A DNA stretch of 64,000 bases from an uncultured Myxococcales bacterium. Lineage in GTDB: Bacteria > Myxococcota_A > UBA9042 > PWKZ01 > CAYRCM01. How positions within the stretch are numbered: the first letter of the stretch is position 1; each line of letters begins with the position of its first letter. Of this stretch, positions 1-64,000 are shown piece after piece. Position numbers and translations under genes: made by a program. The stretch spans positions 1,894 to 65,893 of the forward strand of contig CAYRCM010000008.1 of the NCBI GenBank assembly GCA_964422715.1, read 5' to 3'. Below the pieces are notes generated by a model. It had not been told where the DNA came from, did not search any database, and saw only the letters and a program-made list of their open reading frames with translations.

Positions 1-593
1 ACGAAGCCACCCTGAAGGCCGCCCTGGCCGAGGTCGAGGCCAGCCTCCAGGCCGAATTCACGGCCGACGCCGAGGCCTGCCGCGCCGAGGTCGCGGCGCG
101 CCGCGGCTTCGCCCTCGATCTCGCCAGTGCGTTCGCATTCCGCTTTCCGGACGGGGAGTTCGATGCGGGCGAGTTCACCTCGGCGGCCGTGTGGCTGGCG
201 CCGGCCTACCTCTGGCGGCAGTTCAGCGTGGTGGGGCTTGTGCGCTATCGCGCCGACCAGGTCGAGGCCGCCCCGGGCCGGCATGTCCTCGACCTCGGCG
301 CGCGCCTGGTCTACGCCATCGACCGCTTCGGCGTGGCGGCCGAGGGCCTCTACCGGCGGCGGCTCGACGCCCACCGAGGCGAAGAGGCCAACCTCTACCG
401 CGCCGACGTGACGTTCGACGTGGCCATCGGCGATGGCTTCTGGTTTGCGGCGACCTTTGGCCGCGCGTTCGAGGGCAGCGACGCAAGCTCGCTCCTGGCC
501 CTCGCCAACCTCAAATTCGATCTCGGACAGCGCCGCATGCTCGTCGGCGGGGCCCCGTCCGGCGGTTTTCCCTCGAATCCCACCGCACCGTAG
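1..593 (+). CDS. Partial (5'-truncated) hypothetical protein; C-terminal part looks like outer-membrane beta-strands
   Basis: Frame of the 189..593 ORF is open back to position 3 (EATLKAALAEVEASLQAEF...). The C-terminus has alternating hydrophobic/aromatic strands (FWFAATFG, LLALANLKFDLG). Confidence 0.6.
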   Translation, partial: EATLKAALAEVEASLQAEFTADAEACRAEVAARRGFALDLASAFAFRFPDGEFDAGEFTSAAVWLAPAYLWRQFSVVGLVRYRADQVEAAPGRHVLDLGARLVYAIDRFGVAAEGLYRRRLDAHRGEEANLYRADVTFDVAIGDGFWFAATFGRAFEGSDASSLLALANLKFDLGQRRMLVGGAPSGGFPSNPTAP

Positions 594-650
594 CGCGCGC
601 TGCCGCCCCGGGGCGCGGACGCCTGCCGACCGACGCGAGACGCGGCCCGC

Positions 651-890
651 CTACGGTTTCTTGCCGTCGAGCCCGGCCAGATGGTCGGCGCAGGCTTCGG
701 TCGGCAACGATTCGTAGGCCTTGAGCCCTTCTTCGCAGGGAGCGCGCTGGGCTTCGGGCAGCGGGTCGCACAGCCGTACCTTGAGGGTCTGCTTGAGGTC
801 TTCGCAGGCATTGCGGCAGCCGGACAGGCCGGCGAGAACGCCGAGCGACAGGAGCAACGCGAAGACGGCGCAGGTCGTTCGTCGGGTCAC
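651..890 (-). CDS. Small (79 aa) predicted lipoprotein with 4 additional Cys
   Basis: GTG at 890 preceded by AAGGAGG; GTGA overlap with the stop of the upstream gene (887-889). Signal MTRRTTCAVFALLLSLGVLAGLSG-C has a lipobox. Confidence 0.75.
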   Translation of the reverse strand: MTRRTTCAVFALLLSLGVLAGLSGCRNACEDLKQTLKVRLCDPLPEAQRAPCEEGLKAYESLPTEACADHLAGLDGKKP

Positions 891-3652
891 GGGCAGGTCC
901 TCCTTGGTCGGGGTACGGCGCGGCGCCGGGCGCGGCGGCCGTCGGGGCGGTCCTCGGGGAGCGGCGGGGGCGCGGCGCAGTCGGTTGGACAGGCGGCCGG
1001 GCTCTCGCCGCCGGGGGCATCGCAGCGGCCGTCCCCGCAGCCGGCCTCGTCGCACACAGGCGCGCACTCGGGCGCGCGGCATTCCCAGTGGCCGGGGCAA
1101 TCGGCCGTCCAGGTGGCCGGCAGGCAGTCTTCGACAACCTGACACCGAACGAGGCAGTCGGCCGCGCACGACGCGCCCGTCTCACCCTCGTCCGGGTTGC
1201 AGGTGCCGTCGCCGCAGGCCTGGGCGTCGCACACCGCCGCACACAGCGAAGCGGTGCAGGCCCAATGGCCCGCGCACCAGAGCGACCACGGCAGCGCCAG
1301 GCATTCGCGGGGCCCCCCGCAGGCAACGGCGCAGTCGGCCGGACACGAGGCGCTCGTCTCGCCGTAGGCCGTGTCGCAGACCCCGTCGCCGCAGGCGGCC
1401 GGCGTGCAGTGCGGTGTGCAGTAGCCGAGGTCGCACGACCAGGCCCCGCCGCATTCGAGCGGCCACGGCAGGCCGATGCAGTCGGGCGTCCAGACGCAAT
1501 TCGCCGTGCAGTCGGCGGGGCAACTGAGCGGCGCTTCGCCGGCGTCGCTCTGGCAGATGCCGTCGCCGCAGCCCACCACGTCGCACACGGCCTCGCAGTC
1601 GCCCGTCGGGCATGCCCAGCGACCCGTGCACGGCAGCCGCCACGGCTCGCCGAGACAGTCGCCGAGCCCGGCGGGGCACGGGATGCGGCAGTCGGCCGGA
1701 CACGCCGCGGGGGTCTCGCCGGCCGGCTCGTCGCACAGCCCGTCGCCGCAATGGGCAGCGTCGCAGCTCGCGCGGCACTCGCCGTCGCGGCACTGCCAGG
1801 CCCCGTCGCACCCGGCGTACCAGAGGTTGCCGGCACAGTCGGCGGCGCCGGTGCAGGGGGCGGCGCAGTCGGGCGGGCAACTCGCGGCCGTTTCGCCCGC
1901 GGCGGCGTCGCAGTTGCCGTCGCCGCACGCGTCGAGCTCGCAGTGCGCGGCACAGCGAGACGCCGTGCATTCCCAGTGCCCCGGGCAGGCCACACGCCAC
2001 GCCTGGGGCAGGCAGTCGGCGGGCGTTTCGCAGAGGGCGCCGCAGTCGGAGGCGCACGAGGCAACGCTCTCGCCAAGCGCCGCCTCGCAGCGGCCGTTGC
2101 CGCAACTCCCGTCCGTGCAATTGGGCGTGCAGCCGAGCCCGCTCGGGCAGTCCCAACGGCCGCCGCACGACTCGGTCCACGGCAGCAGCAGGCAGTCGCT
2201 CGGCGCGGTGCAGCGGGCGCCGCAGTCGCGCGGGCAGCTGCCGGCCGACTCGCCGGCGGCCCCGGCGCAGGTGCCGTCGCCGCAGTCGTCGAACTCGCAC
2301 AGCGGCACGCAGCCGGCGTCCTCGCAGGCCCAGTGGCCGGTGCAGAACAGCGGCCAGTTGAGCATGACGCAGCCTTCGGGGCCCGTGCACTGCGGCATGC
2401 AGTCGGCCGGGCAACTTTGCAGCGACTCGCCCACCGCCGCCGTGCAGACCCCGTCGCCGCATGCGGCGCTGTCGCAGACCGCGGCGCAGCGCGCGCCCAC
2501 GCACGCGAAGTGTCCGGGGCAGTCGTGGCCCCAGGGCAGGGTGAGGCAGCCGGCCGCGTCGGTCGTGCAGCCGGGGTGACAGTCGCCGGGACAGCTGCCA
2601 CCGTCTTCGCCCGCCGCGGCGGTGCAAACCCCGTCGCCGCAGCCCGGCGCCTTGCACTGCGGCTGGCAGCGCCCGCTCTGGCACTGCCAGGTGCCCTGGC
2701 ACTGGGCGCCCCACGGCAGGCCTGCGCAGTCGCCGGCTTGCGCACACGGCGGCGCGCAGTCGCGCGCGCAGCTCACGGTGGACTCGCCGCCGAGCACGTC
2801 GCAGGTGCCGTCGCCGCAGGCGACGAATTCGCAACTCGGCGTGCACAGGCCGGCGAGGCAAGCCCAACGCCCGCCGCAGCGGACGGGCCACGGGCGGTCG
2901 AGGCAGTCGCTCGGCTCCCGGCACGGGGAGGCGCAGTCGAGCGGACAGCTCATGGCCGTTTCGCCCGCCGCGCACGCGCCGTCGCCGCAAGCCGTGGCGT
3001 CGCAGACCGGGGCGCAGCTGCCGGCCGGGCAGTCCCAATGGCCGCCGCAGGTGAGCGTCCAGGCGTAGCCACCGCAGTCGACGCCGGCGCTGCAGGGCGC
3101 ATTGCAGTCGGCCGCACAGGACGAAGCCGACTCGCCGCCGGGGCCGTCGCACACCCCGTCGCCACAGCCGGCGGGGTTGCACTGGCCGTCGCAGTACCCG
3201 CCGGTGCACGTCCAGAATCCGGGGCAGGCGTCGCCCCACGGCAGCAACGCGCACGCACTCGCCGCGTCGCACTGCGGCGCGCACACGGGGACGCAGACGC
3301 CGGCATCGCACTGCCAGTCGCCGGGACAGGGGGCCACCCACGGCACGGCGGCGCAGTCGAGCGGGGTCGCGCATTGGGGCGCCGGCGTGTCGGTGCCGCC
3401 GGTCGTGTCGGTCGGCGGAGGGGGATTGGGGGTGTCGGTCGGCGGAGGGCGCGGCGTGTCGCCGCCGCCCACCCCATCGCCCGGGGCCGCATCGCCGTCG
3501 GCGAGGCTGATACCGTCGCCCGCGTCGGGCAGCACGCGGCTCTTGCCGCAGCCCACGGACGCAAGCGCCGGCACGAGCGCAAGCCCCAACAAGAGGAGCG
3601 CCGCCCGGCGGCCGGACGCGCCGCGGCCGCGGGCCGGAACGTGCATGCGCAT
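887..3652 (-). CDS. Large Cys-rich tandem-repeat lipoprotein (~921 aa)
   Basis: GGAGG 6 nt before ATG 3652. Hydrophobic signal with lipobox (LASVG-C), Pro/Asp/Thr linker, then 13 units of a 6-Cys Trp-containing module plus a 4-Cys CGDG.C...GE....C..DC module (myxobacterial Cys-rich repeat type). Confidence 0.85.
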   Translation of the reverse strand: MRMHVPARGRGASGRRAALLLLGLALVPALASVGCGKSRVLPDAGDGISLADGDAAPGDGVGGGDTPRPPPTDTPNPPPPTDTTGGTDTPAPQCATPLDCAAVPWVAPCPGDWQCDAGVCVPVCAPQCDAASACALLPWGDACPGFWTCTGGYCDGQCNPAGCGDGVCDGPGGESASSCAADCNAPCSAGVDCGGYAWTLTCGGHWDCPAGSCAPVCDATACGDGACAAGETAMSCPLDCASPCREPSDCLDRPWPVRCGGRWACLAGLCTPSCEFVACGDGTCDVLGGESTVSCARDCAPPCAQAGDCAGLPWGAQCQGTWQCQSGRCQPQCKAPGCGDGVCTAAAGEDGGSCPGDCHPGCTTDAAGCLTLPWGHDCPGHFACVGARCAAVCDSAACGDGVCTAAVGESLQSCPADCMPQCTGPEGCVMLNWPLFCTGHWACEDAGCVPLCEFDDCGDGTCAGAAGESAGSCPRDCGARCTAPSDCLLLPWTESCGGRWDCPSGLGCTPNCTDGSCGNGRCEAALGESVASCASDCGALCETPADCLPQAWRVACPGHWECTASRCAAHCELDACGDGNCDAAAGETAASCPPDCAAPCTGAADCAGNLWYAGCDGAWQCRDGECRASCDAAHCGDGLCDEPAGETPAACPADCRIPCPAGLGDCLGEPWRLPCTGRWACPTGDCEAVCDVVGCGDGICQSDAGEAPLSCPADCTANCVWTPDCIGLPWPLECGGAWSCDLGYCTPHCTPAACGDGVCDTAYGETSASCPADCAVACGGPRECLALPWSLWCAGHWACTASLCAAVCDAQACGDGTCNPDEGETGASCAADCLVRCQVVEDCLPATWTADCPGHWECRAPECAPVCDEAGCGDGRCDAPGGESPAACPTDCAAPPPLPEDRPDGRRARRRAVPRPRRTCP
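977..3373 (-). repeat. Coding tandem repeat, ~59-aa (~177-bp) period, 13 full units plus one extra Trp module
   Basis: Counted 13 CG(D/N)G motifs and 14 C-x5/6-C-xxxxW-xxx-C-xGx(W/F)-x-C modules in the translation. Confidence 0.85.
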
Positions 3653-3702
3653 CGACATCCTCCGCGCGCGGCCGGGGAGCGGAGCGCCGCGCGAACGGCG
3701 GG

Positions 3703-3731
3703 ATTCTAGTGCAGTGTGACGCAATTGGCAC
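3703..3731 (-). promoter_or_regulatory. Candidate promoter(s) for the Cys-rich lipoprotein: sigma70-like -10 TAGAAT (3708-3703), overlapping a sigma54-like element
   Basis: Minus strand reads GTGCCA-N17-TAGAAT. CGGCGTGCCAATTGC (3735-3721) fits GG-N10-GC. Confidence 0.4.
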
Positions 3732-3778
3732 GCCGGCGGCGGTCCCGGCGGCGGCCGACAGGGGGCGCGGCGCCGGGC

Positions 3779-4951
3779 TCACCCGGGGGTGGGCGCCGGC
3801 GGGGCAGGCGGCAGGGCCGCGACGAGCCGGTCGACTTTCGAGAGCGGCAGGGCCGCGAGCTCGGCGGGGGCCACGAAGCGCAGCGCGGGGGCCCCGGCGG
3901 GGGGCGCGCCGGTTGGGGCAGCGAGCACGGCGTCGAAGACGGCCACCGTGGTGCGGAAGTGCGTGTAGGCGTGGCGCACGCTGCCCGCGGGGCGGGGGGC
4001 GGCGAGCACCAGGCCGAGAACCGCCTCGACCGTGCGGGCGAGCGTGGCCCACGGCGGCTCGGCGGGCCCGAGCGGCGCCCCCGCCGGAAATGCCCAGAGC
4101 CCGCCGAGCAGCCCGCGGGCCGGCCGCTGCACGAGCAGCCAGCGGCCCGCGTCGTCGGCGATGCGCACCGCCACGGCCGGCCGGTGCGGCACGGGGCCCG
4201 CGCGCCGCCGCACCGGCACCGCGGCGACGCTGCCGCTTTGAAGCGCCCGGCATGGGCCGGCGAGCGGACAGGCGGGACAGCGCGGGCGGCGCGGCGTGCA
4301 CACCGTCGCGCCGAGGTCCATGACGGCCTGGTTGAGCCGCCCGGGCTCACCGGCCGCCAGCACGAGCGCCGTTGCGCGGGCCACGACGGCGCGCTGGCCG
4401 GCCGGGGCGTCGACGCAGGCGGCGATGGCGTAGACGCGGGCGAGCACGCGCCGCACGTTGCCGTCGACCGCCGGAACGCGCTCGGCGAACGCGATGCTGG
4501 CGATGGCCCCGGCCGTGTACTCGCCGATGCCCGGCACGGCCCGCAGCGCAGCCGCCGTCGCGGGCAACTGCCCGCCGCAGTGCGCCACCACGTGGGCCGC
4601 GCCGCGCCAGAGGTTGCGCGCGCGCGAGTAGTAGCCCAGGTTCTCCCAGGCTTTGAGGACGCTTTCGAGCGGCGCCGCGGCCAGGCTCGCGACGTCGGGA
4701 AACCGCTGCAGAAACCGCTCGTAGTACGGCACCACCGTCTCGACGCGGGTCTGCTGCAGCATGGTTTCGGACACCCAGATGGCGTACGGGTCGCGGGTGC
4801 GCCGCCAAGGCAGCTCGCGGCCGTGCGCGGCGTAGTGCGCCTCGAGGGCGTGCGCGACCTCGGCCGCGGGCGGGCCCGCGGCGGCGCTCACCGCGGGAGG
4901 CGCGGCGCGCGGTCGGCGACGGGACGGCGGCGCGGCGGGGGGAACGGCCAT
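3779..4951 (-). CDS. mutY: A/G-specific adenine glycosylase MutY
   Basis: WVSETMLQQT, LGYYSRARNL, HhH PGIGEYTA, VDGNVRRV, 4Fe-4S CTPRRPRCPACPLAGPC, C-terminal NUDIX-like domain (GGLWAFP, HAYTHF). Confidence 0.95.
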   Translation of the reverse strand: MAVPPAAPPSRRRPRAAPPAVSAAAGPPAAEVAHALEAHYAAHGRELPWRRTRDPYAIWVSETMLQQTRVETVVPYYERFLQRFPDVASLAAAPLESVLKAWENLGYYSRARNLWRGAAHVVAHCGGQLPATAAALRAVPGIGEYTAGAIASIAFAERVPAVDGNVRRVLARVYAIAACVDAPAGQRAVVARATALVLAAGEPGRLNQAVMDLGATVCTPRRPRCPACPLAGPCRALQSGSVAAVPVRRRAGPVPHRPAVAVRIADDAGRWLLVQRPARGLLGGLWAFPAGAPLGPAEPPWATLARTVEAVLGLVLAAPRPAGSVRHAYTHFRTTVAVFDAVLAAPTGAPPAGAPALRFVAPAELAALPLSKVDRLVAALPPAPPAPTPG

Positions 4952-4960
4952 GCGCGACGG

Positions 4961-6592
4961 TCAGGCGCCCTGCATGTGCGGGTAGCGCCAGTCGTGGGGG
5001 GGCGAAAACGTCTCCTTGATGACCCGCGGCGACGTCCAGCGGACGAGATTCAGCACGGAGCCGGCCTTGTCGTTCGTGCCCGACGCGCGCCCGCCGCCAA
5101 ACGGCTGCTGGCCGACGACGGCGCCGGTGGGCTTGTCGTTGATGTAGAAGTTGCCCGCGGCGTGGCGCAGCGCGGCCTCGGCCTGCAAGATGGCCTGCCG
5201 GTCGCGGGCGAAGATGGCGCCCGTGAGCCCGTAGGGCGAGCCCGCGTCGCACAATTGGAGGGCCTCGGCGTACCGCTCGTCGGGGTAGACGAACACCGTC
5301 AGCACGGGGCCGAAGATCTCTTCGACCATGAGCCGTTGCCGCGGGTTGTCGGTCAGGACGAGCGTCGGCGCGATGAAGTAGCCCTGGCCGTCGTCGCAGC
5401 GCCCGCCGGCCAGTATGCGGCAGTCGGGCGCGGCCTTGGCGTGTTCGATGTAGCCGCGGTGGCTCTCGAAGGCGCCGCGGTCGATGACGGCCCCCATGAA
5501 GTGGCGGAAATCGGTCGGGTCGCCCATCGGCAAGGCGCGGATGTCGGCGACGAGCGCGTCTTCGATGCGCCGCCAGAGCGACTGCGGGATGTAGGCGCGC
5601 GAGGCCGCCGAGCACTTCTGCCCCTGGTATTCGAAGGCGCCGCGGACGAGCGCCACACGCAGCGCGTCGGGGTCGGCCGACGGGTGCGCCACGACGAAGT
5701 CCTTGCCGCCGGTCTCGCCGACGAGCCGCGGATAGTTGCGGTAGCGTGCGATGTTCGCCCCGACCGTGGCCCACATGCGCTGGAACACGGCCGTGCTGCC
5801 GGTGAAGTGCACGCCGGCGAGTTCGGGCTCGGCGAGCACGGGGTCGCCGACGGCGCCGCCCGGGCCCGGCACGAAGTTGATGACGCCGGGCGGCAGGCCC
5901 GCCGCTTCGAGCAGTTCGAGGAACACGGCGGCCGGGAGGACGGCCGACGAGGCCGGCTTCCAGACAACCGTGTTGCCGAGCATGGCCGGGGCCGTCGGCA
6001 GGTTGCCGGCGATGGACACGAAGTTGAACGGGGTCACAGCGAAGACGAAGCCGTCGAGCGGCCGGTAGTCGAGGCGGTTCCAGGTGCCCGGAGCGTTCGC
6101 CTCGGGCTGTTCGGCGAAAAGCCGGGTGACGTAGGCGGCATTGAAGCGCAGGAAGTCGGTCAGCTCGCAGGCGGCGTCGATCTCGGCCTGGAACGGCGTC
6201 TTGCTGAGCGCCAGGATGGCGGCGGCATTCAACGTGTCGCGGTAGCGGCCGGCGAGCAGGTCGGCGGCTTTGAGAAACACCGCGAGCCGCGCCGGCCACG
6301 GCATGGCCGCCCACTCGGCGCGGGCTGCCCCGGCCGCCTGCACAGCCGCCGCGGCCTCGGCGGCGCCGGCCTGGTGGTAGTGGGCGAGCACGTGCCGGTG
6401 GTCGTGGGGGCAGACCGCGCGCCCGAGCACGCCGGTGCGCACCGCCTGCCCGCCGATGCGCAGCGGGATCTCGCGCACCTCGCCGCTGAGCCGTTCGATT
6501 TCGCGTTGGAGCGCGGCGGTCTCGGGGCTGCCGGGGGCGTATTGGCGCACGGGTTCGTTCGTCGGGGCGGGAACGCGCACGATGCCATCCAT
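4961..6592 (-). CDS. pruA: L-glutamate gamma-semialdehyde (P5C) dehydrogenase, 543 aa
   Basis: GGAGG before ATG 6592; PTNEPVRQYAPGS, PFNF, FTGST, ETGGKDF, FEYQGQKCSA (catalytic Cys), EEIFGP, GNFYINDKPTGAVVGQQPFGG. Confidence 0.92.
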   Translation of the reverse strand: MDGIVRVPAPTNEPVRQYAPGSPETAALQREIERLSGEVREIPLRIGGQAVRTGVLGRAVCPHDHRHVLAHYHQAGAAEAAAAVQAAGAARAEWAAMPWPARLAVFLKAADLLAGRYRDTLNAAAILALSKTPFQAEIDAACELTDFLRFNAAYVTRLFAEQPEANAPGTWNRLDYRPLDGFVFAVTPFNFVSIAGNLPTAPAMLGNTVVWKPASSAVLPAAVFLELLEAAGLPPGVINFVPGPGGAVGDPVLAEPELAGVHFTGSTAVFQRMWATVGANIARYRNYPRLVGETGGKDFVVAHPSADPDALRVALVRGAFEYQGQKCSAASRAYIPQSLWRRIEDALVADIRALPMGDPTDFRHFMGAVIDRGAFESHRGYIEHAKAAPDCRILAGGRCDDGQGYFIAPTLVLTDNPRQRLMVEEIFGPVLTVFVYPDERYAEALQLCDAGSPYGLTGAIFARDRQAILQAEAALRHAAGNFYINDKPTGAVVGQQPFGGGRASGTNDKAGSVLNLVRWTSPRVIKETFSPPHDWRYPHMQGA

Positions 6593-6722
6593 GCCGAATC
6601 CTCCGGGAAAAAAGGCGCCGGGGCGCACGTGACAGGGCGCAAAAGACGGCCCCACCGTACGCCGCTTCGCCCCGGGAGGCAACCGCGGAGCGCGGCCCGT
6701 GGAAAGGACGGTTTTGCAGCGC

Positions 6723-6751
6723 TTGACACTCAGGAACCGGCGTGCTACGCA
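6723..6751 (+). promoter_or_regulatory. Candidate sigma70 promoter for acs
   Basis: TTGACA(6723-6728)-N17-TACGCA with extended TG; the -10 is imperfect. Confidence 0.45.
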
Positions 6752-6912
6752 AATCCGCCGATTGGCGCGGCGCGTCACAAAGGACGCCCCGCCAAGCCCA
6801 TGCACCGCGCAGAAAAGGTTCCGTTGACTTGGGCGGCCCGCCGTTGCGGCGTGGCCGCCTCGGACCCCTGGCCACGCTTCGTGAGCCCGATTCGGCGCAG
6901 AGGAGATGCAGG

Positions 6913-8904
<1,992 letters not shown>

Positions 8905-9015
8905 TTCGCGCCGGCGCCGGGCCGGGCCCCCGCGGGCTCGGCCCGGGGCTCCGCACCCCGACCCGTCCCCCAAAACCGACGTCCAGCTTGGCGGCGGCGG
9001 CATTTCGACGCGCCG

Positions 9016-9024
9016 TGTTATACT
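9016..9024 (+). promoter_or_regulatory. Extended -10 promoter (TGnTATACT) upstream of the deacetylase gene
   Basis: TGTTATACT, rare in this GC-rich context, 55 bp before ATG 9079. Confidence 0.5.
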
Positions 9025-9078
9025 GCGGCCCGCGCGCGACCGCCGCTCCGGGCGGCCGGCGGCTTTGCGGGAGGGCCC

Positions 9079-10212
9079 ATGGACGGCGCTGCTTTCCTCT
9101 ACTCCGACGAACTCGCGCGCTTCCAGTACGGCGACGACCATCCGTTCAAGCCCATGCGGGCACGCAACACACTCGAACTCTGCACGCGCTACGGGCTCAT
9201 GCACGGACGCGGCATCGCGCAGATCGACCCCCCGCCCGTAGGGAGCGACGTCTTTGCCGAGTTCCACACGCCCGACTACCTCGACGCCCTGCGGCGGGCA
9301 TCGAACGGCGAGCCCGACTTGTCGGTCTTGGGCTTTGGTCTCGGCACCGAAGACTGCCCCATCGTGCCGGGGCTGGTCGGCTTCAACGAGCGCGCCATCG
9401 GCGCCACGTTGCACGGGGTCGAGCTCGTGCTCGCGGGCAAGGTCGGGCGCGCCTTCAACCTCGTTGGCGGCTTCCACCACGCCTTCCGCGACCACGCCGA
9501 GGGCTTCTGCTACATCAACGATGTCGGCATCGCGGTGCAGCGCGTCGTGGCAGCCGGTCTACGGGTGGCGTTCATCGACATCGACGCCCACCACTGCAAC
9601 GGCGTCCAGGACGCGTTCTACGACGACGACCGCGTGCTCGTCGTCTCGCTGCACGAGTCGGGAGCCTCCCTCTATCCGTTCGGCGGCACCGAGAACGAAA
9701 TCGGCCGCGGCCGCGGCCGCGGCTTCAACGTCAACGTGCCGGTGCTCGAACAGACCGACGACGAAGTGTACGTCGACGTCTTCCGGCAGATCGTCCCGCC
9801 GCTGCTCACGGCCTACGCGCCCGACCTCGTCATCGCCGAAATCGGCGCCGACACCATGATTTCCGATCCGCTCACGCACTTGCGGCTCACGAACCGCGGC
9901 TACCATCAGGTGCTGCGCGACCTCTGCGCGCTCGCGCCGCGGCTCGTGTGCGTGGGCGGCGGCGGCTACGACGTCTACCGCACCGCGCGTTGCTGGACGC
10001 TCGCGTGGTCGGCCATGTGCGGCATCGAACCCGAGGACAGCTACGCCGGGCTCGTCGGCGGCATGCTGTACGGCGGCGGCGCCGAAGACCTCTACGACCC
10101 CCCCATCGTCACGCGCGGCGAGGCGAAGGAGCGCGCCCGCAAGCACGCCGAACGCATCGTGGCCGCCGTGCAGAATGCGGTGTTCCCGCTCATCGGAGCG
10201 CGCCGGCCGTGA
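9079..10212 (+). CDS. acuC: Zn-dependent (HDAC class I/AcuC-like) protein deacetylase
   Basis: GGFHHA, GFCYIND, DIDAHH(C)NG, SLHESG, GADTMISDPL, GGGGY catalytic Tyr. Confidence 0.85.
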   Translation: MDGAAFLYSDELARFQYGDDHPFKPMRARNTLELCTRYGLMHGRGIAQIDPPPVGSDVFAEFHTPDYLDALRRASNGEPDLSVLGFGLGTEDCPIVPGLVGFNERAIGATLHGVELVLAGKVGRAFNLVGGFHHAFRDHAEGFCYINDVGIAVQRVVAAGLRVAFIDIDAHHCNGVQDAFYDDDRVLVVSLHESGASLYPFGGTENEIGRGRGRGFNVNVPVLEQTDDEVYVDVFRQIVPPLLTAYAPDLVIAEIGADTMISDPLTHLRLTNRGYHQVLRDLCALAPRLVCVGGGGYDVYRTARCWTLAWSAMCGIEPEDSYAGLVGGMLYGGGAEDLYDPPIVTRGEAKERARKHAERIVAAVQNAVFPLIGARRP

Positions 10213-12179
10213 TCCGTTTCCGCGATCTGCGTCTCCGGGGCAAACTCGGCATCACGTTTCTGGCCGTGGTGTTGCCGTTGCTCGCGGCCGAGCTGCTGGC
10301 CATCGCGCTCGTGGCCACGAGCCTGCGCGACGCCGCCGAAGTCGAACTCACGAACGTCGTGCACCACTTCTATCGGCTGTGCGACGCGCAGCATCTGCGC
10401 CAGGCGAGCCTCGGCCGGGAGCCCCACGGTGGGCCGAGCGCGGGCGACATCGCGTTCATCCGCGACGTCACGCGCTCGCTCAAAGTCGGCCAGACGGGAT
10501 ACGCCTACGCCATGACGCTCTCGGGCGACCTCGTGGTGCATCCGGTGCGCGAGGGCGTCAACATCGCGGACAGCCGCGATACCAAGGGGTTCCACTTCAT
10601 CCGGCACATGACCGCCGTGGCGCCGGCCTTGCCGCCCGGGGCTGTCGGCACCATCCGCTATCCCTGGCAGAACCCCGAGGCCGGCGAGCTGGCACCGCGC
10701 ATGAAGATCCTGAAGTACATGTACTTCAAGCCCTGGGGCTGGGTCATCGCGGCGGGCACCTACGAAGAAGAGGTCTTCGCCGCGGTCGGCCGGCTGTCGT
10801 TCTACACGGCCCCCCTCATCATCATGAGCGTCGTTTTGGTGGTGGTGCTGACCCTCGGGCTGAGCCGGCTCATCACGCGGCCGCTGCGGCGGCTCAGCGA
10901 GGCCGCGGCGCACATGGCGTCGGGCGACCTCCGCCACCGCGTGGCCGTGTCCGACGCGCAGGACGAAATCGCCTCGCTCGGCCGCGTCTTCGACGCCATG
11001 GCCGGCGAAATCGCCGAAAAGACCGCGGAAATGGAACGCCTCATCGACGAGCGCACGCGCGCGCTGCGCGAGTCGCGCGAAAAGTACAAGCGCCTCGTCG
11101 AGAGTTCCATCGACGGCATCGTCACGACCGACCTGAAGGGCATCGTCACGTTCGTCAACGGCAGTTTCGAGACGCTCGTCGGCCTGCCCCGCGAGTCCAT
11201 CCTCGGCCGCCCCATCTCCGAGTTCTACCGCCACGGGCGCGACCAGGCGCGCGCCATCATGCGGGAGTTGCGCCAGTCGGGCAGCATCCGCAGCCTGGAG
11301 ACCGAACTCGTCGCCGAAGGCCGGGTCATCCCCATCCGCACGTCGGCCTCCCTGCTGCGCGACGGTGAGGGCCGGGCCGACGGCACGCTCGGCATCTTCG
11401 CCGACATCACGGCCGAAAAAAAACTCGCCCAGGAGTTGCGCGAGGCCCAGGCCCACCTCGTGCAGAGCATGAAGCTGCGGGCACTCGGCGACCTGGTCTC
11501 GGGGGTGGCGCACGAGATCAACAACCCGCTCATGGCGTCGTCCACGACCCTGCACGTCATGCTCGCCGCGCCCTGCCCGGAAGGCTGCAAGAACCGAGGC
11601 CGCATGGACGTGCTCGTGCGCTGCAACGCGCGCATTGCGAAAATCGTCAACCACCTGCGCGAGTTCTCGCGGCAGGCCCCGCTCGAACACGCCCCGGTCG
11701 ACGTGCGCACGCCGGTCGAGAACGCGCTGCTCATCGTCGGCCAGCAACTGCTCAACCTCAACATCCGCGTCGAATCGGCGCTCGCGGCCGACCTGCCGCT
11801 CGTCCGTGGCGATCCGAACGCGCTCGAACAGGTGCTGCTCGACCTCATCGCCAACGCGCGCGACGCCATGGAGACCACCGTGGGCGAGCGCGTGCTGGCC
11901 GTACGCACGCGCGCGGCCACCCTCGACGGCGCCCCGGCGGTGGCCCTCGAACTCGAAGACAGCGGGCCGGGCATCCCGGCCGACATCCGCGACAAGATCT
12001 TCGAGCCCTTCTTCACGACGAAAGGGGTCGGCAAGGGCACCGGCCTCGGGCTCGCCATCGTGTACGGCATCGTGGCCGCGCACGGCGGCCGCATCGACGT
12101 CGCGAGTCCGCCGGGCAAGGGCGCCCGGTTCACCATCACGCTTCCCGCGGACGCCGCCCCGGCGCCCGCCGCCGCATAG
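10209..12179 (+). CDS. Sensor histidine kinase (TM-Cache-TM-HAMP-PAS-HisKA-HATPase), 656 aa
   Basis: GTGA overlap with acuC stop. Two TM segments, Cache-type GYAYAM..GDLVVHP and WGWVIAAG, HAMP (QDEIASL), PAS (DGIVTTD..G), H-box AHEINNPL, DSGPGI, FEPFFTTK, GTGLGL. Confidence 0.9.
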   Translation: MIRFRDLRLRGKLGITFLAVVLPLLAAELLAIALVATSLRDAAEVELTNVVHHFYRLCDAQHLRQASLGREPHGGPSAGDIAFIRDVTRSLKVGQTGYAYAMTLSGDLVVHPVREGVNIADSRDTKGFHFIRHMTAVAPALPPGAVGTIRYPWQNPEAGELAPRMKILKYMYFKPWGWVIAAGTYEEEVFAAVGRLSFYTAPLIIMSVVLVVVLTLGLSRLITRPLRRLSEAAAHMASGDLRHRVAVSDAQDEIASLGRVFDAMAGEIAEKTAEMERLIDERTRALRESREKYKRLVESSIDGIVTTDLKGIVTFVNGSFETLVGLPRESILGRPISEFYRHGRDQARAIMRELRQSGSIRSLETELVAEGRVIPIRTSASLLRDGEGRADGTLGIFADITAEKKLAQELREAQAHLVQSMKLRALGDLVSGVAHEINNPLMASSTTLHVMLAAPCPEGCKNRGRMDVLVRCNARIAKIVNHLREFSRQAPLEHAPVDVRTPVENALLIVGQQLLNLNIRVESALAADLPLVRGDPNALEQVLLDLIANARDAMETTVGERVLAVRTRAATLDGAPAVALELEDSGPGIPADIRDKIFEPFFTTKGVGKGTGLGLAIVYGIVAAHGGRIDVASPPGKGARFTITLPADAAPAPAAA

Positions 12180-12191
12180 GAGGGCCCGCGC

Positions 12192-12569
12192 ATGGCTCAA
12201 CGCATCTTGCTCATCGACGACGACGAACTCGTGCTGCTCTCGCTCGAAGACCTCCTCACGGCCGAAGGCTTCGCCGTCGACACCGCCAGCCAGGGGGCGG
12301 CCGGCCTCGCGAAAGCGCAGGCCACCCGCTACGACTTGGTGGTGCTCGACGTCATCATGCCCGGCATGTCGGGCTTCGAGGTGTGCCGCGCTCTGCGCGC
12401 CCTGCCCGACTACGCGGGCGTGCCCGTCATCATGCTGACCGCGAAGAGTGGTGAGGCCGACCGTGCCCAGGGCCTGGCGATGGGCGCGAGCCACTTCCTG
12501 CCGAAACCGACCGACCCGTTCCGGCTGCTGAATCTCATCCAGGAAGCGCTGCGCACCCTTCCGGCGTAG
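12192..12569 (+). CDS. Single-domain response regulator (CheY-like)
   Basis: LIDDD, phosphoacceptor LDVIMP, MLTA, FLPKP; GGAG RBS. Confidence 0.92.
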   Translation: MAQRILLIDDDELVLLSLEDLLTAEGFAVDTASQGAAGLAKAQATRYDLVVLDVIMPGMSGFEVCRALRALPDYAGVPVIMLTAKSGEADRAQGLAMGASHFLPKPTDPFRLLNLIQEALRTLPA

Positions 12570-12584
12570 CCCGCCGCCGTGCCA

Positions 12585-13385
12585 TCAGGCGGGGGGCTCT
12601 GCGGGCCACGGCTTGCGGAAGCCGAGGCCCCGGGCCCCGGCCGGCCCGTATCGCACCGATTCGAGGAACAACCCGTGCGCGGGTGCCGTGGGGCCGGCGG
12701 CCGTGCGGTCGCCGGACACGAGCAGCGCGCCGAGACTCTGCGGGCTGCGCCGCCCGCGGCCCACATCGACGAGGGTGCCGACGACGATGCGCACCATGTT
12801 GCGCAAGAACGCGTTGGCCGAGATGCGCACGCGCACGAGGCCCGGTTCGGGTTCGCCCACGCAGAGTTCAGTGACCAGCCGTCGGGTGCTGCGGCTGTCG
12901 CAGTGGGCCGCGCGAAACGCCGAGAAGTCGTGGTCGCCGAGCAGCTCGGCGGCAGCGGCCGCCATGGCCGCGCGGTCGAGCGGGAAGGCCACGTACCAGG
13001 CGGTGCGGGCGCAGAGCGGGGCGCGCACGGGGCCGTTCCAGAGGTCGTAGCGGTACGTCTTGCCGATGGTGTCGGCCCGGGCGTCGAAGGCGAGGTCGAC
13101 CTCGCACGCGTCCTGGACCGCGATGTCGGGGGGCAGGAGGCTGTTCAGACCGGCGCGCAGGCCACGCTCGGGAATGCGCGAATCCGTCATGAAATTGCAG
13201 GGATAGGAGATGGCATGCACGCCAGCGTCGGTGCGGCTCGAACCCGTGAGGCGGGGACGCGGCTCGCCGAGCAGGGTTGCGAGCGCCGCGCGGACCGTGC
13301 CCTGCACCGTGGGATCGTGAGCCTGTTCCTGCCAGCCGTGGTAGGCCGTGCCGTCGAATTGCAGCGTGAGCAGGATGTTGCGCAT
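12585..13385 (-). CDS. truA: tRNA pseudouridine(38-40) synthase TruA
   Basis: FDGTAYHGWQ, SSRTDAGVHA, FDAR, YRY, HDFSAF, NAFLRNMVR, TAPAHGLFL. Confidence 0.95.
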   Translation of the reverse strand: MRNILLTLQFDGTAYHGWQEQAHDPTVQGTVRAALATLLGEPRPRLTGSSRTDAGVHAISYPCNFMTDSRIPERGLRAGLNSLLPPDIAVQDACEVDLAFDARADTIGKTYRYDLWNGPVRAPLCARTAWYVAFPLDRAAMAAAAAELLGDHDFSAFRAAHCDSRSTRRLVTELCVGEPEPGLVRVRISANAFLRNMVRIVVGTLVDVGRGRRSPQSLGALLVSGDRTAAGPTAPAHGLFLESVRYGPAGARGLGFRKPWPAEPPA

Positions 13386-13410
13386 GGTGGGGCCGACGGG
13401 GACACGCTCG

Positions 13411-14202
13411 CTAGAACTCGAAGGCGATGCCGAAGAGGAACGTGCCGTCGGAGAGCCGGATGCTGTTGCCCTGGCCGAAGTCGTCGGCGCCAAGGTAGAC
13501 GTATTCGGCAAACAGGAAGGAGTTGTTGACGCCGACCTCGATGTCGAACGTCGCCGCCATGGTCGGGGCGAAAACGTCGAGCAGGAAGGCCAGGCCGGCC
13601 CCGGCATGCCAGCCCCACACCCCGCCGCGCGCGAGCCGCGTCTTGCCGGAACCGCTGGCCCAGTCGGAGATGTCGCCGTTGTCGTCGGTGGCCCACCACA
13701 CGACGTAGTCGAAGCCGGCCTTGACGTAGGGCACGAGCGGCACCGAGAAGCGTTCGGCCAGGTAGTCGAAGCGATAGACGAGGCTCAGCATGAACGGCAT
13801 GACGTAGAGATCGCTCTCGTCGCTGCCGCGCACCGCGTCGCCCGCGTAGGGATCGTAGGAGGTCAGGCTGTGGCCGGAGACGTTCGAGAACCCCACGCCG
13901 AAGCCAACGGCCAGCGAGCCCACGGCCTGGAAGAACTGCACCTCGAAGCCGAGTTGCGTCATGAGCACGCTGCTGCTGCCGAACACGTCTTTGAAGGGCC
14001 GGGCGCGCTTGAACTCGGAGTCGACCTCGGGCAGGTAGGGCCCGAACTTGACTTCGAGCAGGAAACGGCGCGGGCTCGCGGCATAGTTCTGGGTGGAGTC
14101 GGCCAGGTCGGCGGCCGCGATTTCGTCGGCCCGGAGCGGCGCACGAACGACGAGAAGCGTGCCGACGAGGGCCGCGAGCACGGGAATGCGGCGGGTCTTC
14201 AA
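13411..14202 (-). CDS. Small outer-membrane beta-barrel protein, MXAN_2562-like (263 aa)
   Basis: TTG start overlapping the upstream stop (TTGA), with AGGAGG RBS. Signal peptide, amphipathic strands (EVKFGPYLP, YRFDYL, PYVKAG) and terminal Phe (IAFEF). Family name is from recall. Confidence 0.75.
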   Translation of the reverse strand: MKTRRIPVLAALVGTLLVVRAPLRADEIAAADLADSTQNYAASPRRFLLEVKFGPYLPEVDSEFKRARPFKDVFGSSSVLMTQLGFEVQFFQAVGSLAVGFGVGFSNVSGHSLTSYDPYAGDAVRGSDESDLYVMPFMLSLVYRFDYLAERFSVPLVPYVKAGFDYVVWWATDDNGDISDWASGSGKTRLARGGVWGWHAGAGLAFLLDVFAPTMAATFDIEVGVNNSFLFAEYVYLGADDFGQGNSIRLSDGTFLFGIAFEF

Positions 14203-15440
14203 CGAACCCCTCCTCTGCGGAAGGCCCACGGCAGGGCGGGCAGGGCCAGGCGCCGCCGGCGCCACTGCGTGGCGGCGAGCCAGAAGGCGAGCACGAGCGC
14301 GAGCTGCCCAACCGGCGGCACGTCGACGAGGAACCACGCCCCGACGACGAGCGGCACGAGGGCCACCTGCACGACGAGCCGCAGCAGCGGATGCGTGCGA
14401 ATGAACCGCGCGAGCGGGGGGCTGTTTTCGTAGTACCAGGCCACGAAGTCGCGGCCCCAGGCGCTCTGCATGAGCCAGCCGTCGCGGAACCGGCGCAACG
14501 TATCGACGAAGGGGTGCAGGGGCGTGCCGTAGGCGGCCGTGGCGACGAAGCAGAAGCCGCCCGGCTCGCCGCCGCCGGCGTCCTTGTAGGCTTCGAAGAA
14601 GTCGGTGACGGGCTGCGGCTGCCCCATGACCGGCGTCGAGAGGGCGCTCTCGTTGTCGTTTTCGTCGAAGGTCGTGGCGCGCACGTAGTACCACTGGCCG
14701 TCGCTCAAGCCGGAGATCTTGTAGCTGCTCGTGGAAAACGAGCCGGACGACGAGACGCCGGCATCGTCGGGGCTCGAAAACTCGTTCTGCGCCCAGTGCA
14801 ACTCGTAGCGCACGTCGTCGTCTTCGCCGACCGAATCGGGGTTTTCGAGGGTGACGCGCAGTCCCCCTTCGCCGGCCTCGATCTCGGTGATGAGCGGCGG
14901 GTCGGGCGGCTCGAGGTCGACGGTGAAGGCGATCTGTTCGGAGTAGTAGGTGTCGCCGAGATTGTCGAAGAGCACGATGTAGACGCGCACCGTGTACGAC
15001 GAGCCGAGAGCGCACGTGTCGCCGAGAATGTCCGCCATGTCGATCGTGAAGACGCGATCGGCGGCGACGGTGGCATCGCCGTCGTCGACGAGAATCTGGC
15101 ATTCGCCGGCTTCCCAGTCGTTGGCGCTGCACGTCTTGTCGGGGCCCGAAAGCTTGGCCATGTAGCTGTCGTCGGCCCCGACCGGGATGGTGTACGACCA
15201 GGCCACCTCGATCTGGCCGCCGAGATAGGCCTGGCAGTCGCTCTGGTTGATGATGTGTTCTTCGGCCCCGGCCGTTCGGCCGATGCGGTTGTCGAGGTCG
15301 AGATCGTCGAGCCCCTGGATGGAGTCGACCTGGAAGCCCTCGATGTCGCCCGCCGCCGCGCCCCGGCCTGCAAGCAGGCAGGCGCTCATGAACAGCAGCG
15401 CAAACGCGCGCCGCCCGTACGCAATGCTGACCCCCGACAT
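14199..15440 (-). CDS. Exported acidic protein with FN3-like domain and C-terminal CFI-box-CTERM sorting domain (413 aa)
   Basis: GAGG RBS and signal peptide. FN3-like (ISGLSDGQWYYVRATTFD..NES). C-terminal CFVATAAYG...LRRFRD..L...GR.FVAWYY..SPPLA motif followed by TM and basic tail. Confidence 0.82.
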   Translation of the reverse strand: MSGVSIAYGRRAFALLFMSACLLAGRGAAAGDIEGFQVDSIQGLDDLDLDNRIGRTAGAEEHIINQSDCQAYLGGQIEVAWSYTIPVGADDSYMAKLSGPDKTCSANDWEAGECQILVDDGDATVAADRVFTIDMADILGDTCALGSSYTVRVYIVLFDNLGDTYYSEQIAFTVDLEPPDPPLITEIEAGEGGLRVTLENPDSVGEDDDVRYELHWAQNEFSSPDDAGVSSSGSFSTSSYKISGLSDGQWYYVRATTFDENDNESALSTPVMGQPQPVTDFFEAYKDAGGGEPGGFCFVATAAYGTPLHPFVDTLRRFRDGWLMQSAWGRDFVAWYYENSPPLARFIRTHPLLRLVVQVALVPLVVGAWFLVDVPPVGQLALVLAFWLAATQWRRRRLALPALPWAFRRGGVR

Positions 15441-15677
15441 GCTCACCTCATGGCGACCCGCTGGTCGCAGCCCCCCACCGGAGACTTCGGCGCGCAGAGT
15501 AGCAGGTTTCGTGCCATCGAAAAAGGCCCCGTTGCGCCCTCGTTTGCATCGGGGAGGTCCCCTTCGTCGCGAGGCGGCAGGCCCGGCAACGCTGCCAAAC
15601 GGGCGCGGCGGCGCGCCGCCGGGGAAAAAAACCTGCCAAATTGGCAAAGCCGACCCGCGGTGGGGCGTTCCACTGCA

Positions 15678-16703
15678 CTAGAGACCGCTTGCGACGAGCG
15701 ACTGCGCGGTGGCGAGCGCGTTGAGGGCGCAGAGCCGCAGGTTGTCGTAGCTCGCCACGAGCCAGAAGCCGCGCGCGACGGAGCGGTCGGGCCGCAACCG
15801 GCCGACGAACACCTCGTCTCGCTCGGCGGCGGCGACCGGCGTAGGGTACCCGTCGGCGGCCGGCTCGTCGACCAGTTCGACGCCGGGCGCGGCTTCGAGT
15901 GCGGCCTGCAGTTCGTCGCGGGCGAGCGCGGTGCCGAGCTGCAGCGCCACGACGGCCGTCTGGCCACTGAACATGGGCACGAAGAGCGCCGTGACGTCGA
16001 CCGGCAGCCGCGGCAGTTCGAGCAGCGCCCGCAACTCGTCGCCGCACCGCGCCTCGTAGTCGCTCGGCGCGCCGGTCTGGGCCGCGCCGACGAGCGGCAG
16101 CGTGTTGAAGGCGAGCGGCTGCGTGAATTCCTTCAGCAAATAGGGCCGCCCGTTGAGGATGCCGACGACCTGCGCCGAGAGGTCGGCCATGGCCGCCTGA
16201 CCGCGGGCACTCGCCCCGAGGCAGAGCGTCGCGGCGACCCGTTCGAGCCCGCCGGCCGCGGCGAGGGGGCCGAGCACCCGTGCGAGCGGCCCGGCGGCCG
16301 TGGTCGGCAGCCGGAGCAGCGTCGGCGCCAGGGCCGGCGCCGGACGTCCGAGCAGCCCGAGGGCTGGCGCCCCCGCGGCGCCGAGCCCCGCGGGGGCGGC
16401 GCCGCCGGAAAGGTCGATCACGACGGCCCCGGCCCGCTGCCAGGGCGCGGCGTGCGCCGCTGCAACGTCGGGCGGCGTGCAGAAGAACACGAGGTCGGCC
16501 GCGGGCTGGGCCGGCGGGAACACCTTGACCACGACGCTCTCGTCGTGCACCTGGCGCGTTTCGCCGGCCGAGCGGGCGGAGGCGTAGAGGTCGAGTTGGC
16601 GGAGCGGGAAACGCCGTTCGACGAGCAGGTTCACGAGCTCGCGGCCGATGGCGCCCGTGGCGCCCACGACGGCGACGTGCAGTTCGCGGCCACCGAGTCC
16701 CAT
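15678..16703 (-). CDS. Aspartate-semialdehyde dehydrogenase-like protein (Usg-like), apparently lacking catalytic residues
   Basis: VAVVGATGAIGRE Rossmann motif, ASARSAG, LAFNTLP, VPMFSGQ, YDNLRLCA. The NPNC motif is replaced by LPTT. Confidence 0.8.
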   Translation of the reverse strand: MGLGGRELHVAVVGATGAIGRELVNLLVERRFPLRQLDLYASARSAGETRQVHDESVVVKVFPPAQPAADLVFFCTPPDVAAAHAAPWQRAGAVVIDLSGGAAPAGLGAAGAPALGLLGRPAPALAPTLLRLPTTAAGPLARVLGPLAAAGGLERVAATLCLGASARGQAAMADLSAQVVGILNGRPYLLKEFTQPLAFNTLPLVGAAQTGAPSDYEARCGDELRALLELPRLPVDVTALFVPMFSGQTAVVALQLGTALARDELQAALEAAPGVELVDEPAADGYPTPVAAAERDEVFVGRLRPDRSVARGFWLVASYDNLRLCALNALATAQSLVASGL

Positions 16704-16908
16704 GCTGCACCTCCTTGCGGCTCCCGCGCTGCGGCGGTGCCGGCCGGTCGGGACCGGACCGCGGGGGCCGCGCCCGGCACCGGGCCGCGGATTTGCGCAC
16801 CCCGCATTCGGGGCGGGCGGCGGCGATCATGCCCCAGGGCGCTCCGCCGAAGCAAGCCGCGCGGGCGCGCGCTTTGAAGCCCGGCGTGGCTGTGGTATCG
16901 GTGGGCGC

Positions 16909-19809
16909 ATGGTGAGGCCCGCGCGGCACCGGTTCCTGTGGCTGACGGCGTGGCTCGTGGCGGCCGCCACGGGGCCCGCCGCGGCCATCCAGGACCCGGC
17001 GCTGCGCTGGCAGACGCTCGCCACCCCGCATTTCAACGTGCATTTCCCCGACGGCGGCGAAGCGCTCGCGCGCCGGCTCGCCGGCATTGCCGAGGAGTCG
17101 CACGGGCTGCTCACCCGCGCGCTCGCCACCGAACCGTCCGAGCGCACCGAACTGGTGCTCGTCGACGACGTCGATACCGCCAACGGCTGGACGCGCGCCT
17201 ATCCCTACAACCAAATCCTGCTGTACGCCCACCCGCCCGAGGCCGACAACGAACTCGGGCGCTACGACAACTACCTGCGCGAGCTGTTCATCCACGAATA
17301 CACACACTTGCTGCACCTCGACCAGGTGGCCGGGCTGCCGCGCGGGCTGAACCGCGTGTTCGGCAAGACCTTCCTGCCGAACAACCTCATGCCCGGCTGG
17401 TACATCGAGGGCATCGCGACGCTCGTCGAGACCGAGTTCACGGGCGGCGGGCGCATTGGCAGCGCGCAGTACGACATGCTGCTGCGCACGGCCGTGCTCG
17501 AAGGCACGTTTCTCGACCTCCCGCAGATCACCGACACGCCGCTGACGCGGCCGCGGGGCCAGGTGCCCTACCTCTACGGGTCCTACTTCCTGAAGTACGT
17601 GCGCGACCGCTTCGGCTTCGAGGCGCTCGTCAAGGTGCACCGCGAGTACGCGAAACGGCTCATCCCCTTTGCGGTCAACCTGGTGGCGCGGCGCGCCACG
17701 GGCCATTCGTTCGTGGAACTCTACGCCGACTGGAAGCGCGAACTCACGGCCGAGGTGGGGCGCACGGCCGCCCGGGTGCGCGCGGCCGGCCTCATCGAGG
17801 GACGCCGCCTCACGCGCACGAGCGAAGGGCACGAGAGCCCACGCTACGCGCGCGACGGCCGGCGGGTGCTGTACATCGACTCGACGGGCCGGGCGCGCCA
17901 GAACGTGCGGGTGCTCGATCTTGCCACAGGCCGCGAGACGCCGCTGTTCGCGTGCGAGGGCAGCTGCCAGCGCGTGACCTGGGGCCCGACGGGGGCCGGC
18001 GTCTTCGTGGCCGCGCACGATTTCTTCGGGCGCTACCGCTTCTTTCGCGACCTGTTCGTCTGGACGCCGGGCACCGCGGGCCTCGTCCGCGTCACGGAGG
18101 GAGCGCGGGTGCGCGAGCCCGACCTGGCGCCCGACGGCCGCCAACTCGTCTACGTGACGAACGCCTGGGGCCAGACGCAGCTTGTGCTGCACGACCTGGG
18201 GCTCGGGCGGCAACGCGGGCTGCCGGCCCCCGACAGCGACGTCCAGTACGCCTCACCCCGCTTCTCGCCCGACGGCCGGCAACTCGCCTATTCGGCGTGG
18301 CTGCCCACGACCGGGCAGCGCGACATCTACGTGCGCGACCTCGCAACGGGGGCCGAGCGACGCCTCACGGCCGACGCGGCGCTCGACCTCGACCCGGCCT
18401 GGGCACCCGACGGGAGCACCCTGTTCTTCGCCTCCGACCGGGGCGGCATCTCCAACATCCACGCGCTCCGGCTGGCCGACGGGGCGCGTTTCCAGGTCAC
18501 GAACGTGCTCGGCGGGGCCTTCGAGCCCGACGTGCACCCGGCGGGCGACCGCCTCGTCTACTTGAGCTATCACGCCACGGGCTACGACCTCTACGAACTG
18601 CCGCTCGTGCCGGCCACGTGGCGCCCGGTCGGCCCCGCGGGCGAGCTGGCTGGGGCGCCGCCGCCGGCCCCGTACCTGCCGCCCTCGTACGCCGGCCCGG
18701 CCAAACCCTATCGCGCCTGGCGCAGCGCCTGGCCGCATGCCTGGCGCCCCACCTATCTGTTCAGCGCCGACGGGCTCGCCGAACTCGGTGCCGAAATCCA
18801 GGGCAGCGACGCCCTCGGCCGTCACGCCTACGCCACGGCGGTCTCGTTCGACCTGCCGCGCCAGCGGGTGGGCGTCGCCGCGAGCTACGCGTACGACGCG
18901 CTGCCGGTTGTGCTGTCGACGTCGCTCGCGCACGCCACCTACGACCAGTACGCGTTTTTCAGCGACGAACTGTTCACGTTCGACGAGCAAGCCGTGGCGT
19001 TGGCCCTCGGGCTCAGCCTGCCGCTGCCGCACCCGCGCCGCGCCTTCGCCCTCAGTTCCACCTTCAACGTGCGCTATGCGGTGCAGCGCGGCCGCCCGCG
19101 CGTGCGGCACGACCCGGCCGAGCTCGAGCCCGTCATCCCGCGCTCGGGCTGGCTCGTCGGCGCAAGCTTCGGCTGGGCCTACGACGACACCGAATCGTAC
19201 ACGTACAGCATCTCGCCCGAGCGCGGCCGCTCGCTCTCGATGCGCCTCTCGGTCAACCACCCGGCGCTCGGCAGCCAGTTTCGCACGGTCGCCGCCCGGC
19301 TCGCGTACACCGAGTACGTGCCCATGCCGTGGCCGGGTCAGCACGTGCTCGTGCTCGGGTACAACGGGGGGGTCGCCGCCGGCGATCGGGGCTACCGCCC
19401 GGGCTACGCGCTCGGCGGGCTGCCCGAGCAGGACCTGCTCGTGGCGCTGCTCAACAACGAGGGGCTGAGCGGCCTCTTCCTGCGCGGCTACAGCCCGAAC
19501 CGCTTCGCGGGCCTGCACTTTCACCTCGTCAACGCCGAGTACCGGCTGCCGTTTTTCAACATCTACCGCGGGGTCGACACCTTTCCCCTCTACGCGCGGC
19601 GGCTGACGGCGGCGTTTTTCACCGACGTCGGCACGGCCTACCGGGACCGCTTCGCCTGGGACGCGCTCAAGGTCGGCATCGGCGCCGAACTGCGCCTGCA
19701 GCTCGACCTGTTCTACGGACAGCCGACGCATATCCGCCTCGGCTTCGCGCGGGGCGTCATGGCCGAAGGCGAAACGCAGGTCTACCTGGTCCTCGGCCCG
19801 GCGCCCTGA
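16909..19809 (+). CDS. Omp85-superfamily outer-membrane protein with N-terminal zincin metallopeptidase domain and PD40/TolB-like beta-propeller (966 aa)
   Basis: Signal peptide; HEYTH plus WYIEG; repeated PxxSPDGxxLxY/F motifs; barrel motifs LRGY and FTDVG. Start uncertain (16648-16909). Confidence 0.8.
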   Translation: MVRPARHRFLWLTAWLVAAATGPAAAIQDPALRWQTLATPHFNVHFPDGGEALARRLAGIAEESHGLLTRALATEPSERTELVLVDDVDTANGWTRAYPYNQILLYAHPPEADNELGRYDNYLRELFIHEYTHLLHLDQVAGLPRGLNRVFGKTFLPNNLMPGWYIEGIATLVETEFTGGGRIGSAQYDMLLRTAVLEGTFLDLPQITDTPLTRPRGQVPYLYGSYFLKYVRDRFGFEALVKVHREYAKRLIPFAVNLVARRATGHSFVELYADWKRELTAEVGRTAARVRAAGLIEGRRLTRTSEGHESPRYARDGRRVLYIDSTGRARQNVRVLDLATGRETPLFACEGSCQRVTWGPTGAGVFVAAHDFFGRYRFFRDLFVWTPGTAGLVRVTEGARVREPDLAPDGRQLVYVTNAWGQTQLVLHDLGLGRQRGLPAPDSDVQYASPRFSPDGRQLAYSAWLPTTGQRDIYVRDLATGAERRLTADAALDLDPAWAPDGSTLFFASDRGGISNIHALRLADGARFQVTNVLGGAFEPDVHPAGDRLVYLSYHATGYDLYELPLVPATWRPVGPAGELAGAPPPAPYLPPSYAGPAKPYRAWRSAWPHAWRPTYLFSADGLAELGAEIQGSDALGRHAYATAVSFDLPRQRVGVAASYAYDALPVVLSTSLAHATYDQYAFFSDELFTFDEQAVALALGLSLPLPHPRRAFALSSTFNVRYAVQRGRPRVRHDPAELEPVIPRSGWLVGASFGWAYDDTESYTYSISPERGRSLSMRLSVNHPALGSQFRTVAARLAYTEYVPMPWPGQHVLVLGYNGGVAAGDRGYRPGYALGGLPEQDLLVALLNNEGLSGLFLRGYSPNRFAGLHFHLVNAEYRLPFFNIYRGVDTFPLYARRLTAAFFTDVGTAYRDRFAWDALKVGIGAELRLQLDLFYGQPTHIRLGFARGVMAEGETQVYLVLGPAP

Positions 19810-19814
19810 GCGCC

Positions 19815-19870
19815 GCCCCGCGGGGGACCCTGCCCTCCCGTCCGGCCGCGCGGCCGGACGCGCGCGGGGC
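19815..19870. terminator. GC-rich stem-loop containing a perfect 22-bp palindrome (19839-19860); possible terminator or insulator
   Basis: CGTCCGGCCGCGCGGCCGGACG is self-complementary, and GCCCCGCG/CGCGGGGC pair outside it. No U-tract. Confidence 0.35.
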
Positions 19871-19881
19871 GCTCCGGTCGT

Positions 19882-19908
19882 GGAATAAAGCCCCGTGCCT
19901 GGGGTGTT
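19882..19908 (+). promoter_or_regulatory. Candidate ECF (SigR/SigH-type) autoregulatory promoter
   Basis: GGAAT(19882-86)-N19-GTT(19906-08), 41 bp upstream of the sigma start. SigR/SigH consensus is GGAAY-N18(19)-GTT. Confidence 0.45.
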
Positions 19909-19948
19909 TGGCGGAGCGATTCGTTGGGCCACCGGATGAGGAGCGGCC

Positions 19949-20653
19949 ATGCCATTGCGTCGATCCCGGTCACAACCGGACAGTGTTTTCGAGCAGGAAG
20001 CGCTCGTGCACCTCGGGGCGCTCCACCGCTACGCCGTGCAGCTGTGTCGCGATCCGAGCGAAGCCGAAGACCTCGTTCAGGAAACGCTGCTCAAGGCGTT
20101 TCGCTACTTCGACCGCTACGAGCCGGGCACACGCTGCAAGGCCTGGCTGTTTCGCATCCTGACCAACACGTTCCTGAACAGCCGGCGGGCCCGCGTGCGC
20201 CAGTTCCCGTTGCTCGACAACGTCGATGCAGCCGAACCCGACGCAAGCGAGCTGATCGCGTGGTCCGAGTTCTACGCCGACCCCGAGCGGCGCGCCACGA
20301 GCCGCTCGCTGCGCGACGTGGTCGACGCGGCGCTCGAGGAGTTGCCCGAAGACTTCCGCACGGTCGTGCTGCTCGCCGACCTCGAAGGCTTCGCCTACAA
20401 GGAAATCGCCGACATCATGGAATGCCCGGTCGGCACCGTCATGTCGCGCCTGCACCGGGCGCGCAAAGCGCTCCAGCAGCGCCTCGGCCGCGTTGCCCGC
20501 GCCGAGGGCTGGCTGCCGCGCTCGGCGGCTCCCGCCGACCCCGCGGGCGACGGCTCGGCCGCCGCCGGCCCGGCCTCCCTTGTGGCGTTTCGCGCACAAC
20601 GCCAGGGTGCCCCGCGGCACGCCAACCTGACGAAACGGGATGACGAACGATGA
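19949..20653 (+). CDS. ECF RNA polymerase sigma factor (SigR/SigH, ECF12-like)
   Basis: FEQEAL.HL..L, AEDLVQETLLKA, KAWLFRILTN, region 4 LADLEGFAYKEIADIMECPVGTVMSRLHRAR. GAGGAG RBS. Confidence 0.92.
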   Translation: MPLRRSRSQPDSVFEQEALVHLGALHRYAVQLCRDPSEAEDLVQETLLKAFRYFDRYEPGTRCKAWLFRILTNTFLNSRRARVRQFPLLDNVDAAEPDASELIAWSEFYADPERRATSRSLRDVVDAALEELPEDFRTVVLLADLEGFAYKEIADIMECPVGTVMSRLHRARKALQQRLGRVARAEGWLPRSAAPADPAGDGSAAAGPASLVAFRAQRQGAPRHANLTKRDDER

Positions 20654-21450
20654 GTTGCCAGGACGTACAGAAATTCGTCTACGTGTACCTCGACGGCGAA
20701 TTCGATGCCCGCGAACAGGCCGAATGGGACGCCCATCTGGCCCAGTGCCCGGCCTGCGCGCGGCTCGTCGCGGCCGAGCGCGCCTTCCGCACGCTGCTGC
20801 AGGCCTCGCTGCGCGAGCGCCCGGTGCGCGCCCCGGCCTCGCTCGTGCAGGCCGTGCGGGCGCGGCTCGACGAAGCCGCCGGCGGCGCGCGGCAGCGCAC
20901 ACGCCGGATCTTCGTGTGGGGGCCGGCGCTGGCCGCGGCGGCGGCGCTGACCGTGTTCGTGGCCGTGCGCGCCGCGGGTCCGCGCGCCCCAGACTTCGCC
21001 CCGCCCGAGCTCCGGGCCGACACCGTGGCCCCGCTCGTCGACGGCGCGGCCGAAGTGCATCATCGCGGGCTGCCGGCCGAGGTCGAAGGCCCCGAGACGG
21101 TGCTCGCCTCGAACCTCGGGGCCAAGGTGCCGTTCCGCCCCGTGCCGCCCCTGCCGGCCTCGACGGGCGCGCGGCTGCTCGGCGCCCGCGTGGTCCGGGT
21201 CGACGGCCAACCGGGCATCCAGTTCCTCTACGAGTACCACGGCCGGCGCGTGTCGGTGGTGCAATTGGCCCCCGCGCCGAGCGGGCCCGGCAGCCCGCAA
21301 CTCGCCGGCGCCCCCGTCACGCCGCGGCTCACCGAGTCGCGCGGCTACAACGTGGCGCTGTTCTCCGATCACGGCCTCACGAATTCGGTGGTGTCCGACA
21401 TCGACCAGACCGAACTGCTGCGCATCCTGCCCGCCACCTACCGCCGCTGA
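20650..21450 (+). CDS. Membrane-anchored anti-sigma factor with zinc-binding ZAS (zf-HC2) domain
   Basis: ATGA overlap with the sigma gene. MSCQDV..YLDGE...HLAQCPAC (HxxxCxxC), TM (WGPALAAAAALTVFVAV), then an extracytoplasmic domain. Confidence 0.88.
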   Translation: MSCQDVQKFVYVYLDGEFDAREQAEWDAHLAQCPACARLVAAERAFRTLLQASLRERPVRAPASLVQAVRARLDEAAGGARQRTRRIFVWGPALAAAAALTVFVAVRAAGPRAPDFAPPELRADTVAPLVDGAAEVHHRGLPAEVEGPETVLASNLGAKVPFRPVPPLPASTGARLLGARVVRVDGQPGIQFLYEYHGRRVSVVQLAPAPSGPGSPQLAGAPVTPRLTESRGYNVALFSDHGLTNSVVSDIDQTELLRILPATYRR

Positions 21451-21466
21451 ACGCGCGACCCTCCCA

Positions 21467-22996
21467 TCACGGCGCGGCGCCGATACGCGGCTCGACGACG
21501 AGCGGTGCCGTCGTGAGCGGCACTTCGGCAAAGCCGGCCACGACGTTGACGTCGCCCGTAACGCTCGGGATGCCGGCCCCGTCGGTGACGTAGCTCTCGT
21601 AGTGCGCTCGGCTGGCGTCGCCGACCGGCAGGAAGGCGCTGATGGGGGCCGTACCGGTCGTCCAGGCGACCACGCGGCGCAGGCCGCTGTGCCGGTCGCT
21701 GAACGCGTAGGCGCGCACTTCGGCCGGCAGTTCGGCCACGGGCCCGAGCCAGCGCGCGTGGCGCTCGTCGGTCGTCTGGACGAGCCGCTGCAGGGCGTAG
21801 AACGCCGCGCGCGGCGTGCCGAGCCGCGCGGGATCGGCCCCCGGGCCGGCCCCGTCGTCGATGAGCCCGACGCCGTTCATGGGGCTCTGCGGGTCGCCGC
21901 CGTAGTTGTACCAGTCGACGAGCCCGGCCCAGAGCACGCGGGTGGCCCCGGCGGCGCGGGCCCCGACAAGGCTGCGCACGAGCCAAGCGGCCTGGTCGGC
22001 CTCGGCCCGGACGGCGAGATCGGGACGCGGCTGGCCGGCGTAGGTGGACTGGACCAGCGAATAGAGCGCGGCGGACGAATAGCCATTGCGATCGAGCAGT
22101 TCACGAATGGCAGGGCCCTCGGGCAGGCCCTCGGCGGCGCCGGCGGCGCCGTAATCGGTGACGTGCACGTCGACGGCGTCGAAGGCCCCCTGGTCCTGCA
22201 ACGCGGCCACGACGGCGGACAGGTGGCTGCCCAGGTGGCCGAGCACGACGCGCCCCTGCGGGTCGGCGGCGCGGACAGCGCCCGCGAAAACCGCGACGAG
22301 CTCGGCATAGCGCTGCGGGCTCAACCGGTTCTGGGCGATGGCGTCGGCGGGGGCCTCCATGCACTGCCAGTAGCGCACGCGCACCTCGGGGGCGAGGTCG
22401 TCTTGGCCGTCGCCGTCGTAACGTTCGACCGCGGCGCGCGTGAACGCAGCAAAGCCCTCTTCGAAGCCGTCCGGAAAGACGGGACCCTCGGTGCCGTAGC
22501 GACTCGGGTCGACGATCAGGATGGCGTTGACGGTTTTCTCGGGCGCTGCGCGGAAGACGGCCTGGAGCGTCACGTCGGGGCCGGCGGCCTCGGCAAACGA
22601 TACGGCCGATGTCAGCGTGGGCTGCAGCCGCCCCCAGACGAGCAGGTTGCGCAGCGCCGTCCAGTGCACGTCGAGGGCCACGGCCTGGGTGTCGAGCCAG
22701 GCGCCGAAGGTCTCGTCGGTCAGGCCCAGCTGCTGGCGGAAGTAGGCGAATTCCTGCCCGTAGAGTTGGAACAGCCCGTAGCTCGCCTCTTCTTCGGGCA
22801 GGGGCGGCGGGGTCTCGGGCCCCGCATCGACCGTGTCCGGACCGGTGTCGGGCGGGCCGAGGTCGGGCGCCCCGAGGTCGGGGCCCGTGTCGGGCGCGGC
22901 GGCGTCGGGTGCGCCGGCAGCGCCGCCGCCGCACGCCGTGAGCGAGAGGAGAGCGACTGCGAGCACCGGGACCGCCGTTGCCATCGTCCAGCGCAT
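21467..22996 (-). CDS. Lipoprotein with glycoside-hydrolase clan A (GH39/GH5-like) fold, possibly inactive
   Basis: GGAGG RBS; lipobox LTA-C; PDxG linker; VERYDGDG..D, VRYWQ, VRAADPQGRVVLG, FDAVDVH, GLIDDG...TPRAAFYAL resemble GH39-like barrels. Confidence 0.65.
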   Translation of the reverse strand: MRWTMATAVPVLAVALLSLTACGGGAAGAPDAAAPDTGPDLGAPDLGPPDTGPDTVDAGPETPPPLPEEEASYGLFQLYGQEFAYFRQQLGLTDETFGAWLDTQAVALDVHWTALRNLLVWGRLQPTLTSAVSFAEAAGPDVTLQAVFRAAPEKTVNAILIVDPSRYGTEGPVFPDGFEEGFAAFTRAAVERYDGDGQDDLAPEVRVRYWQCMEAPADAIAQNRLSPQRYAELVAVFAGAVRAADPQGRVVLGHLGSHLSAVVAALQDQGAFDAVDVHVTDYGAAGAAEGLPEGPAIRELLDRNGYSSAALYSLVQSTYAGQPRPDLAVRAEADQAAWLVRSLVGARAAGATRVLWAGLVDWYNYGGDPQSPMNGVGLIDDGAGPGADPARLGTPRAAFYALQRLVQTTDERHARWLGPVAELPAEVRAYAFSDRHSGLRRVVAWTTGTAPISAFLPVGDASRAHYESYVTDGAGIPSVTGDVNVVAGFAEVPLTTAPLVVEPRIGAAP

Positions 22997-23062
22997 GGAA
23001 ACCTCCCTGGGGCACGAAAGGCGCGAGAAGCGTAGCAGCCGGTCGGCCGTCGTCGCAAGGGC

Positions 23063-24034
23063 TCAGGGGACGGCGGGAGGCGCGGCGGGGCCCTCGGCCC
23101 GGCGCGCACGCCAGACGAGCAGCGCGCCGGTCGCGAGCACGATGGGCAGCCCAATCAGCTGCGACGTCGAGAGGACATCGCCAAACCAGAGGCCGCGCGC
23201 GTCGTCGCGCCAGAACTCGACGACGAAGCGCAGCAGCGCGTAGGCCAGCAGCATGCCGAGGAAGAGTTGCCCCGCGGGCCGCGGGCGGCGGCGCAGGAAC
23301 AGCCACAGGCACAGTCCGAAGATGAGCGCCGCGCCGGCCGCCTCGTAGAGCTGCGCCGGGTGCACGGGCAACGAACCCGCGGCGTGCGGCGACAGCAGGC
23401 CGAGCTCGACGTGGTGCTTGAAGGCCGGGCTGTCGAGCGGAAAGCGCAAGGCCCACGGCAAGCGGGTGGGCGCGCCGAAGCAGCACCCGGACAGCACGCA
23501 GCCGATGCGGCCGAACGTGAGCCCCAGCGGCACGCCGACGGCACAGAGATCGGCGAGCGCCCAAAACGAGAAGCGCCGCCAGCGGGCGAGCAGCAGCACG
23601 GCCGGCAAGGCCAGGATGGGTCCGCCGTAGTACGCCAGCCCGCCCTGCCACAGTTTGAACACGCGCAAACAGTCGGCCGCCGGGTAGCACAGCCCCGAGG
23701 CGGCGTCGCAGCGCGCGCCGGCCTTGCCGATGATGCACTGCGCGGCTTCGCGGCACGGCAGCCCGTAGGAGAGCGCGCGGCCCGGCAGCCGCTCCGGCTC
23801 GGTGCACAGATGCACGTAGTCCCAGAAGCCGCCGTCGGCGAGCACGTGCAGCAGCCGGGCGCCCAGGACGCCGAAGACGATCAGGACGAGGGCGGCGTCG
23901 AGGAAGTGGCGCTGGTCGAAGCCCGTACGCCCGGCGAGCCACCAGCCGAGCAGCACGGCCGCCATGAGCCCGAGGGTCAGCAGCGTGAAGTAGGCCGGCA
24001 GCTGCACGATGCCGAGGTCGATGACCGGCGCCAT
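23063..24034 (-). CDS. lgt: Prolipoprotein diacylglyceryl transferase with a 6-Cys insertion
   Basis: GARLLHV, WQGGLAYYGG, GRIGC..SGCCFG, HPAQLYE, YALLRFVVEFWR, STSQLI. Confidence 0.92.
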   Translation of the reverse strand: MAPVIDLGIVQLPAYFTLLTLGLMAAVLLGWWLAGRTGFDQRHFLDAALVLIVFGVLGARLLHVLADGGFWDYVHLCTEPERLPGRALSYGLPCREAAQCIIGKAGARCDAASGLCYPAADCLRVFKLWQGGLAYYGGPILALPAVLLLARWRRFSFWALADLCAVGVPLGLTFGRIGCVLSGCCFGAPTRLPWALRFPLDSPAFKHHVELGLLSPHAAGSLPVHPAQLYEAAGAALIFGLCLWLFLRRRPRPAGQLFLGMLLAYALLRFVVEFWRDDARGLWFGDVLSTSQLIGLPIVLATGALLVWRARRAEGPAAPPAVP

Positions 24035-24035
24035 G

Positions 24036-25070
24036 CTAGGAGGCGCGCTCCACGGACTTGCGCGCGTTGAAGGGGCTGGACTTGACGAAGAGCATCTCGG
24101 CGAGCAGCGCCACGACCCCGAGCGTGATGGCGATGTCGGCGACGTTGTACGTCGGCCAGTGACGGGTCCCGATGTACATGTCGATGTAGTCGATGACCAC
24201 GTGATAGAGCAGCCGGTCGACGAGGTTGCCCATGGCGCCGCCCAGGATGGCGGCAAACGCGATCATCGCCGAGCGGTGCCCGGGTTTGAGGCGCGCGTAG
24301 ATGACGAGGATGACGACGGCCGCAAGCGCCGAGATGAGCGTGAGGATGATGTGGCGGATGGACTCGGGCGCCGTGTTGAGGAACCCCCAAGCCGCACCCG
24401 GGTTTTCGGCGTAGATGAAGCGCAGGAAGCCCGGGATGAGCGTGACCGTGCGGTGCTGCAGCACGAAGAGGTCACCCGGGCGCACCGGCGCGGCGAGGTC
24501 GACGCCGAGCGTGGGCGCGCGGAGCGGGTAGGTGTAGCGCGCGGCCACCTCGACGGCGTCGTCCGGGTCGAGGGCGGGCACCCGTTCGCTCAGGAATTGC
24601 GCGAGCGACTTGCCTTTGTAGTGTTCGAGGACCCGGCTGCGGCGTTCGGCGGCCGACCAGTCGGGCCGGAGGTAGCTGAGCCAACGGTCGACGACGAGCG
24701 GTGTTTCGCGGTGCACGACGCGCGGCGCCAACGTCAGGTCCCGGCGGTGAAACGTGACGTACGCGAAAGCGGAACCGGGGGCAAACGCATCGGCGAACGC
24801 CGGGGCGGCCGGGTCGAGCCCCGGCGGCTCGCGCAGTTGCAGCAGGTTGTCCTTGAGCGCCGCATCGGTCGCGTCGTCGCCCGTGAGCCCGAAGCGCGCG
24901 ATGACCACGTCGCGCAACGGCCGGCCGGCTTCTTCGGGGGTGACGACGAGCGGCTGCGGGTGCTCGGGATTGGCGAGCACGCGGTCGGCCCACACCTTGC
25001 TCAGGAGGTCGGCCGCGACCACCAAGGCCACGGCGGCCACGAGAAACCAGTAGCGGCCAAAGCGCTTCAT
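24036..25070 (-). CDS. lspA: Signal peptidase II with a ~175-aa insertion (344 aa)
   Basis: ATGA overlap with ileS stop; DLLSK in TM1, ENPGAAWG, GAMGNLVDR, VIDYI, YNVAD (both catalytic Asp present). Confidence 0.9.
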   Translation of the reverse strand: MKRFGRYWFLVAAVALVVAADLLSKVWADRVLANPEHPQPLVVTPEEAGRPLRDVVIARFGLTGDDATDAALKDNLLQLREPPGLDPAAPAFADAFAPGSAFAYVTFHRRDLTLAPRVVHRETPLVVDRWLSYLRPDWSAAERRSRVLEHYKGKSLAQFLSERVPALDPDDAVEVAARYTYPLRAPTLGVDLAAPVRPGDLFVLQHRTVTLIPGFLRFIYAENPGAAWGFLNTAPESIRHIILTLISALAAVVILVIYARLKPGHRSAMIAFAAILGGAMGNLVDRLLYHVVIDYIDMYIGTRHWPTYNVADIAITLGVVALLAEMLFVKSSPFNARKSVERAS

Positions 25071-28000
25071 GCGTCCTCCGCGGGCGGTGCCATTTTGGCG
25101 ATGTGCACGGCAATGGCCTCTTTCTGGATGTCGAGCACGGTGAATCCCTCGGCGGCCTCGACCGGCCGGGCCTCGACGGCCAGCAACTCGGCCTGCACGT
25201 AGTCGCGGTGTTCGGCGAGCGCGCCGAGCAGCGTGTCGGAGGCCGTGTGATAGGCGAGCCGGATGCGGTCTTCCACTTCGAGGCCCTGGTCCTTGCGCAG
25301 CATCTGCACGCGCCGCACGAAGTCGCGCACGAGCCCTTCGCGGCGGAGCTCGTTGGTGAGCGTCGTGCGCACGGCGACGCGGCTGCCTGCGTCTTCGGCA
25401 ATGGCGAGGTCGCCCTCGGCCTGCCACGCGATGGCGACGTCGTCCGGCAGAATCTCGACCGGCGTGCCGTCGACGGTGAGCGTCGCGAGCCCGTCTTTGG
25501 CGAGCCGGGCGCGCAGCGACTCCGGGTCGGCGGCCTTGATGGCCGCGGCAACCGCCTGAACGTTCTTTGCAAAACGCGGGCCAAGGCGTTTGAAGTCGGG
25601 CTTGACCGACCAGGTGACGGGCAGCGTTTCGCCGGGTTTCAGCACGGTGACGCGCTTGACGTTGAGTTCGTCCATGAGCAGCGTGGCGAAGCGCTCGGCG
25701 GCGCGGGCCTCGGCGGCGTCGGCCGGTTGCACGAGCAGTTCGGCGAGCGGCTGGCGCACGCGCAGCCCGGCCTGGTTGCGGGCCGCGAGCCCCGCCGAGG
25801 TGAGGCGGATGGCCACCGCCATGTCGTTCATGAGCGCCTCGTCGACGAGGCCGGCCTCGAACGTTGGGAAGTCGCAGTGGTGCACGCTCTCGGGGGCCGT
25901 GCGGTCGTGGGCGCGCACGAGGTTCTGGTAGATGGCCTCGGTCACGTGCGGCACCATGGGCGCCAGCACCTGGACGAGCCCGACCAGGCATTCGTAGAGC
26001 GTCTCGTACGCCTGCACGCTGTCCTGCGATTCGCGACCGCGCCAGAACCGGCGACGGCTGCGCCGCACGTACCAGTTGCTCAGGTCGTCGATGAAGCGTT
26101 CGGCGGCGCGCCCGACCGCCCGGCAGTCGTAGCCGCCGAAGCCCTCGTGGGCCGTGCGGATGAGCTGCTGCAAGTGGCTGAGCGCCCAACGGTCGATGTC
26201 GGGCCGGCTGCCGGCCGGGCTGCGCTCGGCGGCGGGCACGTAGCCGTCGACGCGCGCATAGTTGACGAAGAAGGCGTAGGTATTCCAGAGCGTGTTGATG
26301 ACCTTGCCGCGCACCTCACGGCCGGCCGCGTAGCCGAAGTTGAGGTTGGCCGTGGGGTCCTGGCCGCAATAGATCCAGCGCATGACGTCGGCGCCCATCT
26401 GTTCGACCGCGTCGTCGAACCAGATGGCGTTGCCGAGGCTCTTGTGCATCTCGCGGCCCTGCTCGTCGCGGACGAGCGCGTGGCCGAGCAGCGTGCGGAA
26501 CGGCGCGCGGCCCTCGATCATGGTGCTCATGGCAAGCAGGGCGTAGAACCAGTTGCGGAACTGCCCGGGGAAGCATTCGAGCACGAGATCGGCCGGAAAC
26601 CACTGCTCCCAGTACGCGCGGTCTTCGTGGTAGCCCATGGTCGAGTAGGGCACGATGCCGGCGTCGAGCCAGGGGTTGCCGACGTCTTCGACGCGCCGCA
26701 TGCGGCCGCCGCATTGGGGACAGGCGAGTTCGACGGCGTCGATCCAGGGGCGGTGCGGCGTGTGCCCGGCGAGCGCATCGAGCCCGGCGACGGCGCGGCT
26801 GTCGAGTTCGGCGCGGCTGCCGATGACGTCGAAATGGCCGCAGCCGGACGTACGGCACACCCAGATGGGCAGGGCCAGCCCCCAGTAGCGCTTCTTCGAG
26901 ATCATCCAGTCGCGCATGTTGCGCAGCCAGTCGAGTTCGAGTTCCTTGCCAAACGCCGGAATCCAGCGGATGTGCTCGACGACGTCCATGATTTCCTGTT
27001 TCCAGGGGGCCATGGCGATGAACCACTCGTCGACGAGCCGGAACAGCAGTTCGGAGCCGCAGCGCCAGCAGTGCGGGTAGCTGTGCGGGTAGCGCTCGAC
27101 GTGCACGAGCAGGGCCTTCTTTTCGAGCGCCGCGAGGATGCGGTCGGTGGTCTCGTGCGACTGCGCGTGCTGCGCCACGAGCCAGTCGAAGCCCGCCACG
27201 TAGTGGCCTTCCTCGTCGAGCGGGGCGATGGCGACGAGCCCGTGTTCGCGGCCGAGTTCGTAGTCCTCTTTGCCGCAGCCGGGGGCGATGTGCACGATGC
27301 CGGTGCCTTCGCTGTCGGACACGAGCGCCCAGGGGATGACGCGGTGGCAGGTGGTGCCCTGACGGTCTTTGAGCGTGGCGTCGTACGGCACGCCGCCCGG
27401 CGTCTGCTGGGCCGGCAGATCGTCGAACGGGCCGTCGTACGTCCAGCCCACGAGCTCAGAGCCGAGCACCGTCCCGAGCACTTCGAAGCCCCCGCGGCTT
27501 TTCAGGAATTCGGCGGGACTCTGGAGCGGCGGCACGCCTTCGACCCAGCCACCGCCGGCCACGCCGGCGCGGAAGTCGGCGTCTTTGCGCCGCAGTTCGA
27601 GGGTGCCGGCGGCCAGGTAGTAGACGTCGCCGCCGGCCCGCACGCGGGCGTACACGAGGTCGGGGTGGACGGCCGCGGCCACGTTGGACGTGAACGTCCA
27701 CGGCGTGGTGGTCCACACGAGCAGGAACTCGCGGTCCCGGCCGCGCAGCGGGAAGCGCAGGAAAACGGCCCGATGCGCGGTGAGCTTGTAGCCCTCGTGC
27801 ATCTCCATCTGGGAAAGCCCGACGCCGCAGCGCGCGCACCACGGCATGACGTCGGTGCCGCGGTAGACGAGCCCGCGCTCGTGGCATTTCTTCAGGAAAT
27901 TCCAGATGGCGTAGTTGTTGCCGGGCGACATCGTGTAGTACGAGTCGCTCCAGTCCATCCAGTAGCCAAGCCGCTCCGACTGCTTCGTCTGCACGGCCGA

Positions 28001-28381
28001 GAAGCGCCGCACGCGCTCCATGCACTTCTCGACGAAGGCGCCGATGCCGTAGGCGTCGATGTCGCGCTTGCTGCGGAAGCCGAGTTCCTTCTCGACTTCG
28101 ACTTCGACCCACAGGCCCTGGCAGTCGAAGCCGTTCTGGTAGCGCAACGCATGGCCGGTCATGGCCTGGTAGCGCTGGTAGACGTCCTTGAGCGTGCGGC
28201 CCCAGGCGTGGTGCACGCCCATGGGGTTGTTGGCCGTGATGGGGCCGTCGAGAAACGAGTAGCGCGGCCCGCCGGCGCGCAACGCCCGCAGTTTGTCGAA
28301 GGCCTTCGTTTCGGTCCAGAACGCCTGGATGTCGTGTTCCAGGTGAACGATGTCGAACCACGGATCGACCTTGTGGTACAT
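25067..28381 (-). CDS. ileS: Isoleucine--tRNA ligase, type 2, with non-canonical GVHH and EMHKS motifs
   Basis: DGPITANNPMGVHH, GFDCQGL, editing VWTTTPWT and GTGIVHIAP, HSYPHCWR, DWMISKKRYWG, DLSNWYVRRSR, type-2 C-terminal EGLVRDFVRRVQMLRK; precedes lspA. Confidence 0.95.
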   Translation of the reverse strand: MYHKVDPWFDIVHLEHDIQAFWTETKAFDKLRALRAGGPRYSFLDGPITANNPMGVHHAWGRTLKDVYQRYQAMTGHALRYQNGFDCQGLWVEVEVEKELGFRSKRDIDAYGIGAFVEKCMERVRRFSAVQTKQSERLGYWMDWSDSYYTMSPGNNYAIWNFLKKCHERGLVYRGTDVMPWCARCGVGLSQMEMHEGYKLTAHRAVFLRFPLRGRDREFLLVWTTTPWTFTSNVAAAVHPDLVYARVRAGGDVYYLAAGTLELRRKDADFRAGVAGGGWVEGVPPLQSPAEFLKSRGGFEVLGTVLGSELVGWTYDGPFDDLPAQQTPGGVPYDATLKDRQGTTCHRVIPWALVSDSEGTGIVHIAPGCGKEDYELGREHGLVAIAPLDEEGHYVAGFDWLVAQHAQSHETTDRILAALEKKALLVHVERYPHSYPHCWRCGSELLFRLVDEWFIAMAPWKQEIMDVVEHIRWIPAFGKELELDWLRNMRDWMISKKRYWGLALPIWVCRTSGCGHFDVIGSRAELDSRAVAGLDALAGHTPHRPWIDAVELACPQCGGRMRRVEDVGNPWLDAGIVPYSTMGYHEDRAYWEQWFPADLVLECFPGQFRNWFYALLAMSTMIEGRAPFRTLLGHALVRDEQGREMHKSLGNAIWFDDAVEQMGADVMRWIYCGQDPTANLNFGYAAGREVRGKVINTLWNTYAFFVNYARVDGYVPAAERSPAGSRPDIDRWALSHLQQLIRTAHEGFGGYDCRAVGRAAERFIDDLSNWYVRRSRRRFWRGRESQDSVQAYETLYECLVGLVQVLAPMVPHVTEAIYQNLVRAHDRTAPESVHHCDFPTFEAGLVDEALMNDMAVAIRLTSAGLAARNQAGLRVRQPLAELLVQPADAAEARAAERFATLLMDELNVKRVTVLKPGETLPVTWSVKPDFKRLGPRFAKNVQAVAAAIKAADPESLRARLAKDGLATLTVDGTPVEILPDDVAIAWQAEGDLAIAEDAGSRVAVRTTLTNELRREGLVRDFVRRVQMLRKDQGLEVEDRIRLAYHTASDTLLGALAEHRDYVQAELLAVEARPVEAAEGFTVLDIQKEAIAVHIAKMAPPAEDA

Positions 28382-28491
28382 CGGTGCCTCTCGCCATGGG
28401 TCGTGGGCGCCCGGCCCACCGCGCGGGCGACGCCAGCCCGCCGCGGTTGCCGCCCGCCCCCCGCGGGAACGGCGGCGCGGCGTGGGTGCCT

Positions 28492-28520
28492 CTTAAATGT
28501 CGAATGCCCGCGAATGTCAA
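28492..28520 (-). promoter_or_regulatory. Candidate sigma70 promoter of the ileS-lspA-lgt operon
   Basis: Minus-strand TTGACA (28520-28515) followed 17 nt later by AT-rich TTTAAG; weak -10. Confidence 0.4.
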
Positions 28521-28611
28521 GCCAAAGCGCCAGTTCCGGGCCCGGCTCCGGGGCCCGGCCGTTGGGCCCCGCGCGGGCGCCCCGCAAGGCCCATGCGAAG
28601 GGCTAACATCC

Positions 28612-28640
28612 TTGACTTGCGGGCGGTTCTCTGGTACCCG
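28612..28640 (+). promoter_or_regulatory. Candidate sigma70 promoter for the DUF4398-like/OmpA operon
   Basis: TTGACT-N17-TACCCG with extended TG; the -10 is poor. Confidence 0.3.
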
Positions 28641-28709
28641 AGTCTCGTTTTGCGCGAGGCGTAAGACGGGCCGGCGCCCCGCAAAGGGCACCCGGCAGGA
28701 GCGAATGCC

Positions 28710-29183
28710 ATGCGACCCATCAGCGCTGCGTTGACCCTGGCGCTTTCTCTCTTCGCCATCGGCTGCGGCGCCATCCGCACCTCCACGGCCATCGTCGCGG
28801 CCGACGCGGCCATCGACAAAGCACGGGTGGCCCGCGCCGCCGAATTCAACGAATCGCTCTATCTCTTCCACAAGGCGCAGCTCTACGCCTCGCAGTCGCG
28901 CTTCCGAAACGGGTTTTCCGACTACCAGGTGGCCGAACTCTACGGTCGCAATGGCGAAAAATTCGGCAACGAAGCCAAGCTCGAAGCCGACCGGCAAGTC
29001 CAGCGCAAGCAGGAACGCGACGCCCGCCACGAACGGCTGCGGCTCCTGCGGATGCAGTACCAGCCGCAGGGTGGGGCGCCGGCAACGCCGACCGCCCCAT
29101 CCGCCACGCTCGCGCCGCCCCCCGAGCCGCCGCCGGCCGCCCCGTACGGCGCGCCCCCGGTGGCTCCCGGTCGCTGGCGCTAG
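28710..29183 (+). CDS. Helical lipoprotein, DUF4398-like
   Basis: AGGAG RBS; lipobox AIG-C; Ala-rich helix (A..AA..A, YLFHKAQ..A); Pro-rich tail; upstream of an OmpA gene as is usual for DUF4398. Confidence 0.7.
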   Translation: MRPISAALTLALSLFAIGCGAIRTSTAIVAADAAIDKARVARAAEFNESLYLFHKAQLYASQSRFRNGFSDYQVAELYGRNGEKFGNEAKLEADRQVQRKQERDARHERLRLLRMQYQPQGGAPATPTAPSATLAPPPEPPPAAPYGAPPVAPGRWR

Positions 29184-29217
29184 GATCTGCAAGGCCCCGT
29201 TGTTCGAGGACACCATC

Positions 29218-30336
29218 ATGCGCACGCAGTCCGCACAGCAATCCGCAGCCGCCCGGGTGCCCGACCCGCGGCGGTCGCGCGTCCCCCTCGGTCTGCTCTC
29301 GGTCGGCCTGCTCGCCCTCGCGGCGTCGTGCGTGTCGGCCGGCACGGTGCAAAGCCGCAGCCAGGAGCTCGACACGTTGCTGCTGCGCATCCAGCAGCCG
29401 GCCGCGATCTGCGCCCCACGCGAGCTCGCCACGGCCGAGGCCTTCGTCGAATTCGCGCGCCACGAGAGTTCGGCCGGCCATACGCTCTACGCCAAGATGT
29501 ACCTCGACCGGGCCCACAAGGCCGCGCAAGAGGCGTTCGTCAAGTCCAACTTCGACTACTGCGAGCCCGACACCGACAACGACGAAATCCGCGACTCGCT
29601 CGACCGCTGCCCCAAAGAACAAGAAGACTTCGACCTCATCCAGGACGAAGACGGCTGCCCCGACTTCGACCGCGACAACGACGGCGTCATGGACGATGTC
29701 GACCGCTGCCCCGACATCCAGGAAGACCGCGACGGCTTCCAGGACGAAGACGGCTGCCCCGATCCCGACAACGACCAAGACGGCATTCCCGACGCCCGCG
29801 ACCAGTGTCCGAACGACCCCGAAGACCGCGACGGCTTCCAGGACGAAGACGGCTGTCCCGACGCCGACAACGACCAGGACGGCATCCTCGACACGGCCGA
29901 CGGCTGCCCGAACGAAGCCGAAGACAAGGACGGCGACCGCGACGACGACGGCTGCCCCGACGTCTACCAGAACGTCGTCATCGCCGACGACGAAATCAAG
30001 ATCATGCAGGAAGTGCTCTTCCAGCACGGGCGCTCGCGCATCCTGTCCGAATCGTTCGGGCTGCTCGAAGAAGTGGCCAAGGCCATGCGCGACAACCCGA
30101 CGTTCCGCGTCGAGATTCAAGGCCATACCTCGTCGGTCGGCAGCGACCGCTCCAACCTGGCGCTGTCGCGCAAGCGTGCCAAGGCCGTCTGGTCGCACAT
30201 GACGGGCATCAACCGCATTCCGAAGGCGCGGCTCTCGTGGCAAGGCTACGGCGAATCGCAACTCCTCTGCATCGAAGAGACCGAAGCCTGCCACGCCAAG
30301 AACCGCCGGGTGGTCTTCAAGATCCTCTCGCGGTAG
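29218..30336 (+). CDS. OmpA-family peptidoglycan-binding lipoprotein with TSP type-3 repeats
   Basis: Lipobox LAAS-C; four 33-aa DxDxDG/DGCP repeats; OmpA-C domain (VEIQGHT, NLALSRKRA, GYGESQ, NRRVVF). Confidence 0.9.
   Translation: MRTQSAQQSAAARVPDPRRSRVPLGLLSVGLLALAASCVSAGTVQSRSQELDTLLLRIQQPAAICAPRELATAEAFVEFARHESSAGHTLYAKMYLDRAHKAAQEAFVKSNFDYCEPDTDNDEIRDSLDRCPKEQEDFDLIQDEDGCPDFDRDNDGVMDDVDRCPDIQEDRDGFQDEDGCPDPDNDQDGIPDARDQCPNDPEDRDGFQDEDGCPDADNDQDGILDTADGCPNEAEDKDGDRDDDGCPDVYQNVVIADDEIKIMQEVLFQHGRSRILSESFGLLEEVAKAMRDNPTFRVEIQGHTSSVGSDRSNLALSRKRAKAVWSHMTGINRIPKARLSWQGYGESQLLCIEETEACHAKNRRVVFKILSR
29566..29961 (+). repeat. Four 99-bp coding TSP3 (Ca-binding) repeats
   Basis: PDxDxDxDG..D..DxCP...EDxDGxxDxDGC repeated four times. 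Confidence 0.85.
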
Positions 30337-30408
30337 CCGCACCGCCGCCCCCTCCCATCCACGGCGCCGCCCTGCGCCCTGCCGGGCGCCGGAAAGCTGC
30401 CCTGCCCC

Positions 30409-31260
30409 ATGGCCTTCGCCCTCGTGCTGCTGCTGGCCGTCCTCCAGGGACTCACCGAGTTCCTGCCGGTGTCGAGCGACGGCCATCTGCGCCTCTTGCA
30501 GGCCGTGGCCGGCGTGTCTGCCCCCGCGACCGCCGTCGACGTGGCGCTGCACCTGGGCACGCTCGGCGCCGTCGTGTTCGTGTTGCGGCGCGAACTCGGT
30601 GACGTGCTGCGCGGGGCGCTCGGGCTCTGCGGCGCGCTGCTCCGCGGCGAACCGCGTGCGGCCTGGCGCCGACCCGAGGTGCGGCTTGGGGTGTACCTGT
30701 GCGTGGCGACGGTACCGACGGGCCTCGTCGGGCTGCTTCTCGGACAGATCGCCGCGGGCCCGCTCGGCGGCCCGCTCTGGGTGGCCGGCTGGCTCCTGCT
30801 GAACGGCGGCGTGCTCTGGCTGGCGGGGCCGCTCGGCCGGCGCGCGGCCGCGGCCGGGCCGCCGCGCGAACTCGCCGACCTCCGGCTCCGCGACGCGCTC
30901 GTCATCGGCGCCGTGCAGGGCACCGCCGTGCTGCGCGGGCTGTCGCGCTCCGGCGCCACCATCGTCGCCGGGCTGGCCCTCGGGCTCAGCCGCGATGCCG
31001 CGGCGCGCTTCTCGTTTCTGGCCTCGGTGCCGGCCATCCTGGCGGCGGCCACCTACGAGGGGCTCTTCGCCGCGCCCGAACCGGGCACGCCGGGGCTCGC
31101 GACCCTCGGGCTCGGCGTCGTGCTCGCCGCCGTGGTGGGTTTTGGCGCGCTGCGGCTGCTCCTGCGCATCGTCCGGACCGGTCGGATCGAACGCTTCGCC
31201 TACTACTGTTGGGCGCTTGCCGCCGTCGTGATGGTGGCAGCGCTCGCCGGCTGGATGTAG
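30409..31260 (+). CDS. uppP: Undecaprenyl-diphosphate phosphatase (BacA family)
   Basis: QGLTEFLPVSSDGHL, LHLGTL, GLSRSGATI, AARFSFLAS.P. Confidence 0.93.
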   Translation: MAFALVLLLAVLQGLTEFLPVSSDGHLRLLQAVAGVSAPATAVDVALHLGTLGAVVFVLRRELGDVLRGALGLCGALLRGEPRAAWRRPEVRLGVYLCVATVPTGLVGLLLGQIAAGPLGGPLWVAGWLLLNGGVLWLAGPLGRRAAAAGPPRELADLRLRDALVIGAVQGTAVLRGLSRSGATIVAGLALGLSRDAAARFSFLASVPAILAAATYEGLFAAPEPGTPGLATLGLGVVLAAVVGFGALRLLLRIVRTGRIERFAYYCWALAAVVMVAALAGWM

Positions 31261-31455
31261 CCGCGGCCTCGGCCCGCCGGCGCGCGGCAACCGCAGGGTG
31301 CCGCCGGGCGGCAATGGCGGCGCCGCCGCTCGAACGTCGAACCGAAAGGCGAAGGGGATCGGTCGCTGCGGCGGGCGGTCGTTCGGGAAGCGGATGCGGG
31401 CGCGGCCGGTCGGGGGCGGGCCCGGCGGGCCGCCCGGCCACCCTGAGGCGACGCG

Positions 31456-34095
31456 CTACATGCAGGCGGTGCGGCAGGTGTCGCTCGGCAGGAAGCACCA
31501 GGCGTTCGGGTCGTCGGGGCAGGGCGCGTAGCAGGGCTCGGTGCCTTCGGTCAGCAGCGCGCAGCGCAGGCCCGGCGGGCAGTCGGCGTCGGCGCGGCAG
31601 CCTTCGTAGGCCGGGCTGCACTGGCCATAGCAGCGCTCGTAGCAGACGCCGTTTTCGCACGCGGTGACACAGGTCACTGCGTCGTCGGCCCAGGAGCAGA
31701 AGTAGCCGTCGCGGCAGGTGCTGTCGTCGGTGCAGGCGTCTTCGCCAACGAGCGGCACGCAGACCCCGACGCAGGCCGGCATGTCGCAGTTTTCGCCTTC
31801 GGGGCAATCCCAGCCGCACGTGTCGGGGTCGATCTCGCAAGCCTCACCCGACGCGCAGTCAGCGTCGGCGTAGCAGGGGGTGGGCGGCGGCGTGACGGCA
31901 GTGCAGGTGCCGGGGCAGTATTCGGGCACGCCGCCACCGTCGGGCGGCCAGTAGCCGCAGTTCGGGTCGGGCATGCACACTTCGCCGGCCGGGCAGTCGG
32001 CATCGGCGAAGCAGGCGTTCTCGATGGGCACGCAGTAGCCGCCGCACCAGCTGGGCTCGCTTGGGTCGCTGCCCGGGCACGACCAGGAATCGAACTGGCA
32101 ACGCTCGCCCGGCGCGCACTCGGCGTCGGAGTAGCAGACACCGGAGAGCGGCAGGCACACGCCGGGCTGCGGCAGGAAGTCGGGGTCGGGATTGTCACGC
32201 GGCAGGGCACAGTACTCGCCGGCGGGGCAGTCGGTGTCGCTCCAGCAACCCGGCTCGACCGGCACGCACCAGCCGCCGCACGGCATGGGGTCGCCTTCGG
32301 GGAGGGCCGGGTCGTAGCCCCAGCCGCAGTTCGGGTCGTACTGGCAGAGGGCGCCCGTGCCGCAGTCGGCGTCGGACCAGCATTCGTAGGCCATGGGCAC
32401 GCACACGCCGCCGCAGTAAGCCGGCATGCCGTCGGGGGCGTCGGGGTCGTATTCGGCGCCGCCGCAGTAACTGCCGTCGAACTGACACATCATGCCGGGC
32501 CCGCAATCGGCATCGGAGAAGCACTCGGCCGGACGCGCGACGCAGATCCCGGGGCAGTAGGCGCGGTCGGTCTCGGGCGCGTTCGGGTCGCCGTCGAAGC
32601 CGCCGCAGTAGCTCGTGTCGAACTGGCACATCATGCCGGCGGGGCAGTCGGTATCGGAGAAGCATTCGCGCTGCACGGCCACGCAGAACCCGCCGCAACC
32701 GATGCGCAGGCCCTCTTCGGGCGGTACGGCCGGGTCGTTGTAGCCGCAGTTCGGATCGAGCTGGCACACCATGCCGGCACCGCACTGGTCGTCGCTGTAG
32801 CATTCGTAGGCGATGGGCACGCAGATGCCGCCGCACGCGATATCGGCCTGCGGCGCGCCGGAAGCATCGTCACCCGCGGCCCACGTGCCGCAGTAGGTGG
32901 GGTCGATCTGGCAGTACATGCCGGCGCCGCAGTCGGCGTCGGACCAGCACTGCGGCGTGGTCGGGATGCACACGCCACCGCAGCGGGGCGGTGCGAAGGC
33001 CGCATCGCCCTCGCCCGCCGGAACGGGCTCGGCGCCACAGTTCGCCCAGTCGATGTTGCAGACGGACCCGGCGTTGCAGTCGGCGTCGGACCAGCATTCG
33101 ACCGGACGCACGACGCAGACACCGCCGCAGTAGGCCGGCATCCCGGCCGGGTCGCCCGGGGCGTAGTCGCCCCCCGCGCAGTAGTCGTTCGTGAACTGGC
33201 ACATCATGCCGGGGCCGCAGTCGGCGTCGGACCAACATTCGACCGGCGGCTCGTACGGCACGCACACGCCGCTGCAGGCCACGAACTTGTCGCCGTCCAT
33301 GCCCGGCTCGTTGGGCCATGCACCGCAGTTGGTCTCATCGATCTGGCAGATGGTGCCCGGGCGACAATCGGCGTCGGACCAGCATTCGACCGGCGGCTCA
33401 TAGGGTACGCACACGCCGCCGCAACGCGGCATGGCCTCGCCCGAGCCCTCGCCGGCCGGCGCGAAGTCGCCACAGCGGTCGCCCGAGAACTCGCACACCC
33501 TACCGGGGCCGCAGTCGGCGTCGGACCAGCACTCGACCGGCGGCTCGTAGGGCACGCACACGCCGCCGCAACGCGGCATGGCGTCGCCCGTGCCGTCTTC
33601 GGCCGGCATGTAGCCGCAGCGGTCGCCCGAAAACTCGCACACCATGCCGGGGCCGCAGTCGGCGTCGGACCAGCACGTTTGCGGGAACAGGCACTCGCCG
33701 TTGACGCACTGGCCGCCATCCGGACAGTCGCTGTCGGCGCGGCATTCGACCGGGTCGGCGACGCACTCGCCATAGCAGACGTTGCAGTCGGGACAGTCGG
33801 GAGGCACCTCGCAGGCGCCGTCGGACACGCTGCAGTGCTCGCCGGCGCCGCAGTCGGCGTTGGAGTAGCAGCCGTCGCCCGGCTCGCCGTCGATGCACAG
33901 GCACGCGCCGTTCTCACAGGCCCAACGGCCGTCGCAGGGCCCGGCCGCGGCGCAGTCGGCGTCGCTCACGCAGCCCGGGGCGTCTTCGTCGGGTGCCCCA
34001 CAGGTGGGCCCGGTGTTGCCGGCCACGAAAAGCAGCAGGGCCGCGATACCAAAGCCCTGCCAGAGCCAGCCGCCGATCGTTCGTTTCGTTTGCAT
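31456..34095 (-). CDS. Exported Cys-rich tandem-repeat protein (879 aa, ~19 C-x-SD-x-D-C units)
   Basis: GAGGAGG RBS before ATG 34095; N-terminal hydrophobic segment ending GPT-C (atypical lipobox); repeated CWSDADCGxGxxC...C...CGGVC. Confidence 0.85.
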   Translation of the reverse strand: MQTKRTIGGWLWQGFGIAALLLFVAGNTGPTCGAPDEDAPGCVSDADCAAAGPCDGRWACENGACLCIDGEPGDGCYSNADCGAGEHCSVSDGACEVPPDCPDCNVCYGECVADPVECRADSDCPDGGQCVNGECLFPQTCWSDADCGPGMVCEFSGDRCGYMPAEDGTGDAMPRCGGVCVPYEPPVECWSDADCGPGRVCEFSGDRCGDFAPAGEGSGEAMPRCGGVCVPYEPPVECWSDADCRPGTICQIDETNCGAWPNEPGMDGDKFVACSGVCVPYEPPVECWSDADCGPGMMCQFTNDYCAGGDYAPGDPAGMPAYCGGVCVVRPVECWSDADCNAGSVCNIDWANCGAEPVPAGEGDAAFAPPRCGGVCIPTTPQCWSDADCGAGMYCQIDPTYCGTWAAGDDASGAPQADIACGGICVPIAYECYSDDQCGAGMVCQLDPNCGYNDPAVPPEEGLRIGCGGFCVAVQRECFSDTDCPAGMMCQFDTSYCGGFDGDPNAPETDRAYCPGICVARPAECFSDADCGPGMMCQFDGSYCGGAEYDPDAPDGMPAYCGGVCVPMAYECWSDADCGTGALCQYDPNCGWGYDPALPEGDPMPCGGWCVPVEPGCWSDTDCPAGEYCALPRDNPDPDFLPQPGVCLPLSGVCYSDAECAPGERCQFDSWSCPGSDPSEPSWCGGYCVPIENACFADADCPAGEVCMPDPNCGYWPPDGGGVPEYCPGTCTAVTPPPTPCYADADCASGEACEIDPDTCGWDCPEGENCDMPACVGVCVPLVGEDACTDDSTCRDGYFCSWADDAVTCVTACENGVCYERCYGQCSPAYEGCRADADCPPGLRCALLTEGTEPCYAPCPDDPNAWCFLPSDTCRTACM
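31460..33972 (-). repeat. Coding tandem repeat, ~47-50-aa period; youngest copies have a 147-bp period
   Basis: CGACCGGCGGCTC recurs at 33240, 33387 and 33534; GCAGTCGGCGTCGGACCA recurs several times. Confidence 0.85.
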
Positions 34096-34223
34096 GGTCG
34101 TCCTCCTCGCGGCGCGCCCGCTTCCTGGCTCGGGTCCCCCCGGCTCGGCCGCCGTCGCCGAGCCCTGGTGCAAGCGGCAGGCCAACCGGCCGCGGGCCCA
34201 AAATCCGCGGCCGACCTGTTGCC

Positions 34224-34238
34224 GCAACGCGTGCGCCA
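34224..34238 (-). promoter_or_regulatory. Candidate sigma54 (-24/-12) promoter for the Cys-rich gene
   Basis: Minus strand TGGC-GCACGCG-TTGC matches TGGC-N7-TTGC. Confidence 0.5.
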
Positions 34239-34448
34239 CGCCGGCAGCATACCCGGATCTCGGCAGAATGTGCAAGACCTGCACATGCAACGGGTGCACG
34301 CCACCCGGCGAACCGGGCAGCCCGGGTCCACACGCCCCGAGGCCCGCTCCGGGGCGATCTGGCGCCACCGCATGGCGTGTGGTAGCGTGTCGAACGCCTT
34401 GTGCGGCAGGGCGCCGCGCGGGGCTCGATGACCGCAAGGACGATGACC

Positions 34449-36569
34449 ATGCGTGCGCGTTTCCCCATCGTGGCGACCCTTCTGGCCGGGTGCATGCTGC
34501 TCGGCTGCGAAACCTCTTCGGCCGGCGGCTCGGGCGCGGGCGACACGAGCCCCGACGGCCTGCGCGACACCAACAACGACACGCCCGGATGGGTCTGGGA
34601 CACGGGTGGCGGCGACACCACCACGCCCGGCGGCGACACGACGAAGCCCGGCGACACCCCCGTTCAGCCCGAAATCGGTCCGCGCGACGCGACCCAGACG
34701 GTCGAGACGCGCTGCACGCCGAGCCTCGCCTGGTGCCAAGACGACGTGGCGCACAAGTGCAACTCCGACGGCACGACCGACTACGTGCGCGATTGCAGCC
34801 CGGGCGTGTGCCGCGACGGCGAATGCTACGTGTGCGCGCCGACCGAGGCCTACTGCAACGAGAGCGACCGCAACCTCTATCAGTGCAACGCCGACGGCAC
34901 GGGCGGCACCTTGCTGCAAGAGTGCAACCCGCGCTACGGCTGCTACGAAAACCGCTGCCTCGTCTGCTACCCCGGCATCAAGGACTGCGACGAACAGAAC
35001 CACGTCGTCATCTGCAACGCCGACGGCAGCGGCTGGGACATCTTCGAGGACTGCGGGGCCGCCGGCGCTGCCTGCGCCTCGCCCGGGCTCTGCGTGGGCG
35101 GCTGCGGCACCGAAATCAAGACCGGCACCAACACGGGCTGCGACTTCTGGGCCGTCGACCTCGAAAACGCCCTCGAAGAACAGCTCGGCCAGGTGTGGGA
35201 CGCGCAGCACGCCCAGTTCTCCGTCATCGTCTCCAACACGGCCGAGACGGCGGCGGCCGACATCACCATCACGCGCCCCGACGGCGTCGAGATCACGGGC
35301 TCCGTGGCGCCGGGCGACCTCCAGGTGTTCAACCTCTCCAACTACCCGAGTTGGGACTTCTCGCTCGAAGGCTCCGGCATCACGAACAAAGCGTTCCACA
35401 TCACAACCACGCAGCCGGTCAACGTGTACCAGTTCAACCCGCTGTCGAACGTGGGCGTGTTCTCCAACGACGCCTCGGTGCTGCTGCCGACCCCGGGCCT
35501 CGGCACCGAGTACTACACGGCCACGCTGCCGCAGATCACCGACGGCATCGAACCGGTCTACCGCGGCTACTTCACGGTCATCGCGATCGACGAGGAATCC
35601 ACCACCGTCACCATCACGCCGGCGGGGCCGACGCTCGCGGGCAGCGGCATTCCGGCGCTCACGGCCGGCCAGACGCACTCGGTGACCCTCCAGCGCGGCG
35701 AGGTGCTCAACGTCGAGTCCAACACCGCCGACGAGGTCGATCTCTCGGGCTCGCACATCCTCTCCGACCGTCCCGTGGCCGTGTTTTCGGGCCATGTCGC
35801 GGCCGTCACCGCCCAGGAATGCTGCGCCGACCACCTCGAAGAGCAGATGCCGCCGCTCACGTCCTGGGGCACCCAGTACGTCGCCACGCGCGCCTGGGAA
35901 CGCGGCTACGAGGGCGACTACTGGATGGTCGTCGCCTCCGAAAACGACACCACGGTCACGCTCAACCCCATGGTCGCCACCATTCCGCGCCTCAGCGCGG
36001 GCGGCAAGCACTACTTCAAGGCGTCCCAGAACTTCGTCGCCACGGCCAGCAAGCCCGTGTTGCTCGTGCAGTTCCTGGCATCGTCCTACGAGACCCCCAC
36101 CCCGCCGGGCGGCTGCTCGGCGAGTTGCCCCGAGGGCTTCTCGTGCTTCCTCGGCGACTGCCAGGGCGACTCGTGCTCCGGCAGCGGCCAGTGCTCCGAC
36201 GGCGCCACCTGCACCGAAGGCTACTGCCAGCCCATCGGCGACCCCTCGCTCATCGTGGCGGTGCCCGTCCAGCAATTCCAGGATGGCTACATCTTCCTCA
36301 CCCCCAACTCGTACCACAAAGACTACCTCAACGTCATCGCGCCCACGGGGGCGACCGTCACCCTCGACGGCGTCGACATCCCGCCCGCGAGTTTCACGGC
36401 CGTCATGGGCAGCGGGTTCGGCGTGCATCGGCGCGAGGTGCCCGACGGCACCCACGTCATCCAGAGCGACGTCCCGTTCGGCATCGTCGTGTACGGCTAC
36501 GACAAAGACGTGTCGTACGGCTACCCCGGCGGCCTCGGGCTCGAAGTCATCAACCCCAGCGACGAATGA
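34449..36569 (+). CDS. Lipoprotein with Cys-rich region and IgGFc-binding-protein N-terminal-type domain (706 aa)
   Basis: AAGGA RBS; lipobox LLG-C; GDT-rich linker; Cys-rich repeats; VYQFNPL, SNDASVLLP, SDRPVAVFSGH, DHLEEQMPP, GDPSL, YGYPGG. Confidence 0.82.
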   Translation: MRARFPIVATLLAGCMLLGCETSSAGGSGAGDTSPDGLRDTNNDTPGWVWDTGGGDTTTPGGDTTKPGDTPVQPEIGPRDATQTVETRCTPSLAWCQDDVAHKCNSDGTTDYVRDCSPGVCRDGECYVCAPTEAYCNESDRNLYQCNADGTGGTLLQECNPRYGCYENRCLVCYPGIKDCDEQNHVVICNADGSGWDIFEDCGAAGAACASPGLCVGGCGTEIKTGTNTGCDFWAVDLENALEEQLGQVWDAQHAQFSVIVSNTAETAAADITITRPDGVEITGSVAPGDLQVFNLSNYPSWDFSLEGSGITNKAFHITTTQPVNVYQFNPLSNVGVFSNDASVLLPTPGLGTEYYTATLPQITDGIEPVYRGYFTVIAIDEESTTVTITPAGPTLAGSGIPALTAGQTHSVTLQRGEVLNVESNTADEVDLSGSHILSDRPVAVFSGHVAAVTAQECCADHLEEQMPPLTSWGTQYVATRAWERGYEGDYWMVVASENDTTVTLNPMVATIPRLSAGGKHYFKASQNFVATASKPVLLVQFLASSYETPTPPGGCSASCPEGFSCFLGDCQGDSCSGSGQCSDGATCTEGYCQPIGDPSLIVAVPVQQFQDGYIFLTPNSYHKDYLNVIAPTGATVTLDGVDIPPASFTAVMGSGFGVHRREVPDGTHVIQSDVPFGIVVYGYDKDVSYGYPGGLGLEVINPSDE

Positions 36570-36583
36570 GGGGGCGCCCGCCC

Positions 36584-37000
36584 ATGCAGCCCACCGATCC
36601 GCATCCCGCCGAAGTCTTCGCGCTGCTGCGCCAGAAGTCGCCCGCGACCCGCATCGCGGTCGTCGGGGCCAGCAACGACCCGCAAAAATACGGCCACATC
36701 ATCGTCAACAACCTCCAGGCCAAGGGCTACACCGTGCTGCCCGTCAACCCGCGCGAGGCCACCATCGCGGGGCTCACGGCCTATCCGTCGCTCGCGGCCC
36801 TGCCGCTGCCCGTGCACATCGTCGACGTCGTCACCCCGCCCGCCGTGACGCGCAAGGTGCTCGCCGAAGCCGCCGCTCTCGGGCTGCCGGCCGTCTGGCT
36901 GCAGGACGGCAGCTTCGACGCCGAGGTCCTCGCGTTCGCCGCGACGGCGCCCTTCAAGACGGTCTACAACGCCTGCATCATGGTCGTCAGCAACTACTGA
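36584..37000 (+). CDS. CoA-binding protein (YccU-like)
   Basis: IAVVGASNDPQKYG, GYTVLPVNP, VDVVTPP, VWLQDG, NACIMV. Confidence 0.9.
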   Translation: MQPTDPHPAEVFALLRQKSPATRIAVVGASNDPQKYGHIIVNNLQAKGYTVLPVNPREATIAGLTAYPSLAALPLPVHIVDVVTPPAVTRKVLAEAAALGLPAVWLQDGSFDAEVLAFAATAPFKTVYNACIMVVSNY

Positions 37001-37421
37001 GAGGCCCCTGCTCGTCACCGGCGGCTTCCGGCGCGTCCGGTTCGGCGGCAGCGCGTGCCCGCTCGGCCGCGCGGACCACGTAGGCGGCCCAGCGCTCCGG
37101 GTCGGGCAGGAAACGCAGTTGCGGCGCGCGGCGCAATTGCAGCGCCTCGGCGAGCACGCTGCGGAAGAACCCCGTGGCCGCCTCGAAGAGTTCCTGCGCT
37201 TCACGGACGCCGCCGAGTTCGACCGGGCGATGCGGCGTCGGGCCGAACACGGCGACGAGTCGGCGCAAGCCGCCGTCGGGCAGCACCCGGGTCACGACGA
37301 GCTCCTGGAAACGCGGATCGGCGCAGTCGATGCGTAGTGCGTCGTTGAGGAGGCCCTCGGCCACGCTCAGCAGTTGGTCGGTGCGGGGAACCTGGGCCTG
37401 ACCGTGGTGGCGACGGGTCAT
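36987..37421 (-). CDS. Divergent ribosome-binding factor A (RbfA)-like protein
   Basis: DPRFQELVVTRV, GFFRSVLAEALQLRRAPQLRFLPD resemble the RbfA KH-fold signature; not in an infB/truB context. Confidence 0.65.
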   Translation of the reverse strand: MTRRHHGQAQVPRTDQLLSVAEGLLNDALRIDCADPRFQELVVTRVLPDGGLRRLVAVFGPTPHRPVELGGVREAQELFEAATGFFRSVLAEALQLRRAPQLRFLPDPERWAAYVVRAAERARAAAEPDAPEAAGDEQGPLSSC

Positions 37422-37484
37422 GGGGTTTCTCCAGCAGCGGTCGGCCAGCGGATCCGGGAGGGCGGGCCGGCCGCGCGGCGCTCA

Positions 37485-37667
37485 GAGGCTGTGAAGATAC
37501 CGCAGTTCGTCGCGAGGCGTACCCCTGGCGGAAGGGCTGCAAGGAGCGGGGGTGCCGGAAACCCGGGACGTATCGCGGGATACGGCGCAGGGTTTCGGGG
37601 GTCGCCGTGACGCCGCGGACGTCCGGCAGGGGTCGCCGCAGCAGGACGGAGATTTCTTCTGAGCCTC
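37485..37667. mobile_element. 183-bp MITE-like non-autonomous element
   Basis: Terminal inverted repeats GAGGCTGTGAAGA / TCTTCTGAGCCTC (11/13 match), flanked by TCA direct repeats (37482-84 and 37668-70, the latter being the glgP stop). Confidence 0.55.
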
Positions 37668-40229
37668 TCAGGCCCAGCGGATGAGGCGCGGCTCGAAGGG
37701 GTGGACGAGGTCGGGGTGGCTCGGCAGCACCCGCACGGTGTAGCCGTGTTGCCCCGCGTCGCGGCACTGGGCATCGCCCTCGTACACGTGGCCGCCGTCG
37801 CCGGCGCGCTCGACGAAACGCATGGGCAGCGCACTTGCCTCGCGGAACTGGCCGTCGGCCGTGAGCGGTCCGGAATAGACCTCGACCGCCACGTCGTCGG
37901 GGGTGAGCGGGCCGAGTTGCACGACCGCGCGCACGAGGAGCTTGCTGCCGACGAGGCAGGGCTGCGGGCTGCGCTCTTCGATGGCCGTGATGCGCACTTC
38001 GGGCCAGGCCCCTTCGAGGCGCAGCATCCAGTCGACGAGCGCCCGCGTGCGCCGCAGATCGCCTTCGAGCAGTTCGCGGCGCCGCCGCGCGGCCGGCAGG
38101 TAGCAGCGGTCGAGGTAGCCCTGCACCATGCGGTGCGTGTTGAAGTACGGACACACGGAGCGCATGCAGGCCTTCATGCGCGCGATCCAGCCGCGCGGCA
38201 GCCCGGAGCGCGTGCGCTCGTAGAAGAGCGGTTTGACCTCTTTTTCGAGCAGCGCGTAGAGCGCCGCCGATTCGACGGCGTCCTGTTCGGCGAGCCGGTC
38301 GGCCGGATACTCTTCGCCGCGCCCGATGGCCCAGCCGAGGTTCGGCCGGTAGCCCTCGACCCACCAGCCGTCGAGCACGCTCAGGTTGAGCACGCCGTTG
38401 ACGGCCGCCTTCATGCCGCTCGTGCCGCTCGCTTCGAGTGGCCGGCGCGGCGTGTTGAGCCACACGTCGACGCCCTGCACGAGGTAGCGCGCTATCGCCA
38501 TGTCGTAGTCTTCGAGGAAGAGCACGCGGTTGCGGAGGTCGCCGCCGCGCACGGCGCGCACGATGTCGCGGATGAGGCCCTTGCCGGCCTCGTCCTGCGG
38601 GTGGGCCTTGCCGGCGAAGATGAGTTGCACGGGCCGGTCGCGGTCGAGCAGCAAGTTCGTCAGCCGTTCCATGTCGCGGAACAGCAGCGTCGCACGTTTG
38701 TAGGTCGCGAACCGCCGCGCGAAACCGATCGTGAGGGCCTCGGGGTTGAGCACTTCGTCGGCCACGGCGGCGTCGCGCGCCGACGAACCGCTGCGTTCGA
38801 GCTGCCAGCGCAGCCGCTCGCGCGCAAACCCGACCAGCCGCTCGCGGCGCCGCTCATGCGTGCGCCACAGTTCCTCGTCGGGGATCTGGTCGACGCGGCC
38901 CCAGACCGTGGGGTCCTGCGGCTCGTAGACCCAGCGCTCGCCGAGGTAGCGGTCGAACAGCACGCCGAGGTCGTGAGAAATCCAGGTGCGCGTGTGGATG
39001 CCGTTCGTGATGGAGCGGATGGGGATTTCCTCGGTAGGTACCTCGGGCCAGATGCGCTGCCACATGTGCCGTGACACCTGGCCGTGCAGCTTGGAGACCC
39101 CGTTGACGTGGTCGGACGCCTTGATGGCGAGCACCGTCATGCAAAACGGTTCGTGCGCGTCGTGGCGGTCTTCGCGGCCGAGCGCCAGAAACTCTTCGAA
39201 CGACACCCCGAAGTCGCGCCGATAGGGCTCGAAGTACTTGCGCATGAGGGCCGGCTCGAAGCGGTCGTTGCCCGCGGGCACCGGCGTGTGCGTGGTGAAC
39301 ACGTTCGTGGTCGACGTGGCTTCGTGCGCCTGGCGAAAGCCGATGTTGTGCTTCACCATGGCGTGGCGAATGCGTTCGAGCGCCAGAAACGCCGAATGGC
39401 CCTCGTTCATGTGGAACACGGTGGGCTCGATGCCGAGCGCCCCGAGCACGCGCATGCCGCCGATGCCGAGCAGGATTTCCTGGCGGATGCGCATCTCGTT
39501 GTCGCCGCCGTAGAGCCGTGCCGTGATCTGGCGCTGATCGGGGCGGTTTTCGGCCACGTTCGCGTCCATGACATAGAGCGGCACGCGGCCCACCTGGACG
39601 CGCCACACGCGCACGGACACGGGTCCGTCGGGCAGTTCGACCTGGATGCGCAGTTCGTCGCCGTTCGGCTGCCTGAGCAGCGTGATGGGCAGCGCGTGGA
39701 AGTCGATGTCGGAGTACGTCTCGCGCTGCCAGCCGTCGGCCGTCAGTTGCTGCTGGAAGTAGCCTTCCGAGTAGAGCAGCCCGATGCCGACGAGCGGGAT
39801 GCCCATGTCGCTCGCGGCCTTGAGGTGGTCGCCGGCGAGCACGCCCATGCCCCCCGAGTACATCTGCACGCACTCGGTGAGCGCGTACTCGAACGAGAAG
39901 TAGGCGACGGAGATGTTCTGGTCGCGCGGATAGGTCTTGGCAAACCACGTGGTGTCGTTGACGTACGCGTGTAGCGCACGGCTGCAGCGGTCGAGCTGCG
40001 CGCGGAAACTCTCGTCGTTGGCGAGAAAGCGCAGCCGCTCCTGGCGCACCCGTCCAAGCAGCCGGATGGGGTTGTGGTGCGTTTCTTCCCAGAGTTGGTT
40101 GTCGATGCGGCGGAAGAGGAAGATGCCCTGGTGGTTCCAGCTCCACCACAGGTTGTGGGCCAGTTCGCGCAACGGCTCCAGGGCGGGCGGCAGAGACGGC
40201 ACAACGTTGAAGCGGCGAATATTCTTCAT
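37668..40229 (-). CDS. glgP: Alpha-glucan (glycogen/maltodextrin) phosphorylase, 853 aa
   Basis: YSGGMGVLAGD, HMNEGH, FTTHTPVPAG, GFARRFATYKR, FAGKAHP, PLP-Lys motif EASGTSGMKA. Confidence 0.96.
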   Translation of the reverse strand: MKNIRRFNVVPSLPPALEPLRELAHNLWWSWNHQGIFLFRRIDNQLWEETHHNPIRLLGRVRQERLRFLANDESFRAQLDRCSRALHAYVNDTTWFAKTYPRDQNISVAYFSFEYALTECVQMYSGGMGVLAGDHLKAASDMGIPLVGIGLLYSEGYFQQQLTADGWQRETYSDIDFHALPITLLRQPNGDELRIQVELPDGPVSVRVWRVQVGRVPLYVMDANVAENRPDQRQITARLYGGDNEMRIRQEILLGIGGMRVLGALGIEPTVFHMNEGHSAFLALERIRHAMVKHNIGFRQAHEATSTTNVFTTHTPVPAGNDRFEPALMRKYFEPYRRDFGVSFEEFLALGREDRHDAHEPFCMTVLAIKASDHVNGVSKLHGQVSRHMWQRIWPEVPTEEIPIRSITNGIHTRTWISHDLGVLFDRYLGERWVYEPQDPTVWGRVDQIPDEELWRTHERRRERLVGFARERLRWQLERSGSSARDAAVADEVLNPEALTIGFARRFATYKRATLLFRDMERLTNLLLDRDRPVQLIFAGKAHPQDEAGKGLIRDIVRAVRGGDLRNRVLFLEDYDMAIARYLVQGVDVWLNTPRRPLEASGTSGMKAAVNGVLNLSVLDGWWVEGYRPNLGWAIGRGEEYPADRLAEQDAVESAALYALLEKEVKPLFYERTRSGLPRGWIARMKACMRSVCPYFNTHRMVQGYLDRCYLPAARRRRELLEGDLRRTRALVDWMLRLEGAWPEVRITAIEERSPQPCLVGSKLLVRAVVQLGPLTPDDVAVEVYSGPLTADGQFREASALPMRFVERAGDGGHVYEGDAQCRDAGQHGYTVRVLPSHPDLVHPFEPRLIRWA

Positions 40230-40350
40230 GAACGACCTTTCCTCCAGGCGCTGCACCCGGCACCGTGGGCGCAGCGCGGGGCGATCCTTGCATCGCCCGG
40301 GCCGAAAAAACAAGCCGCGGCGCGCTGCGGGCCGGCCCGCGCCAAGCGGG

Positions 40351-40380
40351 TTGACAGGCCCGGGCCGCCCCCACTATAGA
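40351..40380 (+). promoter_or_regulatory. Candidate sigma70 promoter for the oxidoreductase-GT2-deacetylase operon
   Basis: TTGACA-N18-TATAGA. Confidence 0.55.
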
Positions 40381-40412
40381 GAGCGGTCCGTTTGATGCGG
40401 GGTGGCGCGCGC

Positions 40413-41729
40413 ATGCAGTCGGTCGAAACGGTCATTCTGGGAGCGGGGTTGGCGGGGCTCAGCACGGCCTATCAACTGGGCCGCGACTACCTCCTCATCG
40501 AACGCGAGGCGCGCGTGGGCGGGCTCGCGCGCACCGAGACGGTGGGCGGCTTCGCCTTCGACTGGACCGGCCACTGGCTGCACCTGCGCCACGCCCACAA
40601 CCGCCGCCTCGTCGACGAGCTGCTCGGCGACCGCATGGTCGAGGTGCAGCGCGTCGCGCGCATCTGGTCGCACGGGGTCTTCACCGAGTACCCCTACCAG
40701 GCCAACCTGCACGGCCTGCCGCTGCCGGTCGTCAAGGAATGCCTGATGGGCGCCATCCGGGCGCTCGCCGGACCCGCCGCCGGCGACGTGCCGCGCGACT
40801 TCGCCGACTACGTGCTGCGGCACTTCGGCGCCGGCATCGCGCGGCACTTCATGATCCCCTACAACACGAAACTCTGGGGCTGCCCGCCCGAAGACATCAC
40901 GGCCGCCTGGTGCAGCCGCTTCGTGCCCGTGCCGAGCCTCGAACAGATCGTCGACGGGGCGCTCGGACTGCACCAGTCCATGGGCTACAACGTCGCGTTC
41001 CGCTACCCGCGGGCGGGCGGCATCGAAGCCCTGCCGCAGGCGCTCGCGGCGCACCTCGAGCCGGCGCGCATCCGGCTCGAGACGGCCCCAACCCGCATCG
41101 ATCCCGCCCGCCGCACGCTGCAACTGCCCACGGGCGAAACCCTCGGCTATACGTGGCTCGTATCGAGCATCCCGTTGCCGGCGCTCATCGACCTGCTCGC
41201 CGACGTGCCGGCCCCGGTGCGCGCCGCGCGCGCCACGCTGCGCTACACGACGTTGCGCTTCATGGACGTCGGGCTGCGGAGCGAACGGCCCTTCGACGGC
41301 GCCCACTGGCTGTACTTGCCTGAGCCCGAGCTGCCGTTCTACCGCATCGGGGTGTACTCCAACGCCATCCCCGCCATGGCCCCGGCGGGCCACGCCGCGT
41401 GCTACGTCGAGTGCTCCAACGTCAACCGGCCGCCCGACGCCGTGCTGCAGGCCGAGCTGCGCGCATTGCTCGTCCGGCTCGGCGCCATCGAGCGCCCCGA
41501 CCAGATTGTCGTCGAACGCTTCCGCGAAGTGCCCGTGGCCTACGTCGTCTTCGATCACGCCTACTTCGCCGCGTTGCAGGTCATCCGCGCGTACCTCGAA
41601 GCCCACGGCATCCTGTCCATCGGGCGCTATGGCCGCTGGATCTACGCCGCCATGGACGACGCGCTCGACGACGGCTTCGAGACCGCGGCCCGCATCCGCG
41701 GGCAGGCTCCCGGCAGAAACGAAGGATAG
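40413..41729 (+). CDS. FAD-dependent oxidoreductase (protoporphyrinogen oxidase/UDP-galactopyranose mutase-like, glycan-cluster type)
   Basis: [46 protein letters not shown]. Start may be 40395. Confidence 0.75.
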
Positions 41730-41737
41730 GAGGACCC

Positions 41738-42493
41738 GTGCGCAAATCCGATCGCCGCAACGTTTCCGAGGCGGCTGCCGACAGCGAACGGCCGGTCGTC
41801 AGCATCGTCATCCCGGTCTACAACGAGGAAGGGCTGCTGTTCGCGTCCATCGTCGAACTCGTCGAAAAGATGAAGGCTCTCGACGTTCCGTACGAGATTC
41901 TCATCTGCGAGAACGGCTCCACCGACCGCACGCTCGAAATCGCCTACGAGCTCGAACGCCAGTTTCCGCCCGTGCGCGCCCTCTCGCTCGGCGAGCCGAA
42001 CTACGGCAAGGCCATGCGCCGCGGCATCCTCGAAGCCCGCGGCGACTACGTCATCTGCGACGAGATCGACATCTGCGACACGCGCTTCCATCGCCGCGCC
42101 CTCGACGCGCTCATGGCCGACCAGTGCGACATGGTCGTCGGCTCCAAACTGCACCCCGACGCACGCGACCGCCGGCCGCTCATGCGCCGCACCGCCAGCA
42201 TGGTCATGAACGGGCTGCTGCGCGTGCTGCTCGACTTCAAGGGCACGGACACGCACGGGCTCAAGGCGTTCCACCGCGAACGGCTGCTCGCGGTCGTCAA
42301 CCGCTGTATCGTCGACAAGGACCTGTTCGCCTCCGAGTTCGTCATCCGCGCCGAACGCGGGCAGTTCCGCATCCTCGAGGTCCCGGTCGAAATCGTCGAG
42401 AAGCGGCAGCCCTCCATCAACCTGTTGCGGCGCGTGCCGAACGTGTTGCGCAACCTCGGGCGGCTGTTCGTGGTCATCCGACTCAGGGGCTAG
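41738..42493 (+). CDS. GT2 glycosyltransferase, polyprenol-phosphate glycosyltransferase (DPM1/ArnC-like)
   Basis: AGGAGG plus GTG; [23 protein letters not shown]...[19 protein letters not shown]. Confidence 0.88.
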
Positions 42494-42496
42494 GCG

Positions 42497-43417
42497 ATGG
42501 CGCCGAACCGGCGGCTGCTCATCGGCGTCGACGTCGACGGGCTCGACCAGTACCGTCGCATCCACGGACTGCCGGCGGCCGGCCCCGAACCGGAAGCCTG
42601 GACGGTCGGGGTGCCGCGGTTTCTCGCGCTGTTCGAGCGGCTCGGGCTGCGGGCCACGTTCTTCGCCATCGCCGCCGACCTCGAACACCCCGCCGCGCGG
42701 GCCGTGGCCGAACGGGTGCTCGCCGCGGGCCACGAACTGGCGAGCCACTCGTGGCACCACCCCTACGACCTCGTACGGCTGCCGGCGGCCGCGGCCGAAG
42801 CCGAAATCGTCGAGGCCGATCGCCGGCTGCGCGCGCTCACGGGCGGTCCCATCGCGGGCTACCGCGCGCCCGGCTACGCCCAGAGCCCGGCCGTGCTCGC
42901 GACGCTCGCGCGGCTCGGCTACCGCTACGACTCCTCGGCCTTCCCCTGCCCGCCCTACGTGGCGGCGAAGGCGCTCATCATGGCCGGCATGGCGCTCACC
43001 GGCCGGCCGAGCCGTTCCATCCTGCACCGGCCGCTCCAGGCGTTCGGCGCGCGCACGCCGCACCGCCTGCGGACGGCCGCCGGGCCGCTCTGGAGCCTGC
43101 CCATCTCGGTCCTGCCGGGGCTGCGCTTCCCGCTCATCGGCACGGCGCTGACGGCCCTCGGCCCGCGCGGGGTGGCCGGGCTCGCCCCGCTTGTGGCGCG
43201 CATGCGCTACGTCAACCTCGAATTCCACGCCCTCGATCTGCTCGAGCTTCAGGCCGACGGGCTCGACCCGGTCTTCCGCGTGCAGCCCGACCTGCGGGTG
43301 CCGGTGGCCCACAAAACGGCGCTCTTCGAGGCGTTCCTCGGGCGCGCCGGGCGCGCCGCCGAATCGCGCACGTTGGCCGAATTCGCGGCCGAGTGCGGCC
43401 CACCCGCGGGCGCATAG
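42497..43417 (+). CDS. Polysaccharide deacetylase (CE4/NodB homology)
   Basis: VDVD, ATFF, HELASHSWHH, GYRAPGY, GYRYDSS. Confidence 0.85.
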   Translation: MAPNRRLLIGVDVDGLDQYRRIHGLPAAGPEPEAWTVGVPRFLALFERLGLRATFFAIAADLEHPAARAVAERVLAAGHELASHSWHHPYDLVRLPAAAAEAEIVEADRRLRALTGGPIAGYRAPGYAQSPAVLATLARLGYRYDSSAFPCPPYVAAKALIMAGMALTGRPSRSILHRPLQAFGARTPHRLRTAAGPLWSLPISVLPGLRFPLIGTALTALGPRGVAGLAPLVARMRYVNLEFHALDLLELQADGLDPVFRVQPDLRVPVAHKTALFEAFLGRAGRAAESRTLAEFAAECGPPAGA

Positions 43418-43483
43418 CCGCGCAAGCCGCTGCCGGCCCCGTTCGACCCGCCAGAGAGGGCGCAGGGGATCGCGAAAGGCGCT

Positions 43484-44848
43484 TCAGGGGGCCACGGCTT
43501 CGCGCACGACGCGGAGCGGCGCCCGGCGCGCCACGGCCCGCCGTTCGAGCACGCGCAGCACCTTGAAGTCGTCCTGGCGCGCTTCGGCCATGAGTTGCTG
43601 CGCGCGCCGCAGCGGCGCGAGGTCGACCTCGATGCCGTAGCCCGCGAACAGTTCGCGCAGTTCCGCGTGGCAGATCTCGATGGAGCGACGCGTGGACGCG
43701 AAGCCGTGTTCGGCGGCCTCGGCGCGCTTCCAGAACGCGACCGGGTTGATGGAGAAGAACTGGTGGTCGGTTTCGGCCGGCTCGATGCAGATGATGTCGC
43801 CGTGGAAGTTGGGGTCGCGCGCAAACTGTTCGAGCGACAGGTGCAGCCTGGAGTGCAGCATGGCGCGCACGGACTGGTTGATGAGCGTCGGCAGGCCGAG
43901 ATCGCTCAGGTGCTCGAAGTGCCGCCCCATGGCCGTTTCGCGCGAAAAATGCCAGGGCCGGAACGGGTTGTAGACGATGACCAGGTCGGCGCCTTTCGCG
44001 ACGGCCAGGTGGATGTTGGCGGTTTTCAGCAACCCCGCGTCGAGGTAGTCGTGGCCGGCGATGCGCGGCGGCTTGTAGAAGATGGGCAGCGCCGTCGACG
44101 CCTGCACGGCTTCGGAAATGGAGACGTTGTTGACCTCGTCGGGTCCGAAGATGACCTGTTCGGCGGTATCGGCGTCGGTGGCCAGGATGTACAGGGCCTT
44201 GCTGCGGTCGGTCTGCAACAAGCGGAAATTGTTAGGGACCCGATTGCGTTCGAGGTTGCGTCGCAGGTAGCGCTCGATGCGCTGGTTGTCGAAGATGCCC
44301 GCCGGCAGGTAGCTCGACGCGTACGGCAGGTCGGTCGAATCGAAGATGGCCCGCAGGATGGGCAGCGCCAACAGTTCGAGGTTGAGCATGTTCGGGTGGC
44401 GGACGAGTTCGCCGAGGAACTTCCACACCTCCCGCCGGCTGCGCCGCACGTAGCGCGCCGCCGCCCAGCCCACCTGGGGTCCGAGCGCCACGATGTCCCG
44501 CAACAACTTCGCGGGTTTGCGCGAAAACTCGTCGACGTTCGGATAGTAGAAGTCGCGCATGCGCATGCGCGAGATGCGCGGCGACGTGCCGCTGAGGCTG
44601 CGCAGCAGTTCCTCGGGCGGCACCCCCGAGGCGAGCGGTGCCGCGAGCAGGGCGCCGGCCGACAGGCCCACGTAGATGTCGAAGTCGGTGACCTTGACGT
44701 TCTGGATGTACTGGTTGAGCGCGATGAGCCCGCCGATCTTGAAGGCCCCGCCCGAGATGGCGCCCCCGGAGAGCACCAACGCCAGGCGCGCGTTGCGCCG
44801 GCGCCGACGGGGGCTCGAATTGCGCACGAGCGTGATGCCAACCGACAC
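43484..44848 (-). CDS. Patatin-like phospholipase family protein (454 aa)
   Basis: GGAGG plus GTG 44848; LVLSGGAISGG oxyanion loop, GLSAG nucleophile elbow, ASTALP..Y.P, YLDAG. Confidence 0.85.
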   Translation of the reverse strand: MSVGITLVRNSSPRRRRRNARLALVLSGGAISGGAFKIGGLIALNQYIQNVKVTDFDIYVGLSAGALLAAPLASGVPPEELLRSLSGTSPRISRMRMRDFYYPNVDEFSRKPAKLLRDIVALGPQVGWAAARYVRRSRREVWKFLGELVRHPNMLNLELLALPILRAIFDSTDLPYASSYLPAGIFDNQRIERYLRRNLERNRVPNNFRLLQTDRSKALYILATDADTAEQVIFGPDEVNNVSISEAVQASTALPIFYKPPRIAGHDYLDAGLLKTANIHLAVAKGADLVIVYNPFRPWHFSRETAMGRHFEHLSDLGLPTLINQSVRAMLHSRLHLSLEQFARDPNFHGDIICIEPAETDHQFFSINPVAFWKRAEAAEHGFASTRRSIEICHAELRELFAGYGIEVDLAPLRRAQQLMAEARQDDFKVLRVLERRAVARRAPLRVVREAVAP

Positions 44849-45089
44849 GGTCGCCCTCCCGGCGGGGCCATGGCCCGGCCCTGCTGCGGAGGATAGCGGT
44901 CCCCGTGAGCGCGCACAAGTTCCCGACTCCGCGCGGATTCGCCGCGGCGCGGGGGGCGCCTGGGCCGGGCCTGCGCCGGCGCGCCGACCGCCCGCCGCGG
45001 GCCGACTTTGCGCCGCGCCCGCGTGACAAGCGCGGGCCCTCGGCCTAGAAAGGACGGCGCGCGGCCCGCCCGGCCGCGCGGAGGGTGCC

Positions 45090-46022
45090 ATGGCCCGAAG
45101 CCCGCTCGGCAGACCCGCCCCGCTCGCTCCCGGCGACGAAGTCCGGGTCGTCGCGCCGTCGAGTCCCTTCGAGGCCGACGCGTTCGCGGCGGGCATCGCG
45201 GCTTTGCGGCGCTTCGGCCTCACGGTGCGCTGGCGGCCCGATCTCGAAGCGCGCGACGGCCACCTGGCCGGCAGCGATGCGCGCCGCGCGGCCGAATTCA
45301 ACGAGGCGCTCGGCGACCCGCGGGTGCGCGCCATCTGGGCCGTGCGCGGCGGCTCGGGGGCCCTGCGGCTCCTGCCGGCGCTCGGCCCGCCGCCTGCACG
45401 CCCAGGGCCGCCGCCACTGCTCATCGGGTTCAGCGACGTCACGGCGCTGCTGCGCTGGGCCGAGCGCGCGGCCGGCCTCGTCGCCTGGCACGGGCCGGTC
45501 GTGACCCAACTCGGCCGGCTCGCCCCCGCGGCGCTGCTCGGCGTGTGGCGCCGGCTCCAGGGCCTGGACCTGCCGGCGGAGCCGCTCTTCGCGGGCTTGC
45601 AGGTGCTGCGCGGCGGCTCGGCGCGCGGGGTGCTGCGCGGCGGCAACCTGTCGCTCGTCTCGGCGCTCGCCGGAACCCCGTGGGCCGTGCCGCTCGCCGG
45701 CACCGTGCTCCTGCTCGAAGACACCGGCGAGCCGCTCTATCGGCTCGACCGGCTGTTCACGCAACTCACGTTGCAGCGCGGTTTCGCGGGGCTGCGCGGG
45801 CTCGTGCTCGGCGACTTCGACGGCCTCACGCCGGCCGAGACCGACTGGTTTCGCGGCCGCGTGCTCGCGGCGACGGAAGCCCGTGCCCTGCCCGTGCTGT
45901 GCGGCGCGCCGTTTGGCCACGGCCCGCGTCAGTCGCCCTTCCCGCTCGGCGTTTCGGCACGCATCGACGGCACCGCGGGCCGGGTCGTGCTCGCCGAGTC
46001 GCCGTGGGCGCAACGCCCATGA
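45090..46022 (+). CDS. LD-carboxypeptidase (peptidase S66)
   Basis: VVAPSS, RGGSG, GFSDVT (Ser), GGNLS, LEDTGE (Glu), FGHG (His). Confidence 0.9.
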   Translation: MARSPLGRPAPLAPGDEVRVVAPSSPFEADAFAAGIAALRRFGLTVRWRPDLEARDGHLAGSDARRAAEFNEALGDPRVRAIWAVRGGSGALRLLPALGPPPARPGPPPLLIGFSDVTALLRWAERAAGLVAWHGPVVTQLGRLAPAALLGVWRRLQGLDLPAEPLFAGLQVLRGGSARGVLRGGNLSLVSALAGTPWAVPLAGTVLLLEDTGEPLYRLDRLFTQLTLQRGFAGLRGLVLGDFDGLTPAETDWFRGRVLAATEARALPVLCGAPFGHGPRQSPFPLGVSARIDGTAGRVVLAESPWAQRP

Positions 46023-47164
46023 CCCCGACGCTCCCGCCCGCGCCGGCCGCCGTGACGGCCCTCCTCCGGCAGGGAGTCGCCGACGGCACGTTCCCTTGTG
46101 CCGCCCTGTTTGCAGCCCGGCTGGGCGGTGGGGCGTTTGCGGCCCACGTCGGCCGGCTCACGTACGCGGCCGAGGCGCCACCGCTCACGCCCGCGGCGCG
46201 CTTCGACCTCGCCTCGCTCACGAAACCGCTCGGCGCCGTCACCGTGGCCATGCGCGGGGTGGCCGCCGGCTGGCTCGATCTCCGCACCCCGGTCGCGGCG
46301 GTACTCGCGGATTTCTCGACGCCGCCCTGGCACACCGTGACGCTCGCGCACCTGCTGCAGCACGCCTCGGGGCTGGTCGACTGGCGCCCGTACTTCCGTG
46401 ACTTCCGCACGGCCGCGCCCCCGGCACCGCCGGGCGGAGCCGCAGCCCGCGACTTCTTCCGGCAACGGCTTGCCGCCGAGCCGCTCGTGCGCGTGCCGGG
46501 CAGTTCGTCCCTCTACAGCGACCTCGGCTTCCTCGTGCTCGGCCTCGCACTCGAAGCGCTCGGCGGGCTGCCGCTGCCCGCGCTGGTCGCCCGCGAAGTG
46601 GCCGGGCCCCTCGGTCTCGGCGCGGCCGAGTTCGGCTACCGGGCGACCGCGTCGTGGGCGCCGGAGCAGCCCCCGGAGGCGCCGGAAACCGTCGTCCCGA
46701 CCGAGTGTTGCGCCTGGCGGGGCGGGCTCGTACACGGCGTCGTGCACGACGAGAACGCCCATGCGCTCGGGGGGGTGGCCCCGCACGCGGGCCTGTTCGC
46801 GACCCTCGGGGCGGTGGGGCGCTGGGCGGAGGCGTTGCTCGAAGCGGCCCTCGGCCGGCGCCCCGCGTTCCTGCCGGCCCCCGTGGTCAACGCGTTCTTC
46901 GATGCGGCACCGCTGCCGGGCGCCACCTGGCATCTCGGCTTCGACGGAACGAATCCGGCGGGTTCCGCCGGTGGCCGGCGCCTTTCGCCCGACGCCGTCG
47001 GCCATCTCGGATTCACGGGCACGTCGGTGTGGCTCGATCGGCGCGCCGAGCTCGGGGTCGTGCTGCTGACGAATCGCGTGCATCCGACGCGCGACAATTG
47101 GCGAATCCGCGATTTTCGACCGCGCCTGCACGACGCGGTCGTCGGGGCCCTCCGCGGCGGGTAG
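46019..47164 (+). CDS. Serine hydrolase, beta-lactamase/AmpC-like fold (esterase/peptidase type)
   Basis: ATGA overlap; FDLASLTK (SxxK), LLQHASG, YSDLGF, VHDENA, HAGLF, GHLGFTG, LTNRVHP. Confidence 0.88.
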   Translation: MTPTLPPAPAAVTALLRQGVADGTFPCAALFAARLGGGAFAAHVGRLTYAAEAPPLTPAARFDLASLTKPLGAVTVAMRGVAAGWLDLRTPVAAVLADFSTPPWHTVTLAHLLQHASGLVDWRPYFRDFRTAAPPAPPGGAAARDFFRQRLAAEPLVRVPGSSSLYSDLGFLVLGLALEALGGLPLPALVAREVAGPLGLGAAEFGYRATASWAPEQPPEAPETVVPTECCAWRGGLVHGVVHDENAHALGGVAPHAGLFATLGAVGRWAEALLEAALGRRPAFLPAPVVNAFFDAAPLPGATWHLGFDGTNPAGSAGGRRLSPDAVGHLGFTGTSVWLDRRAELGVVLLTNRVHPTRDNWRIRDFRPRLHDAVVGALRGG

Positions 47165-47228
47165 CCGGACGGCCGCGCCGGGGCGCCGGGGCCCGTCGCA
47201 GGCCGCTTTGCAGGCCCTTGATTTGGCG

Positions 47229-47257
47229 TTGTCAGCCGCGCGGGCGTGTGCTATACG
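47229..47257 (+). promoter_or_regulatory. Candidate sigma70 promoter for the giant TPR gene
   Basis: TTGTCA-N17-TATACG with extended TG. Confidence 0.55.
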
Positions 47258-47317
47258 ACCTCCGGTCGTAATGGTTCGTGCACAAACGCTTTTGTGCGGT
47301 TTTTTTGGGAGCGCTCC

Positions 47318-50300
47318 ATGGACATCAGTCAACTCTTCGAGGCTCTGGACCAGAATCCGACCGATCTCGACACCCTGGACAACCTGCAGACGCAGCTGCT
47401 TGCCGAGGGCGACCAAGACGGACTCGAGCGCGCCTACACCCGGGTGCTGACGGCTTGCGACACGCCGCAGGACGTCGAAAACGTGCTCCGGCGCATCGAA
47501 GCCCGCACACGCACGGTCGACGACCCCGATCTCGCCGCCTGGGTCGGTTTCTACGTCGGCATGATGTACCAGCACCGCGCCGAGAACCCGGTCAAGGCCG
47601 AGATGTTCCTGCGCAAGGTACCGCTCGTGGAGCCGTATCGCGAGTCGCTGGTGCGCTTCTACACGCAGTTCTACGCCGAACGGCGCAATTGGCGCCGCCT
47701 CGAACAGTTCCTCGAAGAGTCCGGGGCGTTCGGGCCCGACGAGGCGACGGCGACCGAGACGCGGCGCACGCTTGCGCGGCTCGCCGAAGAGACCGACCAG
47801 CCCGACAAGGCCATCGCCTACTGGGTGGCCGTCCACCAGTCCGCCCCCGACGACACCGAAGCCGAAGCGCGGCTCAAAGCCCTCTACATCAAGGTCCAGA
47901 AGTGGCACTCGCTCGTCGAACTGCTCAAAGAACAGTTGCAGCGCCTGCCCGAGGCCGACCTTGAAGGCAAGATTCTGGTCCACCTGGAAATGATTGACAT
48001 TTTCCGCGACCAGATCAAATCCGAAACCAAGGTCACCGCCGCCTACCAGGCCATTCTCGAACTCGACCCCGGCAACCAGATGGCGCTCGACGCGCTCATC
48101 GCCCAGTTCGACGCGATGAAGCGCTACCCCGACCTCGTCAAGGTGCTCCAGAAGAAAATCGAGCACACCGCCGACACGGCCGCGGTCATCACGCTCCACC
48201 GCCAGGTGGCGCAGATCATGATCGAGAAGTTCTCGAACAGCACCGAGGCCATCAAGTCCTACGAAGCCATTCTGGCGCTCGACCCGACCGACCGCGACGC
48301 ACTCGTCGTCCTCAAAGACGTCTACGAAAAGCGCAACGACTGGGAACACTTCATCGAGGTCTCGCAGCGCGAAGTCGACTTGCTCGCCGACGCCGCAGAA
48401 CGCCACAAGGGCTACCTCGAACTCGCGCGCATGTCGGCCGACAAGATCCGCAAGCCGGCCGTGGCCATCGCCCTCTGGCGCAAGGTCCTCGAATTCGAAC
48501 CCGAAAACCCGCAGGCGCTCGAAAACCTGCTGCCGCTCTACGAGCGCGAAAAAGACTTCGAAGCGCTCGTCGACGTGCTCGAACGCAAGCTCAACATCAC
48601 CGAGGCCACGGCCGAACGCATCGACCTGCTCGACAAGCTGGGCCTCATCTACGGCGTGCGCCTCGGCAACGCCGAGAAAACCGTCGAAACCTGGAAGCGC
48701 GTGCTGGCCCTCGACCCCACGCACCGCAAAGCCCAGATCGAACTCAAGAAACGCTTCCTCGACGAACGCCAGTGGGACGAACTCGAGTGGTTCTTCCGCA
48801 ACTACGGCGATGTCGCCGAGTTCGTGCGCACCCTCGAAACGCAGGTCAAGACGCTCGAAGAACCGGCCGACCAGATCGCCATCCTCTACAAGACCGCCAA
48901 GATCTGGCGCGAAGAGCTCGACCAGACGCCGCGCGCCGTGCGCGCCCTCGAACGCGTCCTCGAACTCGACCCCGAGCACGTCCAGACCGCCGAAATCCTC
49001 ATTCCCATCTACGAAGAGATGGGCGAATGGGCCAAGCTGCCGCCGGTCTACGAAACGAAGCTGGCCTACACCGAAGACCCGGCCGAACGTCAGCCGCTGC
49101 TCTTGGCGCTCGCCGCCATCCACGAAGAGAAGCTGAACGACGTCAACGCCGCGTTCTTCTGCTACGTCCAGGCATTCAAAGAAGATTGGCGCCACGCCGA
49201 CGTCTACGCGCAGCTCGAACGGCTGGCCGAGAGTTCCGCCAACTGGGATTCGTACGTCGTCGTCCTCGAAGAAACCCTCGAACTCGTCGATCTGGCCGAC
49301 TACCGCGTGCGCTTCCAGCTGCGCCTCGCCCAGCTCTACGAAACCCAGGTCGGCGACCCCGAAAAGGCGCTCGACTACTACTTGCACGTGGTCGGCGAAG
49401 AGCCCAACAACCGCACGGCCATTCTGGCCATCGAACGGCTCTACAAGGCCATGGGCCGTTTCGAAGACCTCATCGGCATCTGTCGCCGCAAGCTCGACCT
49501 CGAAAGCGAGCCCGAAGAACGCAAGGCCATCCTGTTCGAACTCGGCGCCACCTGGCGCGACGCCCTGAGCGAGCCCGAAGAAGCCATCAACGTCTACCGC
49601 GGCATGCTCGAGGAGTTCCCGAGCGAAGTGCGCGTGTACGACGAAATCAGCAAGCTCTACCTGAAGTTGAACGACTTCGGGGCGCTGGGCGACGTGCTGC
49701 AGCGCAAACTCGCGCTGCTCCAGGAACAGGGCGCCTCCGACGCCGTCATCGCCGAACAACTCGGCGATCTCGGCATGCTCGCCTACGGCAACGAAGGCCG
49801 GGTCGGGGCCGCCGTCGACTGGTACGAGCGCGCGCTCGCGCTCGACCCCGACAACCGCCGCGTCGTCGGGCTGCTCGAACAGCTGCTGGCCGACGAAGAC
49901 AGCCGGCCGCGCATCTCCGCCATCCTCGAACCCGTCTACGAGCGCTGGATGGACTGGGCGCGGCTCGCCGACGTCTACGAAATCCAACTCGCGCAACTCG
50001 AACGCGAAGAAGCCGAAGCGCAAAACCGGGTGGCCATGCTCAAGCGGCTCGGCGAGATCTATCGCGAGCCGTTGTCCGACGACGCCCTGGCCTTCCGCAC
50101 GTACTGCCGCGTGTTCAGCATCGATCCGGTCGACCCCGAGGTCCGCAACTACCTCGAACCGCTCGCCGAGAGCCTCGACAGCTGGATCGAACTCGTCGAG
50201 CTGTACGAATCGAAGGTCGCCGACATCGACGACGCGCAGGTCAAGCAGGCCGTGCTGCTCACCATCGCGCAGCTCTACGACGAACGCATCGGCGACGCCG

Positions 50301-53300
50301 CCGCGGCCCAGGGCTTCTACCGCCAGGTGCTCGACATCGACCCGCTGCACCGGCCGAGCCTCGACGCGCTCGAACGCATCTTCCGCAACACCCGCAAGTA
50401 CGAGCCGCTGCTCGGCATCCTCGAGCGCAAAGCCGAACTCGCCGAAGACAACGCGCAGCGCATCCACTACGCGTTCGAGATCAGCAAGGTCTACCGCGAG
50501 CACATGGGCGACACCGACAAGGCCATCGCCGCCGCCCTGCAAGTGCTCGACATCGATCCGCACAACCGCGAGGCGCTCCAGCACCTCGACGCGCTCTACG
50601 TCGAAAGCGAACGCGCGCCCGACCTCGCTGACATCTTGCTTCGGCGCATCGACCTCGCGCAGGACAACGGCGAAATCGTCGACCTCAAGTCGCGGCTCGC
50701 GGTGCTCCAGGAAAGCCGCCTGCAAGACGTAGCGGCCGCCATCCACACCTGGGCCTCCATCGTCGAACTCGAACCCGACCGCCTCGAAGCGGTCGAGGCC
50801 CTCGAACGGCTGTTCGACACTCCCGACTACTCGGGCCTCATCGCACCCATTCTCGAACCCTACTACCAGCGCCGCGGCGACTGGGAACGGCTCGTGCGCG
50901 TCTACACCGTCGAAGAACAGCAAACCGAAGATCCCGAAGAGAAGGTTCTGTTGCTGTTCCAGATCAGCGAGTTGTACGAAACGCAGGGCATGGACCCGCG
51001 CAGCGCGTTCGACCACTACGCGCGGGCCTTCGCGCTTCTGCCCGACAACGGCGAAACGCTCGACGCGCTGCTGCGCCTGTCCGATGCGCTCGTCAATCAT
51101 GAGGAGTTGGTCCTGCTCATCGAGGAGCAGGTCGACAACGTTCTCGAACCGCAGCGCAAGAAAGAAATCCACCGCGTCGCGGCCCAGCTCTTCCGCGACC
51201 AGTGCGAAGACGCCGAGGGCGCCAAACGGCACTTCGCCGCCGTGCTCGACCTCGACCCCGAAGACCTGCCGGCTCTCAACGCGCTCACCGAGCTCTACCG
51301 CGCCAACGAGCAGTGGGAACCGCTCGTGCAGCTGCTGCTGTCCAAGGCCGCGCTCGAACAGGACGTGGCGCTGAAATGCGCCATGCTGCACGAGGCCGGC
51401 GAACTGTCGGCCACAGCACTCGCCGATGCCGAAAAGGCCATCGGCATCTACGAATCCGTGCTGCAGGCAAGCCCCGACGACGACGCGGCGCTCGGCGCCC
51501 TCGAAGGCCTCTACGGGCAAGTCGAAAACTGGGAACGGCTCGGCTGGGTCTACAGCGAACGCATCGCGCGCACGGGCGACCTCGCCGAACGCAAGGTGTT
51601 TGCGCGCAAGAAGGCCGAAATCCAGGAAGAGATGCAGGGCGCTATCGAGGACGCCATCGACACCTACAGCCACATCCTCGAATGGGACGGCGACGACGCC
51701 GACGCGCTCGCGCAGCTCGACCGCCTCTACACGCGCGCCGAAGACTGGGCGAGCCTGCTCAACGTGCTGCAGCGGCGGCTCGGCCAGGCCGACGGCGACG
51801 AAGCGAAAGAACTGCGCTTCCGCGTGGGGCGGCTCTACGAAGAGAAACTCGAAGACGTCTGGCAGGCCATCGAAGCCTACGCGGCGCTGCTCAAGAGTGC
51901 GCCCGACCACGCCAAGACGCTCGCCGCGCTCGAACGCATCGTGCGCGAGCGCGACGAACGGCAGCGGGCCTTCGACGTGCTGCAGCCGGTGCTGACGGGG
52001 CTGCAAGACTTCGAGAAACTCCTCGAACTCTACGGCGTCATCGCGGCCAACTGCGACGATCCGTTCGAGAAAGTGCGCATCCACGCCACCATGGGCGCCA
52101 TCGCCGAAACGCAGCTCGGCGACCCCGAACGCGCCTTCGAATACTACGGCGCGGCGTTCCGGCTCGACGTCGAACGGCCCGAGACCGTCGAGGAACTCGA
52201 GCGGCTGGCGCAAAACTTCGAGCTCTTCGAACACCTGGCCCTGCTCTACGGCGAAGGCGCCGAACAGGCTGCCGACCCCGACGTGCAACTGCGCCTGCGG
52301 CTCAAGCAGGGGCGCATCCTCAAAGACCAGATCGGCGACCAGGAAGCGGCCGTGGCGCACTTCCGCGCCGTCTACGACGACTACCCCGACAACCTGCAAG
52401 TGCTCGAAGCGCTCGACAGCCTCTATGCGGCCAGCGCCAACTGGCCGGCGCTGCTCGACGTGCTGGCGCGCGAAATCGACGCCGTTTCCGAACTGCCGGC
52501 CAAGATCGAGCTCTACTTCCGCCTCGCCGGTGTCGCCGAAGAACACCTCCAGGACCGCACGCGGGCCTTCGAAGCCAACCGCGAAGTGCTCTTCCTCGAC
52601 CAGCAGAACCCGCGGGCCATCCAGAACCTCGAAGGGCTCTTCCTCGAAGGGCACCACCGCCTCGACATCGCCGAGCTGCTCGAACCCATCTACCGCCAGC
52701 GGCAAGACTGGGGCAGCCTGCTCAGCATGTTCGAGATGAAGATCGAAGCGGTCGACGACGCGGTCGACCGGCTCGAACTCATCAAACAGATCGCCGACAT
52801 CAACCTGCAGACGCTCGGCCGCACGCCCGAGGCCATCGGCTGGTACGGCAAGGCCTTCGTGCTCGACCCGCAAGACGACGTGCTGCTCGAACAGCTCGAC
52901 AACCTCGTCGCGGGCACGGGTCAGTGGGCCGACCTCGTCGAAATCCTGCTCCAGGCGGTCGAGGCGAGCGACGACGCTGAACGGCGTGTCGTGCTGTGGC
53001 ACAAGGCCGGCCGCGTGCTCGAAGAGAAGCTCTACGAACGCGAGCGGGCCGAATCCATCTACTTGCGCGTGCTCGACGAAGACAGCGAGAACCTGCCGGC
53101 CCTCCAGCGGCTCGACGGCATCTACAGCGAACTCGAACGCTGGGAAGACTTGCAGGGGGTGCTCGAGCAGGAAATCGGCCTGGCGCCCTACGACGACGAC
53201 AAGGTGCTGCTGCTCATGCGGCTCGCCGAACTGCGCCGCGACCGGCTCGGCCGCTGGGACGACGCCGTGGCGGCGTTCCGCGAAGTGCTCACCATCCTCG

Positions 53301-56300
53301 ACAGCCACCGGCCGGCGCTGCTCGCCTTGTCGGAGATCTACGCCACGCGCAACGACTGGGAACCGCTGTTCGAGGTATGCGGACGCCTGGCCGATGTCGC
53401 CGAGAGCGACGACGAGCGCGTGGGCTACCTGAAGCGGCAGGCCAATCTGGCCGAACTGCGGCTCGACAACGCCCAGAAAGCCATCGAGCTCTGGGAAGAA
53501 ATCCTCACCCTCAGGGCCGACGACGGCGAATCCATCCGCGAGTTGCAGCGGCTGCGCGAGCAGGTTGGCGACTGGGCGGGGCTGCTCGAAGCCTTCGAGC
53601 GCGAACTCAACATGGCCGTGGCCGATTCCGATCGGCGCGTCGAGCTCTTCAAGTCCATGGGCCGCGTCTGGCGCGACCGGCTCGAAGACGGGCTCCAGGC
53701 CCAGGAAGCCTGGCGGCGCGTGCTCGACGAACAGCCCGAAGACCGCGAGGCGCTCGACTCGCTGCGGACTCTCTATCGCGAATCCGAAAACTACGAGTCG
53801 CTGGTCGACATCCTCGAACGCATGAGCGCGGTCGAAGACTACGACAGCGCCGAACGCGTCGAAATCTGGGAAGAACTGGGCCAGCTCAAGACCGACGTCA
53901 TCCTCAAGCCGCAAGAAGCCATCCAGGCCTGGCGGCAGGTCATGGCCCTCGACCCGAACCACCGCCGCGCCATCCTGTCGCTCGAAAAGCTCTACTACGA
54001 CGAGGCCATGTGGGAGCCCTGCGTCGACATCCTCAAGCGGCGGGTGTCCCTCGAAGAGGCGACCGAAGATCAGGTCGAATGCCTCATGAAGGCGGCGCGC
54101 ATCCAGCTCGAAAACCTGGGCGACCCCGATGCCGCGGCCGAAAGCTACGAAGCCGTGCTCGAACGGCAGCCGGCGTTCATGGACGCCTACTACCAGATCG
54201 AGCGCATCTACGAGTCCAAGGGCGACTGGTACCGCCTGGCCGAGGTGCTGAGCCAGAAGGTGGGCCACCTCGAAGACGAGGTCGACCAGGTCTACTCGCT
54301 CCAGAACCTCGCGCGCATCTTCGAAGAACGGCTCGGCATGGCCGACCGTGCCTTCCAGGTGCTCGAGCGGGCGCTCGACATCCAGCCGACCGACGAGCAG
54401 ACGCTGCGCGAAATCGAACGCGTCGCCACTGCGGCCGAGATGTGGGAACCGCTGCTCGACATCATCGAGCGCGTCGTGCCGAAGCTCGCAGAGCCCGACC
54501 AGATCGTCGAGTACCTGCTCAAGGCGGCGCGGCTCCTGCGCGAACGGCTCAACCGGCCCGACGAGGCCGTGCAGTGGCTGCAGCTCGTCGTCGAGCGCGA
54601 TGCCGAAAACGAAGAGGCGTTGCGCGGTCTGGCGGCGCTCTACGAGCGCACCGAGAACTGGGACCGCATGATCGACGCCATGGAGCGGCTCGTCTCCGTG
54701 GTGCTCGACTACCGCGACCGGCTCACCTACCAGACCAAGATCGCCGAAACCCTCGAATACAAGCTGCTGGCGCCCGAGGAGGCCGTCGAAGCCTACCGCA
54801 AGGTGCTCGAAATCGAGGAAGACAACCTGCCCGCCCTGCATCGCCTCGAAGCGCTCTACGGGGCCCAGGATGCGGCGGCCGAGCTCGTCCAGATCTACGA
54901 GCGCCTGGTGCCGCTGCAGCCCGAACGCGAGGCCGAACTCAAACTGCGCATCGGCGAGCTCTACGAGACCAAGCTCGAGCGCGACGAAGACGCCATCGCC
55001 ATCTACCAAGACCTGCTGACCACCAACCCCAACAACCGCGAGGCCCTGGATCGCTTGATGGGGTTGCTGTTCGAAAACAAGGACATCGACCGGCTCACCG
55101 AACTGTTCGAAGCCCGGCTCATGGTGGCCTCGAGCCCGGCCGAAAAAGCCGAGCTGCACCAGCGGCTGGCCGTGCTCTACGCCGACTTCAAGGGCAACCG
55201 CGAACAGGCGGCGCTCCAGTACCGCCAGCTGCTCGACATCGACCCCGACAACCTCGAAGCCTTCCGCGCCATCGAGGGCCTGTACGAGGCCGATGGGCGC
55301 TGGGAAGACCTCCTCGAAGTCCTCGAACGGCACGTCACGTTCGAGCCGAGCGACGACGCCAAGGCCGCCCTGCTGCTCAAGGCGGCGTTCATCTATCGCG
55401 ACAACCTGGCCGACATCGACAACGCCATCCGCATGTTCGAGCGCGTCGTCGGGCAGCAGCCGAGCCATCGCGAAGCCCTCGATGCCCTCGAAGCGCTCTA
55501 CCGCCAGTCCGAGCAGTGGGAACAGGCGGCGGGCACCCTCGACCGCAAGTTGGCCATCGTGGCCGACCCCACCGAGGCGGTGCAGTTGCGCCATCGCCGC
55601 GGCCAGTTGCTGCTCCAGCAAATCGGCGATGCCGGCCGCGCGGTGCTCGAATTCCGCCAGGCCTTCGCGCTCAACCCGAGCTACCTGCCCGCCGCCCACG
55701 ATCTCGTCGAGGCGCTCGGCGCCACGGGCGCGTGGCCCGAGCAGGTCAAGGTGCTCGCCGAGATCGTCAAGCGTTCCGAGCTCGAACGCGACAAGGCGGC
55801 GGCCTACTGCCGCATGGCGACCGTCTACCACAAGCAACTGCGCGACATCGAAGGGGCCGTCGACGCCTATGAACGGGCGCTCGAGATCATCCCCGACTAC
55901 GCCGACGGCGTGCAGGCGCTGGCCCAGCTCTACATCGACGAGGGCCAGTGGGCGCGCGCGATGCCGCTGCTCGACATCCTCAAGAACCAGGTCGACCCGC
56001 ACGCCGAGCCCGAACGGGCCGCCGTGCTCTACCGCCAGATCGCCGTCGTGGCGCAGCGCATGCTCGACGAGGACCGGGCGCTCGCCTTCTACGAGCAGGC
56101 CGACCGCATCCAGCCGAACCAGCTCGTCACGCTGCGCGGCCTCGCCGAGCTCTACTACCGGCTGTCGCGGTTTGCCGATGCCCGCAAGCGCCTCCAGCAG
56201 ATCGTCGACGTTGCCGAATCCGAAATGTCGCCCGACGAGCTGGTCGACACCTACATGCGGCTCGGCGACGTCTGCCTGCGGCTCGGCGCGACCGAAGAGG

Positions 56301-58072
56301 CCGGCGAATTCCTCGAACGCGTGCTGCTCTACCAGCCGAACAACCCGAAGGCCATCGGCGATCTCATCAAGTTCATGGAGCAGCACGAAGACTGGGAAGG
56401 CGCCATCCGCTACAAGCGCGAACTCCAGGCCATCAAAGCCGATCCGCTCGAGAAGTTGGCCATCCACATCGAGATCGGCGACCTCTACAAAGAGAAGCTC
56501 GACGACGTCGACAACGCCATCGCGGCCTATCGCGATGCGCTCACCGTGCGGCCCGACTCGCTCGCGGCGCACATCAAACTGCTCGAAATCTTCATCGCGT
56601 CCAAGCGCTACGACGCGGCGGTCGACACGCTGCACAAGCTGATGGAAATCAGCCCCGACAACGAGAAGAAGGCGTCGTACGCGCTGGCCATCGCGGTCAT
56701 CTACCGCGACGAGCTCGGCGACACCGAAAAGGCGCTCGACTACTTCAACCGCACGCTCGACCTGCACCCCGACCGCGTCGAGGCCTTCAAGTACGTCGAC
56801 GAGATGCTGACGCGCGCCAAGGACTGGAAAAACCAGGCCAAGGCCTACACCCGCATGATCCAGCGCATTCGCGGCCAGAACAAACGCGACCTGGAATTCA
56901 TGCTCTACAAGAACCTCGGCGAGATCTACCGCTCGCGCATCCGTAACGTCGAGTACGCCGTGCCGGCCTACCAACTCGCGGCGCAGCTGCGCCCCGAGGA
57001 CCCCCAGGTCCACGAGATCCTGGCCGAGCTGTACTCGTCGCAGAACAACCTCGACAAGGCCGCCGAGGAACACCGGGCGCTGCTGCGCGTGCAGCCCGAC
57101 CGCGTCGAGTCCTATCGCGCGCTCAAGAGCATGTACCTCGACACCCGCCAGTACGACCGCGCCTGGTGCGTCACCGGCGTGCTCGTCATGCTCAACCAGG
57201 CCGACGAGAGCGAGCGGCAGTTCTTCCACCAGTACCGCGCGCCGTCCATCAAGGTGGCGCGCCGTTCGCTCGACCTGGCCCTCTGGCGCGACAACGTCTA
57301 CGCCGAGGGGCAGGACTTCCTGCTCGGCCAGATCTTCCAGATCATGTACCAGGCGGTGGGCGACCGGCTCGGCGCCAAAGACCTCAAGGACGTGGGCATC
57401 AAGAAGCGCGACGAGCTCAACCTCGCCAAGCAGAAAGACCTGATGTTCGTCAACGTCCTGAAGTCGGTGGCCCGCGTGCTCGGCATTGCCCCGCCGCACG
57501 TGTACCTGTCCGAGCGGGCCGTGGGCGTGCGCATCGAGGGCACCCTGCCGCCCATCATGGTCATCGGCGCCGACATGCTGCAGGGCAAGTCCGAGGCCGA
57601 GATGTCGTTCATCCTCGGCAAGTTCCTCACGTACTTCCATCCGATGCACATGATGGCCGGGGTCTATCCGCTGCTCATGCTGAAGACGCTGCTCATCTGC
57701 GCCCAGAAGTTCTGCTACCCGAACGAACTCATCCCGGGCGAGGGCCCCGAGGTCGACCGGGTGGTGCGCGAGATGGGCCGTGGCCTCTCGCAGCAGTTGC
57801 AGATGCAGCTCGTCAACGCCATGGAACAGTTCCGGCGCACGCGCCGCGACGTCGACCTCAACCAGTGGCTCCAGCAGGTCGAACTCACGGCCGACCGCGC
57901 GGGCTTCGTCTGCTGTGGGGACCTCGAAGTGACGGGACGGCTCCTCAAGATGGACACCGCGGCCTTCTCGACCCTGCAACCGCGCGAGAAGATCAAGGAC
58001 ATCGTGCTCTACGCGGTGTCCGACAAGCACCTCACGCTGCGGGCGCAGCTCGGCCTCACCGTCGGTCAGTAA
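47318..58072 (+). CDS. Giant cytoplasmic TPR-like alpha-solenoid protein (3,584 aa; myxobacterial AgmK/GltI-like size class) with degenerate M48-like C-terminal domain
   Basis: Uninterrupted ORF with strong codon bias. Recurrent AL..L..LY...E.W..L..VL.R and A...Y..AL..DP motifs. No signal peptide. C-terminal ELTADRAG..CGDL. Confidence 0.9.
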   Translation: MDISQLFEALDQNPTDLDTLDNLQTQLLAEGDQDGLERAYTRVLTACDTPQDVENVLRRIEARTRTVDDPDLAAWVGFYVGMMYQHRAENPVKAEMFLRKVPLVEPYRESLVRFYTQFYAERRNWRRLEQFLEESGAFGPDEATATETRRTLARLAEETDQPDKAIAYWVAVHQSAPDDTEAEARLKALYIKVQKWHSLVELLKEQLQRLPEADLEGKILVHLEMIDIFRDQIKSETKVTAAYQAILELDPGNQMALDALIAQFDAMKRYPDLVKVLQKKIEHTADTAAVITLHRQVAQIMIEKFSNSTEAIKSYEAILALDPTDRDALVVLKDVYEKRNDWEHFIEVSQREVDLLADAAERHKGYLELARMSADKIRKPAVAIALWRKVLEFEPENPQALENLLPLYEREKDFEALVDVLERKLNITEATAERIDLLDKLGLIYGVRLGNAEKTVETWKRVLALDPTHRKAQIELKKRFLDERQWDELEWFFRNYGDVAEFVRTLETQVKTLEEPADQIAILYKTAKIWREELDQTPRAVRALERVLELDPEHVQTAEILIPIYEEMGEWAKLPPVYETKLAYTEDPAERQPLLLALAAIHEEKLNDVNAAFFCYVQAFKEDWRHADVYAQLERLAESSANWDSYVVVLEETLELVDLADYRVRFQLRLAQLYETQVGDPEKALDYYLHVVGEEPNNRTAILAIERLYKAMGRFEDLIGICRRKLDLESEPEERKAILFELGATWRDALSEPEEAINVYRGMLEEFPSEVRVYDEISKLYLKLNDFGALGDVLQRKLALLQEQGASDAVIAEQLGDLGMLAYGNEGRVGAAVDWYERALALDPDNRRVVGLLEQLLADEDSRPRISAILEPVYERWMDWARLADVYEIQLAQLEREEAEAQNRVAMLKRLGEIYREPLSDDALAFRTYCRVFSIDPVDPEVRNYLEPLAESLDSWIELVELYESKVADIDDAQVKQAVLLTIAQLYDERIGDAAAAQGFYRQVLDIDPLHRPSLDALERIFRNTRKYEPLLGILERKAELAEDNAQRIHYAFEISKVYREHMGDTDKAIAAALQVLDIDPHNREALQHLDALYVESERAPDLADILLRRIDLAQDNGEIVDLKSRLAVLQESRLQDVAAAIHTWASIVELEPDRLEAVEALERLFDTPDYSGLIAPILEPYYQRRGDWERLVRVYTVEEQQTEDPEEKVLLLFQISELYETQGMDPRSAFDHYARAFALLPDNGETLDALLRLSDALVNHEELVLLIEEQVDNVLEPQRKKEIHRVAAQLFRDQCEDAEGAKRHFAAVLDLDPEDLPALNALTELYRANEQWEPLVQLLLSKAALEQDVALKCAMLHEAGELSATALADAEKAIGIYESVLQASPDDDAALGALEGLYGQVENWERLGWVYSERIARTGDLAERKVFARKKAEIQEEMQGAIEDAIDTYSHILEWDGDDADALAQLDRLYTRAEDWASLLNVLQRRLGQADGDEAKELRFRVGRLYEEKLEDVWQAIEAYAALLKSAPDHAKTLAALERIVRERDERQRAFDVLQPVLTGLQDFEKLLELYGVIAANCDDPFEKVRIHATMGAIAETQLGDPERAFEYYGAAFRLDVERPETVEELERLAQNFELFEHLALLYGEGAEQAADPDVQLRLRLKQGRILKDQIGDQEAAVAHFRAVYDDYPDNLQVLEALDSLYAASANWPALLDVLAREIDAVSELPAKIELYFRLAGVAEEHLQDRTRAFEANREVLFLDQQNPRAIQNLEGLFLEGHHRLDIAELLEPIYRQRQDWGSLLSMFEMKIEAVDDAVDRLELIKQIADINLQTLGRTPEAIGWYGKAFVLDPQDDVLLEQLDNLVAGTGQWADLVEILLQAVEASDDAERRVVLWHKAGRVLEEKLYERERAESIYLRVLDEDSENLPALQRLDGIYSELERWEDLQGVLEQEIGLAPYDDDKVLLLMRLAELRRDRLGRWDDAVAAFREVLTILDSHRPALLALSEIYATRNDWEPLFEVCGRLADVAESDDERVGYLKRQANLAELRLDNAQKAIELWEEILTLRADDGESIRELQRLREQVGDWAGLLEAFERELNMAVADSDRRVELFKSMGRVWRDRLEDGLQAQEAWRRVLDEQPEDREALDSLRTLYRESENYESLVDILERMSAVEDYDSAERVEIWEELGQLKTDVILKPQEAIQAWRQVMALDPNHRRAILSLEKLYYDEAMWEPCVDILKRRVSLEEATEDQVECLMKAARIQLENLGDPDAAAESYEAVLERQPAFMDAYYQIERIYESKGDWYRLAEVLSQKVGHLEDEVDQVYSLQNLARIFEERLGMADRAFQVLERALDIQPTDEQTLREIERVATAAEMWEPLLDIIERVVPKLAEPDQIVEYLLKAARLLRERLNRPDEAVQWLQLVVERDAENEEALRGLAALYERTENWDRMIDAMERLVSVVLDYRDRLTYQTKIAETLEYKLLAPEEAVEAYRKVLEIEEDNLPALHRLEALYGAQDAAAELVQIYERLVPLQPEREAELKLRIGELYETKLERDEDAIAIYQDLLTTNPNNREALDRLMGLLFENKDIDRLTELFEARLMVASSPAEKAELHQRLAVLYADFKGNREQAALQYRQLLDIDPDNLEAFRAIEGLYEADGRWEDLLEVLERHVTFEPSDDAKAALLLKAAFIYRDNLADIDNAIRMFERVVGQQPSHREALDALEALYRQSEQWEQAAGTLDRKLAIVADPTEAVQLRHRRGQLLLQQIGDAGRAVLEFRQAFALNPSYLPAAHDLVEALGATGAWPEQVKVLAEIVKRSELERDKAAAYCRMATVYHKQLRDIEGAVDAYERALEIIPDYADGVQALAQLYIDEGQWARAMPLLDILKNQVDPHAEPERAAVLYRQIAVVAQRMLDEDRALAFYEQADRIQPNQLVTLRGLAELYYRLSRFADARKRLQQIVDVAESEMSPDELVDTYMRLGDVCLRLGATEEAGEFLERVLLYQPNNPKAIGDLIKFMEQHEDWEGAIRYKRELQAIKADPLEKLAIHIEIGDLYKEKLDDVDNAIAAYRDALTVRPDSLAAHIKLLEIFIASKRYDAAVDTLHKLMEISPDNEKKASYALAIAVIYRDELGDTEKALDYFNRTLDLHPDRVEAFKYVDEMLTRAKDWKNQAKAYTRMIQRIRGQNKRDLEFMLYKNLGEIYRSRIRNVEYAVPAYQLAAQLRPEDPQVHEILAELYSSQNNLDKAAEEHRALLRVQPDRVESYRALKSMYLDTRQYDRAWCVTGVLVMLNQADESERQFFHQYRAPSIKVARRSLDLALWRDNVYAEGQDFLLGQIFQIMYQAVGDRLGAKDLKDVGIKKRDELNLAKQKDLMFVNVLKSVARVLGIAPPHVYLSERAVGVRIEGTLPPIMVIGADMLQGKSEAEMSFILGKFLTYFHPMHMMAGVYPLLMLKTLLICAQKFCYPNELIPGEGPEVDRVVREMGRGLSQQLQMQLVNAMEQFRRTRRDVDLNQWLQQVELTADRAGFVCCGDLEVTGRLLKMDTAAFSTLQPREKIKDIVLYAVSDKHLTLRAQLGLTVGQ

Positions 58073-58081
58073 CGGGGCGGC

Positions 58082-58939
58082 ATGGCGCCCACACCAGAGC
58101 CGATGGGCGTCCTGTTCGTCGTCGCGACGCCGATCGGCAATCTCGAAGACATCACCTATCGGGCGGTGCGCGTGCTCCAGGAGGTCGACCTCGTGGCCGC
58201 CGAGGACACACGCCGCACCGGGCAACTGCTGGCCCACCTCGGCATCCGCAAGCCGCTGCTCTCGTTTTTCGAACACAACGAGCGGGCGCGCGCCGGGGCG
58301 CTGGTGCACCGGCTCGCGCGCGGCGAGAACGTGGCCCTCGTCAGCGACGGCGGCACGCCGGCCGTGTCCGACCCGGGCTTCGTGCTCGTGCGCGCTGCCA
58401 TCGAGGCCGGCATCCGGGTCGTCCCGGTGCCGGGGCCGTGCGCGGCCGTGACGGCGCTCGTCGGGTCGGGGCTGCCGACCGATTGCTTCCAGTTCGTCGG
58501 GTTTCCGCCGAAGCGGCCGGGGGCCCGGCGCACGTTCTGGAGCCGGCTCGTCGCCGGGCCCGGCCCGACCGTGGCCTACGTCAACAAGCGCGAGCTCGGC
58601 GAGGCCCTCGACTGGCTCGTCGAGGCGGGGCACGGCGCGCTGCCGGTCGTGATGGCGCGCGAACTTACGAAGACGTTTGAGGAATTTCTGCGCGGGACGG
58701 CGGCCGCCGTGCGCACGCAACTTGTTGCGCGTGAGGAATCGGGCGGGCCGCTCAAGGGCGAGTTCACGCTGCTCGTCGGGGCCGCGCCGCCGGCCACGCT
58801 CTCCGACGAGACCCTCATCGCGGCGTTGCGCCACGCCCGCGCCGACGGCAGTTCGCCGAGCGATGCCGTGCGCCGGGTGCAGGCCGAAAGCGGCGCGAGC
58901 CGCCAGCGGCTCTACGCGCTGCTGCGCGGCCTCGAGTAG
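58082..58939 (+). CDS. rsmI: 16S rRNA (cytidine(1402)-2'-O)-methyltransferase
   Basis: LFVVATPIGNLEDIT.RA, AAEDTRRT, VSDGGTPAVSDPG, PGPCA, RELTKTFEE, KGEFTL. Confidence 0.95.
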   Translation: MAPTPEPMGVLFVVATPIGNLEDITYRAVRVLQEVDLVAAEDTRRTGQLLAHLGIRKPLLSFFEHNERARAGALVHRLARGENVALVSDGGTPAVSDPGFVLVRAAIEAGIRVVPVPGPCAAVTALVGSGLPTDCFQFVGFPPKRPGARRTFWSRLVAGPGPTVAYVNKRELGEALDWLVEAGHGALPVVMARELTKTFEEFLRGTAAAVRTQLVAREESGGPLKGEFTLLVGAAPPATLSDETLIAALRHARADGSSPSDAVRRVQAESGASRQRLYALLRGLE

Positions 58940-59025
58940 GACGGGGCGCACGGCGAACGCCACTCGGGCGGCACGGGGCCGTCGCTCGCGGGTGCCGGGA
59001 CGGGGTGGCCCCGGCGCCGGGGAGA

Positions 59026-59673
59026 ATGCCGTTGGACGGCCTCATCGCCGCAGCCATCGGGCTTGCGTTCGGCTTCATCGGCTCGGCGCCGCCTGCCGGG
59101 CCCATCGCGGTGCTCATCATCGCGCGGGCCATGGACGGGCGCAGCCGCAGCGCCGGCGCCGTCGCCGTGGGGGCCGCGCTGGCCGAACTGCTGTACGCCG
59201 CGCTCGCGTTCTGGGGCTTCAGCGCCTACCTCGCGGAGTACCCGTGGATCGTGCCGGCCACACGCGCGGCGGCAGCCGTCATCCTGCTCGGCCTGGGCAT
59301 CGTGCTCGCGCGACGGCGGCCCGGTGCCGAGGGACCGCCGGCCCCCGACCGGGCGGGCTCCGGCTTCGTCATCGGCTTCGCCATCAGCGGCCTCAACCCG
59401 ACGTTTCTCGCCACTTGGTCGGCCGCCGTGGCCACGCTCTTCGCCACGGGCCTCGTCTCGTTCTCGACAGCGCTTGCGGTGCCCTTCGCGCTCGGGGCCG
59501 GTGTCGGCATCGTGGGCTGGTTCGGTCTCCTCTTGTGGCTCGTGGCGCGCTATCGGCAGCGTTTCCGGCGCGAGACGCTCGATAAGGCCATCCGGGTCAT
59601 GGGCTACGTACTGGTGCTGATCGGGCTCCTCTTTGCCGCCCGGTTCGTATGGGACCTGACCCAGGGGCCGTGA
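59026..59673 (+). CDS. LysE/RhtB-family translocator
   Basis: GFIGSAPPAGPI, six hydrophobic segments, GF....LNP. Confidence 0.8.
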   Translation: MPLDGLIAAAIGLAFGFIGSAPPAGPIAVLIIARAMDGRSRSAGAVAVGAALAELLYAALAFWGFSAYLAEYPWIVPATRAAAAVILLGLGIVLARRRPGAEGPPAPDRAGSGFVIGFAISGLNPTFLATWSAAVATLFATGLVSFSTALAVPFALGAGVGIVGWFGLLLWLVARYRQRFRRETLDKAIRVMGYVLVLIGLLFAARFVWDLTQGP

Positions 59674-59687
59674 GCGACGACCGGCGG

Positions 59688-60758
59688 TCAGACACCGAAG
59701 GCGACGAGCAGAAGACCCAGCGGCAGCGCCAGCGCGAGTTTGAACCCCTTGACGAGCAGGAAGTCGCGGCGCGACTGGCCAAGCAGCGGCAGCATGCCGT
59801 GGCCGTCTTGCACGATGGAATTCGCGACGAGAATGCCGAGCGGCAGCACGCCGTCGGCAAACAGGGTCACGAACACGATGTGCGGGCCCGATTGCGGCAG
59901 CAGCCCCATGGCCAGCGCCACGAACAGCACCACGTAGGCGTTTTCGCGTATGAGTTCGTGCACGTCGACGAGCTCGGCGAGGCCCGCGAGCGCGAGCATG
60001 ACCCCGAACGTCCAGAGGAAGATGCGCGGCAGATGGCGCAGCACGATGTGGTGCCAGACGTGCTCTTCGAGGAAATGGTCGGACGCCGTGACGACCGCCA
60101 GGAGCAGCAGCGCCATGACCGCCGCGATGGTGATGCGCATCCAGAGGCCCTCGTGAGAGCCGATGAGCCCCGCGGCGGCCGCCAGGCCCACGGAAGCGGT
60201 CGCCGTGGCGAGCAGGTAGCGGATGGGGTGGCCGCGCTTCCAGGCCGCCCAGACGCCGTTTGGCGCCCACGGCGACGGGGGTGCGGGGTGGGCGGCCTCG
60301 GCGGCCTCGCCTTCGTGCAGGTCGAAGGCCGAACAGCCCTGCCCGCCGTAGTAGCGCCGCGGGCCGAGCAGCCGGTCGGCGAGCGGGCCCACCGCGGCGC
60401 CGGTGACGGCGAGTGCGGCAAAGAGCCACACGGCCGCCTCGGGCATGCGCGCCAGCATGACGAACGATTCGTCGCCGGTCGTCGCGAGCATGCCGGCGAG
60501 CAGGGCACCGAAACTGACGGTGCGGTGCGTGTACAGCGTCACGAGCACGTAGGAGCCGAGGCAGCCCGGGGCGACGCCCAGGACGGCCCCGGCGAAGTAT
60601 TGGCGCCAACGCCTGTCACGCAACCCGTGACGCCAGCGGCCGCGTGTGAGCACGTTGGCGTACTCGACGAACACCATCATGGCGCCGACGAATGCCGTGA
60701 TGAGGCCGGCCTCGAAGAGCGTTTCGACGAGGTGGAAGCCGTGTTCGGAGTGGTTCAT
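59688..60758 (-). CDS. Multi-pass permease, DUF2899/ArsP_2 (putative manganese or arsenic transporter) type
   Basis: PGCLGS....LY....SFGALLA..LATTGDESFV and GLLPQSGPH.....NSIVQDGHG.LPLL duplicated halves. Confidence 0.75.
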   Translation of the reverse strand: MNHSEHGFHLVETLFEAGLITAFVGAMMVFVEYANVLTRGRWRHGLRDRRWRQYFAGAVLGVAPGCLGSYVLVTLYTHRTVSFGALLAGMLATTGDESFVMLARMPEAAVWLFAALAVTGAAVGPLADRLLGPRRYYGGQGCSAFDLHEGEAAEAAHPAPPSPWAPNGVWAAWKRGHPIRYLLATATASVGLAAAAGLIGSHEGLWMRITIAAVMALLLLAVVTASDHFLEEHVWHHIVLRHLPRIFLWTFGVMLALAGLAELVDVHELIRENAYVVLFVALAMGLLPQSGPHIVFVTLFADGVLPLGILVANSIVQDGHGMLPLLGQSRRDFLLVKGFKLALALPLGLLLVAFGV

Positions 60759-62512
60759 GGGCGGGCTTCCGCGGCGGCGGACGTGCCATGGACGGCGAGG
60801 TCTTTGACGTGCAGTGCGAGACGGCGTTCGCCGCGCCAGGTTTCGAGCTGCGGGCTGAAGACGACGTCGATGAGGCTGCCCTGCGGCGGCGCGGCGGCGG
60901 CGAGGCCGAAGCCGATGGCCGTGTGCGGGCGGGACCCGGGCCGACCGCTCGAAAGCGTGAGGCGCAGGTGGTTCGTGCCCACCGTGCGGGCCGCATCGAC
61001 GTGCGCGTGGCGGGCGAGCAGCAGCGGTTGCGGATTGCCGACCCCGAACGGGCCCAGCCGTTGCAGCTCGGTCGCGAAGGCCTCGTCGACGTCGGCGAGC
61101 GGCACTTCGAGGTCGATGGCGAGCGGGCTCGCGACGCGCCCGGGCGGCAGCATTTCAGCGGCGCTGGCGCACAATCGCTCGCGCAGGGCCGCCACCCGGT
61201 CGCTCGTCACGGTGAGGCCCCCGGCCATGGGGTGGCCGCCGAAGCGCTGCAGCAGGTCGGCCGCCCGGGAAAGGGCCTGGAACACATCGAACCCTTCGAC
61301 GCCGCGGGCGGACCCCTTGGCGGTGTCGCCATCGACGGCCAACAGCACCACCGGCCGCGTGAAGCGCTGCGCGAGCCGGGCGGCCACGATGCCGAGCACG
61401 CCGGGGTGCCAGTCGGGGCTCCCGAGGACGAGCACGCCAGGGTCGGCCCCCGCTTCGCCGGCCTCGTAGCGCCGGCAGGCGTCGGCGAACACCTCGCCCT
61501 CGATCGTGCGGCGCCGCCGGTTCTCGCGGTCGAGCGCCATGGCGACGCCGAGCGCCTCACCGAAGTCGGTCGCCGTCAGGAGCGAGAGGGCCAGGTTGGC
61601 GTTGGCCACCCGGCCCGCGGCGTTGAGGCGCGGTGCGAGTTGGAACGCCACCTCGGACGACGTGACCTCGCCGCCGAGTTGGCCGGCGACGCGGCGCAGA
61701 GCCACGATGCCCGGCCGGCGGGTGTGCGACAGTTCGCCGAGACCGAACCGCGCGAGGATACGGTTTGCGCCTTCGAGCGGCACCATGTCGGCCACGGTGC
61801 CGAGCGCCGTGAGGTCGGTGTAGCGCCGCAGGTCGATGTCGGCGGCGGCCGCGCTCGGGCCGCCAGAGCCGTTGTTGCGCAGCGCGCTGCGCAGCGCCAC
61901 GAGCAGATGGAAGGCAATGCCCGCCGCGGCGAGCGACTTGCAGGGGAAGGCGCAGTCGGGCTGGCGCGGATTGAGAATGGCGTAGGCGTCGGGCAACCGC
62001 TCGGGCAGGCGATGGTGGTCGGCCACGATGACGTCGAGTCCGAGCGCCCGGGCGTGCGCAATGGCGTCGGCGTCGGAAATGCCGCAGTCGAGGGTGATGA
62101 CGAGGGTGGCCCCCTTTGCAGCGGCGCGCCGCAGGATGGACTCGGACAGGCCGTAGCCTTCCTGCAGGCGGTCGGGAATGTAGGTCTGCACCGGCTGGCC
62201 GAGCGCGGCGAAGAACAACTGCACCTGCGCCACCGCCGTGAGCCCGTCGACATCGTAGTCGCCGACGAGGGCCACGGCTTCGCGCGCGTCGATGGCGCGC
62301 CGGACGCGCGCGACGGCCCGGTCCATGTCCTTCATCAGATAGGGGTCGTGGAGGTCGGCCAGCCGCGCCTCGAGGAAGCGTCGCGCCCCTGCGGCCTCGG
62401 AGAACCCCCTTTGGACCAGGATGTCGGCGAGCGGGAGCGAGCAGTCGAGCGAGGCGGCGAGTCGGGCCGCTGCTGCCGAGGAGCGGGCCCGGATGAGCCA
62501 CCGTGCGCTCAA
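60755..62512 (-). CDS. recJ: Single-stranded-DNA-specific exonuclease RecJ
   Basis: GDYDVDG, DCG, ADHH, LGTVADMVPL, PRLNAAGR, HPGVLGIVA, KGSAR, GGHPMAGG; TTGA overlap with secF. Confidence 0.94.
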   Translation of the reverse strand: MSARWLIRARSSAAAARLAASLDCSLPLADILVQRGFSEAAGARRFLEARLADLHDPYLMKDMDRAVARVRRAIDAREAVALVGDYDVDGLTAVAQVQLFFAALGQPVQTYIPDRLQEGYGLSESILRRAAAKGATLVITLDCGISDADAIAHARALGLDVIVADHHRLPERLPDAYAILNPRQPDCAFPCKSLAAAGIAFHLLVALRSALRNNGSGGPSAAAADIDLRRYTDLTALGTVADMVPLEGANRILARFGLGELSHTRRPGIVALRRVAGQLGGEVTSSEVAFQLAPRLNAAGRVANANLALSLLTATDFGEALGVAMALDRENRRRRTIEGEVFADACRRYEAGEAGADPGVLVLGSPDWHPGVLGIVAARLAQRFTRPVVLLAVDGDTAKGSARGVEGFDVFQALSRAADLLQRFGGHPMAGGLTVTSDRVAALRERLCASAAEMLPPGRVASPLAIDLEVPLADVDEAFATELQRLGPFGVGNPQPLLLARHAHVDAARTVGTNHLRLTLSSGRPGSRPHTAIGFGLAAAAPPQGSLIDVVFSPQLETWRGERRLALHVKDLAVHGTSAAAEARP

Positions 62513-63855
62513 GCCGTTGCCTGCACTTTGGCCTTGGACTTGCGCTTCTCGAAGAACTTGTCGAGGTAGAGCACGAACGGGCTCGCGATGAAGATGGAGG
62601 AGTAGGTCCCGATGAGGATGCCGACGAAGAGCGCCAGGGCGAAGTCCTGAATGAGCCCGCCGCCGAGGAAGAGCAACGCCACGACGACGAGCATCGTGGT
62701 ACCCGACGTCAGGATGGTGCGGGACAGCGTTTCGTTGACGCTCTGGTTGATGACGGCATCGAGCGCCTTGCCGCGGTATTTCTCCAGATTTTCGCGGATG
62801 CGGTCGTAGACGACGATGGTGTCATTGATGGAGTAGCCGATGATGGTGAGCAGCGCTGCGATCATGGGCAGCGTGAACTTGATCTGCAGGACCGAGATGA
62901 TGCCGAGCGTGATGACCGAGTCGTGGATGAGGGCAATGACGGCGCCCGGCGAGAACGTGAAGTTGAACCGCAGCGCGATGTACAGCAGGATGCCGATGAT
63001 GGCGTAGAGCATGGCGAGCAGCCCATCGGCAAACAGGCTGGCACCGACCGACGGACTGACGAGCGTGGCGGAATCGACGGCGAGGAACGTGTCTTTGAAG
63101 CGTTCACGCAGCAGATCGGTCATGCGGCCCTGGATTTCGGCCGCGTTGACGGTGAACCGCAGGTCGTCCATTTCCTTGAGGGCGCGTTCTTTGCGCTCCT
63201 CGAAGGCCTGCATGCTGAGCGCTTCGGGGGCGCCCTTGCCGCCGCTCTCGGCGATGGCCAGGTTGAGCTCGCGCACGTACTCGACTTCGAGTTCCTTGGC
63301 CTTGTCGGCGGTGACCTGGATGGCCGCAAACGACAGCGGGGCCTTGGTGAACGTGTCGCGAATCTCGGCGACGCGCTCGGGAATGCGGGCCGCCTTCGGG
63401 AAGGTCAGGAAGAACACGTCGCCGCCCGATTCGGGCAGATCGACGATGAGGTCTTTGCCAAACCGCGCGTTGAGCGTGTCGACCACCTGCTGGCGCTTCT
63501 CGGCCGAGATGAGCGACGTGAGCTCGGTGTAGATCATGTACTTGTGCGCGCCGGTCTCGCCTTCGCCGGTGGTTCCCGGCGAGAAGTCCTGGACTTCGAC
63601 CTGCGACTTCGTGACGCCGAGCTCGCGGGAAACGAGCTCGTCGACGGCTTTCTTGATGGCCCCGCGGTCGACGCTGGTGCCCTCTTTGAAGCTGACGATC
63701 AGCTTCGTGCCGCCCTTGAACTCGATGCCGCGGTCGAGCGACAGGGTCAGGAGCGACACGAGGCTCGCCAGAACCAGCGTGCCCGATAGCGCAAGGAAGA
63801 CCTTGCGCTTGCCCATGAAGTCAAAGTTGGTGCCGGGTTTGATGAATTCGAACAT
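62509..63855 (-). CDS. secF: Protein translocase subunit SecF with enlarged periplasmic domain (448 aa)
   Basis: GIEFKGG, VSPSVG, YIALRF, HDSVIT, LTIIGYSINDTIVVYDRIREN, TLSRTILTS, GTYSSIFIA. Confidence 0.93.
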   Translation of the reverse strand: MFEFIKPGTNFDFMGKRKVFLALSGTLVLASLVSLLTLSLDRGIEFKGGTKLIVSFKEGTSVDRGAIKKAVDELVSRELGVTKSQVEVQDFSPGTTGEGETGAHKYMIYTELTSLISAEKRQQVVDTLNARFGKDLIVDLPESGGDVFFLTFPKAARIPERVAEIRDTFTKAPLSFAAIQVTADKAKELEVEYVRELNLAIAESGGKGAPEALSMQAFEERKERALKEMDDLRFTVNAAEIQGRMTDLLRERFKDTFLAVDSATLVSPSVGASLFADGLLAMLYAIIGILLYIALRFNFTFSPGAVIALIHDSVITLGIISVLQIKFTLPMIAALLTIIGYSINDTIVVYDRIRENLEKYRGKALDAVINQSVNETLSRTILTSGTTMLVVVALLFLGGGLIQDFALALFVGILIGTYSSIFIASPFVLYLDKFFEKRKSKAKVQATA

Positions 63856-63882
63856 CGGATGGCCTCCGAGCGCACGCCGACG

Positions 63883-64000
63883 CTAGATGCTCAGGGTTTC
63901 GGGCGACCGCCTGTCGAGCCACAGCCGGTACACCATGCGCGTGACCACGATGGCCGTGAACATGGAAACCGCGATGCCCGCCAGCAGGGTGACCGCAAAG
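63883..64000 (-). CDS. secD: Protein translocase subunit SecD, C-terminal fragment (runs off window)
   Basis: Translation FAVTLLAGIAVSMFTAIVVTRMVY...TLSI* matches the SecD last TM; directly upstream of secF. Confidence 0.85.
   Translation of the reverse strand, partial: FAVTLLAGIAVSMFTAIVVTRMVYRLWLDRRSPETLSI

Follow-up and report, generated by a model that had tools for sequence, protein, structure and literature searches.

The isoleucyl-tRNA synthetase (IleRS) gene of the analysed window, a stretch of 64,000 nucleotides from an uncultured Myxococcales bacterium, appears to be the single housekeeping ileS of this organism; we read its product as a fully functional member of a remodelled sub-lineage of type-2 IleRSs (IleRS2), co-transcribed with lspA and lgt, and assign this reading a probability of about 0.8; the predicted insensitivity to mupirocin is, taken by itself, less certain. 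The gene (25067..28381, minus strand) is a stop-free frame that is translated from 28381 down to 25067 into 1104 amino acids, with deviations in both class I signature motifs. The HIGH signature is represented by GVHH (residues 55–58; 28208..28219, minus strand; codons GGC GTG CAC CAC), in which positions 1 and 3 are swapped, and the KMSKS loop by EMHKS (residues 644–648; 26438..26452, minus strand; codons GAG ATG CAC AAG AGC). A preliminary description of this DNA had placed both motifs, and the translation and an alignment with the P. megaterium IleRS2 (PmIleRS2) agreed with it to the nucleotide.

The protein scored 701.3 bits with the NCBIfam ileS equivalog model TIGR00392, whose cut-off is 621.4 bits, and the joined frame scored 702.5 bits with the same model in a search of the organism's own genome. 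Its Pfam domains were tRNA-synt_1, Anticodon_1, and DUF5915 (residues 901–1096). When all PDB chains were compared with the protein by phmmer, PmIleRS2 came first (E 3.5e-197), followed by the T. thermophilus IleRS; the bit scores were 661 for PmIleRS2 and 611 for TtIleRS2, versus 293 for PmIleRS1 and 292 for S. aureus IleRS1. The alignment with PmIleRS2 (8c8w) spanned residues 15–1068, which, together with DUF5915, corresponds to the type-2 organisation of the C-terminus, in place of which the IleRS1 proteins of related genomes have a CxxC...CxxC finger. The synthetic (HUP) domain also grouped with IleRS2 rather than IleRS1, as judged by the PDB scores; in a whole-protein tree that comprised no IleRS1, the clade of the protein was sister to all conventional IleRS2. 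Thus, the earlier classification of the enzyme as type 2 was borne out by the domain content, the structural matches, and the phylogeny.

The gene had also been taken for a housekeeping one, with the advice to look for a second ileS. Searches of the organism's own genome (a MAG of 417 contigs, 95% complete) with the protein and with TIGR00392 revealed a single IleRS above the cut-off, in line with a housekeeping role, although in so fragmented an assembly a second copy may, strictly speaking, lie in missing sequence. The other matches, open frames of 1097, 897, 715, and 585 amino acids, were all below the cut-off, and we take them to be other class I synthetases. Moreover, an IleRS of this type was the sole IleRS in five further genomes, including an 8.7-Mb chromosome-level MAG of Gemmataceae. 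This bears on the idea that the protein is not a working IleRS at all, but a paralogue that has degenerated or neofunctionalised and in which damage has reached both class I signatures, as might be thought from the departure of both signatures and several substrate-site motifs from consensus. A paralogue of this kind would hardly be the only IleRS in all six genomes examined, and the deviating residues are near-invariant across hundreds of species, which points to purifying selection. Additionally, the score with TIGR00392 is above the cut-off and the editing and anticodon domains are intact: the Thr-rich motif WTTTPWT (27695..27715, minus strand), which we take to be the CP1 editing-site motif of IleRS, reads without change, and the GTG-x-VH-x-AP...D editing block is present. 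We therefore regard the loss of IleRS function as very improbable; both CP1 editing and the type-2 anticodon-binding C-terminus would be preserved.

In the phmmer alignment, GVHH fell on the HVGH/GVHH of P. megaterium IleRS2 (the chain 8c8w has GVHH at the HIGH position and 8c9d has HVGH), and EMHKS fell on KMSKS. The G/AXHH class comprises IleRS2 enzymes whose HIGH signature starts with Gly or Ala and ends in two His residues, and by its motif the protein belongs to it. Its loop is not a canonical KMSKS: Lys1 is replaced with Glu and Ser3 with His, while Met2, Lys4, and Ser5 are kept. Among the nearest clusters at 90% identity, the members of which are 53–64% identical to the query, GVHH was found in 120/120 and EMHKS in 118/120. 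The preliminary description had named a sequencing error as one way in which its proposal could fail. As the conversion of GVHH to HVGH requires four nucleotide changes in two codons, and as both motifs recur in the relatives, sequencing error and chance match are excluded; the reading frame is intact as well, which makes an artefact of sequencing or assembly virtually impossible.

The deviations extend over the other motifs of the catalytic core. Just before HIGH, the pan-IleRS motif PPTANGxP is replaced with PITANNPM (residues 47–54; 28220..28243, minus strand); the subclade to which the protein belongs is fixed for I48, N52, and M54, where at least 89% of other IleRS2 sequences have P, G, and P, respectively, and where three IleRS1 proteins of relatives have P48, G52, and either I54 or L54. 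Further along, GFDCQGLW (residues 84–91; 28109..28132, minus strand) stands for GWDxHGLP, with the Asp kept and the Trp, His, and Pro changed. Gln131 (27989..27991, minus strand) aligns with Trp130 of PmIleRS2, which lies in the alpha2 helix beside the fourth His of HIGH; this position is occupied by Trp in 90% of conventional IleRS2 and by Gln in 93% of the subclade. The Trp is a hallmark of IleRS2 in a descriptive sense rather than a formal criterion, and, judging by the alignment, its replacement with Gln shows the lineage to be atypical within IleRS2. Finally, ECFPGQFRNWF (residues 602–612; 26546..26578, minus strand) occupies the place of E(G/A)xDQTRGWF; the stretch from the conserved Glu to the conserved Gln has lost its acidic residue, and Asn stands for the Gly that precedes Trp. 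In class Ia synthetases the Asp of G-x-D-Q is a ligand of the ribose hydroxyls.

In total, the residue present in at least 85% of the subclade differed from that present in at least 85% of conventional IleRS2 in 22 columns, and these sites clustered in the catalytic motifs. They include I48, N52, and M54 (PPTANGxP), F85, Q88, and W91 (GWDxHGLP), Q131, K496 and A503, N569 and A574 (D-x-WFDSG), G606, F608, and N610 (DQTRGWF), and, in the loop, H646 besides E644. At 12 or more of the 22 sites the IleRS1 proteins of related genomes match conventional IleRS2, and the organism's own ValRS agrees with the conventional state at a few (G52, R496, D569, S574, D606, and S646), indicating that the state of the subclade is the derived one. 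In our reading, the Rossmann-fold core of this sub-lineage has been remodelled as a block comprising PITANN, GVHH, GFDCQGLW, FPGQ with its lost Asp, and EMHKS. In the loop, the unchanged residues Met2, Lys4, and Ser5 would serve the phosphate and transition-state role; the second Lys of KMSKS is usually the dominant one, and the retention of these three residues fits this.

Both the swap of HIGH and its link with mupirocin hyper-resistance are already published and are not new here; the statement of the preliminary description that such motifs have been reported to confer hyper-resistance is confirmed by Brkic et al. 2023 (PMC10485003). In that work, G/AXHH stood in place of HXGH in 86 of the 163 IleRS2 sequences of the tree; it was absent from IleRS1 and was not tolerated there. 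The D. radiodurans IleRS2, which has ALHH, showed a mupirocin Ki of 6.6 mM, and the reversion of its motif lowered the Ki 823-fold, while the introduction of GVHH into the T. thermophilus and P. megaterium IleRS2 raised the Ki about 200-fold (PMC10485003); in the P. megaterium enzyme the swap also impaired kcat and Km, by a factor of up to about 10 (PMC10485003). In the crystal structure of the GVHH variant of PmIleRS2, the His of the third position sits in place of the catalytic first His (PMC10485003). By analogy with this structure, His57 (position 3 of the motif) would supply the transition-state contact of the usual first His. The residue at position 130, which contacts the fourth His, is a bulky Trp in type-2 enzymes, whereas IleRS1 has Gln (Supplementary Fig. 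8, PMC10485003); the W130Q replacement in PmIleRS2 reduced kcat 18-fold and left the Ki unchanged (PMC10485003). A follow-up study of 2026 (PMC13752280) mapped the variant, there called "GIHH", over about 98,000 sequences; the natural GIHH enzymes assayed according to that paper are those of S. griseus and D. radiodurans only.

By analogy with the natural G/AXHH enzymes, we predict that mupirocin inhibits this IleRS very poorly, and we hold this to be somewhat more probable than its opposite. Motif swaps in either direction in the D. radiodurans, T. thermophilus, and P. megaterium IleRS2 shifted the Ki 200- to 800-fold as expected (PMC10485003). Moreover, the carboxylate of mupirocin adjoins the KMSKS loop (PMC10485003), and we infer that the negative charge of Glu644, at position 1 of this loop, could add to the insensitivity. 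Hyper-resistance is an extrapolation nevertheless, because the tested enzymes have core motifs that this lineage changed at about 20 further positions. It could be that the protein is a normal housekeeping IleRS2 that is not hyper-resistant: the approximately 20 core substitutions would reshape the pocket so that GVHH and mupirocin do not clash, and the enzyme would have an ordinary type-2 Ki or be sensitive. The core differs at the 22 conserved sites, including Gln131 and the Asp of G-x-D-Q, from PmIleRS2 by sequence and from the tested enzymes by class assignment, and with Gln for Trp at 131 and this Asp lost, the structural reasoning that applies to PmIleRS2 may not hold for this enzyme. 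In addition, the response to mupirocin proved more variable than expected in the case of MaIleRS-A (PMC13752280). Given the consistent effect of the swap in three different enzymes and the additional charge in the loop, we find it rather unlikely that the sensitivity is ordinary. The equation of GXHH with mupirocin hyper-resistance would at present seem to be extrapolated to roughly the whole clade of PITANN-type enzymes.

The IleRS2 enzymes of D. radiodurans (ALHH) and S. griseus resemble the protein studied here in being type-2 and housekeeping, with HIGH positions 1 and 3 swapped; their measured Ki for mupirocin lies in the mM range (PMC10485003). Both presumably belong to the class that combines PPTANG with G/AXHH. 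Representatives of that class retain both DQTRGWF and Lys1 of the loop (31/31, with an exact KMSKS in 22), in contrast to the enzyme of the window, which differs by PITANN, FPGQ, EMHKS, GFDCQGLW, and Gln131 and falls in a sister clade. The engineered GVHH variant of P. megaterium IleRS2 (8C8W) has the identical tetrapeptide and gave the top match in the PDB, but its motif is artificial, and, unlike in our IleRS, KMSKS, Trp130, and the DQ motif are unaltered in it. MupA and MupB, plasmid-borne proteins of staphylococci, are type-2 homologues whose models (NF000257 and NF000258) match most of the length of the IleRS; the scores of 606.2 and 559.1 bits are far below the cut-offs of 1900 bits, which excludes the protein from both families. 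MupA and MupB are accessory second copies, whereas this ileS is the sole chromosomal gene.

The phylogeny called for in the preliminary description placed the protein in a deep clade. The tree was built with FastTree (LG+gamma) from 165 whole-protein sequences, namely representatives at 50% identity from an exhaustive HMMER search, named loci, and the IleRS of relatives, with no IleRS1 included and the organism's own ValRS as the root. The sequences with a PITANN-type flank and GxHH but without DQ formed one clade (66/67 tips, support 0.995), sister (support 1.0) to a group comprising all conventional IleRS2. The latter contains both HXGH and G/AXHH forms, as well as eukaryote-like sequences, with PPTANG, DQTRGWF, and the first Lys of the loop kept. 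In the representative set, loop position 1 was Lys in 71/71 conventional IleRS2 and mostly Glu, Pro, or Ala in the PITANN clade. The IleRS of the window belongs to a derived subclade of 44 tips (support 0.99), characterised by FPGQ and mostly EMHKS. The deepest branch of the PITANN clade retains KMSKS, and between it and the subclade there is a grade in which E-Q stands for D-Q and the loops are highly variable (PFSKS, MFSKT, RISKT, PMHKS, and others).

The deepest-branching member, P0183, combines GVHH, an E-Q/RLWF form, and an intact KMSKS with a PP-type flank (PPGANNVP), and from these features it is a candidate natural intermediate from which the sequence of motif changes might be worked out. 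The clade offers intermediates for the question of how a class I synthetase tolerates the joint loss of the first His of HIGH, the first Lys of KMSKS, and the Asp of G-x-D-Q, and such a stepwise natural series, with KMSKS in the deepest branch and E-Q in the intermediates, would allow the order and coupling of these changes to be dissected.

EMHKS had been put forward as a second active-site deviation. The deviation is real, but it is not special to this gene. Archaeal IleRS proteins of HxGT type, e.g., that of a Thermoprotei MAG (P0262), have the same kind of loop, EMHKS or AMHKS, whereas they retain His at position 1 and Gly at position 3 of HIGH and the DQ motif, and they branch outside the PITANN clade. 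The loop variant is thus recurrent and not mechanistically tied to GVHH. In the literature searched we found no mention of EMHKS; the string MHKS is absent from the text and supplements of PMC10485003 that were searched, although Fig. 2b of that paper may show the loop variant, and KMSKS is unmentioned in the 2026 phylogeny paper PMC13752280. As 22 near-invariant positions of IleRS2 are changed, including the Asp of G-x-D-Q, Lys1 of KMSKS, and the Trp at the HIGH helix, one may go further and ask whether the PITANN-GVHH-FPGQ-xMHKS lineage is a biochemically distinct IleRS subtype, with altered ATP/adenylate binding and with responses to mupirocin and to further inhibitors that mimic Ile-AMP which would be unpredictable from the enzymes studied. 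We consider this possible rather than probable.

The distribution of the lineage is wide. Six peptide patterns taken from this IleRS, searched for in one genome per species, identified 352 encoding loci; the best 80 of them come from Myxococcota, Planctomycetota (Gemmatales and Phycisphaerae), Binatia, Chloroflexota, Armatimonadota, Eisenbacteria, and Acidobacteriota, from MAGs of Actinomycetota, and from further groups, nearly all with the same motif set. GVHH and EMHKS are fixed traits of a large, old, multi-phylum clade and are not peculiar to this gene. Taken alone, the gene matters little, being one more housekeeping IleRS2 with a published motif, from a myxobacterial MAG of soil or sediment type. 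Of broader interest is the existence of a large lineage, spread over many phyla, that pairs a swapped HIGH with coherent changes of the core and has no identifiable member among the enzymes tested in PMC10485003 and PMC13752280.

Within Myxococcota, this type of IleRS is highly patchy, and IleRS1, conventional IleRS2, and the remodelled type all occur. Only 1 of 30 relatives of the same class had it (53–65% identity). About half of them had a conventional IleRS2 (33–39% identity) with HYGH or HNGH and with KMSKR or KESKS, and the remaining ones, including the only relative of the same order, had an IleRS1 with PPYANG, EGSDQHRGWF, and the C-terminal Cys finger. In 200 genomes of the phylum that are at least 90% complete, approximately 14 (about 7%) carried this type, a conventional IleRS2 was present in approximately 91, and 95 were without a match at E 1e-100; two of the latter (G001 and G002) were checked and both had IleRS1. 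Such a pattern, with an IleRS1 in the only same-order relative, would fit a horizontally acquired resistance determinant that was selected by mupirocin or a similar inhibitor of IleRS and displaced an ancestral IleRS1. However, the GC content at third codon positions (GC3) of ileS (0.914) equals that of its neighbours (0.916 in lspA and 0.941 in lgt), suggesting that the gene is a long-standing resident, and as its nearest homologue is only 64% identical, any transfer must be old. Furthermore, many phyla share the fixed set of motifs, which hence predates the organism, and the split of HUP-1 and HUP-2 is argued to predate mupirocin (PMC13752280). Acquisition under selection by such an inhibitor is therefore quite unlikely in our estimate. 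For a resident housekeeping enzyme, the predicted mupirocin insensitivity would be a legacy of the lineage and not an adaptation of the organism.

Several observations on the sequences compared are worth recording. The IleRS1 of the only same-order relative (G001; L100:189-3077, minus strand; a frame of 963 amino acids) has HPGT at the HIGH position, with Thr in place of the fourth His, together with the Cys finger, EGSDQHRGWF, and KMSKS, although the conservation of HIGH in HUP-1 enzymes is described as nearly absolute. Two same-class relatives, G011 (L097) and G004 (L099), have a conventional IleRS2 that combines HNGH with KESKS, in which Met2 of the loop is replaced with Glu, and the KESKS loop was also present in two proteins of the representative set. 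This type of IleRS is also encoded by contigs labelled "uncultured Rickettsiales" or "uncultured Alcaligenaceae" (L015, L016, L018, L044, L088, L029, L041, L054, and L066); their proteins are 50–60% identical to the myxobacterial one and lie in a high-GC context, and the taxonomy of these bins looks doubtful.

The statement that ileS heads an operon with lspA and lgt agreed with the arrangement of the three genes. The lspA gene for signal peptidase II (24036..25070, minus strand; 344 amino acids; Pfam Peptidase_A8, E 4.6e-34) begins with an ATG that overlaps the stop codon of ileS (ATGA, 25067–25070), and the ATG of lgt, the gene for prolipoprotein diacylglyceryl transferase (23063..24034, minus strand; 323 amino acids; Pfam LGT, E 1.2e-53), lies 1 nucleotide past the stop codon of lspA (24034–24036). 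The overlap and the 1-nucleotide gap suggest translational coupling of ileS, lspA, and lgt. We also considered a conserved ileS-lspA synteny as a sign of displacement in situ, and rejected it: of 85 loci, only 8 had lspA after ileS, and the closest homologues were not among them. With its 344 residues, the LspA protein is about twice the usual size; Peptidase_A8 matches only residues 207–328 (profile positions 24–142), approximately 190 residues separate the N-terminal hydrophobic segment from the conserved core, and the similarity to LspA of other ileS-lspA loci is confined to the C-terminal part. No Rfam match indicating an RNA leader or riboswitch was found at E ≤ 0.1 in 22800–29100, and in the scan of 21000–29200 for consensus promoters no promoter-like site appeared and terminator-like sites were at the background level. 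Upstream of ileS lie a divergent gene for an OmpA-family protein with a thrombospondin type-3 repeat (28951–30336, plus strand), a gene for the undecaprenyl-pyrophosphate phosphatase BacA/UppP (30409–31260, plus strand), and a gene for a 993-residue protein with Dickkopf_N-like Cys-rich modules (31456–34437, minus strand); the neighbourhood of ileS is envelope-centred.
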